Shown here piece by piece: positions 1 to 26,044 of a stretch of DNA of 26,044 bases. How positions within the stretch are numbered: the stretch's first letter is position 1; each line of letters begins with the position of its first letter. Under the pieces are notes generated by a model that was given only the letters and a program-made list of their open reading frames with translations, was not told the origin of the DNA and ran no database searches. The DNA lies in IMG/VR virus record IMGVR_UViG_3300044609_000064, positions 1 through 26,044 of that record, one strand, 5' to 3'. A program made the translations under genes and the position numbers. Source of the DNA: a virus (Duplodnaviria > Caudoviricetes).

Positions 1-2160
1 TGAGCGTTTAATCATTACCCACCTCGGCCTAAACCCGGTATAAACAAACGGCCCATCTGCGCTGCCGTTGCCGGTGTAGCTGCCGAAACTAGAGTACCCG
101 GCTACTGGGGCGAAGCAGTAGGCGACGTACGTGTTGCCGGAATTGTTAACGCTGTAGCCGCTGCCCAGTAATGACATCACCGTAGATGACGGAGCAGCTT
201 GCATTACAGGGGAGTTGCTTGATGTTGCAGCAGTGCTATTTAATGACAGTGCATTACCTGTGCCAAAGGTAGTTAACCAAACACGCCAATCAAATGCAGC
301 ACCTCTATCTTTGATGATTACAAAACCTGGAGCTACGCCCAGCCCGTGTCCCACAGTGGCGCCGGTAGTTGCATTCCCCGTATAAGTAACAATCGAGAAC
401 CCCGCACTTGCATTAGCCCTCACCTGACTAGAGATGGAGCCTTGTGTGTTTGTGACGGTGGAGCTGCCGGCGTCCCAGCACCAGGCGACGTAGGTGGTTG
501 AGGTGCCATTTACTCCGGTGCTACTGCCAAGGTTGAAACCGTCTGAATTGAACTGAGTAAGTGTGTTGGCGTCTGTGTCTTCAGCATCAGTAGCGTTGCT
601 GAACAAAAGCTTTGTAGCGCCACGTACTTGATCGAGTAAGCGATGGCTGGCTGCAGAACTGCGGCTCTTGATCCACACCAGATCCGGGCTCATATCCAAG
701 CCGCTGATCGTCTGCGTGCTGCCATTGCCCGTGTAAAGCTTCACATCCATCACCGTGGAAGGCTTTGTGACTACTGGGGCGGGCAGGTTTGCTGTGCAGA
801 GCGCCTTGAAGCCGCTGGGGGCGGTGTAGGCGAAGGGGCGTTGGCCGAAGTTGGCGGATGCAGTAATTGATGCGGCGTTATCAGGTTCACCTACAACAGG
901 GAAGAACGTTCCCGATAAACCTGAAAATGCTTGACCTTGACTTGATCCATTTTTGTAAAATGTGATGGTTCCAGCGTCAAGATCCAACGCAACACCAATC
1001 ACATCATTTGTGGCAAATGACGCCCCATAAGAGGTAAATGTGCCGTTATTGCCCTTGTACTGATCGCTTTCGTAAATGTACGCACCAGCACTGCCGCCAA
1101 TGCCTTCACCGTTAGGAGTGTCAGAATCTTTACAAACGCCAATTTGCGGACGACCAGAGCCGCCAGTAGGCGTAATTTCCCAGTACCACTTTCCGCTGGA
1201 AACTCCAACAGTACCAACTCCGGCAGGAAACCCTACAGAGGTAGTGGAAATATCAAGGTTTCCATTGGAAAAAGTTGCCGTACTGCCAAGAACCTTGAGA
1301 GGATTAAACGTGCAATAATTCCCCCGCACCTCGCCACCAGCGCCTGCATCGGTGCCGTAAGAAGTCGGGGTGTCTACGAGGGAATCGTTGCCTGCACCAG
1401 CGGTGACACTGAGGTTGTTCGGTGTCCAGTTATTGCCGTTGCCACTGGTGTCTTTACCCAGGGTGGTGGCGGTGTTGTTGCTGTTATCCGCAAACTTGAG
1501 CTGGAAGCCATTGGTGCCGTAGCTGCCGCTGTACGCCTTGGGCACCCATTGACCGGTGGTGGCGTTGGTTTCGGCGAAGCTTGATGGTGTTAGGGCTTGG
1601 CCGTCGATGAAGTGGATGTCGGCGAGGTAGCCGGAGAAATATTCATTAGCAGAACTTGATGCGCCTATGTAATGAGCAATGGTATTGTTAAATTGAGTAT
1701 CTGCGTTTTGTGATGGGTAGTTTGTATTAGCAAAAACAGTGACCTGAGTACCATTAACATACATCTTGATGCGATCTGCCGCCGTTGCTTGCGTAGTATC
1801 TACTGCCACAATGATGTGATACCAGGCTGAAGCATCCCTGAATACTTGAGCGCTATAAGTGCCTTCAGACACACCAGCAGTAAACGTAACTTGCAGTCGA
1901 TCTACGTAAGTGCCAGAAGCGCCAAATGTGATGGCTCCCCAAGGAGATCCAGACCGTGCCGCAAAAAGGTATGCGTCGCCCGCAGTAGCAAGCGCACTTC
2001 TTTTAATCCATGCAGAAAACGTCCACGTCTTCCTGTTGCCCGCTGAAGCAGGCGTTCTGGACAAGTAGGCACTGTCACTTGAATTGAATCGAAGCGACCT
2101 GGCCACCTGATACCCACCGAGATCAGCGCCAAGCAGTAGGCTGTTGTTGAGGATGCTCAT
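1..2160 (-). CDS. Putative tail adhesin/receptor-binding protein with ConA/LamG-like and SPRY-like domains and YTGNG repeats (3' end outside window)
   Basis: Absent from the ORF track because it runs off the edge. ATG at 2160 overlaps the TGA of the fibre gene (ATGA). Manual translation: MSILNNSLLLGADLGGYQVARSLRFNSSDSAYLSRTPASAGNRKTWTFSAWIKR..., a SPRY-like GKWYWE...DVIGVALDLDAGTITFYKNG...NFGQRPF, then KLYTGNGS / VTYTGNAT / GSYTGNGSADGPFVYTGFRPRWVMIKRS. Confidence 0.85.
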   Translation of the reverse strand, partial: MSILNNSLLLGADLGGYQVARSLRFNSSDSAYLSRTPASAGNRKTWTFSAWIKRSALATAGDAYLFAARSGSPWGAITFGASGTYVDRLQVTFTAGVSEGTYSAQVFRDASAWYHIIVAVDTTQATAADRIKMYVNGTQVTVFANTNYPSQNADTQFNNTIAHYIGASSSANEYFSGYLADIHFIDGQALTPSSFAETNATTGQWVPKAYSGSYGTNGFQLKFADNSNNTATTLGKDTSGNGNNWTPNNLSVTAGAGNDSLVDTPTSYGTDAGAGGEVRGNYCTFNPLKVLGSTATFSNGNLDISTTSVGFPAGVGTVGVSSGKWYWEITPTGGSGRPQIGVCKDSDTPNGEGIGGSAGAYIYESDQYKGNNGTFTSYGASFATNDVIGVALDLDAGTITFYKNGSSQGQAFSGLSGTFFPVVGEPDNAASITASANFGQRPFAYTAPSGFKALCTANLPAPVVTKPSTVMDVKLYTGNGSTQTISGLDMSPDLVWIKSRSSAASHRLLDQVRGATKLLFSNATDAEDTDANTLTQFNSDGFNLGSSTGVNGTSTTYVAWCWDAGSSTVTNTQGSISSQVRANASAGFSIVTYTGNATTGATVGHGLGVAPGFVIIKDRGAAFDWRVWLTTFGTGNALSLNSTAATSSNSPVMQAAPSSTVMSLLGSGYSVNNSGNTYVAYCFAPVAGYSSFGSYTGNGSADGPFVYTGFRPRWVMIKRS

Positions 2161-4709
2161 TTAACGTCCGAGATCAGGCGGGCAGTGATACGAGTGGCGC
2201 TCTCGACGTAATAAGCGATCACGTCCACAGCAGAGGCCGTTGTGGTGAGTGTAGGTGCGGTGCCGCCGGGGAACTTCCAGTTGCTGCCGTAGGCCAATGT
2301 GCGGCTGCCGGTGCCGTCCTGCGTGATCACAATCGTGCCAGCTTGGCCAGCGGTGAGGTTGCTGGGGTTAGCGAGGGTGCGGTTGCCGCCAAGTGTGACG
2401 CTGAAGTTGTTGCCCGCTGCAAAGTCCGGCGTGATTGTCGCGCCATCGGTCAGCGCCACCACGCTGCCGCGTTGCGCTGCCGTGAAGCTCTGCGCGGTTG
2501 CCAGTGCCGCATAGCCCGAGATCGTCTGGCCGGCCGCGAAGGTGATCGCGCCGGTCATCGTCCCGCCGGTCTTCGGCAGGGCAGCGTTCGCCAAGTCGTA
2601 GGCCGACTTCACCGCGTTCGGTGTCGCCGCTGTTGTAGTGCTTGTGCTACTGGTGGAATCAGTCAGCTGAACTACGCCCACTACGCTGGTAGTGCCAGCT
2701 GCAATTTTGCTTCCACTGATCGCAGCGCTGGCGTTAATATCAGCATCAACAATGACGCCGCTGGAAATAGCGGTTACGCCGGTATTGCTGATCGTAACAT
2801 CACCAGTTACCGCAGTGCTGGTAGCAATGTTTGCACCGCTTCCTAAAACAATGTTGCCGCTGGTTAGTGTCGCCAACTTGCTGTAATCAATCGCGGCACC
2901 GGAGGCAATATCCGCATTAACAATCGTGCCATCAGCAATCATCGTGCTAGTGACCGTGCCAGTATCACCGGTTGTGACAACCGTTCCAGTGACGTTCGGC
3001 AGCGTGATCGTGCGATCAGCCGTTGGGTCAGTGACGGCTAAGGTCGTCTCAAAATCGTCTGCTGTGGAGCCCTCAAACGCGAGGCTTCCAGTAGTGCCGA
3101 TCAATACTTGGCCGGTAACGGTGCCACCAGCCTTTTCTAGCTTGTCATCATCAAGCTCTTGCAGAGCGGATTGAACGTTGGTTGCGATAATCCCGCCGTA
3201 TGGCGTAAAACTAATGTTGGTTGCTGTTTGACCTGCAATAGCGTTAGATACGTCGATCAGATCCCACGATGTGCCGTTCGACAGGATCATGTCTGGCGGC
3301 GCCAGTGGCTCTGCCGGTGCGTTACCAGAACCAGTGCCCGAATCCGAAACAACCAGGTAGTACCGGCTATTTGATGAAGATGCAGCAGGCAGTGCCGCGC
3401 TAACGGTCAAACCAACGGCGCCACCGGCAGAAGTAATAGAAGCGACCTGATTAACGCTTGCATTGTAGGTGCCTGCGTAGATCAGCTCGCCAGAAATAAT
3501 GGTAACTGGCAGCCACGCAGAGCCAGACCAGATATAAAGGTCTTGGTTGAGTTCGTCGTAAAAGTATTGCCCTTTGAACTGAGCGTTCGGGAAGGTAACG
3601 ACGCCGGCTGTACTGCCGGCACCACCAAACAGAACTGTCGATTCGTTGGCAATTTTTGCGCCGGTAATAGCACTATTGGCGATCAGCGACGTGCCAAACG
3701 TACCGGTTGTGATTTTGCTTGCATCTAGCGCCGGGATATCCGTATCCGCCAGCGATGCGGATGCAGTAATTAAACCGCTGCTGTTGTAGGTAACCTTTGT
3801 GGCTGTTGCACCGGCAACAGTGTTTGAAATACTGAGAACACCGCTGCCGTCAGCAGATAATCCAGTGCCGACAGAAACTGATCCACGGACGCCAGTGGCA
3901 GCAATCGGCAAATTTGATGCTGTAAGCAGCGGAATATCTGTCGCTGTTAAAGCTCGAAAACCGGGAACAGCATTGGCGCCAGATGTGGGACCCGCAAGAA
4001 CTGTATTGGGTGCCTGAGCTAAAAATTCACTGCCGTCAAGATCGTTCGCCAGTTTTGCGGCGGTAACAGTGCCGTCAGCGATCTTTGCTGCAGTTACCGC
4101 CGCAGAACCAAGGGCGGTGGTGTCGACTGCACCCGTAGCAAGTTTTGCCGAGGTTACGCCGTCATCTGCGATCTTGGCTGTAGTAACAGCACCATCAGCC
4201 AGCTTGGAGCTAGTGATCGAGCCATCGGCAATTTGAGTGTCACCAAGGACCCCAGGTGCAATCTTCGCGGCTGTGATCGAGCCATCGGCAACCTTTGCTG
4301 TTGTGACGGCGTTGTTTTGGATCGCAGCGGTATCAACTGCGTTATCAGCCAGCTCACTGCTTCCAATCGCGTTAGCTGCGATTTCTGTAGCGGTTACGGC
4401 GTCGGCGGCAATCTTCGCGGTGGTGACTGCGCCGTCGTTGATTTTTGCGGTCGTTATACCGCTATCTGTTAGCTGGGTAGTGCCAACAACTCCGGTGCCT
4501 ATTTGAGTTGCGGTAACCGAGCCGTTTTGCAGCTTGGCGCCAGGGATGGTGTTGTTGGCAATGGAGCCGATGCCGGAGGTAACCGCATCCGCCAGCGTGA
4601 TTTTCTTGGTTTCGGCAGTGCTTACGTCCGCAACGGGCAGCACATCGACAGTGGCCTGCGCATCTGCGGCAAGCAACGCGTTGAGTTGCGTAATTTTTTG
4701 GTCGGCCAC
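2157..4709 (-). CDS. Tail fibre protein
   Basis: 850 aa, Thr/Ala/Gly/Ser-rich, GTG start. MADQKITQL N-terminus, tandem DGAVTTAKIA-type repeats, a tail-fibre-repeat motif (GVVQLTDSTSSTSTTTAATPNAVKSAYDLA) and a C-terminal ITQDGTGSRTL...WKFPGGTAPTLTT domain. Confidence 0.85.
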   Translation of the reverse strand: MADQKITQLNALLAADAQATVDVLPVADVSTAETKKITLADAVTSGIGSIANNTIPGAKLQNGSVTATQIGTGVVGTTQLTDSGITTAKINDGAVTTAKIAADAVTATEIAANAIGSSELADNAVDTAAIQNNAVTTAKVADGSITAAKIAPGVLGDTQIADGSITSSKLADGAVTTAKIADDGVTSAKLATGAVDTTALGSAAVTAAKIADGTVTAAKLANDLDGSEFLAQAPNTVLAGPTSGANAVPGFRALTATDIPLLTASNLPIAATGVRGSVSVGTGLSADGSGVLSISNTVAGATATKVTYNSSGLITASASLADTDIPALDASKITTGTFGTSLIANSAITGAKIANESTVLFGGAGSTAGVVTFPNAQFKGQYFYDELNQDLYIWSGSAWLPVTIISGELIYAGTYNASVNQVASITSAGGAVGLTVSAALPAASSSNSRYYLVVSDSGTGSGNAPAEPLAPPDMILSNGTSWDLIDVSNAIAGQTATNISFTPYGGIIATNVQSALQELDDDKLEKAGGTVTGQVLIGTTGSLAFEGSTADDFETTLAVTDPTADRTITLPNVTGTVVTTGDTGTVTSTMIADGTIVNADIASGAAIDYSKLATLTSGNIVLGSGANIATSTAVTGDVTISNTGVTAISSGVIVDADINASAAISGSKIAAGTTSVVGVVQLTDSTSSTSTTTAATPNAVKSAYDLANAALPKTGGTMTGAITFAAGQTISGYAALATAQSFTAAQRGSVVALTDGATITPDFAAGNNFSVTLGGNRTLANPSNLTAGQAGTIVITQDGTGSRTLAYGSNWKFPGGTAPTLTTTASAVDVIAYYVESATRITARLISDVK
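4040..4560 (-). repeat. Tandem ~10-aa (30-nt) repeats in the fibre shaft
   Basis: DGAVTTAKIA, DGSITAAKIA, DGSITSSKLA, DDGVTSAKLA, DGTVTAAKLA etc. The DNA repeat gtgatcgagccatcggcaa occurs at ~4213 and ~4273. Boundaries approximate. Confidence 0.85.
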
Positions 4710-4739
4710 TGCTTAAGAAACCACCGCTATCGCCCAAGT

Positions 4740-5669
4740 CTAATCTGGAGTCTCCAAAAGCACGCCAAAGCCCGATTCCTGCAGGATCCGATCATATGGC
4801 GCCTGCTCTTGCAGCAAGTAGGACACCGGAGTGCTGAAGACCAACTGAATCGGACCTGTAGTAACAAACGTTATCCTGCTGTGAATTGGCTGATCAGCAA
4901 TTAGCTCTGTCGCAACAGACGTAATAATACAATCGGCCGTATAAAACAGTTCGCGGCTAGCCTCGGACGCATCAATTAGCGTGCCAATAGGGACAGTCTG
5001 TGACCGCTTCATTAAAAACACGCCTGTAAATTTTGCACCTATTTGCTGCCGTAATGCTAATCGGTGCATGTAAATTGCCGACTCCTCTTGGCCTGAGTAA
5101 ACAGGAGCACCGCCTCTCCATGTCGTATCAAAAAAGCAATCAAGTTCGCCGCTTCCTGATACCAGCGTGCTCATTTGTTGCTTGAAAGAATCCCCTAGGC
5201 TCGTGTAATCAGCAACATCTCGATCTGTATTCAGCACCCAGCTAACAGTTTGCGCTAAATAGTCGGCGCCACTTTGTACGATCTCGTAACTAACGCGGTA
5301 AGTTGAGGCTGGAGTGGCTAGTGCAATGGCATCGGCATATGTGTTGTTTATAGCTGATCGCCAGTTATCAAAAAGCCGTATTCCACCAACGCTGTCAGCA
5401 TTGACGTACCACTGCCCATCATTCCGCCGCGTGTTATCAACCCATCCAGAAGGGTCTACAAAATCAAGCAAGCTGGAACTGGCTTGACCTGACTCCTCTA
5501 CGCGTCGAATCCAAATCTGATCTCCTGTAATCAGAGCTGAGCCGGCGTCTGCAAAGCCAAAGCGTTTGTTTCCAGGATCGACTTCGGAGGAATTGATGTA
5601 TGTATAAATGCGCTCGGATTCGGGGCGCCCGATGCGAATGCCGCCAGCTTCACCAATCCAGATAGCCAT
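4740..5669 (-). CDS. Tail-tube-like minor structural protein with inserted domain
   Basis: 309 aa. C-terminal half QTVSWVLNTDRDVADYTSLGDSFKQQMSTLVSGSGELDCFFD...SRITFVTTG aligns by eye with the major tail protein core. Confidence 0.65.
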   Translation of the reverse strand: MAIWIGEAGGIRIGRPESERIYTYINSSEVDPGNKRFGFADAGSALITGDQIWIRRVEESGQASSSLLDFVDPSGWVDNTRRNDGQWYVNADSVGGIRLFDNWRSAINNTYADAIALATPASTYRVSYEIVQSGADYLAQTVSWVLNTDRDVADYTSLGDSFKQQMSTLVSGSGELDCFFDTTWRGGAPVYSGQEESAIYMHRLALRQQIGAKFTGVFLMKRSQTVPIGTLIDASEASRELFYTADCIITSVATELIADQPIHSRITFVTTGPIQLVFSTPVSYLLQEQAPYDRILQESGFGVLLETPD

Positions 5670-6097
5670 CAGCCCAGGTTAGCGGTGGTGAGGGCGCCGC
5701 AGACAGTAAACGTAATGTTGGCTTGGATAATTTCGCCAGTAGTGGCGCTAATTTCCACAGTATTCAAAGCGCACTTAAATTTCACTGCACGATTAGTGCT
5801 GCCTCCAGAAAATCGCAGTTCCAAGATGTGCGTGGGTTCCGTGGGTGTCTGCGTGGTTCGTACCACGTCGGTCAGCAGTCCGCTGCCATCAATCAGATTA
5901 GATGCGTTTTCGTAGTAAAAAATAATGGCGCTTCCGTTAAATGACTGTACGCCGTACACGTAGTTACGGGCAAAGTCGCCGAGGCTGGTGGTCTCCAGTA
6001 CGTCGGCGTTAGCCGAAAAGCTCCAGTTGCTGACGCGGGCAACCTTTACGTCGTCCACGTACAAGGCGCCATCAATACCGGTGTACTGCTTAGCCAT
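5669..6097 (-). CDS. Tail-tube-like protein (minimal fold)
   Basis: 142 aa. YTGIDGALY...RVSNWSFSANADVLETTSLGD...GVQSFNGS...ANITFTVCG is a typical siphovirus tail-tube pattern. Confidence 0.7.
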   Translation of the reverse strand: MAKQYTGIDGALYVDDVKVARVSNWSFSANADVLETTSLGDFARNYVYGVQSFNGSAIIFYYENASNLIDGSGLLTDVVRTTQTPTEPTHILELRFSGGSTNRAVKFKCALNTVEISATTGEIIQANITFTVCGALTTANLG

Positions 6098-6140
6098 GTA
6101 CGGTGTGTGCTGCAGGCTTTGAAACCATCGTAGCCACAGC

Positions 6141-6521
6141 CTAAGCTTTGACCGCTAAAAGAGTAATTGAGGCATTTCCAATGCCCGGTGCAGTCCATTC
6201 GATGGTTGGCGGACCCGAATAGCGCCACTGGTAGCCGGATGGGGTTACGCCGGCGTAGCTTGTCATTCCGGCAAATATGTCTGCCGGTAAATCGAAAACC
6301 TCATAGGTGCCTTTGGCGGTGGCGTAGTGATTAGTGATCTGTAGAAACACGGCTTCAATCAGATTCTGGAAGCCGAGCGACAGCGTTGCACCAACAGGGT
6401 TTGGGCCAAGCAGCACACGCGCTTCATACCCGGATAACGCAGTAAAAGATTGAACCGGCTGTGAACCGGGAGTCCAGGTCCGCGAGGATGGTTTGATGCT
6501 GGGGAAGGCTGCGACTGCCAT
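6141..6521 (-). CDS. Putative distal tail (Dit / lambda gpM-like) protein
   Basis: 126 aa. FPSIKPSSR...SGYEARV...LSLGF...HYATAKGTYEVFDLP...WRYSGPP pattern, located in the tail-tip module. Confidence 0.55.
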   Translation of the reverse strand: MAVAAFPSIKPSSRTWTPGSQPVQSFTALSGYEARVLLGPNPVGATLSLGFQNLIEAVFLQITNHYATAKGTYEVFDLPADIFAGMTSYAGVTPSGYQWRYSGPPTIEWTAPGIGNASITLLAVKA

Positions 6522-6523
6522 GA

Positions 6524-8305
6524 TCAGATACCAGTGAGCATGTCTAAAGCCACCTGGCTAACACCAGTAGCTGTGGTTGGGAAGTGGGTTGCTTCCACCC
6601 TAAAAACACCATCTGCGCCTTCCGCCACTGTATCGACTTGGTAAAAGATCGTTTTGTTTTCGCCGCCAGCAACACTGGAGCCGTAATCCCAGGTGACGTT
6701 GATGATGTCCGTAGACGCTAAGTTGCCAATTAGCGCGGTTGTTTGAAATGACACAGTGTGAGTGATGAGCTTGCGGCTAGCAAGGATGTAGCGACCAATC
6801 AGCGTTGCGTGGTTTTCTGTGGTGCAGAATTCTTCCATGTCGTATTGCTCAAATGGTCCATCTATTGCAGTGCCTGCGTAGCGAACTTCGTTAGTTTTAG
6901 GTGTGCCGTAGACCGATTCTGTTTGTGAGCGCCACGTCATCAGCGCACAGAAAGGCTTGCGCTGGTTGATGTCGATGTACTCTTTCAGGTACGTGCCTGC
7001 AACGATATTTGCGTCACTAAAGGTGTACGCAGGGGTGATTGCCGCTGTGCTGACGTTAAAAGAACCATCCAAGGGCAGCACAGGCCGCAACCCAAATTTG
7101 CCATTGATTTGTACAAAACGAAGCAGGAATAGCGGTGCAACGCGCGTTAAGTAATCGCGCAGGTTTACGCTATTTGCAAGCACGCCGTTGAAAAATAGCT
7201 GATACTTTGCGTTGAACCCTTCAGCCCCTTGAAATGACGGTAGATCAATAAGCCGTATAGATACCTTGTTTGCATTTTTGAGTAGGTAGTACGCAAGATC
7301 TGGGAAGCTGCAACTGCTGCCGCTGCCACCTAGAACGCGATCAACCTGTACGCCGTTGCGCACGAAGCAACGCACTTGCTGCTTATAGATACCTGTCTCC
7401 GCGTCCACGGCATAGCGTCCCTTGACGGCAAGAATACTCATGCCGGCAAACGAGCCACCCGAGCCTGCGAACAGTGGTAGGTTGGTTACGGCACCAGGGA
7501 TCTGGGGTGTTGTGACCGTTGTTGTTACTCGATATGTATAAGAGAGCGCAGAAAAGACCAAGTACGCGGGATTTGGCCAGTATCCGCTAAAGGATGTGTC
7601 AATTGTTAGCGTGAAATTAACAGGCGATGGAAAGGAAAAAGATCCGCTGAAATCAGTGCTTTCAGTTAAACCGCTCCCATCAATTAAAGAGCCATTGCTG
7701 CGAGCTGCCCAGCGGTGGAAATAATTAACAGCAGCTGATGGACTTGTAGTAATCTTTGAGTCGCTAAAGCTAAATGCTGTGCATCCTGCAACAGTAATCG
7801 TATAGGAATTACCAGAAAAGCTAAATGAAACGTTTGTATTCGCGTAGCTGTAGGTTTGGGTATTGGTTGTTGATGTAGCTGGTGTGTCTGGCCCGATTGA
7901 TGTCAGCGTATAGTTATAACCGCTTGTAGGAAGCGTGTTATAAGCGTTGGTGATTCCATAGCCAGATAGCGTGTTGACTCTGATTGGCCCTTTCCAGACA
8001 TCAGACTCGGCAATTGCTGGAATCTGCCCATCGCTGATGACAAGTCCAAACGCAAAGTAGTCACCTGTGTTGGCGTTTTCTTCAACGCCAAAGCGAACAG
8101 CAGGCGGCGTTACCCATGCGCCACCAACGCCACCGGTTTGCCTGCAGAACACCAACGGTATAGAGTTGCCGGTTGCCGCAATGCGCTGCTGCGCCGTAGC
8201 GCCCTGCTCAACGGTAAGCAACGCTGCCAGCTCATCCTTGCGCAGGTTGGTCGTGATCGGAGCTGATGCGCTTTGCGGCGCGATGTAGTTCGGGTTGCTT
8301 GTCAT
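6524..8305 (-). CDS. Tail tip / baseplate hub protein (lambda gpJ N-terminal-like)
   Basis: 593 aa. AATGNSIPLVFC start, FPDLAYYLL and FFNGVL...LRDYLTRVAPLFLLRFVQINGKFGLRP hub-like motifs, downstream of the tape measure gene. Confidence 0.65.
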   Translation of the reverse strand: MTSNPNYIAPQSASAPITTNLRKDELAALLTVEQGATAQQRIAATGNSIPLVFCRQTGGVGGAWVTPPAVRFGVEENANTGDYFAFGLVISDGQIPAIAESDVWKGPIRVNTLSGYGITNAYNTLPTSGYNYTLTSIGPDTPATSTTNTQTYSYANTNVSFSFSGNSYTITVAGCTAFSFSDSKITTSPSAAVNYFHRWAARSNGSLIDGSGLTESTDFSGSFSFPSPVNFTLTIDTSFSGYWPNPAYLVFSALSYTYRVTTTVTTPQIPGAVTNLPLFAGSGGSFAGMSILAVKGRYAVDAETGIYKQQVRCFVRNGVQVDRVLGGSGSSCSFPDLAYYLLKNANKVSIRLIDLPSFQGAEGFNAKYQLFFNGVLANSVNLRDYLTRVAPLFLLRFVQINGKFGLRPVLPLDGSFNVSTAAITPAYTFSDANIVAGTYLKEYIDINQRKPFCALMTWRSQTESVYGTPKTNEVRYAGTAIDGPFEQYDMEEFCTTENHATLIGRYILASRKLITHTVSFQTTALIGNLASTDIINVTWDYGSSVAGGENKTIFYQVDTVAEGADGVFRVEATHFPTTATGVSQVALDMLTGI

Positions 8306-8754
8306 ATTTTGGGCGGCTCTCCGATCAGCGTAGTTGTGAATTTGCGCGGCGGCGCCTGGGCTTCAACGGGATTCAGGCTAGATCCAATTTGGATCGAAAT
8401 CGACGTTTCATTCTGGCTTGCGCTGATCAGCTCGCCAATGTAACTAGCAAATAGCGTTTTAGCTGTTGGTGGTGCTCCGTTAGTTGTTGGCGTGAAGTAG
8501 TAGAAACTTAGCTCAACAAAATAGCCATTAGCTAGACCGGTTTCAACAATGCTGACAATATCATTGCTGGCCGCAAAATCAACGCTCAGGCTTTGCTGCC
8601 CGCCGGTTGCATTGGAGATAATAGCGTTGACATTAAACGGATAGAACGTGTGACTATCAACAATCTGGTTTGGCCAATAGCTTTGATAGCGAGCAGCAAG
8701 GCTGTTGTAGTCGGCTTGCCTGAAGGCTAGAAAGCTAGCAATCCCAATCGTCAT
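8302..8754 (-). CDS. Minor tail protein (gpL/hub-like)
   Basis: 150 aa, ATGA-coupled to the tape measure gene, ends ...SSLNPVEAQAPPRKFTTTLIG. Function inferred from position. Confidence 0.5.
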   Translation of the reverse strand: MTIGIASFLAFRQADYNSLAARYQSYWPNQIVDSHTFYPFNVNAIISNATGGQQSLSVDFAASNDIVSIVETGLANGYFVELSFYYFTPTTNGAPPTAKTLFASYIGELISASQNETSISIQIGSSLNPVEAQAPPRKFTTTLIGEPPKI

Positions 8755-11180
8755 CGTGCTACTCCAATGGTCCTACGCAGCGATGGGTTGCTCTGCAGTT
8801 GACTCAGTGCCATATTGGCGCCTTGACGCGCCGCCGTGGATGTTGCCTGCTGCAGGTCACTCATCGTGACGTAGCTTGTGCCGCCCATCTGGGTTACAGG
8901 ACCGGTGGTGATGTTGACTTGCGGCGTTGCCATGCTTGTTCCGGTGCCGATGCCATATTGCTGCATACCGGTAGCCGCTGGGCGGTTGGCGGATGACATG
9001 CCGGGAAGAATGCTGCCGCCACCTTTGAACCAAGATTCTTCAGCATTCTTGCGGCTGTTCTCCCAAAATTGTTTGTTGTAGCTAGTGGCTTGCTCAAAGA
9101 ACCGTTGATTCAGTTCAGCGTATTTGCGCTCAGCTTCTGCAACGCTAACGAACATGCGAGTTTGGTCCATCTGCAGCTTGTTCAGTGCCGCTTCATATGC
9201 AGCCTTAAAAGCAGCATTCTCGCCTGCAGGGCCGAAGTTGTATTGAGCGCCAACTGCGGTGGCGCTTCTCATGCCGACTACGGCACCAGACGTGGCGGAT
9301 GACACTTTTTGCGCCGCCGTTGCAGCTCGTTCCATATTGCTTGCAAACGTGCCTGATGCTGCTGCAGCAGAGCCTGTAGCCTTTGCCACGATATTTTGCT
9401 GATAGGCGGCATCTGCAGCCTGCACCTTGCCATCTCGTACCGCACGAGCGGCGCGTTCTTGTTGCTCTGCGACCACTGCAACTGTGCCGCCTTGGATTTT
9501 TGCTAAATCCACAGCCTCTCTGATTGCATCAAGCGCTTTGTAATGCTCAGCGTTGGCAGTGCCTTGCGCTGCAGCTAGACGGACAACAGCCTCTACCTCT
9601 TTGGCTTTTTGCTCAGCGGAAACAACCGCCAGCCTTGCTTTCTCTACCTCAGCAGCAATTTGCGCCTGCGTTGCCTGCAGCTCAAGCTCAGCTTGCCTGA
9701 CAGTGATGTCATAGATATCTTTTGCTGCCTTGACTCGCTGCGTTTGGTTTTGTGCGTTATCAAGCTGACGTTGCGCCTGTTGAAGCAGCACGTCATTGAT
9801 CTGCATCTCAGCCTGCAGATAAGCCTGCGTGATCGAAGCGCGTTGTCCAGCTACAGCGTCAACGACTTTGGCGGAAGCATCAGCAGCTTGGCTGGCTTCC
9901 TGAATTGCCTTGGTGACGGCTTGCTGCTCCTCCTTCAGTTTTTTTGCTGCTTCTTTTGCGTCGTCAATCTTAGGTGGCAAGCTGGAATAGTTCTTGACTG
10001 ATTCGGCTGCTGCCTCATTGACTTTTTGCTGCTCTTCCTTAAACTTGCCAACCTTGTCATTGGTCAGCCCTAGGAAGTTGGCAAGGCGCCCAACCTGCTC
10101 AGCAATGAATTGAAAGACAGGATTCTGCGATAGCGCCTTGAAGCTATCAATGACAAATGCAAGAACCTTCGAGAAATTGCTAATGACAACAATGGCATTC
10201 TCAAAACCCTTGATCATGATGCTTTGAATCGCTACGCGAATAGCGTCAAAGTCAATGTCTTTGAATGCTGCCTGCAGTGATGCAATGACGGGTTGGATTG
10301 CCTCGTAGACCTTGGGAAAGATTACATTCCCCAAATAGCTCCACCAGTCAGCAAGCATCTGGCCGACAGTGGCCAGTCCTTGAGCGCCAGCAACAACAGC
10401 AGGTGCAAACACCTGGCCAATGCTGTTGAGCAGTTGATCCGTAACCTGCCGCAGGTTGTTGAAGGTCTGTTGCTGTGCGGTCAGCTTGCCATTTAGGTTC
10501 TCGGACGCCGCCGCAGCGCCAGACAATGCCTCGTACAAGACCTGGCTTGTGATCTTGCCGTCTTGAGCCATGCCTTGTAGCTCGCCGCGGCTCTTGCCGG
10601 TGGTTTGCGCAATCGCATCAAGCAACTGCGGCATTCGTTCAGCGACAATGACAAACTCATCGCCATTCAGCTTGCCTTTGCCAAGCGCTTGGCTCAGTTG
10701 GAAAAATGCTCCAGCCGCTTCTTCACCAGCAAGGCCGGACTGCAGTGCAATGGCATTGAAGCCTTGATAGATCTGGCCGGTCTCTTGTAGGCCAAAGCCA
10801 ACGCCCTTTAATCGGCTGTAAACATCGGCCAGCGCTTTGGTTGATTCTGTTTGCGTCAGTCCAAATTTTGCCGACGAATCAGCCGCCAGTGCCATTGCTG
10901 CGTTGAATTCATCCGTGCTGCTGGTGAGATTACGCAGCCGCTGCTCTGCAGCACCACGTTCGAATGCAACATCCAAGCCAGCCTTGACGGCAGTCAATGC
11001 TGTTGTGATCGTCAGCAGCGGACCAAGCGCAGCTTGCAATGCACCACCTAATCCCTTTGCGCCTGTTGCCGCTGAGTTAAAGCCGCCTTGTACGTCAGTG
11101 GCAGCAGTCTTAACGCGGTTGAGCTGCTGGATTGCGTTGGCGGCATCAACGTTAATCGCAACATTTGCTACGACTGACAT
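8751..11180 (-). CDS. Tape measure protein
   Basis: 809 aa, Ala/Gln-rich helical. N-terminal motif QLSQALGKGKLNGDEFVIVAERMPQLLDAIA...GELQGMAQDGKITS. Follows the tail chaperone. Confidence 0.95.
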   Translation of the reverse strand: MSVVANVAINVDAANAIQQLNRVKTAATDVQGGFNSAATGAKGLGGALQAALGPLLTITTALTAVKAGLDVAFERGAAEQRLRNLTSSTDEFNAAMALAADSSAKFGLTQTESTKALADVYSRLKGVGFGLQETGQIYQGFNAIALQSGLAGEEAAGAFFQLSQALGKGKLNGDEFVIVAERMPQLLDAIAQTTGKSRGELQGMAQDGKITSQVLYEALSGAAAASENLNGKLTAQQQTFNNLRQVTDQLLNSIGQVFAPAVVAGAQGLATVGQMLADWWSYLGNVIFPKVYEAIQPVIASLQAAFKDIDFDAIRVAIQSIMIKGFENAIVVISNFSKVLAFVIDSFKALSQNPVFQFIAEQVGRLANFLGLTNDKVGKFKEEQQKVNEAAAESVKNYSSLPPKIDDAKEAAKKLKEEQQAVTKAIQEASQAADASAKVVDAVAGQRASITQAYLQAEMQINDVLLQQAQRQLDNAQNQTQRVKAAKDIYDITVRQAELELQATQAQIAAEVEKARLAVVSAEQKAKEVEAVVRLAAAQGTANAEHYKALDAIREAVDLAKIQGGTVAVVAEQQERAARAVRDGKVQAADAAYQQNIVAKATGSAAAASGTFASNMERAATAAQKVSSATSGAVVGMRSATAVGAQYNFGPAGENAAFKAAYEAALNKLQMDQTRMFVSVAEAERKYAELNQRFFEQATSYNKQFWENSRKNAEESWFKGGGSILPGMSSANRPAATGMQQYGIGTGTSMATPQVNITTGPVTQMGGTSYVTMSDLQQATSTAARQGANMALSQLQSNPSLRRTIGVAR

Positions 11181-11198
11181 GATCCGCCAACTGCTTCC

Positions 11199-11390
11199 TT
11201 ACATTCTACGCCGACTAGCCTTTTGGCTTGCCTCTTCCGCTTCTTGGTATTCGACTTGATACATCAAACCCCAGAGCTGCAGCTCCTCGTAGGTGAGTCG
11301 TTCTGATAGCTCCAACAGCGTGTATCCAAGATCTCTGGCTAAGCGCATCATCAGCCGCAGCAGATGATCCTGTTTAACCAGCTTGATCAG
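11199..11390 (-). CDS. Tail assembly chaperone -1 frame extension (gpT-like part of gpGT)
   Basis: Not in the ORF track. The -1 frame after the slippery site reads LIKLVKQDHLLRLMMRLARDLGYTLLELSERLTYEELQLWGLMYQVEYQEAEEASQKASRRRM* and fills the gap before the tape measure gene. Confidence 0.85.
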   Translation of the reverse strand: MIKLVKQDHLLRLMMRLARDLGYTLLELSERLTYEELQLWGLMYQVEYQEAEEASQKASRRRM

Positions 11391-11743
11391 TTTTTTGCGT
11401 CGACCTCTTCCGCATCATGCTTGTCGGTCAGCACGGCAAGCATCAGTTCTTGCAGATCCGAATCACGTACCTCATTCTTCAGTTCTGCAATCTCGCCAGC
11501 GCGGAACAGCGGGCGGCCGGTTTCATCCAAAGCTTTGGACACCAAAAGCTGCAGGGCGAATGCCGTTGCCTCATCTGAGCCGGCATCCTTCTGCGCCCGC
11601 TCTCGTTCAGCCATGGTCAGCGGCTTGCAGTAAAACTCAAACACGTCGCCATCGCTCAGCTCAACCTGCTTTTTGATTGGCGTCAGGTTGGCTGCTTTTT
11701 TGAGGCGATCAAGCGCGCGCATGGATGAATTGGCAGGCGCCAT
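11387..11743 (-). CDS. Tail assembly chaperone (gpG-like)
   Basis: 118 aa, between the major tail protein and tape measure genes. Contains KPLTMAERE and KALDETGRPLF, and ends in the slippery sequence. Confidence 0.9.
   Translation of the reverse strand: MAPANSSMRALDRLKKAANLTPIKKQVELSDGDVFEFYCKPLTMAERERAQKDAGSDEATAFALQLLVSKALDETGRPLFRAGEIAELKNEVRDSDLQELMLAVLTDKHDAEEVDAKN
11390..11396 (-). other. Programmed -1 ribosomal frameshift site A AAA AAC
   Basis: mRNA GCA AAA AAC UGA, an X XXY YYZ heptamer immediately before the chaperone stop codon. Confidence 0.85.
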
Positions 11744-11778
11744 GCAAAAAATGCTCAGTTCATTGATACTTTAAGCGC

Positions 11779-11805
11779 AAAAAAGCCCCTAGCGCAACTA
11801 GGGGC
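11779..11805 (-). terminator. Rho-independent terminator after the major tail protein gene
   Basis: GCCCCTAG-TTGCG-CTAGGGGC-TTTTTT, 9 nt after the stop codon. Confidence 0.9.
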
Positions 11806-11814
11806 AATCAGCGA

Positions 11815-12573
11815 TCAAGCGGATGTGCTGAAATCGAAGCTGGGTGCACCGGCCGGGCGGAAGGTGATCTCAACCATCTGAGCATCATCAGGGTTGATAT
11901 TCAGGCTGGCGGTCAGCAGCACAGCATCCATAGCAATGGATCGGCTCAGCGCTTCAGAGCTTTGCTTGTCGGTGTACAGCTTGAAAGCACAGCCAACCTG
12001 CTGACGCTGCAGCACGTCCTCGACCATGCGATTGGACAGGGCGCTGTCCTCATTGGTCACATAGATGCTGGCGGTGCCATTGCCGTCGGCAAAACCAGGG
12101 ATATAAGCGCGGAAAGGCGCATATTGACCAGCGGTTTGGCCGATGGTTGTGACGTCAATCTCAGCGCGGCTGATTTCAAAGCTCCAGGACTGAACTTGTC
12201 CCACGGCGGCGTAATCGGCGTAGTAGACCTCAAACTCGTTAGGCGCTGCAGCCGTGCCGTCGTCGGTGATATTGACAGCAGCACCACCAGCGGAGGCGGA
12301 AACCTGCAGAGCGCCGGTGCTGGCGGTGTAGGCAATCACGTAATACGTGGTGCCGGCAGAAAGACCAGCAGGCAGCGTGCCAGTGCCGGACTCGCCGGAT
12401 TGGCTGTTGACCACGCGGAACTTAACAGGATCGCCAACCTTGAAATTGAGGTAAGGCTCGACTGTGATGGTTTCAGTGGATGTATTGACACCAGCCTCAC
12501 CGAATGTTCCGGTGGTGCCAGCGGGCTTGTAGTAAAGGGCGCCGGATGTACCGGACAAAACAGTGACAGCCAT
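11815..12573 (-). CDS. Major tail (tube) protein with inserted beta domain
   Basis: 252 aa. LSGTSGALYYK...GQVQSWSFEISRAEIDVTTIG...IPGFADGNG...VEITFRP. Lies after the tail terminator gene and is followed by a strong terminator. Confidence 0.9.
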   Translation of the reverse strand: MAVTVLSGTSGALYYKPAGTTGTFGEAGVNTSTETITVEPYLNFKVGDPVKFRVVNSQSGESGTGTLPAGLSAGTTYYVIAYTASTGALQVSASAGGAAVNITDDGTAAAPNEFEVYYADYAAVGQVQSWSFEISRAEIDVTTIGQTAGQYAPFRAYIPGFADGNGTASIYVTNEDSALSNRMVEDVLQRQQVGCAFKLYTDKQSSEALSRSIAMDAVLLTASLNINPDDAQMVEITFRPAGAPSFDFSTSA

Positions 12574-12596
12574 GTTATGAACGGTATTGGCTACCG

Positions 12597-13019
12597 TCAG
12601 TCTAGATACGCTTCAAACGTAGCAGTTAGCTGAGTCTGAAAGTAAGGCTCAGGCGCTGCTGGTGTTACTTGAGATGGCCCGGATGCCGCGTCAAAGATGA
12701 TGCTGTTGAATTTGGCGCGATCAAACTTGTCTTTGATGCGCTCTGCAATGGTGAAGTTCGCTGCGGTGCCTTGCCCTTGTGGCGTAAAGACATTGACCAC
12801 TAGCGTACCGGTCTGGCGGTTGAATCCAACACCGCCAGTCGGTAGCAGCGTGGCATAGCTGTTATCGCCAAAGCGGATGAATACTTGCACCCATGGCGTG
12901 TTGTTCGGCGGCGTAAACGGCACGTTTTGATAGCTGACAGGGTAAACGGGCGACAACGCCATCTCCGTGCCAATGCGCCCTTCAATCGCGGCGCGAACGT
13001 CGTTGTAGGTGCTGCTCAT
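12597..13019 (-). CDS. Tail terminator / tail completion protein
   Basis: 140 aa. YQNVPFTPP...WVQVFIRFG...GTLVVNVFTPQGQG...AERIKDKF. Canonical position. Confidence 0.8.
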   Translation of the reverse strand: MSSTYNDVRAAIEGRIGTEMALSPVYPVSYQNVPFTPPNNTPWVQVFIRFGDNSYATLLPTGGVGFNRQTGTLVVNVFTPQGQGTAANFTIAERIKDKFDRAKFNSIIFDAASGPSQVTPAAPEPYFQTQLTATFEAYLD

Positions 13020-13453
13020 GATTCCCTCCCGATGCGATCTGCATTGACGCGCACAAACGATTGGATGTCCTTAGCAATGCCTTGCACCCATCCTGCAGGC
13101 GCCTGCTTGCTACTGCCGTTAGCAAGAGACTCTGCATATGGCAGATTGTTGTGCACGCTGTAGACGTTGCCTAGCTTTTCTTGCTGATAGTTCATCCTTT
13201 GCAGCGGCACAATCAATCCGCCTGGCGGGGATGTTTTCGATCGATCCGTGTTTGAAGACGGCTGTTGCGGTCCTGCGTCGTAAAAGCCGGCCGCATTCTC
13301 GCCTACCTGCCAGCTAACACGAAAGCGCCCGGTATCAACAGGGCTTGCCTGCTTGAGCCTGCTGTCAGTCTCTAGCACAGCAACACGCAACAGCTTCTCA
13401 AACTGCTGCTCAGCGTAGTTGCCAATATCACCAACTCGGATGGTGCGCGCCAT
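13016..13453 (-). CDS. HK97 gp10-like neck/tail completion protein
   Basis: SPVDTGRFRVSW, NNLPYAESLANGSSKQAPAGWV motifs. Confidence 0.85.
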   Translation of the reverse strand: MARTIRVGDIGNYAEQQFEKLLRVAVLETDSRLKQASPVDTGRFRVSWQVGENAAGFYDAGPQQPSSNTDRSKTSPPGGLIVPLQRMNYQQEKLGNVYSVHNNLPYAESLANGSSKQAPAGWVQGIAKDIQSFVRVNADRIGRES

Positions 13454-13809
13454 TATGCCCTCAGGATGAGCTCGTAAGTGATGGGCTCGTTATCCTGCTC
13501 AATCGTACGAACTTGGATCACTTGATTTACCACACTGCTAATCAGCACTTCATCAGCCGTAGTAGGTGCGCTGGCAACATCAGCAGCGGCAATCAAGAGA
13601 CGCTTGTCGCCAGCTTGGATCAGATCATTAACCTCGCGCAGGTTGACATCTTCCAACACGCCACGGACTACGGTGTCGGTCGTGGTTTCGCTGACGGTGC
13701 CAGTGGTGGTGTTGTAGGCGCCAGTTGTTACGCGGCGGATAGTTGCCTCACCGCCAAACTTTGCCATCAGTTTGCTGGCAACCTTGCGTAGCGGTCCAGC
13801 AAGTGCCAT
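13453..13809 (-). CDS. Head closure (stopper) protein
   Basis: 118 aa. LMAKFG...GAYNTTTG...LIQAGDKRLLIAA...YELILR. Confidence 0.75.
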   Translation of the reverse strand: MALAGPLRKVASKLMAKFGGEATIRRVTTGAYNTTTGTVSETTTDTVVRGVLEDVNLREVNDLIQAGDKRLLIAAADVASAPTTADEVLISSVVNQVIQVRTIEQDNEPITYELILRA

Positions 13810-14036
13810 CAGAGCTTGTAGGCTACGACCGTGCCGCTAGTCAGCGTGATGCTTGTAAAAACGCCTTCAATTTCTGTACTTGCCTTAAAAGGAATGGCAG
13901 CCAAAGTGTTGCCAGTCCAATCTTGAGCAGTCAAGCTAGCAATCACCGAATCTTCAAGGGCTACGATTTTGCCAAAGCGGCCAGTATGCGCTGCGGTGTC
14001 ATCAATAAATTCAGCACCTGGATAGGCGTAACTCAT
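13809..14036 (-). CDS. Small beta-rich hypothetical virion protein
   Basis: 75 aa ORF tightly coupled between the adaptor and stopper genes. Confidence 0.7.
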   Translation of the reverse strand: MSYAYPGAEFIDDTAAHTGRFGKIVALEDSVIASLTAQDWTGNTLAAIPFKASTEIEGVFTSITLTSGTVVAYKL

Positions 14037-14038
14037 GG

Positions 14039-14602
14039 TCAGCTCCGCTTAATGGCAAAATTGCCTGGTCCACTGATTCTAAGCCCTGTGAGGTATCGCT
14101 CCATCAGCGGCGGCACCTTATCAGCACCAACAGCGCCGTAGCCAAGATTTGGCGTTACATCAATGCTGCCGATTTTGACATTTTTGTAGTCTTCAAGCCC
14201 GCTAAGCCCTAAGGCATCCGTGTTGTTATGAAGGAACACGGCAAGCACGGTTTGTGCGTATTTGATCTGAGTTGGGATCTCAGTGTCTGTAAAGTAGTCG
14301 GTTGTAATGCGGAAGGGGAAGCCAACTGCGTAAGTGTTGATATACGTGTCAGGCTTGCGCACGCCCGTACGCGGCCACTGCAAAGCCTGCGTATCAGTAG
14401 CGCGGGCACCTAGAAACCGCTCACGGTCAAGGCGCTGCGTTGCCGTAAATAGCGCACGGTTGCGGCTGTCAGTGTTGCCGCTGTTCCAATGCTGGACATC
14501 GGAATCCTCAACAAAGCCATCAATGATCGCTTGCGCTTCAGCCAGCGTCAGGTAGGAGTTTGCGCTTGCCGACCCTACGGTTGCGTTGATTACTACTGCC
14601 AT
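14039..14602 (-). CDS. Head-tail adaptor (DnaT-like annotated family)
   Basis: ANSYLTLAEA...ALFTATQRLD...FLGARATDTQALQWPR...IPTQIKYAQ...KIGSIDV motifs. Confidence 0.8.
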   Translation of the reverse strand: MAVVINATVGSASANSYLTLAEAQAIIDGFVEDSDVQHWNSGNTDSRNRALFTATQRLDRERFLGARATDTQALQWPRTGVRKPDTYINTYAVGFPFRITTDYFTDTEIPTQIKYAQTVLAVFLHNNTDALGLSGLEDYKNVKIGSIDVTPNLGYGAVGADKVPPLMERYLTGLRISGPGNFAIKRS

Positions 14603-14717
14603 CGTGGGGTGGCTCCGTCATTTCAAGTTTAAGTGTGGGCTCTGCAATAGAAAGAGAGGCCACCTCATTAGAGGCAGCCTCCTGTTCACGCAGTCGCCGG
14701 AAAGCGAACAGGCCCAA
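14538..14717 (-). CDS. Small hypothetical protein (59 aa) overlapping the terminator and the adaptor start
   Basis: TTG start 2 nt after the upstream stop. MGLFAFRRLREQEAASNEVASLSIAEPTLKLEMTEPPHDGSSNQRNRRVGKRKLLPDAG*. Below the ORF-track cut-off. Confidence 0.5.
   Translation of the reverse strand: MGLFAFRRLREQEAASNEVASLSIAEPTLKLEMTEPPHDGSSNQRNRRVGKRKLLPDAG
14646..14681 (-). terminator. Rho-independent terminator after the capsid/decoration genes
   Basis: GAGGCTGCCTC-TAAT-GAGGTGGCCTC (11 bp including two G-U pairs) followed by TCTTTCTATT. Confidence 0.7.
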
Positions 14718-14719
14718 AA

Positions 14720-15133
14720 TCAGGCAACCGCAGCAGCGGTAGAACCCAGACCATAAAGGGTGATCGCTTCAGAGCCAGAGACAACAGCAGTCACGCGACC
14801 AAGGAAGACCTTGGAGGCATTTTGAGCAACCGTTGCCACGCCGCTAACGGTCACGTCAGTGCCACCAGCCACGGTGATGGTGTTAGCGCCAGCCGAAGCG
14901 TTAAGGACAACCACCATGAAAGTGGTGCCGATAGCGCAATCACCACCGATGGCCGCCACGATATCCGCGGCAGTAGCAGTGGTGTAAGTGGCAGCGGCAG
15001 AAGGTACGCCACGGATGATGACGTTGTAGCTGTTAGCTGCAGACAGGGTTGCGGTTGCAGTAGGAGCCGCCAGTTTCATCTGAGCCGGCAGAAGGCCGCC
15101 GGGGATGTCACCGAGTTCAAAAATGGATGCCAT
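14720..15133 (-). CDS. Putative capsid decoration/auxiliary protein
   Basis: 137 aa, Ala/Thr/Val-rich beta-type protein directly after the capsid gene. GAGG SD, inside the same terminator-bounded unit. Confidence 0.6.
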   Translation of the reverse strand: MASIFELGDIPGGLLPAQMKLAAPTATATLSAANSYNVIIRGVPSAAATYTTATAADIVAAIGGDCAIGTTFMVVVLNASAGANTITVAGGTDVTVSGVATVAQNASKVFLGRVTAVVSGSEAITLYGLGSTAAAVA

Positions 15134-15144
15134 GATCAGTTACC

Positions 15145-16173
15145 TCAATCAAAGTTAGAGGTGTTGGTGGCGCGCACAATGCCGAGGTTCTTCAGCTCGT
15201 ACACCTTCGACCAGTTAGCAACAGTCTCCAGCTGAGCGCGAGTGGGGTTGGCGGTAGTCACCGCCCACTTAGCTCCAACAGGGTGGTAGCAATAGTGCAG
15301 GTCGATCGACATGGCATCGCTCTTGGCGAGGATGTCACGATCGGTTTCGGTCTGCATCGCCATTTGCTCACCACTGGCAACAGCGCCTTGGGTGAAGAAA
15401 TAGGTGGCGTACTCAGTTGAAGAACCGCTGCCATCGGTCTGCACATCGTCAGACACGATCACGCGCAGACCCATGTAGGTCGGCACGCTTACTTCGCCGC
15501 CATAGGCGGCAACCAGCGAGCCGCCAGATTGGGTGGTGCTAGTGCCACGGGCCTCAGCAGTCGACACATAGTCGATTGCCTTGCGCTCAACGAGGTCGTA
15601 ATAGACCTTGGAGTGCATGGCAACAGCAGCCAGCTTGTCGCCTTGATCGCCCAGCAGGCTGCGGGCTTCGGCAACGTGACGAGGGCTCAGCGTGGTGGGA
15701 GTATCGCCAGACTCGCCATCAATGGTCAGACCAAAGAAGGCAGCAGAGCTGGAGGTAGATCCCAGGCTGCCGAACACGCCGCCAAGGCAGGACAGCAGAT
15801 CCTTTTGGCGCTGGTTAGCGATGTAATCAGCGATCTTGGCGCCAATGGCGGCCATGGGATCAGAACCGGCAGCAAGGGCAGCCAGGTCGCGAGCCTCGAA
15901 GGCGCGGCCACGGTGCAGGATCACGCCGACTTGCTTGTCAGCAGTGATTTTGCCAGGAGTGAGGCTGCTGCTATCAGTCAGAACCTCGAAATCGCCGGAA
16001 AGGTTGGCTTTCCAGAATGGAACATTGATGAAATCACCGCCCTCGGTGGCATTTAGCTCCGCCAGAGGCTGCACCACACCGGAAGCCAGGAAGGCATCAC
16101 GCTGAGTGGTTTGCTCAATGACGTAAGGCGTAAATACCTCGGGGATGATGATGTCAGAGCGAAGGGTCGCCAT
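15145..16173 (-). CDS. Major capsid protein
   Basis: 342 aa. TLRSDIIIPEVFTPYV, GGDFINVPFWKANLSGD, AGSDPMAAIG, VAMHSKVY, TYMGLRVIVSDD, ETDRDIL, HPVGAKW. GAGG SD. Confidence 0.95.
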   Translation of the reverse strand: MATLRSDIIIPEVFTPYVIEQTTQRDAFLASGVVQPLAELNATEGGDFINVPFWKANLSGDFEVLTDSSSLTPGKITADKQVGVILHRGRAFEARDLAALAAGSDPMAAIGAKIADYIANQRQKDLLSCLGGVFGSLGSTSSSAAFFGLTIDGESGDTPTTLSPRHVAEARSLLGDQGDKLAAVAMHSKVYYDLVERKAIDYVSTAEARGTSTTQSGGSLVAAYGGEVSVPTYMGLRVIVSDDVQTDGSGSSTEYATYFFTQGAVASGEQMAMQTETDRDILAKSDAMSIDLHYCYHPVGAKWAVTTANPTRAQLETVANWSKVYELKNLGIVRATNTSNFD

Positions 16174-16203
16174 GACTAATCCTCAAAAAGGGTTTACGGA
16201 TGT

Positions 16204-16236
16204 GGGCGCAGCCCTAGGCTCTATGTGGCGCAGCCA
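16204..16236 (-). promoter_or_regulatory. Tandem C-UGC-G hairpins in the capsid mRNA leader
   Basis: TGGC-TGC-GCCA (16226-16236) and GGGC-TGC-GCCC (16204-16214). Confidence 0.6.
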
Positions 16237-16257
16237 TCACGAGCAGACACTCAAATA

Positions 16258-16935
16258 CTAACGGTTGGCTGCTGCTTTCATCCGATCGTATAGATCACGA
16301 TCTGTGCGGAACAACCGCGACTGCTCAGTGAGATTGAATGTCTCGCGGCTGAATGGATTAGCCATGCCTGATGGGATGGCACCATTGCTGCCGCCGGTCG
16401 GCGCACCGCTGCCTTGCGGCTTGGGTTGCTTTTGCATCCATGCAGGCAACGTCTTGGCCCATTCGCCGACGGGCGTGCGCTGGTAGCCGTCGACTACGAC
16501 GACAGTGCCATCTGCTTCACGCTGGATTGCGTCAGGCGACAGCTTGGTCTTAAGCACAAGATCAGGATCGTGCACGATCTCAGCCAGTGCTGTCACTGCT
16601 GGTGTGACCAGTTCCAGCTCGCGGACGCGTGACTCAAGCTCTGAAATGCGCTTGTCCTTCTCCGCCGTCGCCTCACGGAACTGGTGCTCCAAAGCCTGCC
16701 GTGCCTCTTGGTATTTACCTTGGGATTCAAGCTGCTGTTGCTCGTAGTTGCGCTTGAACTCCAGCAGTTCATCAACATTGACTCCATCCGGCAGCTTTGG
16801 AGCTTTGGATTTGGCTTGACGCAGCTCTGCAATCAATTCTTGATTCTTGCGTTCTAGCGCTTCAACACTGCGCTGCAGTGCATCGGCATCAGTCCCAGTA
16901 GCCGCAGGCTCTTGGGTTTGTTGTTCATCAGACAT
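16258..16935 (-). CDS. Capsid scaffolding protein
   Basis: 225 aa, acidic coiled-coil (ALERKNQELIAEL; QGKYQE), PQGSGA linker and NPF...NLTEQ C-terminus. Immediately upstream of the capsid gene. Confidence 0.85.
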   Translation of the reverse strand: MSDEQQTQEPAATGTDADALQRSVEALERKNQELIAELRQAKSKAPKLPDGVNVDELLEFKRNYEQQQLESQGKYQEARQALEHQFREATAEKDKRISELESRVRELELVTPAVTALAEIVHDPDLVLKTKLSPDAIQREADGTVVVVDGYQRTPVGEWAKTLPAWMQKQPKPQGSGAPTGGSNGAIPSGMANPFSRETFNLTEQSRLFRTDRDLYDRMKAAANR

Positions 16936-16953
16936 GGATAAGCCGCAGGCTTA
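16900..16953 (-). promoter_or_regulatory. C-UGC-G hairpins flanking the scaffold start codon
   Basis: TAAGCC-TGC-GGCTTA (16939-16953), 3 nt before the ATG, and AGCC-TGC-GGCT (16900-16910) in codons 9-12. Confidence 0.6.
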
Positions 16954-16967
16954 ATTACACTTCTACG

Positions 16968-17243
16968 TTACCACTTCTCCTTGTCAGCCCAATACGCGGC
17001 AGACATTTTCCCTTTGGCTATGTTCTTGGCATGTCGAGCCTTGAACGATGCCCTTCTGGCTTTGTCCGCTGCTGATTCTCCTTTTTGTGGTGCTGAGCCA
17101 GATACGCCCTGCTGACCAAAACGAATAAGCTTGACCTTGTCGCCTTCCTTGGCAAGCACGGCATGTGACTTGTTCGGATGCTTTGGCGTGCGCTTCGGCT
17201 TGTTGTAGCCGTCAAACTGCTCGCCGCGGTAGGTGATGCTCAT
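16968..17243 (-). CDS. Small basic hypothetical protein
   Basis: 91 aa, Lys/Arg-rich. GYNKPKRTP, KLIRFGQQG, ARRASFKARH, SAAYWA. ATGA-coupled. Confidence 0.8.
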   Translation of the reverse strand: MSITYRGEQFDGYNKPKRTPKHPNKSHAVLAKEGDKVKLIRFGQQGVSGSAPQKGESAADKARRASFKARHAKNIAKGKMSAAYWADKEKW

Positions 17244-17461
17244 CGCCGTGGTGCACGCTGCAATTCAGAACGCTTTTTGATCACTGCGTTGCCGGTTGAT
17301 TCCGATTTGATGCGCACGATCGGATCATCTTGACTGCCAACGCGGGTGACGCTACCGCCGCCTTGCGTGGGGATGGTTGCACGCTCACCGCCAATGCCTG
17401 TGATGACGCCAAATGTGCGCGTGCCTTGATACATCCAACTAACGCGATCACCGCGTTTCAT
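17240..17461 (-). CDS. Tudor-like (Hva1/DUF2945-like) small protein
   Basis: 73 aa. GDRVSW...G.I...TRVGSQDDPIVRIKSESTGNAVIKKRSEL resembles the DUF2945/Hva1 Tudor pattern. ATGA-coupled. Confidence 0.65.
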   Translation of the reverse strand: MKRGDRVSWMYQGTRTFGVITGIGGERATIPTQGGGSVTRVGSQDDPIVRIKSESTGNAVIKKRSELQRAPRR

Positions 17462-17628
17462 TTCTTCTTACCCTTGCGAGCTTTGCCAGCTTCAGATAGG
17501 GCAATTGCTATTGCCTGCTTGCGGCTTTTTACCTTTGGACCCTTGCCTGGTCCGGGTTTGCCGCTTTGCAGTGTCCCGCGCTTGTACTCGCCCATCACCT
17601 TGGCGATCTTGTCCTTCTTCTTCGCCAT
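17458..17628 (-). CDS. Small basic DUF6496-like protein
   Basis: MAKKKDKIAKVMGEYKRGTLQSG...KVKSRKQAIAIALSEAG. ATG at 17628 preferred over the TTG at 17643. Confidence 0.75.
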   Translation of the reverse strand: MAKKKDKIAKVMGEYKRGTLQSGKPGPGKGPKVKSRKQAIAIALSEAGKARKGKKK

Positions 17629-17797
17629 AGCGCCATTCCTCAATACCTGTTAACAGTGTAGAGCCGTCAGCTGTTGCCCAGCCCTTGTCGGTGTAGATAG
17701 CTGGCACCCATGCCTCGCCATGCAGTGCTTCTACGGGATCACTTGAGATGCAGTAGATGCCAGCATTTTGAAAATGCCGCAGACTAGGCAGGTCCAT
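17492..17797 (-). CDS. Hypothetical protein (C-terminal part overlaps the next gene)
   Basis: Fills the gap after the minor head gene. The first ~56 aa look globular (SDPVEAL...WVPAIYTDKGWATADG...IEEWR). Confidence 0.55.
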   Translation of the reverse strand: MDLPSLRHFQNAGIYCISSDPVEALHGEAWVPAIYTDKGWATADGSTLLTGIEEWRYGEEEGQDRQGDGRVQARDTAKRQTRTRQGSKGKKPQAGNSNCPI

Positions 17798-18974
17798 ATC
17801 GTGCGCGGAGCTGATCTAATGTTAACTCTGAGCCATCATCGCGGACTAACTTAGCGACGGCATCAGTCGGGCCATACTTATCGGCAAGGCGATTGAAGTA
17901 CGGCACTTTGTTTGCGCCCAATGCCTTTGCTTTGGTCTCAAGGTCTTGCTTTGCTAGCCAGTCGCCGTATGAGACATCTGCCGGCACCTGACCACCTGCT
18001 GATGCACGCTTTGCCGGTGCTGGTGGGATGAAACCTAGCTCGTCGTAGTCGATCACCGGCACCGTCGTGCTGCGGCAGTTGAAGTGCTGCGGCGGAGTCG
18101 GGCCTTTGCCGTATTCAAACTCACGACCATCCAATGCACGGCAAATGCTGCTGGTGCGGGTATCCAGTGTTGCCACATAGCGATACTTCTTAGTGATGTC
18201 TTGATTAGCCTCGTATACCTGCTGACTGGCTGCATTGGCAACTTGATTGATACTTGTGCGGACAAGGGTGACGATTTGGTTGTCTGCGACTGCCGTTGCC
18301 TGGCCGCCTGCTGCGACCAGTTGCTTCACGGTCTTGGCTTCTTCGCCAAATTCAAGATTGCCAACCAGCCGCTTAGCGATAGCTGGTGTTGGCTCACCAG
18401 TCAGCAATCCTTGCCGCACAACCTGCGAAAACCGCTCAGCCTGGTCAACGGCGATGCCGCGAAATGCCTTGGTGACCACTTCGCCATTGGGTAATGTGAT
18501 CGTGGCGCCTTGCGCTGCAGTGAGGCTGTAGGTCTGCGGTGAGCCGTACGCTGCGGCGAACAAATCATCGCTCAAGGTCACCACATTGATTTGCGTTGGA
18601 TCGGTGGTCACCACTGACTGCGCAAATTGCGGACTGATCTCAACGGTGCGCACTGCATCACGTGCACCTGCTGGCAATGCGCGGCGCAGTTGATCGACGA
18701 CAAACTCAGATTGCAGCTCTGCAATGCCTTGCAGTTCTAATGCCGTCAGCTCTGTTGCATCACCTGCCCATGTTGCCAAGCTGTCCTTGAGTTGTGCAAG
18801 AATTGCACGCAGTCGTGCTGCTTTAACTGGTGCCGCTAGATCATCAATGGTGCGCAGTTGATTAGCAGCATCAACGATGATGTCGTTGTAGGCATTGATG
18901 ACACGCCGCGCAACGCTATTGCTGTAGCGGTTTAGATCAATCGCATTGCGATATAGCGCTTCTGGAGTGCTCAT
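17784..18974 (-). CDS. Minor head / head morphogenesis protein (SPP1 gp7, Mu gpF family)
   Basis: YRYVATLDTRTSSICRALDG...PPQHFNCRST motif, downstream of the portal. Confidence 0.92.
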   Translation of the reverse strand: MSTPEALYRNAIDLNRYSNSVARRVINAYNDIIVDAANQLRTIDDLAAPVKAARLRAILAQLKDSLATWAGDATELTALELQGIAELQSEFVVDQLRRALPAGARDAVRTVEISPQFAQSVVTTDPTQINVVTLSDDLFAAAYGSPQTYSLTAAQGATITLPNGEVVTKAFRGIAVDQAERFSQVVRQGLLTGEPTPAIAKRLVGNLEFGEEAKTVKQLVAAGGQATAVADNQIVTLVRTSINQVANAASQQVYEANQDITKKYRYVATLDTRTSSICRALDGREFEYGKGPTPPQHFNCRSTTVPVIDYDELGFIPPAPAKRASAGGQVPADVSYGDWLAKQDLETKAKALGANKVPYFNRLADKYGPTDAVAKLVRDDGSELTLDQLRARYGPA

Positions 18975-19315
18975 CGTTCAATGCCAAGATCTTCCGGTTG
19001 ATATCCGCTGCGGATGCTGACATTAGCGCCGCGGTTTAACGCAGTGGTGATTAGAGCTGCGAATGCGTCATAACCGTTTTGACCATCTTCGTACAGGATG
19101 GTTTCATCCACTTCATCTGGCCTACCTTCCTTGTACCAACTAATGCGCACGATGGCTAGAATCTCTTCCGGTAAAGCACTGACGTGATAATCAAGCTCTT
19201 GTCTCCTGGGTTTCTTTGGTTCCATCCAGATCATCAGGTCCACTAAGCGGTCGGTTATCCAGTCCAGCAGGTTGTAGATCAAGCCCCGCATTGGCCGTAG
19301 CCTCAAGCTCCTCAT
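18971..19315 (-). CDS. Hypothetical protein
   Basis: ATGA-coupled to the minor head gene. Start uncertain (ATGs at 19315, 19291, 19234, 19225), all overlapping the portal 3' end. Confidence 0.65.
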   Translation of the reverse strand: MRSLRLRPMRGLIYNLLDWITDRLVDLMIWMEPKKPRRQELDYHVSALPEEILAIVRISWYKEGRPDEVDETILYEDGQNGYDAFAALITTALNRGANVSIRSGYQPEDLGIER

Positions 19316-20636
19316 CCACGTTAAAGTCGTCGCCTAACACATCGCCTTCGGCAAGCTCACGCAGTAATGTTTCTTGCGTGATTGTGCCTGCGGTGTAAAG
19401 CTGCAGCAGTGCTTGGATCTCTTGCGGCTCAAGGCGTGTGCCGAGGAAGTCGCGGTTGACGTAGCTGCTGCCAGCAGATGTGTTGTTGCCGATGTACTGC
19501 GCATGAAACCGTAGGCAGTTGTCGATCGTGTCCTGCACATTCTGCGCAATCACCATCATGGTGCTGTCGCCTTGGCTGCGATCAATGCGCTTTGCTTCTG
19601 CAGTTTCTGCCGATAGCTTCTGGCCAAGCACAGCCGATAGACCTAGCTCATTGATCTGCAATGCAAGCTGCTCAAGCCTGCGGAACTGATAGTCAAAGCT
19701 GCGGCCGGCGGGTTCGATGTATTCCGCGCGACCATCAGCGGGGAATGCGATTGCCTCACCTGGTCCGGCGCTGACTTCTTCCGCAGCAGACGGAAAGCCG
19801 TAGAACGCCAGCATCGGCACAGCGCTGATGTGGAGTTGATTGTCTAGATCGCTCTGAATCTGATATGCCTTGAGGTTTAGCTCAGCGATGTCTTCCAGCG
19901 GCGGCCGTGACTCCATAAAGCCATGACGCTGCGCATAGGCAACTGAAAATGGAACCTCGCTGAGGCTGGTGCGGCCTTCGTCGACAACTTGGAAGTCACC
20001 ATTGTCTTGCTTCTGATGCAGCTGGAATTCACCTGGCGTCAGCACGCGGATCTGCTCGACTGTTTTTTCGCCGAAGTCACCGTCAGGTATGGTGACCATT
20101 TCAGCTAACCGCAACTGCGTCAGCACCTGCCGGCCTTCCTGTTGCTCAGCGCGCCAGCCAAGGATTTGCCGCGGCGTATAGCTCACCCAATAGGGTCGAC
20201 CGCCATCAGCAGGTGCATCCACCAGTACACCAACGTGGCCATAACGGACCATCTTGCGCGTGGTTTCATAGGTCCAAACGTTGAGGTCATTGCCTTGTAG
20301 GTCAACATCAAACAACTGCTCGCGGATGATGTCAGCTGTGTCATCAAGCCGTACTGGCTTACGCGTCAACATGCCAGCCATCATCCGCTCTAGGCGTTGA
20401 TAGAACGGCGGGCATACGCTGCGTGCTAGGCGATTGTCATAGGACTCATCTAGCTCACGCGGCTCTTGTGGCAGATACCTGCGATGCTTGCGACGCATCC
20501 CATAGGTGCCTTGCAGCAGATCTTCGATCAGGATCCAATGCGGCTCTTGTGCGTACCATGCCGTGTTGGCATCTTGCACGCGAGTAACGCGGCGCTGCGC
20601 AATAGGCCGGTCGTATGCATTAAAGCCGGTGTACAT
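19191..20636 (-). CDS. Portal protein (DUF4055-like)
   Basis: 481 aa. YLPQEPRE...YDNRLARS, DVDLQGNDL, YGHVGVLVDAP, RPYWVSYTPRQILGW, PPLEDIAELNL...QSD. Confidence 0.92.
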   Translation of the reverse strand: MYTGFNAYDRPIAQRRVTRVQDANTAWYAQEPHWILIEDLLQGTYGMRRKHRRYLPQEPRELDESYDNRLARSVCPPFYQRLERMMAGMLTRKPVRLDDTADIIREQLFDVDLQGNDLNVWTYETTRKMVRYGHVGVLVDAPADGGRPYWVSYTPRQILGWRAEQQEGRQVLTQLRLAEMVTIPDGDFGEKTVEQIRVLTPGEFQLHQKQDNGDFQVVDEGRTSLSEVPFSVAYAQRHGFMESRPPLEDIAELNLKAYQIQSDLDNQLHISAVPMLAFYGFPSAAEEVSAGPGEAIAFPADGRAEYIEPAGRSFDYQFRRLEQLALQINELGLSAVLGQKLSAETAEAKRIDRSQGDSTMMVIAQNVQDTIDNCLRFHAQYIGNNTSAGSSYVNRDFLGTRLEPQEIQALLQLYTAGTITQETLLRELAEGDVLGDDFNVDEELEATANAGLDLQPAGLDNRPLSGPDDLDGTKETQETRA

Positions 20637-20662
20637 TACAGCGCCGCAGTCATAGGTGCAGT

Positions 20663-20983
20663 TTAAGCAGCAGTCAGCGTGATGCTGTTGCGGCCAATCT
20701 TGATGTCAAACTCAGCGCCGGGTTCGTATCCCATTTCACGCAGGTAGCCATCACCGATTTGCAGCTTGCCGTTGAATTGCACCTTGGCTTTGTAGGTCAA
20801 GCCGCGGCCACGCTTGGCAGTTTTGCCGTTGAGGTCAAGTCCCTTGGCTTCCAGCAGTGCCTCATAGAACTGCGTGAATGCGACGCGATCCTTGACGACA
20901 TAACCGCAAGCGCGTACCAATTCAGACTTTGGCATGTCGCCAAGTTCTTTGACCTTGGCGAGTAGTTCAGCACCCTTGAGCAT
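20663..20983 (-). CDS. Cyanobacterial AbrB-like (cyAbrB) transcriptional regulator
   Basis: LKGAELLAKVKEL...KSELVRACGY...FYEALLEAKG...GRGLTYKAKVQFNGKLQIG..Y...MG..PG.EF.IK.GR..I.L matches the cyAbrB family. Confidence 0.9.
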   Translation of the reverse strand: MLKGAELLAKVKELGDMPKSELVRACGYVVKDRVAFTQFYEALLEAKGLDLNGKTAKRGRGLTYKAKVQFNGKLQIGDGYLREMGYEPGAEFDIKIGRNSITLTAA

Positions 20984-21007
20984 GGGTAGATGTAATAGTT
21001 GGCGGAA

Positions 21008-22357
21008 TCAATATAGTCTGATGCCTGTGCTACGGCCAGCACCTGCGTGCAATGGGTTGAATTCACGCCATATCAAGTAGCCGAGCGCGTCATTCATGTG
21101 GTCGTGGCCGGCATCCTTGTCGGGGTCGCCTTTGTCGGTGTAGCACTGCAGCTCTAGGCATTCGATCAGCCGCTTACAGCGCTGGTGGATGCTCAGCCTG
21201 ACCTGGCCCTTGCCGTTTTCCAGCAAAGCCTGAACAGCAGCCACGCGATCACGAACGGGAGGATTTGCGCGTGGTGACTGGTTTGACATGCCATAGGACT
21301 CCAGGATTTGAATGTCTGTCTGGCTTGCGTTGGTGCTGCGGTTGCCGCCGCTGGCATCTGGATAGATGTAGATACGACGATGCGGGTAACGCGCTTGGAT
21401 CTCTTGCGCCAGTGCGTCGGTGTCATGCGCGCCGCTGATCTCATCAATCACTAGCAGGCTGCTGCCGCTGCGGACGCCGATCACGGCAGACATGTTGCCA
21501 ACGTTGAAGTCAACGCCAATGCGCAACGGCTCGCGGTCTAGATCCGGCAGCTCAGCTACCACGTGCTTCTCACGGCTGAACCGGTCGTAGATGGTGCCAG
21601 TGGTCAGGTTGACGAACTCGCCGTCCAGATAAGCCCGCAGCAGGTTGGGGTCGTAGTTGGCCTGCAGGCGTTCGATGAAATCCGGCGGCAGATGCGGATT
21701 GTCGACTGACCGCATCTTGATCAGCTTGCGATCAGCGCGACCCTTGGCGTCCTCACTGCCGAATGTATTCCACATCCATCGGAAGCCTTCTGGTGTGCTA
21801 GCAGCGCCAAACTGCCGCACATTGCCGGAACGCAAGCGACCAAGGATCTTAGGGAATGCCTTGTTGGCAATGGATGGCGTCACCGTGTCGATCTCATCGG
21901 CAAGCACCCATGCAAGGTTTAGGCCGATGATGCGGCTCCAGTTCTCGAAGCTGCGGCACAGGATCTTTGTATCACCGCCTGGTAGGTGCAGCATGTATTC
22001 AGGCAGCGGTGATGCCCTGAAGGTGTATGGGATCTCATACGCCTCGAGAAACTGCTCGAAGTCGTTCTGCCAGATATCACGGATCAATGGGCCAGTTGGC
22101 TCCATCACAGCGCCGATGAAGCCTTGATTGGCCGCGGCCAGCATCACCGCTTTAGCGCATAGCGCACGTGTCTTGCCGGCGCCGTAGCCCGCGCTGATGC
22201 CAAGGATCTGCGTGTCGCTGTCATCGACAAAAGCAAGCTGGCCAGGATGCAGGTCAGCACGGATGCGCTGCAGCAGATCGCCCGTATCCTCTTGCGTTGC
22301 GACATCCATGAACCCAAGCAGGCTGCCGGGTTGGCAGATGCCGGCAAGCAGGCTCAT
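21008..22357 (-). CDS. terL: Terminase large subunit
   Basis: Walker A AGYGAGKT, Walker B WVLADE, ASTPEG, DNPHLP, nuclease GVDFN and DHMNDALGY. Confidence 0.95.
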   Translation of the reverse strand: MSLLAGICQPGSLLGFMDVATQEDTGDLLQRIRADLHPGQLAFVDDSDTQILGISAGYGAGKTRALCAKAVMLAAANQGFIGAVMEPTGPLIRDIWQNDFEQFLEAYEIPYTFRASPLPEYMLHLPGGDTKILCRSFENWSRIIGLNLAWVLADEIDTVTPSIANKAFPKILGRLRSGNVRQFGAASTPEGFRWMWNTFGSEDAKGRADRKLIKMRSVDNPHLPPDFIERLQANYDPNLLRAYLDGEFVNLTTGTIYDRFSREKHVVAELPDLDREPLRIGVDFNVGNMSAVIGVRSGSSLLVIDEISGAHDTDALAQEIQARYPHRRIYIYPDASGGNRSTNASQTDIQILESYGMSNQSPRANPPVRDRVAAVQALLENGKGQVRLSIHQRCKRLIECLELQCYTDKGDPDKDAGHDHMNDALGYLIWREFNPLHAGAGRSTGIRLY

Positions 22358-22482
22358 GCGGGCTCGCTAACGACAGTTTTGACAGTGCCATCAGGCTTGA
22401 TGGAAATGACCTTGTAAATGCGTGGCTCATTGCCCTTGGGCTTGAGCAGGCGACCTACGGCGGTGATTTCAGGTTTGATCAT
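22354..22482 (-). CDS. 42-aa hypothetical protein
   Basis: MIKPEITAVGRLLKPKGNEPRIYKVISIKPDGTVKTVVSEPA*. ATGA overlaps at both ends. Missed by the ORF track. Confidence 0.75.
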   Translation of the reverse strand: MIKPEITAVGRLLKPKGNEPRIYKVISIKPDGTVKTVVSEPA

Positions 22483-23198
22483 GCGCGACGACGACGGCGA
22501 GGTTTTGGTGGCCGGGTGTTGCCACGGCCTGGCTGAATGTTATTGCTTCCTTTTGCAGCCTTACCTGAACCGGTAAATGCCAGCTGGTTGGCGTAGATCT
22601 GTTGGGCACGAGCCGCTGGTTTGCTACCACGTGCTGCTGCAGCTGCTGCACGCTCAGCACGACCTTGGATGATGTCACGCGCTCCACGGTTCATGAAGCC
22701 AACAGAAGTACGCCCATGAATACCAGCAAGGCGTCCTTTCAAGCCAGGCTCTGAACGGTTTGCGATTTGCCGAGCGTGTTGAAGATTGATTTTATGCGTA
22801 AATTTATCGTGCTCGTCCAAGACTTTCCGAACACGCCCTTTCAAGCTGGTGTCAGGCTTGCCGGCGACAGACTGAATGCGTCTAACCGCTTGCGCCGCTT
22901 GCCCTTCGGGCGTTTGTGGTTTATATGAGCGCACAGCATTTGCACGCAATGCACGCGGATGGCCGGCCTTGCTTTTGCCAAGTCGGCGAATGTTGTTTGC
23001 TCCAACTGAAGGAGCTGCCGCAGTGGGTTTTGCTGACGGCTTGGGCTTTGCGCTGATCACGCCCTTTCCACCGCCAGCGATTCTCTTTGTCTGCGTTGCA
23101 CGCTTATTACCACTGGCTGTTGCTAGCCGTCCGCCACGCGCAGTAGCGCCAGCGCTGGAAAACCTGCCTTTGCTATCGCGTGCGTAACGGCGTGCCAT
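22479..23198 (-). CDS. Highly basic, low-complexity protein
   Basis: 239 aa, Arg/Lys/Ala/Gly-rich with few acidic residues. MARRYARDSKGRF start, PKPRRRRRA end. Confidence 0.75.
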   Translation of the reverse strand: MARRYARDSKGRFSSAGATARGGRLATASGNKRATQTKRIAGGGKGVISAKPKPSAKPTAAAPSVGANNIRRLGKSKAGHPRALRANAVRSYKPQTPEGQAAQAVRRIQSVAGKPDTSLKGRVRKVLDEHDKFTHKINLQHARQIANRSEPGLKGRLAGIHGRTSVGFMNRGARDIIQGRAERAAAAAARGSKPAARAQQIYANQLAFTGSGKAAKGSNNIQPGRGNTRPPKPRRRRRA

Positions 23199-23222
23199 GG
23201 TGCTATTGGCTTATGTGCCAGT

Positions 23223-23546
23223 CTACGAGATCTCAAACCGCAACAGTTTGGCTTGATCCTCTAGAGCTTTGATTGCAATGCTGAGATTACCTTTAGCGCG
23301 TGCTTCGCGTTCGTAATCCTGCAGCCTTGCTAGTGCAGCTTGCAGCCATTGCGGGCGCTCTAACTCTGAGTCAAGGGCAATCAGCTTGCGCGCTTCCGCC
23401 ATGTAATCGCGCACTTGGCGCTCGCTAACGCCCCACAGCTCGGAACCGTGTTGAACGATCTGATGATGGCTGTGAGCACGCAGGATGAGGTCATAAACCA
23501 CGTTGACGCGGTTCTGAATCTCATCCTTAGTGCTCTTCTTTGCCAC
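23223..23546 (-). CDS. Putative terminase small subunit
   Basis: 107 aa, GTG start. HTH-like WGVSERQVRDY followed by helices ending AIKALEDQAKLL. Upstream of terL. Confidence 0.65.
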   Translation of the reverse strand: MAKKSTKDEIQNRVNVVYDLILRAHSHHQIVQHGSELWGVSERQVRDYMAEARKLIALDSELERPQWLQAALARLQDYEREARAKGNLSIAIKALEDQAKLLRFEIS

Positions 23547-23549
23547 CTA

Positions 23550-24590
23550 TTAGCCCTTGATTTGCACAGGCATTACAAGATACGTTACACCGTCCACTGC
23601 ATCAGGTGTCAATACCACGGGAGTGGTTGCCGTATTGGCGTGCAGTGTAATGGCTTCTGCGGGCTTGAACGCCTTGATGCCGTCTAGCAGGTAGTGGACA
23701 TTAAACGCCCATGCGCCAGTGGCAGCGCCTTCTACGGCTAGCAGCTCGCGGCCATTGTTGGCATCGGCTTCTGCGCTGATCTCAAGGCCACCACTGCCGG
23801 CGGTGAGCTTGACGATGGAGTTGTGCGCATCGGCAATGATGGCGACACGCTCTAGTGCGCGCGTCAGGCGGCGCCGGTCGGCGGTGATGGTGTGCTTGAA
23901 ATCACCGGGTACCAGCTTGGCCACGTCTGGGTAGGTGCCATCCATGATGCGGCTGTAGATGGTGATGCCATCGCCTGCGTCAATCACGGCTTGCCCTTTG
24001 GCAACGGCAATGGTGACCACGCGGTCTTGCAGCAGGCGCATGGTGCTGGCTGGTAGCACGATGTCTAAGCCATCTGGCAGGTCAATGGCGTAACGCATGA
24101 GGCGATGGCCATCTGTGGCTTCCATGTGGCCATTGCCGAGATGGATGCCTTGAAGCATCTGCTTGCTGGCGTCGGTGCTGGCAGCTGCCATGCAGGCGCG
24201 GATGCCGGCGGATAGGTGCAGCTCGCTCGTGGCGGCGTCTACAACCGGCAGCGCGGGGTAATCCGCCGCATCAGCCGCTGCAAGCCCGTAGGAGCCCGCA
24301 GAAGCCGTCAGAGCACCATCTGCGAGGGCCAGAGCCTCATCGCCCTCAAAGCGGCTTACAAGCCCAGCCAGCAGCCGATACGGCAGCGCTACAGCGCCAT
24401 CGGTCTCAACTGCAGCGGGAATGGTGACGGTGATGCCGAGATCAAGGTTGAAGCCGGTGATGGTCATGACACCACCAGCGGCTTGGATCAGGCAGCAATC
24501 AAGTATTGGGTGCGAACTGCGATGGCCAACAGCGGGCGCAATGGTGCGCAACGCGTGATCGAGATCGGCTTGGCAGGTAACGGCTTTCAT
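23550..24590 (-). CDS. dnaN: DNA polymerase III beta sliding clamp
   Basis: SHPIL, GFNLDLGI, DYPALP, ATDGHRL, GTYPDV, ALERVAI, AFNVHYLLDG, YLVMPVQI. Confidence 0.93.
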   Translation of the reverse strand: MKAVTCQADLDHALRTIAPAVGHRSSHPILDCCLIQAAGGVMTITGFNLDLGITVTIPAAVETDGAVALPYRLLAGLVSRFEGDEALALADGALTASAGSYGLAAADAADYPALPVVDAATSELHLSAGIRACMAAASTDASKQMLQGIHLGNGHMEATDGHRLMRYAIDLPDGLDIVLPASTMRLLQDRVVTIAVAKGQAVIDAGDGITIYSRIMDGTYPDVAKLVPGDFKHTITADRRRLTRALERVAIIADAHNSIVKLTAGSGGLEISAEADANNGRELLAVEGAATGAWAFNVHYLLDGIKAFKPAEAITLHANTATTPVVLTPDAVDGVTYLVMPVQIKG

Positions 24591-24817
24591 TTGGCGGTAG
24601 CGGCAGTGACGAGGCTGGTGATGATGCGTTCGTAATCAGCGGCGAAGCTGTCGACCAGCTCCATGGGTAGGGGCACGCCGTCATCAATGGCGTTGTCGGC
24701 AATGGCCGCGGCATACGCCACTGCTTGGGTCATGGTCTCATGCAGCCGATTGATCACCGGTTGCTGCTTGGCTGGAATGTGAATGAGCGATGACATATGC
24801 AACAAGAGTTTCAACAT
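24587..24817 (-). CDS. Hypothetical protein
   Basis: ATGA-coupled to dnaN. Real start may be the ATG at 24796 or later. Confidence 0.6.
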   Translation of the reverse strand: MLKLLLHMSSLIHIPAKQQPVINRLHETMTQAVAYAAAIADNAIDDGVPLPMELVDSFAADYERIITSLVTAATAK

Positions 24818-25019
24818 GACGGCGGTTCAGGTCGCCGCGCATGAAGGCGCATGCGTCCGCCACCAGCGCATGGTACGCCGCCGTGGTCAATCCTGCAACA
24901 ACCCCGCCACTCAAAGCACGCTGCCGGATCAGGTGCGCACGTGGGATGCCATGCGCTGCTGCTTCGGCATTCAACCGCGCCAGGTCGTCACCGGTGACAT
25001 TGATCTTGATTTCGGGCAT
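24738..25019 (-). CDS. Putative ribbon-helix-helix DNA-binding protein
   Basis: MPEIKINVTGDDLARLNAEAAAHGIPRAHLIRQRAL has a CopG/RHH-like strand-helix-G-helix pattern. Confidence 0.55.
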   Translation of the reverse strand: MPEIKINVTGDDLARLNAEAAAHGIPRAHLIRQRALSGGVVAGLTTAAYHALVADACAFMRGDLNRRHVETLVAYVIAHSHSSQAATGDQSAA

Positions 25020-25059
25020 TCAGTGGTTCCAATCGAGGCGGAGCATAGGCAGAAAGCGG

Positions 25060-25281
25060 CGTCCTAACGCAGTTTGCGGGGTTCGGACGGTGAGACGCCT
25101 TGCGGCAACTGGTCTTGTCCTACCGTCCTACCGTCCTAACCTCTTAATAAAATGGAATAAAGAGGAGGAGGAGGAGGAGGATTAGGAAACTCTTAAACCC
25201 TATGTAGGACCAGACGGGGATAGGACGGCTCAAAAACCAGTCACAGCCTGCGATCTGGCCGTCCACACCCACTTAGGACGG
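25060..25281. repeat. Iteron-like CGTCCTA repeats in both orientations around an AT/purine-rich core (putative replication origin)
   Basis: GTCCTACC GTCCTACC GTCCTAAC (25117-25140) and CGTCCTAAC (25060). Inverted TAGGAC at 25205, 25221, 25274. (GAG)6 at 25162-25179. Confidence 0.65.
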
Positions 25282-26043
25282 GGCGTAGTGCCAGCGTCTC
25301 TTGCCTGTTGCCTCTCGTTTGCGGACCAACCCGAGATCCTTGAGAATCGCGGCCACCTGCATCTGGTCTGAGCGGTTCTGCCGTTCCAGTGGTTTTTTGA
25401 TTCCGTTAGTGAGAACGTCCTCAATCGTGAGCACATCACTAGAACGCCTGCGGGCAAGATATTCCTCAATGGCACTACGCCATGGCGAGTCAATTACATA
25501 GTTGTCGTTCTCTTCGGTAACGCGTACTTCCATCTCAATAGGTAACCGGTTAGCCTCACCTGCCCTATAGGCATGTACAACAGCAGACCAAATCGCATCA
25601 CGCTCAAGCATCAGCGAGGCAGTATCAATTTGGTCCTGCTGCGTCTTGGTGGTCGGGATGACCCAGAAGCGGCGGTTGCCGGTTTCATCCACCAGGAAGC
25701 CAGTGGTCTTGTTGGTTGTGCCAACGATGATGCCGCGCCTTGGGAACGACTCAACCTCTTTGCCATAGGGCACACGCATTAGATCAATGGCCTGCGAAAG
25801 AAAGGCTTTTACCTGTCCGGCATGACGCCTACCTGTGATGTGATCAAGCTCCGCCCATTCCATCATCCACGACCGATGGAGCACCATCACGTCGTCTTTT
25901 GTGCTGATATCACCCAGTGCATCCGAGAAAAATGGCCCACCTAGGCAACCCCAAAAGCTGGATTTATAGGCGCCTTGATCACCCATTAACACGCAGGCGG
26001 TGTCGTGCTTGCAGCCAGGGTTGAAGGCACGTGCTACGGCGCC
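25273..26043 (-). CDS. VapE/VirE-like P-loop helicase (primase-helicase C-terminal part; 5' end outside window)
   Basis: Frame open to the window edge (GAVARAFNPGCKHDTACVLMGDQGAYKSS). EWAELD, VKAFLS..D..RVPYG, GTTN...FLVDETGNRRFWVI. Confidence 0.9.
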   Translation of the reverse strand, partial: GAVARAFNPGCKHDTACVLMGDQGAYKSSFWGCLGGPFFSDALGDISTKDDVMVLHRSWMMEWAELDHITGRRHAGQVKAFLSQAIDLMRVPYGKEVESFPRRGIIVGTTNKTTGFLVDETGNRRFWVIPTTKTQQDQIDTASLMLERDAIWSAVVHAYRAGEANRLPIEMEVRVTEENDNYVIDSPWRSAIEEYLARRRSSDVLTIEDVLTNGIKKPLERQNRSDQMQVAAILKDLGLVRKREATGKRRWHYAPS

Positions 26044-26044
26044 G

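Follow-up and report, generated by a model that had tools for sequence, protein, structure and literature searches.

Loop-matched RNA hairpins at the scaffold and capsid genes of cyanophages covary with the scaffolding protein, their likely reader

Wyckoff and Casjens reportedly described in 1985 that the scaffolding protein of phage P22 is autoregulated, and the way a scaffold controls its own synthesis has been a standing question since that work. According to the available part of a later source, the control of P22 scaffold gene 8 is post-transcriptional and the scaffold N-terminus is implicated (10.1101/2022.12.13.520362); our literature search found no defined RNA target or code for this protein. 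GP20-a (RF02991), GP20-b (RF03003) and six further candidate RNAs lie upstream of GP20 genes, and the accessible part of the source calls GP20 a gene of unknown function and names no reader (PMC10690425). GP20-b matches the leader of a Firmicutes phage PF06810 scaffold gene; the available main text of PMC5737381 does not mention GP20. Aca2 acts as a translational repressor by binding, as a dimer, to two hairpins of its own 5′ UTR, and for Aca10 and Aca12 the portion of that source at hand reports no protein-RNA co-evolution (PMC13551039).

The stretch analysed here, referred to as the window, is a partial phage genome of 26,044 nucleotides with an SPP1-like head module on its minus strand, in the order terminase, portal, gp7-like protein, three small genes, scaffold and capsid. 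Its nearest cultured relatives are the cyanosiphoviruses KBS-S-2A, S-H1, MED4-184 and MED4-117 (scaffold 51-73%, capsid 68-91%), and its host is therefore probably a picocyanobacterium. The genes and hairpins under study are as follows.

16258 to 16935, minus strand: head scaffolding protein gene (225 aa; phrog_206, E 2.9e-24; helices in an AlphaFold2 model), product the likely reader
15145 to 16173, minus strand: major capsid protein gene, SPP1 gp13-like (phrog_247; PF20036; 90.9% to KBS-S-2A)
16968 to 17800, minus strand: small genes before the predicted scaffold promoter, for a phrog_7595 protein, an Hva1-type Tudor protein and a DUF6496 protein
16939 to 16953, minus strand: HP1, a hairpin with a C-UGC-G loop that fills the short scaffold leader
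16900 to 16910, minus strand: HP2, a hairpin within scaffold codons 9-12
16223 to 16240 (core 16226 to 16236), minus strand: HP3, the first capsid-leader hairpin, with a bulged A in its lower stem
16204 to 16214, minus strand: HP4, the second capsid-leader hairpin (second and third stem pairs Watson-Crick in all 86 distinct 17-mers)

The three small genes are patchy in presence and exchanged among relatives, and just upstream of the scaffold leader relatives differ sharply in sequence. Elsewhere on the minus strand, a cyanobacterial AbrB-like regulator (PF14250, 20663-20983) is inserted between the terminase and portal genes, a DNA polymerase III beta-clamp-like gene (phrog_947, 23550-24590) lies shortly before the packaging genes, likewise in S-H1, and a tail chaperone ORF (11199-11743) with a short ORF after it precedes the tape measure gene, the arrangement usual for a programmed frameshift.

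As in P22, the head scaffolding protein gene lies upstream of the capsid gene, although the module itself is SPP1-like (phrog_206, Gp13-like). With the GP20 motifs the locus shares a structured RNA directly before a phage scaffold gene, and GP20-b too has two hairpins and, in its case, a CGUAAAA word; however, the loops differ from those of GP20-a and GP20-b, neither covariance model matches in the window or in two relatives, and the protein, a scaffold by PHROGs, does not match PF06810. The words of this motif are absent from those supplement files of PMC10690425 that were examined. Like Aca2, the locus combines a phage protein dimer, here a predicted one, with two leader hairpins, but Aca2 is a regulator of the helix-turn-helix type rather than a structural coiled coil. 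Phage-specific pairing of a protein with a hairpin is also seen in lambdoid N-boxB and in the MS2 coat-operator; the boxB loops of one phage are alike, whereas those of different phages are not. The proteins are of other kinds, an arginine-rich antiterminator in the case of N and a beta-sheet dimer in that of MS2 coat, and the likeness is confined to phage-specific pairing, with no homology claimed. Our literature search, whose coverage excluded most subscription journals, turned up neither this motif nor a scaffold-RNA code.

The four hairpins had been picked out by a sequence-only reading of the window, and all four are present. The minus strand carries five C-UGC-G hairpins with at least four Watson-Crick pairs and the plus strand none, against a mean of 1.06 in shuffled windows; none of 300 shuffles reached five or put four within 750 nt, and the clustering is thus beyond chance. 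The fifth hairpin (11024-11036) fits the background and is not part of the system, and over 1.36 Mb of genomes hairpins with a genome's own loop occurred outside the four sites 70 times in sense and 69 times in antisense. Median closing-pair probabilities for the four hairpins are 0.67, 0.96, 0.87 and 0.87. HP1 ends 3 nt before the scaffold AUG, HP2 starts about 25 nt after it, and HP4 lies 34-44 nt upstream of the capsid start. Rfam gave no relevant match in the window or in two relatives. RNA sequencing runs contained relatives only as assembled contigs, which carry no information on transcript starts, strand or level. An imperfect hairpin before the portal gene, which had been listed with the four, is conserved in 0 of 57 portal starts and does not belong to the system.

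Loci of relatives were gathered by scaffold- and capsid-anchored scans (545 rows, window included). The four hairpins are conserved in KBS-S-2A/MED4-184-like cyanophages, where their stems vary by compensatory and, on the mRNA strand, G·U changes, and the expectation that homologous leaders would keep them with covariation was borne out: for HP1, in 24 hand-picked sequences, 99.2% of cells are paired with 16 double-sided changes (0 of 500 shuffles). Anchored on the loop, with pairing not required, stem pairs 1-3 are almost all paired and use several pair types, and on the mRNA strand G·U pairs number 35 and A·C only 11. The G of the closing pair is fixed, its partner being C or U, and the HP2 stem is kept although the changes in it alter scaffold residues (EPAA, ESAA, ESAT). 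The hairpins are a real, uncatalogued RNA element; covariation supports their formation on the mRNA strand, and protein binding is predicted. The capsid-leader pair is the constant part, and the scaffold-side pair has been lost in several lineages: 27 of 173 loci (seven changes on the tree) have no scaffold-side hairpin and retain the capsid pair together with the code described below. This persistence marks the capsid pair as the core function.

The loop had been taken to be invariant, but it is constant only within a genome and varies as Y-YRY-G across relatives. Five loops were found (UGC, UGU, UAC, UAU and CGU), and all sites of one genome switch together. Of 245 distinct scaffolds, 239 have the same loop in HP1 and HP4 (mean of permutations 92, maximum 112), and a single loop is used throughout in 211 of the 293 distinct scaffolds for which all four regions are present (128 UGC, 42 UGU, 33 UAC, 4 CGU, 4 UAU). 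The remainder comprises 52 without both scaffold-side hairpins but with a matching capsid pair, 7 with no hairpins, and 23 that are partial or mixed. Single hairpins deviate in L167, L454, L191, L444, L458 and L410, and four Prochlorococcus-group loci (L149, L153, L156, L165) have, by eye, a different zipper and different capsid-leader loops. An AGC "variant" at 16866-16880 had also been counted with the element, to which it does not belong; at least four pairs form in 61 of 78 loci of the UGC type, in none of the 54 with UGU and in 2 of the 35 with UAC. It is thus nearly confined to the UGC type, as expected for a by-product of the L-Q-R-S codons found there.

The loop letters follow a small set of residues in one helix of the scaffold N-terminus:

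16819 to 16878, minus strand: scaffold residues 20-39, a leucine-zipper-like helix with code residues S23, E28, Q32, A36 and E37 around conserved R29-K30-N31

The code was read from 263 loci with complete scaffold and capsid, dereplicated to 176 and then reduced to 173 by dropping three without a clear type. The first loop letter is U with a non-basic residue 36 and C with K or R36, the three CGU loci of the 173 having K36. The second is G with E or D37 (135 loci) and A with K37 plus G36 (38 loci), and the third is C with S, R or N23 plus E or D28 (113 loci) and U with E, Q or D23 plus R, K, L or N28, mostly R28 (60 loci). The UAU types combine K37 with an acidic residue 23. Over the 173 loci, U is 1.00 at residues 36 and 37 for letter 2 and at residues 23 and 28 for letter 3, and the best capsid column reaches 0.27 or less. 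Codons at the code positions vary synonymously, so that the signal lies at the protein level.

With HP4 as the sole label the residue peak is kept, and scaffold residues 60-225 reach 0.34 at most; HP4 thus tracks a zipper about 550 nt away, across a scaffold body without signal. Phylogenetically independent pairs changed in the same direction in 10 of 10 and 13 of 14 cases by the scaffold-body tree; by the capsid tree the figures are 16 of 16 and 21-22 of 22. No pair ran the opposite way on either; both are FastTree trees, whose support values deserve less trust. A three-residue rule predicts the loop letters in 292 of 296 scaffolds, with HP4 right in 161 of 162 training scaffolds and in 131 of 134 others, which are relatives and not independent of the training set. 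The four misses are L227, L699, L421 and L675, the last having R36 and being missed only by a strict K rule. In L227 and L699 the zipper and scaffold hairpins are of one type and the capsid leader of another; these natural mismatches reflect either recombination, perhaps recent, or chimeric assembly. When HP1 loops beginning with C were sought, 29 contigs came back, every one a CGU scaffold start (4 already in the collection, 11 duplicates, 3 too short), with K36 in 24 and R36 in 2 of 26 readable zippers and CGU in 23 of 24 readable capsid leaders. L675 and L693 carry a CGU-type scaffold and CGU capsid-leader hairpins before a capsid gene with a different N-terminus, and the system can therefore survive capsid exchange.

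Linkage, mutation bias or pairing of the loops with the mRNA could in principle produce such a correlation without any protein reading, since no more than 100 nt separate HP1 and HP2 from the codons of the zipper, and 74 of 78 UGC loci have the complement of their loop somewhere in codons 15-50. This reading is scarcely credible. The complement of the own loop is found in only 5 of 54 UGU, 2 of 35 UAC and 0 of 6 UAU/CGU loci, and background pentamer frequencies are independent of loop type; pairing and mutation bias were rejected on these counts. Against linkage stand the passage of the HP4 signal across 550 uncorrelated nucleotides and its behaviour on near-identical leader backbones. Comparison of 228 distinct leaders with the loops masked gave 74 pairs that are at least 88% alike and yet differ in loop, and 62 of the 74 match both zippers (12 of 13 when pairs do not overlap); the leaders of L167 and L208 are identical but for two loop letters. 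The N-terminal block moves as a cassette, with 10 loop-type changes on its own tree versus 38 on that of the scaffold body and 74-85 after shuffling. The code alleles therefore arose few times, and contact residues are inseparable from hitch-hiking passengers. The recurring event is the re-matching of capsid-leader loops.

Two candidate readers had been put forward, the scaffold and the small basic or Tudor proteins encoded just upstream of it, and only the first fits these data. Of the 116 loci that carry scaffold hairpins, 20 have none of the three small genes at a detectable level of similarity, and their best column has U of 0.50 or less. Other genes within about 6 kb reach 0.70 at most (portal and orf114, with 9-10 A-type loci), some genes being scored in few loci. 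Because the loop letters track residues of the scaffold and not those of the capsid or of the neighbours tested, the scaffold is the likely reader, and the covariation makes it very probable that it binds the hairpins directly. Alternatively, the zipper might be a protein-protein surface on which a separate RNA-binding protein, encoded elsewhere in the phage or by the host, docks after reading the loops. Positions 23 and 28 do form a g-e′ pair in the scaffold heptad, a classical determinant of coiled-coil partner choice, and the screen covered genes within about 6 kb only. Such an arrangement would, however, need a third part switching in step, which no scorable neighbouring gene does, and the letter-by-letter, combinable pattern (as in UAU, with K37 and acidic 23) is more simply explained by direct reading; we regard a separate reader as decidedly unlikely.

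An AlphaFold2 model of the scaffold (mean pLDDT 78.5, pTM 0.42) places the code residues in a helix spanning residues 13-44, with two further helices (202-211 and 213-224) at the other end of the protein:

16264 to 16332, minus strand: scaffold C-terminal helix pair (residues 202-224; AlphaFold2), the predicted capsid-binding end by analogy with P22

L20, V24, L27, N31, L34 and L38 follow a heptad pattern that we take to be that of a parallel two-stranded coiled coil. The zipper part alone gives a weak match to bZIP_1, below the cut-off (profile positions 29-59). Foldseek against the PDB found no match for the scaffold, and the hits of a PDB sequence search were weak and confined to generic coiled coils (E 0.008 or worse), so that neither gave a significant solved structure bearing on homology to P22 gp8. 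A dimer prediction for residues 14-110 scored 0.24 against a mark of 0.42, and speaks neither for nor against. Many scaffolds, SPP1's included, form dimers, according to the part of the source available (PMC3185693). In a parallel coiled-coil dimer, g23, e28, b32, f36 and g37 would form one face around K30, and the two symmetric faces of the dimer could take both hairpins of a pair.

The following features surround the hairpins in the two leaders.

16965 to 16973, minus strand: extended -10-like box (TGn-TAnnnT), the predicted scaffold promoter, marked by TAnnnT conservation
16255 to 16260, minus strand: -10-like box TAnnnT overlapping the scaffold stop codon, the predicted capsid promoter, conserved in relatives
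16192 to 16199, minus strand: CGUAAA-type element 3′ of HP4 (GTAAA in 354 of 486 capsid leaders)
16181 to 16184, minus strand: Shine-Dalgarno-like GAGG of the capsid gene, by sequence

TAnnnT begins 22 nt before the closing base of HP1 in 264 of 354 loci, from which we infer a transcript start about 3-4 nt before HP1, and it overlaps 163 of 176 scaffold stops versus 1 of 175 capsid stops. With -10-like boxes ahead of both pairs, each hairpin pair likely lies near the 5′ end of its own transcript. A consensus promoter scan found no full sigma-70 site, and the promoter predictions therefore rest solely on the conserved -10 boxes. A Shine-Dalgarno-like word occurs in 1 of 147 scaffold leaders, with none in that of the window, versus 96 of 147 capsid leaders. 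The CGUAAA-type word resembles the CGUAAAA word of the GP20-b consensus and does not vary with the code.

The position of both pairs after -10-like boxes would also suit elements acting as DNA, either as operators bound by a bZIP-like scaffold or as N4-like GNA mini-hairpins on the template strand, where the window reads C-GCA-G; the residue-base chemistry might equally fit double-stranded DNA. Several observations make this highly improbable. The arms vary with compensation while an asymmetric centre is read, and it is the coding strand that shows the excess of G·U pairs. The template-strand GNA loop of N4-type promoters, present in the window, is broken in the 60 of 173 relatives whose loops end in U, and the annotations of three cultured relatives include no virion RNA polymerase. 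As for bZIP proteins, their basic region before the zipper has no counterpart here, scaffold residues 1-17, where it would lie, being acidic or polar, and the Pfam match covers the zipper only. A variant with a single-stranded DNA hairpin on the coding strand stays within what the data strictly allow.

Taken together, the observations are probably best explained by a scaffold helix that reads the loops, represses its own synthesis at the start-codon pair and likely acts positively at the capsid leader. With HP1 only 3 nt ahead of the AUG and HP2 some 25 nt beyond it, scaffold bound at this bracketing pair would block initiation, and on this arrangement we consider it likely that the scaffold represses its own translation. 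Free scaffold would be the signal, drawn down as procapsids form. At the capsid leader, a positive action might take the form of activation, stabilisation, or tethering of scaffold for co-translational capture of the capsid protein; to such a role we give about an even chance. A positive effect is favoured, since free scaffold acting as a repressor would make any shortage of capsid protein worse. In the absence of scaffold, capsid proteins build aberrant shells, as stated in the available part of PMC3185693. Forcing HP3 and HP4 in folding left the predicted accessibility of the capsid start unchanged (0.31 versus 0.31), so that no simple structural switch is predicted at this start. That result, like the distance of HP4 from the capsid start, would also suit a capsid-leader pair that binds scaffold merely as a sink titrating the free protein, or as a repression site, and does not promote capsid synthesis. 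We think this unlikely; a pure autoregulatory sink fails to explain why loci without a scaffold-side hairpin keep both the capsid pair and the code.

Similar arrangements occur outside this group. Ten distant cultured phages were inspected by eye, and several have tandem same-loop hairpins before the scaffold gene, SE1 (ACGG) and CcrRogue (GGU) repeating the loop in the capsid leader; MAR10 has no tandem same-loop hairpins. Hairpins of this kind stand at the scaffold leaders of L639-L670 (SE1/Nonagvirus group), L558 (CcrRogue), L553, L548 and L550, and wherever there is a capsid leader it repeats the loop (ACGG, AUGG, AUGA, GGU, GAG, UAA, GGAA). A loop shared among leader hairpins was found in 10 of 21 loci of the SE1 group, with 1.6 expected from shuffles (21 selected of 32 fetched, near-duplicates left out), and by eye no residue matching ACGG versus AUGG is evident there. 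SE1-group scaffolds have a conserved zipper-like LEKERNDHK motif. In the phiAH14a family the first loop varies and the zipper is too uniform to test a code.

A wider picture can be offered tentatively, as possible though short of probable. The structural scaffold would read RNA sequence-specifically, through a code from amino acid to base that is modular, can be swapped and lies on one face of a coiled coil, its N-terminus anchored on the capsid mRNA leader to license capsid synthesis or capture it co-translationally. The code would have diversified against cross-regulation between co-infecting relatives, and the same design with other loops would recur in many tailed phages (ACGG/AUGG in the SE1 group, GGU in CcrRogue). 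If true, a link from scaffold to capsid mRNA sets head-protein stoichiometry, a reader is suggested for GP20-type motifs, and coiled coils include an RNA-recognition module with natural orthogonal variants. Now that the sites are named, along with the protein surface that likely reads them and five natural classes of specificity, the mechanism is open to point swaps, and S-H1 and KBS-S-2A on Synechococcus WH7803 are culturable systems.

The comparison with P22 can now be completed. In both, the scaffold N-terminus is implicated, here at residues 23-37 and by covariation only. Unlike P22, this group has defined tandem hairpins, with the same sites in the capsid leader, where they are the constant ones, and a residue-to-base code that differs between relatives. 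With the scaffold as its likely reader, the system would work like the scaffold autoregulation of P22, to which it would add control of the capsid message and a modular specificity code.
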